From a virus: a stretch of 6,326 bases of DNA. The stretch is from UHGV virus genome UHGV-0210517. The stretch is one strand, 5' to 3'. The notes under the pieces were generated by a model. That model worked only from the letters and a program-made list of their open reading frames with translations, ran no database searches and was not told the DNA's origin. The position numbers were made by a program, and so were the translations under genes. This document shows, in pieces, positions 1 to 6,326 of this stretch (position 1 is its first letter; each line of letters starts with the position of its first letter).

Positions 1-32
1 GTGTCTTTTATTGACACCTATTTTATTTTATT
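1..32 (+). terminator. Terminator-like hairpin spanning the circular junction (begins at 6323)
   Basis: ATAG (6323-6326) + GTGTC (1-5) pairs with GACACCTAT (13-21); loop TTTTATT; followed by TTTATTTTATT. Confidence 0.55.
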
Positions 33-42
33 GGAGTTATTT

Positions 43-2040
43 ATGCCTAGTACACAAATGCGTGATGTCAAAGACATCAAAGATTTAGTTCTTGAACAGA
101 CAATGGATCCTAAAGTTGGTCGTTCCGAGGTTAATATATCTTGTCGTAAATTCATGAATGGTGATATTGGTATGATTATGCCTATCGATATCTTTCCTGT
201 TATTCCCGGCGATTCTCTTAACATCGCTTGTCGGTATATTATTAATACTGAAGCTTTACAGGTCGTTCCTTTTACACGTTACAAAGTTCGTGTTCATTAT
301 TATTTTTCTGACTTAAATTCACTCTGGAAAGGTGCCCAGACTTTTGTTACAAAAGGTCGCAATTCTTCCATTAGCTTAAAAATGCCAACTTGGAAAATAT
401 CTGACTCTTTAAATTTCATATCTGATACTGATTATTCTATTTCTAATCATGAGAAAGTTTCTTACAATTCCCCTATGTCTTTAACAGCTTTCATGAAAGT
501 TCCTCCTACTGTTTTTGGTGGTGCTTCTAAAACTGCTAATCAGTTTGATTCTTATCTGCCTTTCTGTAGTATTCGTGGTACTGCCGGTACTGATTGGTTT
601 TATACTGGATATCATTATCCCTCTAAACTCAATCTTCTCCCTTACTTCATGTATCAAAAAATTTATCGTTTTAATTACCTTGCTAATAACCTTATGCAAT
701 CTAATAAGATTTGGTTTCCAGATGATTTGGCTGATGAATGGCGTATTTCTTATAGCGGAGATAATGTTTCCTGTCTTCGTGATTCAAGTGATGAGTCTTA
801 TCATGCTATGCCTTTCTTTGTTCCTTCTTCTTCTGCTTTACCAAAAGCAGCTGATGGTTTCAAATCCTCCTTTATTCCTATTGCTTCGGGCGTCAATGCT
901 GACAACTGTGTAAACCTTTTCTGTATGCGTTATTGTATGTACGGAAATGATATTTTCACAACTGCCTTACCTTGGCTTACTCGTGGTTCTGAACCAACAG
1001 TAGACAGTACTCTCTCTGCTGTTGATAACTTCGTTAAAGCTCAATTCCGCAATCCTGTTAATGGTGCATTTATAGCTGGCTCTGGTATTAATTATAATAA
1101 TGACTCTGAACATTCAGTTTCTTTTATTGGTCGTGATTACGTTTCTAAACTTACCATTCCTACTTTGGAAGGTAATGTTACTGGTCGTACTAATGCTAAA
1201 GTTCAAAGACCTTCTTCTTCTGGTGGTGAGCTCGGTGTTAATATTAATAACGTTCAAGTTAGGATGTCCCTTACCGCTAATCAGATTCGTAATTTACTTG
1301 CACTTTCTGTATTTCAAGAGAGGAATGCATTAACAAATGGAGACTACAATTCATTTATCCGTGCCCATTACGGACTTACACCAAAACAGCCCGATTATGA
1401 ACCTAAGTATATCGGCGGAACTTCTTCCTACATTGACTTTTCTGAAGTTATTCAGACTTCTGAAAGTGGAACGACTCCGCAAGGTCGTCAAACTGGATTA
1501 GGTTTTAACACCAATGAAGGTTTTATTGGTCATTTCCAGACTAATGATTTTGGTTATATTATGGCGGTTATGATGATTACTCCTGAAGTGTCTTATGTTC
1601 AAGGTCTTGAGCATTGGCAGTTTGATGATACTGCTGAAGACTTGTACTTCCCGGAGCGTGCTAATCTTTCATTTCAGCCTGTTCTTAATAAACAGATTTA
1701 TATTTCTGGCACTTCTGATGATGATGACCTTTTTGGATATTCAACTCGTTATGCTTATCTTAAACAGCGTGATGATTGTGTTACTGGTCTTTTATCTTTG
1801 CCTCCTAAACTGTTTGAAGGTACAAATACTGATTTACTTATGACAGCTTACACTCAAGCTCGTGTTTTTGAATCTTGCCCTAAGCTTTCGCAGCAGTTTT
1901 TAACCGTTGCTCCTAACAACATTCGCCGTGATTTTATGTTTGCTCCAAGTCAGCCACTTTTCCGCATTCAGGTTGCTTCTGATGTCAGAGGTTCTCGTTG
2001 TATTCCTTGGAGTAATACTCCTAATACTTTCGGTTTCTAA
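43..2040 (+). CDS. VP1: Microviridae major capsid protein (VP1/F-like), 665 aa
   Basis: Microvirus capsid-like motifs: PVIPGDS, LLPYFMYQKIY, DIFTTALPW, TANQIR...ERNA...YNSFIRAHYG, PKYIGG, FGYIM, FGYSTRYAYLK. Start moved from GTG at 1 to ATG at 43 because GGAG (33-36) precedes it and bases 1-21 belong to a hairpin. Confidence 0.95.
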   Translation: MPSTQMRDVKDIKDLVLEQTMDPKVGRSEVNISCRKFMNGDIGMIMPIDIFPVIPGDSLNIACRYIINTEALQVVPFTRYKVRVHYYFSDLNSLWKGAQTFVTKGRNSSISLKMPTWKISDSLNFISDTDYSISNHEKVSYNSPMSLTAFMKVPPTVFGGASKTANQFDSYLPFCSIRGTAGTDWFYTGYHYPSKLNLLPYFMYQKIYRFNYLANNLMQSNKIWFPDDLADEWRISYSGDNVSCLRDSSDESYHAMPFFVPSSSALPKAADGFKSSFIPIASGVNADNCVNLFCMRYCMYGNDIFTTALPWLTRGSEPTVDSTLSAVDNFVKAQFRNPVNGAFIAGSGINYNNDSEHSVSFIGRDYVSKLTIPTLEGNVTGRTNAKVQRPSSSGGELGVNINNVQVRMSLTANQIRNLLALSVFQERNALTNGDYNSFIRAHYGLTPKQPDYEPKYIGGTSSYIDFSEVIQTSESGTTPQGRQTGLGFNTNEGFIGHFQTNDFGYIMAVMMITPEVSYVQGLEHWQFDDTAEDLYFPERANLSFQPVLNKQIYISGTSDDDDLFGYSTRYAYLKQRDDCVTGLLSLPPKLFEGTNTDLLMTAYTQARVFESCPKLSQQFLTVAPNNIRRDFMFAPSQPLFRIQVASDVRGSRCIPWSNTPNTFGF

Positions 2041-2051
2041 GAGGTTTATTT

Positions 2052-2501
2052 ATGGCATTAACTACAAAACAATATTACGCTTCTATTTCTCGTGTTGGTT
2101 TTTCTGCTTGGAAATCTCTTCCTCCTCCAGTATACGACGATATTGTTGATAAGACTGATTTTCGCCCTGACGCTGAAACCGTTCGAGGTGCTTCAATTTC
2201 TTCTCTTCCAGCTATGAAGGGAGTTTATGATTATGAAGACGGTGAAGTTTCCGATAGTAAACGCCCTTCTGACATTATCATGGCTCTGCGTGAAGGCAAA
2301 CTTGACAAAGCTGACTTGCCTGCTATAGAATCTCAATTAAAAGAGGAGATTCAGAATGAAAATGATAAACTTCAGCAAAAAGCCGATGAAGCAGCCCTTG
2401 CAAGCATTTCTAAGGCTCGGCAAGATTATCTTGACAGCCTTACCGGCTTTGATAAAAATTCTGTCCCTAACGAACAAGGTCAAAACACAGGAGGAAAATA
2501 A
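2052..2501 (+). CDS. 149-aa protein, possibly internal scaffolding (VP3-like)
   Basis: GAGGT (2041-2045) 6 nt before ATG, directly after the VP1 stop. Acidic, predicted helical C-terminal half, size typical of VP3. The gene looks real; the function is inferred only from size, position and composition. Confidence 0.6.
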   Translation: MALTTKQYYASISRVGFSAWKSLPPPVYDDIVDKTDFRPDAETVRGASISSLPAMKGVYDYEDGEVSDSKRPSDIIMALREGKLDKADLPAIESQLKEEIQNENDKLQQKADEAALASISKARQDYLDSLTGFDKNSVPNEQGQNTGGK

Positions 2502-2602
2502 TGGATAAAAATAAGATTACTTTGACAATCAGTTTCATCATTACTGCATTGTCGTCTATTGGTAATTTGATTCTTGACTTGTTGTCCAAGATACCAAATT
2601 AA
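2501..2602 (+). CDS. 33-aa hydrophobic peptide MDKNKITLTISFIITALSSIGNLILDLLSKIPN (not in the ORF track)
   Basis: AGGAGG at 2489-2494; ATG overlaps the upstream stop (TAATG, 2499-2503); stop TAA at 2600-2602; uncharged residues 6-25. Confidence 0.8.
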   Translation: MDKNKITLTISFIITALSSIGNLILDLLSKIPN

Positions 2603-2610
2603 ACCATGCA

Positions 2611-2871
2611 GTTTTGCACACGTGAGTGTGTAAAACCCTCTAGGCTTTCCGCCTCGGCGGAAAGTGCATTCAGGGCTTTTCCACAATCTTTAGATTGTGG
2701 AAAAGAATGCCTCCAGTATTCCTGCTTCGTAACTTGTGGGAAACTCGGAGGCATTTTTTATTGCCGTAGAGTTTTCCATAAGTGTATTAAAGTCATTTCG
2801 CCAAAGATTCCGCCTTAGCGGAAGATTTAAGCGAAATGGCTGGTTGCATACATGAGTCCCGGCGAAGCCGG
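2611..2871 (+). other. Hairpin array; candidate complementary-strand origin and/or structured 3' RNA
   Basis: Inverted repeats: 2611-2621/2626-2636, 2645-2653/2656-2664, 2676-2689/2692-2705 (perfect 14 bp), 2706-2714/2747-2755, 2732-2746/2769-2783, 2791-2801/2831-2841 with inner 2808-2813/2818-2823, and 2859-2863/2867-2871. Confidence 0.7.
2706..2759 (+). terminator. Possible intrinsic terminator after the late genes
   Basis: AATGCCTCC (2706-2714) pairs with GGAGGCATT (2747-2755), with further imperfect inner pairing, running into TTTTTT (2754-2759). Longer than a typical terminator hairpin. Confidence 0.45.
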
Positions 2872-2958
2872 TCAAAATTTTCCCTTCTAAGCCACTCTAT
2901 TGGCTCTACAATCAATTTAATTTTAAAAAACGTTAATTTATATTATTTAGGTCTAAAA

Positions 2959-2989
2959 CGTGCGTGCGCGTGTCTCACGTGCGCGTACG
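2959..2989 (+). repeat. Alternating purine-pyrimidine inverted repeat
   Basis: CGTGCGTGCGCGTG-TCT-CACGTGCGCGTACG: 14-bp stem with three G-T wobbles, a GC island within AT-rich DNA. Confidence 0.8.
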
Positions 2990-3053
2990 ATGTTCTGACT
3001 AAATATATATACATTTGTTTCAAAAAACACTATACAGCGAAAAAATACAAAAT

Positions 3054-3093
3054 CTAGTATATTTACCGCCTCTTGATATGGTAAATATACTAG
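3054..3093 (+). other. Probable rolling-circle (plus-strand) origin; predicted nick between G3075 and A3076
   Basis: Perfect 14-bp inverted repeat CTAGTATATTTACC/GGTAAATATACTAG. The loop GCCTCTTGATAT contains CTTGATA (3072-3078), the nick core shared by phiX174 (CAACTTG^ATA) and pC194-family origins. Confidence 0.8.
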
Positions 3094-3195
3094 TCGAATT
3101 TTAATAAAAGTTATTAACCTTTTATAGTGCTTTTGTATAGGAAAAATTCCACTATACAACTTATAAAAAAAGTTCAATAATTTAAAATAAATGTA

Positions 3196-3224
3196 TTGAC
3201 ATTTTATTTTTTTTATGTTATATT
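3196..3224 (+). promoter_or_regulatory. sigma70/sigmaA promoter with extended -10
   Basis: TTGACA (3196-3201), 17-nt spacer, TG (3216-3217), TATATT (3219-3224). AT-rich UP-like tract upstream; GGAGG SD (3238-3242) and ATG 3250 downstream. Confidence 0.85.
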
Positions 3225-3249
3225 TTAATCATCAAACGGAGGTACGATT

Positions 3250-3459
3250 ATGAATAATCTTGAGTTTAGTAATTGTGAAATTTCACATTTACATAATGCT
3301 TTGACGACTGCTTTTTTCTACAGTCAGAAACAACTTTCTCATTGGTTAGAAGTAGCAGAAAAAAATCCTTCTGCTATGGCTTGTGTTAAAATGACAGAAT
3401 TGGAGATTTCCTTTTATTCTGATCTTCTCAAAAAACTTGAATCTGCTAGAGGTTTCTAA
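3250..3459 (+). CDS. 69-aa hypothetical protein, first gene after the promoter
   Basis: GGAGGT 6 nt before ATG; stop abuts the next ATG. Looks helical; no family recognised. Confidence 0.8.
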   Translation: MNNLEFSNCEISHLHNALTTAFFYSQKQLSHWLEVAEKNPSAMACVKMTELEISFYSDLLKKLESARGF

Positions 3460-3645
3460 ATGCAAAAGTCAGACAATGTTAATCAATCTTTTCGTTGTTC
3501 AAAAAATGAGCGTGATAGTTTTCAGAATAAATATCCTTACATGATGTCTCATTTTCTTCGCCATGCCCTTGTCAAAGCTCTCAATGATAAGGTATTCTTT
3601 AACTACGTTTGTTTTGAGAGCGATAATTCTATTTTGAAATATTAG
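3460..3645 (+). CDS. 61-aa protein, possible ribbon-helix-helix (CopG/Arc-like) DNA-binding protein
   Basis: GAGGT (3449-3453) 6 nt before ATG. Pattern VNQSFRCS (strand), KNERDSFQNKY (helix A), MSHFLRHALVKAL (helix B, SxxLRxAL). Confidence 0.6.
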   Translation: MQKSDNVNQSFRCSKNERDSFQNKYPYMMSHFLRHALVKALNDKVFFNYVCFESDNSILKY

Positions 3646-3655
3646 AGGTGTAAAT

Positions 3656-4594
3656 ATGGGTTGGAATCCTTTTAATGCTGTTAAAAAATATGTCTCAAAT
3701 CCTATGACCTGGCTTACAGGCGGTACTAACGTTCAGCTTGATTTAGCTGATAAAGGTTTACGGCGTTTTGGTGTTGACATTTTTGGTAATAAACAGCAAG
3801 AATTTAATAATAATATTGCTCAAGAAAACAATCAGCTTCAGAAGGATAGCTATAATTTTAACAAAAACCTTGCTTCTGAAACTCTTAATATAAATAAAGA
3901 TGTAACTTACAATGGCTCCCAGATTAAATCTGCTGACATGGCAAAAGCAGGATTAAATCCTCTTGCTGGTGTCAATGCCTCTCCTTCGACAATTTCATCT
4001 TCAAATGTTTCTAGTCCTAATCTTTCACAACCTAATTTAGTTGCCCAGACTGAATTGCAGAAAATTCAAACTGTTGCTGGTCTTGCTATGCAGGCAAAAC
4101 AGCTGCAATCTTCTTTAGCTTCTTCCGCTGTCAATGATGACGCTACTAAGGCACAAACTCGTTATCAGCAACTTGTTAACGATTATTTTGAAAAGCATGG
4201 TGTTTTACCTACACAGCAAAATGAATGGGTTGCTCAACTTCTTCCACTTATGGAAAAATACGGTGATACTGTTAAAGGTTTGCCTCAAAGCTTTATTGAT
4301 TCTCTTAATAACTTTAAAGCCCAGAAACAGCAGGAAAAAATTGATAGTATTGTCCAGAAAAATGAACAGAAAACACAACGGTCTTATAATCAAGGTAAGA
4401 CAGATAGCTATTATGGCAAAAAAACTATTAATTCTGCAAAATATGAGATTTCAAAGTATCCACCTAATGAAAAAGGTTTTATTGATTGGCGTAACTCTCG
4501 CCAAGGTCAGGAAATGATTAAACTTTACGGTTACTCTTCTGCTCGTGAATATTTCTTTGAGGAATCTAATAACTTTAGGAAGTATAACAAATGA
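3656..4594 (+). CDS. VP2: DNA pilot protein (VP2/H-like), 312 aa
   Basis: DMAKAGLNP motif typical of microvirus pilot proteins; Q/N/A/S-rich coiled-coil-like segments; GAGGT (3645-3649) 6 nt before ATG. Confidence 0.88.
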   Translation: MGWNPFNAVKKYVSNPMTWLTGGTNVQLDLADKGLRRFGVDIFGNKQQEFNNNIAQENNQLQKDSYNFNKNLASETLNINKDVTYNGSQIKSADMAKAGLNPLAGVNASPSTISSSNVSSPNLSQPNLVAQTELQKIQTVAGLAMQAKQLQSSLASSAVNDDATKAQTRYQQLVNDYFEKHGVLPTQQNEWVAQLLPLMEKYGDTVKGLPQSFIDSLNNFKAQKQQEKIDSIVQKNEQKTQRSYNQGKTDSYYGKKTINSAKYEISKYPPNEKGFIDWRNSRQGQEMIKLYGYSSAREYFFEESNNFRKYNK

Positions 4595-5067
4595 ATCCAC
4601 TTGAATTAAGGCATTCTGATTTCAAATACCTTTACTTTGATTCAGATTTACGTGAGATATTTAAGATTTCTAAGGAATTATCTGATGTTGTCAAGCTTAT
4701 CCAGAACAGATTTGTTCATAAGGAAAGTACACATATTGCTAAGAGTGTTTTTAATTATGTTGAAAAAAAAGATTTGCTTTATTATCAGCCGCAATTGTTT
4801 TATGACTTTCGCTTCGGTGATATTAGAATTTGTATCGCTCCTGATTATGATACTAAAAACCGCCTTCATCATTATTACATTCAGTTTCATAATTACAAGC
4901 CTGATTTCAATAATAAATACTTTGCTTCTTTGTTGAAAAAATACCATTATGGCTTTGACGGTCGTTTTTATATGTTTGATACTCTTGATGACGCTATTAA
5001 GCAGTTTAATGAGTTTGTACTTGATTGTATCAATGAGCGTATTTTACACTCTTTTAACTTCCGATGA
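4591..5067 (+). CDS. 158-aa hypothetical protein rich in F/Y/H/K/D
   Basis: Fills the VP2-VP4 gap exactly, with ATGA start/stop overlaps at both ends (4591-4594, 5064-5067); AGGA at 4577-4580. Confidence 0.8.
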   Translation: MNPLELRHSDFKYLYFDSDLREIFKISKELSDVVKLIQNRFVHKESTHIAKSVFNYVEKKDLLYYQPQLFYDFRFGDIRICIAPDYDTKNRLHHYYIQFHNYKPDFNNKYFASLLKKYHYGFDGRFYMFDTLDDAIKQFNEFVLDCINERILHSFNFR

Positions 5068-6032
5068 GTTGTCCTAGACCACAATTTTATCATGATATTA
5101 GAGATTACCGTGGTAATAAGGTGCCTATTCCTTGTGGCTATTGTCTTTCTTGTCGTATTGACAAGCGAATCTTATGGGAACAGAGATTGAAGTCTGAATA
5201 TGTTTCAAATTCTTCTTCGTTCGTAACTCTTACTTATGATGATAATCATTTGAGGTATATTAATGATAATTCATTTTATCCAACTACTGATTTTAATCAG
5301 CTTCATCGTTATGTTGATACTCTTCGCCACAAAGTTCGCTCACTCTCTTATAAAGATTTTTATATCAATCCGTCTTTTAAGGTTTTTGGTTGCACTGAAT
5401 ATGGTGATAGTTTTAACCGTCCTCATGCTCATCTCTTATTTTTTGGATTAGATTTTTCTAGGTGTTATAAGTTATTCAAAACTACCTGGAAGAATGGAAA
5501 TGTTAAGGTTTTACCGTTGCTTAGCGGTGGTATTCGTTATGTATTAAAGTATCTTGATAAGCAGCAGGATACTAAGGAGTTAATTCAGAAAAAATATCTT
5601 GACTATGGTATTGAGCCGCCCAGAAGGCTTATTGGTCGTAATATCGGAGTTGACTATATTATTTCGCAGATTCCCAATCTTAGGAAATACGGAATGTTTA
5701 AAGTTGGTGATAGGTTTATTCCTTGCCCTCAATATTACAAAAACAAATATCTTGAATACAATGATGACTATATCGAATTGCTTGACCGTAATTTTGATTT
5801 ACGTCAAAGAGATTTAAGAATTAAAGCCGAGAAGCTCGGATATTCTTCCGTTGAAAGGATGCTTGCTATCCAAACAACTGCTAAAGAGGAAGCAATTTAT
5901 TCTAAGCTTATGAATAATGCTGAATGTGCTCAAGATTACTTATCTTGTGTTCATCATCTTAGGCGTATGCCTAAATTAAAGTTATATCTTGTTGCTGAAA
6001 AAGCCCTGGATATTCCTGTTGATTTATTTTAG
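5064..6032 (+). CDS. VP4: Rolling-circle replication initiator (VP4, HUH endonuclease), 322 aa
   Basis: N-terminal C...IPCGYCLSCR, motif I FVTLTY, EYG...RPHAHLLFF (HUH motif II), motif III YVLKY with two tyrosines, and PQYY. Confidence 0.96.
   Translation: MSCPRPQFYHDIRDYRGNKVPIPCGYCLSCRIDKRILWEQRLKSEYVSNSSSFVTLTYDDNHLRYINDNSFYPTTDFNQLHRYVDTLRHKVRSLSYKDFYINPSFKVFGCTEYGDSFNRPHAHLLFFGLDFSRCYKLFKTTWKNGNVKVLPLLSGGIRYVLKYLDKQQDTKELIQKKYLDYGIEPPRRLIGRNIGVDYIISQIPNLRKYGMFKVGDRFIPCPQYYKNKYLEYNDDYIELLDRNFDLRQRDLRIKAEKLGYSSVERMLAIQTTAKEEAIYSKLMNNAECAQDYLSCVHHLRRMPKLKLYLVAEKALDIPVDLF
5263..5451 (+). CDS. Candidate overprinted 62-aa membrane protein in the +1 frame of VP4
   Basis: GAGGT (5252-5256) 6 nt before ATG, the same motif and spacing as four credible genes; two hydrophobic segments. 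Could be a codon-bias shadow ORF. Confidence 0.35.
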   Translation: MIIHFIQLLILISFIVMLILFATKFAHSLIKIFISIRLLRFLVALNMVIVLTVLMLISYFLD

Positions 6033-6043
6033 AGGTTTACAAA

Positions 6044-6307
6044 ATGGAAAGAAACTTAAAAATTTATGTTGTTCGTGATAACGTTGCTAATGATGTCGTA
6101 TCTGTTAACACTGCTACTACTGACGGTATGTTCGTTCGTACTTATGCAAAGAGTTTTCAGAGTCTTAATCCGAATTTTTTAACTGACTTTGAAATTTATC
6201 AAGTTGGTTCTGTTAATTTTGATACGTTTGAATGTCGTCCTTGTGATAAGAGAAAAGTTTCATGGGATTCTTACAAAATGCCTGAAACTACTGTTGATTT
6301 AAAGTAA
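6044..6307 (+). CDS. VP5: VP5-like nonstructural protein, 87 aa
   Basis: LKIYVVRDNVA...DFEIYQVGSVN resembles the VP5 pattern (IY...D..A / DF.LY.IG.FD); directly follows VP4; GAGGT at 6032-6036. Confidence 0.8.
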   Translation: MERNLKIYVVRDNVANDVVSVNTATTDGMFVRTYAKSFQSLNPNFLTDFEIYQVGSVNFDTFECRPCDKRKVSWDSYKMPETTVDLK

Positions 6308-6326
6308 TTTTTATTTCAAAATATAG

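What the first reader, a model, noticed from the sequence alone, without database searches (positions are those of the whole stretch)
2611..2783. DnaA boxes in three hairpin stems: possible DnaA-dependent (ABC-primosome-like) origin in an ssDNA phage
Seen: four exact TTWTNCACA matches in under 100 nt (TTTTGCACA 2612-2620, TGTGTAAAA 2627-2635, TTTTCCACA 2677-2685, TGTGGAAAA 2696-2704) plus two one-mismatch copies (2735-2743, 2772-2780). They form three inverted pairs, each pairing within one stem, so the folded ssDNA would show three duplex boxes. The two arms of a stem are not independent, so this is about three observations. Known: a DnaA box in a hairpin stem (R6K A-site) supports DnaA/DnaB/DnaC priming on ssDNA, whereas phiX174 uses PriA and G4 uses DnaG directly. 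Inference: this phage may use host DnaA for ssDNA-to-RF conversion. I do not know of this being described for a microvirus.
Basis: partly seen in the sequence, partly recalled or inferred. Interest (0 to 1): 0.85.

Follow-up and report, generated by a model that had tools for sequence, protein, structure and literature searches.

The report
DnaA-box priming hairpins in Treponema microvirus
A tiny single-stranded DNA phage, likely of Treponema gut bacteria, carries conserved hairpins predicted to fold into binding sites for the host's chromosome-replication initiator DnaA, and likely uses them to start copying its incoming strand, a priming route known from a plasmid but not found for this phage family in the papers I could search.

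Summary
The window is a complete microvirus genome, and all six 9-mers lie at the stated places in three predicted stems. Relatives keep the 9-mer while the surrounding stem changes in compensatory pairs or is replaced outright. An exact box sits in an intergenic stem in 18 of 38 loci of the capsid clade, against 2 of 195 other microviruses; no permuted motif exceeded 8. Imperfect pairs in the box duplex are 24 G·T and 0 A·C on the coding strand, and they concentrate at box positions 4 and 8. Several hairpins, the window's third among them, have no consensus box as double-stranded DNA. A hairpin beside pir in plasmid R6K, most likely the A site, has the same position-4 mismatch, and its homologues switch between T·T and T·G as the phage ones do. 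Prophages and CRISPR spacers point to Treponema-family hosts, whose dnaA-downstream region favours TTTTCCACA and which encode DciA. Best reading (0.72): an A-site-like, DnaA-dependent origin for complementary-strand synthesis. Binding and priming are untested, and 15 of 38 clade loci lack the element.

The parts
2611..2636 (+). Hairpin 1: 11-bp stem; box duplex TTTTGCACA / TGTGTAAAA with a G·T pair at the free position 5. Accessory copy, present in 2 of the 5 closest sequences.
2644..2665 (+). Box-less GC-rich hairpin between hairpins 1 and 2, in the same inserted stretch; a similar arm recurs at 2808-2823.
2676..2705 (+). Hairpin 2: 13-bp stem with a perfect TTTTCCACA / TGTGGAAAA duplex. All 3 flanking pairs counted show a change on both sides among 5 sequences; the box pairs change only by T·G wobble.
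2707..2760 (+). Alternative stem (core 2708-2714 with 2747-2753) followed by a T run: candidate intrinsic terminator of the capsid-VP3-small ORF transcript, mutually exclusive with hairpin 3. The simple terminator scan did not report it.
2732..2783 (+). Hairpin 3: 15-bp stem plus 4-bp cap; TGTGGGAAA / TTTTCCATA duplex with T·G at box positions 4 and 8. Neither arm is a consensus box in double-stranded DNA. Closest in layout to the R6K hairpin.
2791..2841 (+). Box-less downstream hairpin, kept in 3 of the 5 closest sequences; role unknown.
43..2040 (+). Context: major capsid protein VP1; defines the family and the coding strand, which is the packaged strand in characterised microviruses (established knowledge).
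5064..6032 (+). Context: rolling-circle replication initiator VP4, which needs a double-stranded template made beforehand by host enzymes.

Best explanation
The hairpins are likely a complementary-strand origin of the R6K A-site type: the incoming single strand is predicted to fold so that host DnaA would bind the box duplex and would recruit the replicative helicase and primase to make the double-stranded replicative form. Shown: the boxes, the predicted stems, their conservation pattern and the likeness to the R6K hairpin. Inferred: the coding strand is the packaged strand; the host is a Treponema-family bacterium; DnaA binds the folded, mismatched duplex; DnaB is loaded, probably with DciA in place of DnaC; DnaG primes. 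Two or three hairpins in tandem probably raise avidity or give redundancy. The overlap with a terminator-like stem would let the same bases end a transcript as RNA and display a box as DNA.
For: (1) 18 of 38 clade loci against 2 of 195 other microviruses have an exact box in an intergenic stem; 43 of 68 clade intergenic boxes lie in stems against a 7.4% baseline; among 1000 column orders of the motif the true one scored 18, the next best 8, mean 0.25. (2) De novo, the top stem 7-mers of the clade are pieces of TGTGGAAAA. (3) 6 of 31 pairs show two-sided changes, all outside the boxes; 0 of 500 shuffles reach this. (4) A Watson-Crick-only, strand-symmetric scan gave 34 arm pairs in 23 of 39 loci, with 24 G·T and 0 A·C among 35 imperfect pairs; 22 of the 24 sit at positions 4 and 8; box T4 is kept in 34 of 34 and the G opposite position 8 in 29 of 34. 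(5) R6K 25909-25956 folds into a TGTGGTAAA / TTTTCCACA stem with T·T at position 4; three homologues keep the stem, one with T·G. (6) The same signature occurs on the coding strand of two unrelated gokushoviruses, including one hairpin the search pattern did not select. (7) TTTTCCACA is the top 9-mer with two or more G/C bases 3' of dnaA in Treponema-family genomes (13 of 29), with four copies in G001. (8) Prophages lie in family genomes, and one CRISPR array holds spacers matching the window (29 of 34) and a phage that shares the element (34 of 37). (9) PMC6127211 (passages) states that DnaA on a single box hairpin loads DnaB for DnaG priming.
Against: No binding or priming data. 15 of 38 clade loci have no stem-embedded box even at one mismatch (four clade contigs are partial), including some of the window's nearer capsid relatives (L252, L337), so other priming signals must serve there. 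Hosts keep priA (59 of 61 over cut-off), so a PriA route is available. The clade loci are not independent: by hand the positives collapse to about 12 sequence families. Box-less stems also lean to G·T (18 against 4 A·C of 57), and deamination of single-stranded DNA favours the same two changes, so the strand bias alone is weak evidence; the positional pattern carries the weight. That the R6K hairpin is the published A site is inferred, not read. dnaA was not found in the spacer-bearing genome or in two prophage genomes (0 of 3).
Confidence: 0.72

Rival explanations
1. DnaA binds the folded strand, but not to prime it: displaced progeny strands titrate host DnaA, slowing chromosome initiation or linking phage replication to host DnaA level.
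For: All the structural and sequence evidence shows only a DnaA site on folded single-stranded DNA. Copy number varies from one to three or more. DnaA titration by plasmid-borne boxes is established (PMC5835720, passages). The element is missing from 15 of 38 clade loci.
Against: Titration could be done with ordinary double-stranded boxes on the replicative form and needs no hairpin. The match to the R6K hairpin extends to the position-4 mismatch. Ssdna-to-duplex priming is an obligatory step that a hairpin serves in phiX174 (PMC9865509, passage).
Confidence: 0.12
2. The arms are separate DnaA boxes on the double-stranded replicative form (an oriC-like module or a transcription control site), and the stems are a by-product of inverted orientation.
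For: Inverted exact pairs are common in viral contigs (about 860 stretches estimated). Earlier AI notes describe oriC-like modules in other gut microviruses. Four arms in the window are exact boxes.
Against: Non-microvirus pairs are helically phased (119 of 135 gaps are 3-5 or 14-15 nt), and only 7 of 135 have an inner stem. Clade gaps run from 4 to 49 nt without significant phase (Rayleigh p 0.18 and 0.28, n = 13 each, related loci included) and most carry paired flanks. Several hairpins have two non-consensus arms. A DnaA-trio-like run was found in 0 of 22 phage intergenic sets against 21 of 31 host dnaA loci.
Confidence: 0.07
3. The stems act as RNA: terminators, antiterminators or stabilising hairpins at the 3' end of the capsid operon.
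For: The region folds strongly as RNA (z -11). G·U wobbles favour the transcribed strand. A conserved terminator-like stem and T run overlap the cluster.
Against: RNA stems would not need one fixed 9-mer in either arm orientation. Hairpins 1 and 2 are followed by no U run. The 3' arm of hairpin 3 lies beyond the T run, so a terminated transcript could not form it. No Rfam family reaches its cut-off.
Confidence: 0.05
4. The hairpins are a priming or packaging signal read by another protein (PriA, primase or a small phage protein) whose site resembles a DnaA box.
For: Hosts encode PriA. The phage has small unknown ORFs (3250-3459, 3460-3645) with no PHROG hit and no Pfam hit over cut-off.
Against: The variants seen track host box variants at positions 3 and 5. 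The signature recurs in enterobacterial plasmids and unrelated gokushoviruses. phiX174 has no exact box, and the one in G4 is not in a stable stem.
Confidence: 0.04

Closest known systems
A site of plasmid R6K / ABC primosome (Masai 1990, 1995; Carr and Kaguni 2002; seen only as described and cited in PMC6127211)
   Same: DnaA box held in a hairpin stem of single-stranded DNA. The R6K hairpin found here has the same TGTGG(T/G)AAA / TTTTCCACA duplex, with the position-4 T·T or T·G, a similar arm spacing (30 nt against 28 in hairpin 3), and covarying flanks.
   Different: Occurs on a natural ssDNA phage genome, in two to three tandem or nested copies, often with an extra T·G at position 8. Likely host is a spirochaete with DciA rather than DnaC. 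No sequence similarity beyond the box was found (no meaningful plasmid match). Activity untested.
phiX174 primosome assembly site (PriA) and G4 complementary-strand origin (DnaG)
   Same: Intergenic hairpins downstream of the capsid gene region that start complementary-strand synthesis (PMC9865509 passage for phiX174; G4 origin annotated).
   Different: Neither genome has a stem-embedded DnaA box; they use other host proteins.
oriC-like DnaA-box modules in gut gokushoviruses (unchecked AI notes) and phased inverted boxes in larger phages
   Same: Host-type DnaA boxes in phage non-coding DNA.
   Different: Those are laid out as double-stranded sites (phased; trios per the notes). These are unphased, trio-less and often complete only when folded.

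Membership tests
A-site-type (ABC primosome) single-strand initiation signal | DnaA box matching TTWTNCACA | tested here: met
   host-type variant TTTTCCACA
A-site-type (ABC primosome) single-strand initiation signal | Box lies in the duplex stem of a hairpin on the strand that is single-stranded | tested here: met
   Predicted folds, covariation and wobble strand bias; packaged strand inferred from gene orientation
A-site-type (ABC primosome) single-strand initiation signal | Same duplex anatomy as the R6K site | tested here: met
   Position-4 T·T / T·G shared; identity of that R6K hairpin with the published A site is inferred from its place 650 nt upstream of pir
A-site-type (ABC primosome) single-strand initiation signal | DnaA binds the hairpin | not testable with these tools
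   needs a binding assay
A-site-type (ABC primosome) single-strand initiation signal | DnaC-dependent DnaB loading | tested here: not met
   dciA in 50 of 61 family genomes. PF01695 hit only DnaA above cut-off in 4 of 5 genomes; the fifth has an unassigned 262-aa hit. It may work like an A site but is not a literal ABC system.
A-site-type (ABC primosome) single-strand initiation signal | DnaG priming that is PriA-independent | not testable with these tools
   hosts encode priA; needs reconstitution
Bacterial oriC unwinding module (double-stranded boxes plus DnaA-trios) | DnaA-trio run beside the boxes | tested here: not met
   0 of 22 phage loci against 21 of 31 host dnaA loci, one Treponema-derived pattern
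Bacterial oriC unwinding module (double-stranded boxes plus DnaA-trios) | Helically phased consensus boxes | tested here: not met
Catalogued structured RNA (Rfam 15) | Match at gathering score | tested here: not met
   best E 0.06, all 7 matches below cut-off
Microviridae | Capsid (F/VP1) and rolling-circle Rep on a small genome | tested here: met
   phrog_514, PF02305, phrog_942, PF23343

The most novel reading that the evidence does not exclude
DnaA-dependent priming at a mismatched hairpin is a third, natural route of ssDNA-to-duplex conversion in Microviridae. It is the main route in a large spirochaete-infecting clade, was reached independently by other microviruses and enterobacterial plasmids, and works in a host with DciA instead of DnaC. 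The position-4 and position-8 wobbles make a DnaA site that is strong only on the folded single strand and weak on the replicative form, so DnaA is used at entry and not titrated afterwards.
Probability: 0.45. Interest if true: 0.88.

Novelty: new variant of a known kind. Interest (0 to 1): 0.78.

Why it matters
How microviruses other than the coliphages prime their first complementary strand is open: a 2022 study could only point to intergenic hairpins and say their role 'cannot be certified' (PMC9865509, passage). This finding names a host protein and a 50-nt testable element. It would turn the ABC primosome, so far met mainly as an in vitro assay on an engineered M13 in what I read, into a natural phage strategy. 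It gives a minimal substrate for asking how DnaA loads DnaB in DciA-type bacteria. The natural variants also form a ready-made mutational scan of which bases DnaA needs on each strand. The box variant may help assign hosts to uncultured microviruses.

Tried and rejected
A single-sequence VP1 scan of viral contigs found no relative. No whole genome is held for the window. No sequencing run was listed; this is no evidence on expression. Rfam gave no family. The simple terminator scan found none; the candidate has a long interrupted stem. Stem-3 indices were off by one and were corrected. The strict Watson-Crick scan missed the R6K hairpin, which folding then found, so that scan undercounts. Plasmid BLAST with the window's hairpins gave only 7 short, weak matches. 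Relatives of gokushovirus L443 did not share its hairpin: 0 of 48 further loci; the 4 positives of 52 were those chosen by motif. Scans for doubly degenerate arm pairs returned mostly large-phage chance matches: 2 of 121 and 1 of 121 matches were in microviruses. Of the three short DNA hits checked for CRISPR context, only L695 was an array. One search used a sigma-70 family and does not bear on the mechanism. The papers on base-specific DnaA contacts and the hairpin review were not held (searches 84 and 91 empty). I recall that DnaA reads T4 on the box strand and the G opposite position 8; this is memory only and was not checked. No structure or complex prediction was run, since none models protein on mismatched DNA.

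Full report
What the window is. The 6326 bases are a complete microvirus genome with its recognised genes on the + strand: capsid VP1 43-2040, a VP3-like gene 2052-2501, pilot-like VP2 3656-4594, Rep 5064-6032 and VP5 6044-6307. The finding lies at the start of the long non-coding stretch after the capsid block. In characterised microviruses the coding strand is the packaged strand (established knowledge), so + is taken as the incoming single strand.

Observation. DNA folding places the three pairs in three stems (z -8.0). Four exact boxes within 100 nt were not seen in 2000 shuffles of the genome or of the intergenic region. One-mismatch matches over the whole genome are only slightly enriched.

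Close relatives. Four GenBank genomes share the element. One has an 83-87% identical capsid; three have capsids under 30% identical, so the element appears to move between distant phages. Across these five sequences 97% of cells pair; 6 of 31 pairs change on both sides, all in the flanks; box pairs change only to T·G or T·T. With five related sequences the shuffle control overstates significance, but the slid controls show no two-sided change. Hairpin 1 is in a stretch of about 52 nt found in 2 of the 5.

The clade. I gathered microvirus loci from viral contigs, metagenomes, bacterial genomes and GenBank. A FastTree of 235 capsid proteins of at least 300 aa gave a 38-member clade around the window (support 100). 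An exact box inside an intergenic stem occurs in 18 of 38 clade loci and 2 of 195 others; with one mismatch, 23 of 38 and 14 of 195. 43 of 68 exact intergenic boxes of the clade are in stems, against 7.4% of all 9-mer windows. Of 1000 column orders of the motif the true order scored 18 and the next best 8. An unbiased count of stem 7-mers is headed by TGGAAAA, GTGGAAA and TGTGGAA (two motif-selected loci were left out of the 'other' set). The stems around the box are otherwise mostly unrelated: single, tandem, nested and branched forms, box on either arm, gaps of 4-49 nt. The loci are not independent; by hand, helped, the positives form about 12 sequence families. 15 of 38 loci lack the element; they carry other hairpins, and four clade contigs are partial.

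Folded strand or duplex? A scan using Watson-Crick pairs only, so blind to strand, found 34 distinct arm pairs in 23 of 39 loci. Their 35 imperfect box pairs are 24 G·T, 5 T·T, 3 A·A, 3 other and no A·C on the + strand. 22 of the 24 G·T lie at box positions 4 and 8. The box-strand T4 is kept in 34 of 34 while its partner is A, G or T; the G opposite position 8 is kept in 29 of 34 while its partner is C or T. In several hairpins, the window's third among them, both arms therefore fail the consensus as duplex DNA, yet the fold keeps T4 and that G together. Box-less stems also lean to G·T (18 against 4 A·C of 57), and deamination could add to this, so the positional pattern is the stronger argument. 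By contrast, exact inverted pairs in other viral contigs are helically phased (119 of 135) and rarely have inner stems (7 of 135). No trio-like run was found in 22 phage loci, against 21 of 31 host dnaA loci. This argues against the oriC-mimic reading that earlier AI notes gave for other gut microviruses.

Positive control. R6K has three exact boxes; two lie in coding sequences and were not folded. The third, 650 nt upstream of pir, folds into TGTGGTAAA-stem-TTTTCCACA with T·T at position 4. Three diverged plasmid copies keep the stem, two of them with a compensatory change beside the box, and one has T·G at position 4. This is the same switch that separates hairpin 3 of the window from that of Dulem virus 253. 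I take this hairpin to be the published A site; that is inferred from its place (the nearness of the gamma origin is recalled) and anatomy. phiX174 has no exact box, and the single G4 box is not in a stable stem. Two unrelated gokushoviruses carry the same signature on their coding strand, but 48 relatives of one of them do not.

Host. The best capsid match in bacterial genomes is a prophage in a Treponema sp. MAG that carries a nested box hairpin. Five of 401 genomes of its family hold a microvirus capsid; three of these fall in the clade, and two of those three carry the element by folding. One family genome has a CRISPR array with 16 extracted spacers, of which one matches the window's VP2 (29 of 34) and one matches Dulem virus 253 (34 of 37); 199 other microvirus loci gave one weak hit. 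Downstream of dnaA, TTTTCCACA is the commonest 9-mer with two or more G/C bases (13 of 29 genomes; TTATCCACA 9, TTTTACACA 6, TTTTGCACA 1). dnaA was not recovered in the spacer-bearing genome. The family has priA (59 of 61) and dciA (50 of 61), and no separate DnaC-family hit in 4 of 5 genomes.

RNA overlap. Bases 2708-2753 form a conserved alternative stem followed by a T run. It is the preferred fold of a transcript ending at 2762 in all five sequences, while hairpin 3 is preferred as DNA in all five. A terminated transcript would not contain the 3' arm of hairpin 3, which points to a DNA role for that hairpin. Termination itself is not shown.

Mechanism. Likely sequence: the + strand enters and folds; DnaA binds the stem duplex; DnaB is loaded on the flanking single strand, probably with DciA; DnaG primes; polymerase makes the replicative form; VP4 then starts rolling-circle synthesis. 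The E. coli version of the middle steps is described in PMC6127211. In E. coli, TTTT-type boxes bind well only with C at position 5 (PMC5835720), which makes hairpin 1 the weakest candidate.

Literature. I read passages of PMC6127211, PMC9865509, PMC5703833, PMC5835720, PMC4285127 and PMC6668415; Masai 1990/1995 and Carr and Kaguni 2002 only as citations. Searches returned no paper; searches listed none whose title or abstract start describes DnaA boxes in a microvirus. The library lacks most subscription journals, and no supplements were opened. One earlier AI note reports an A-site-like hairpin in another ssDNA prophage; it is a lead, not support.

Verdict. Real, conserved and most likely an A-site-like priming origin in a phage family and host group where I found none described. 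New variant of a known kind; interest 0.78.

Noticed in passing
window 2501-2602 (+): 33-codon hydrophobic ORF right after the VP3-like gene, kept in 4 relatives with mostly third-position changes; no Pfam hit. Candidate single-gene lysis protein.
   Followed up: partly
window 3054-3093: Perfect 14-bp inverted repeat with a CTTGAT spacer; similar hairpins with the same spacer occur in L206 (10045-10080, near the prophage end), L335, L254 and L393. Likely a dif-like attachment site (label recalled).
   Followed up: partly
window 2959-2989: Alternating purine-pyrimidine hairpin; a loose pattern for it is met in 23 of 39 clade loci, including some that lack the box hairpins. Function unknown.
   Followed up: partly
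window 3196-3224 (+): Near-consensus sigma-70 promoter (11 of 12, extended -10) ahead of two small unknown ORFs, 3250-3459 and 3460-3645.
   Followed up: no
G001:C13, G275:C13, G191:C12: Three prophages of the clade each lie about 12-13 kb from a 608-611-aa sigma-70 gene, suggesting one shared integration locus.
   Followed up: no
L001-L122 (IMG/VR contigs): Exact inverted DnaA-box pairs with phased gaps (3-5 or 14-15 nt) are very common in larger viral contigs, about 860 stretches estimated: possible widespread DnaA use by dsDNA phages.
   Followed up: partly
L124 (Dulem virus 253) 3499-4316 against window 2500-3250: Non-coding element 85% identical over 43% of the query between phages whose capsids are under 30% identical and whose gene order differs: module exchange within one host group.
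   Followed up: partly
L702, L703: The R6K-type hairpin also occurs on non-IncX2 mobilizable plasmids (rep_cluster_1756) of Klebsiella and Enterobacter, unannotated.
   Followed up: partly
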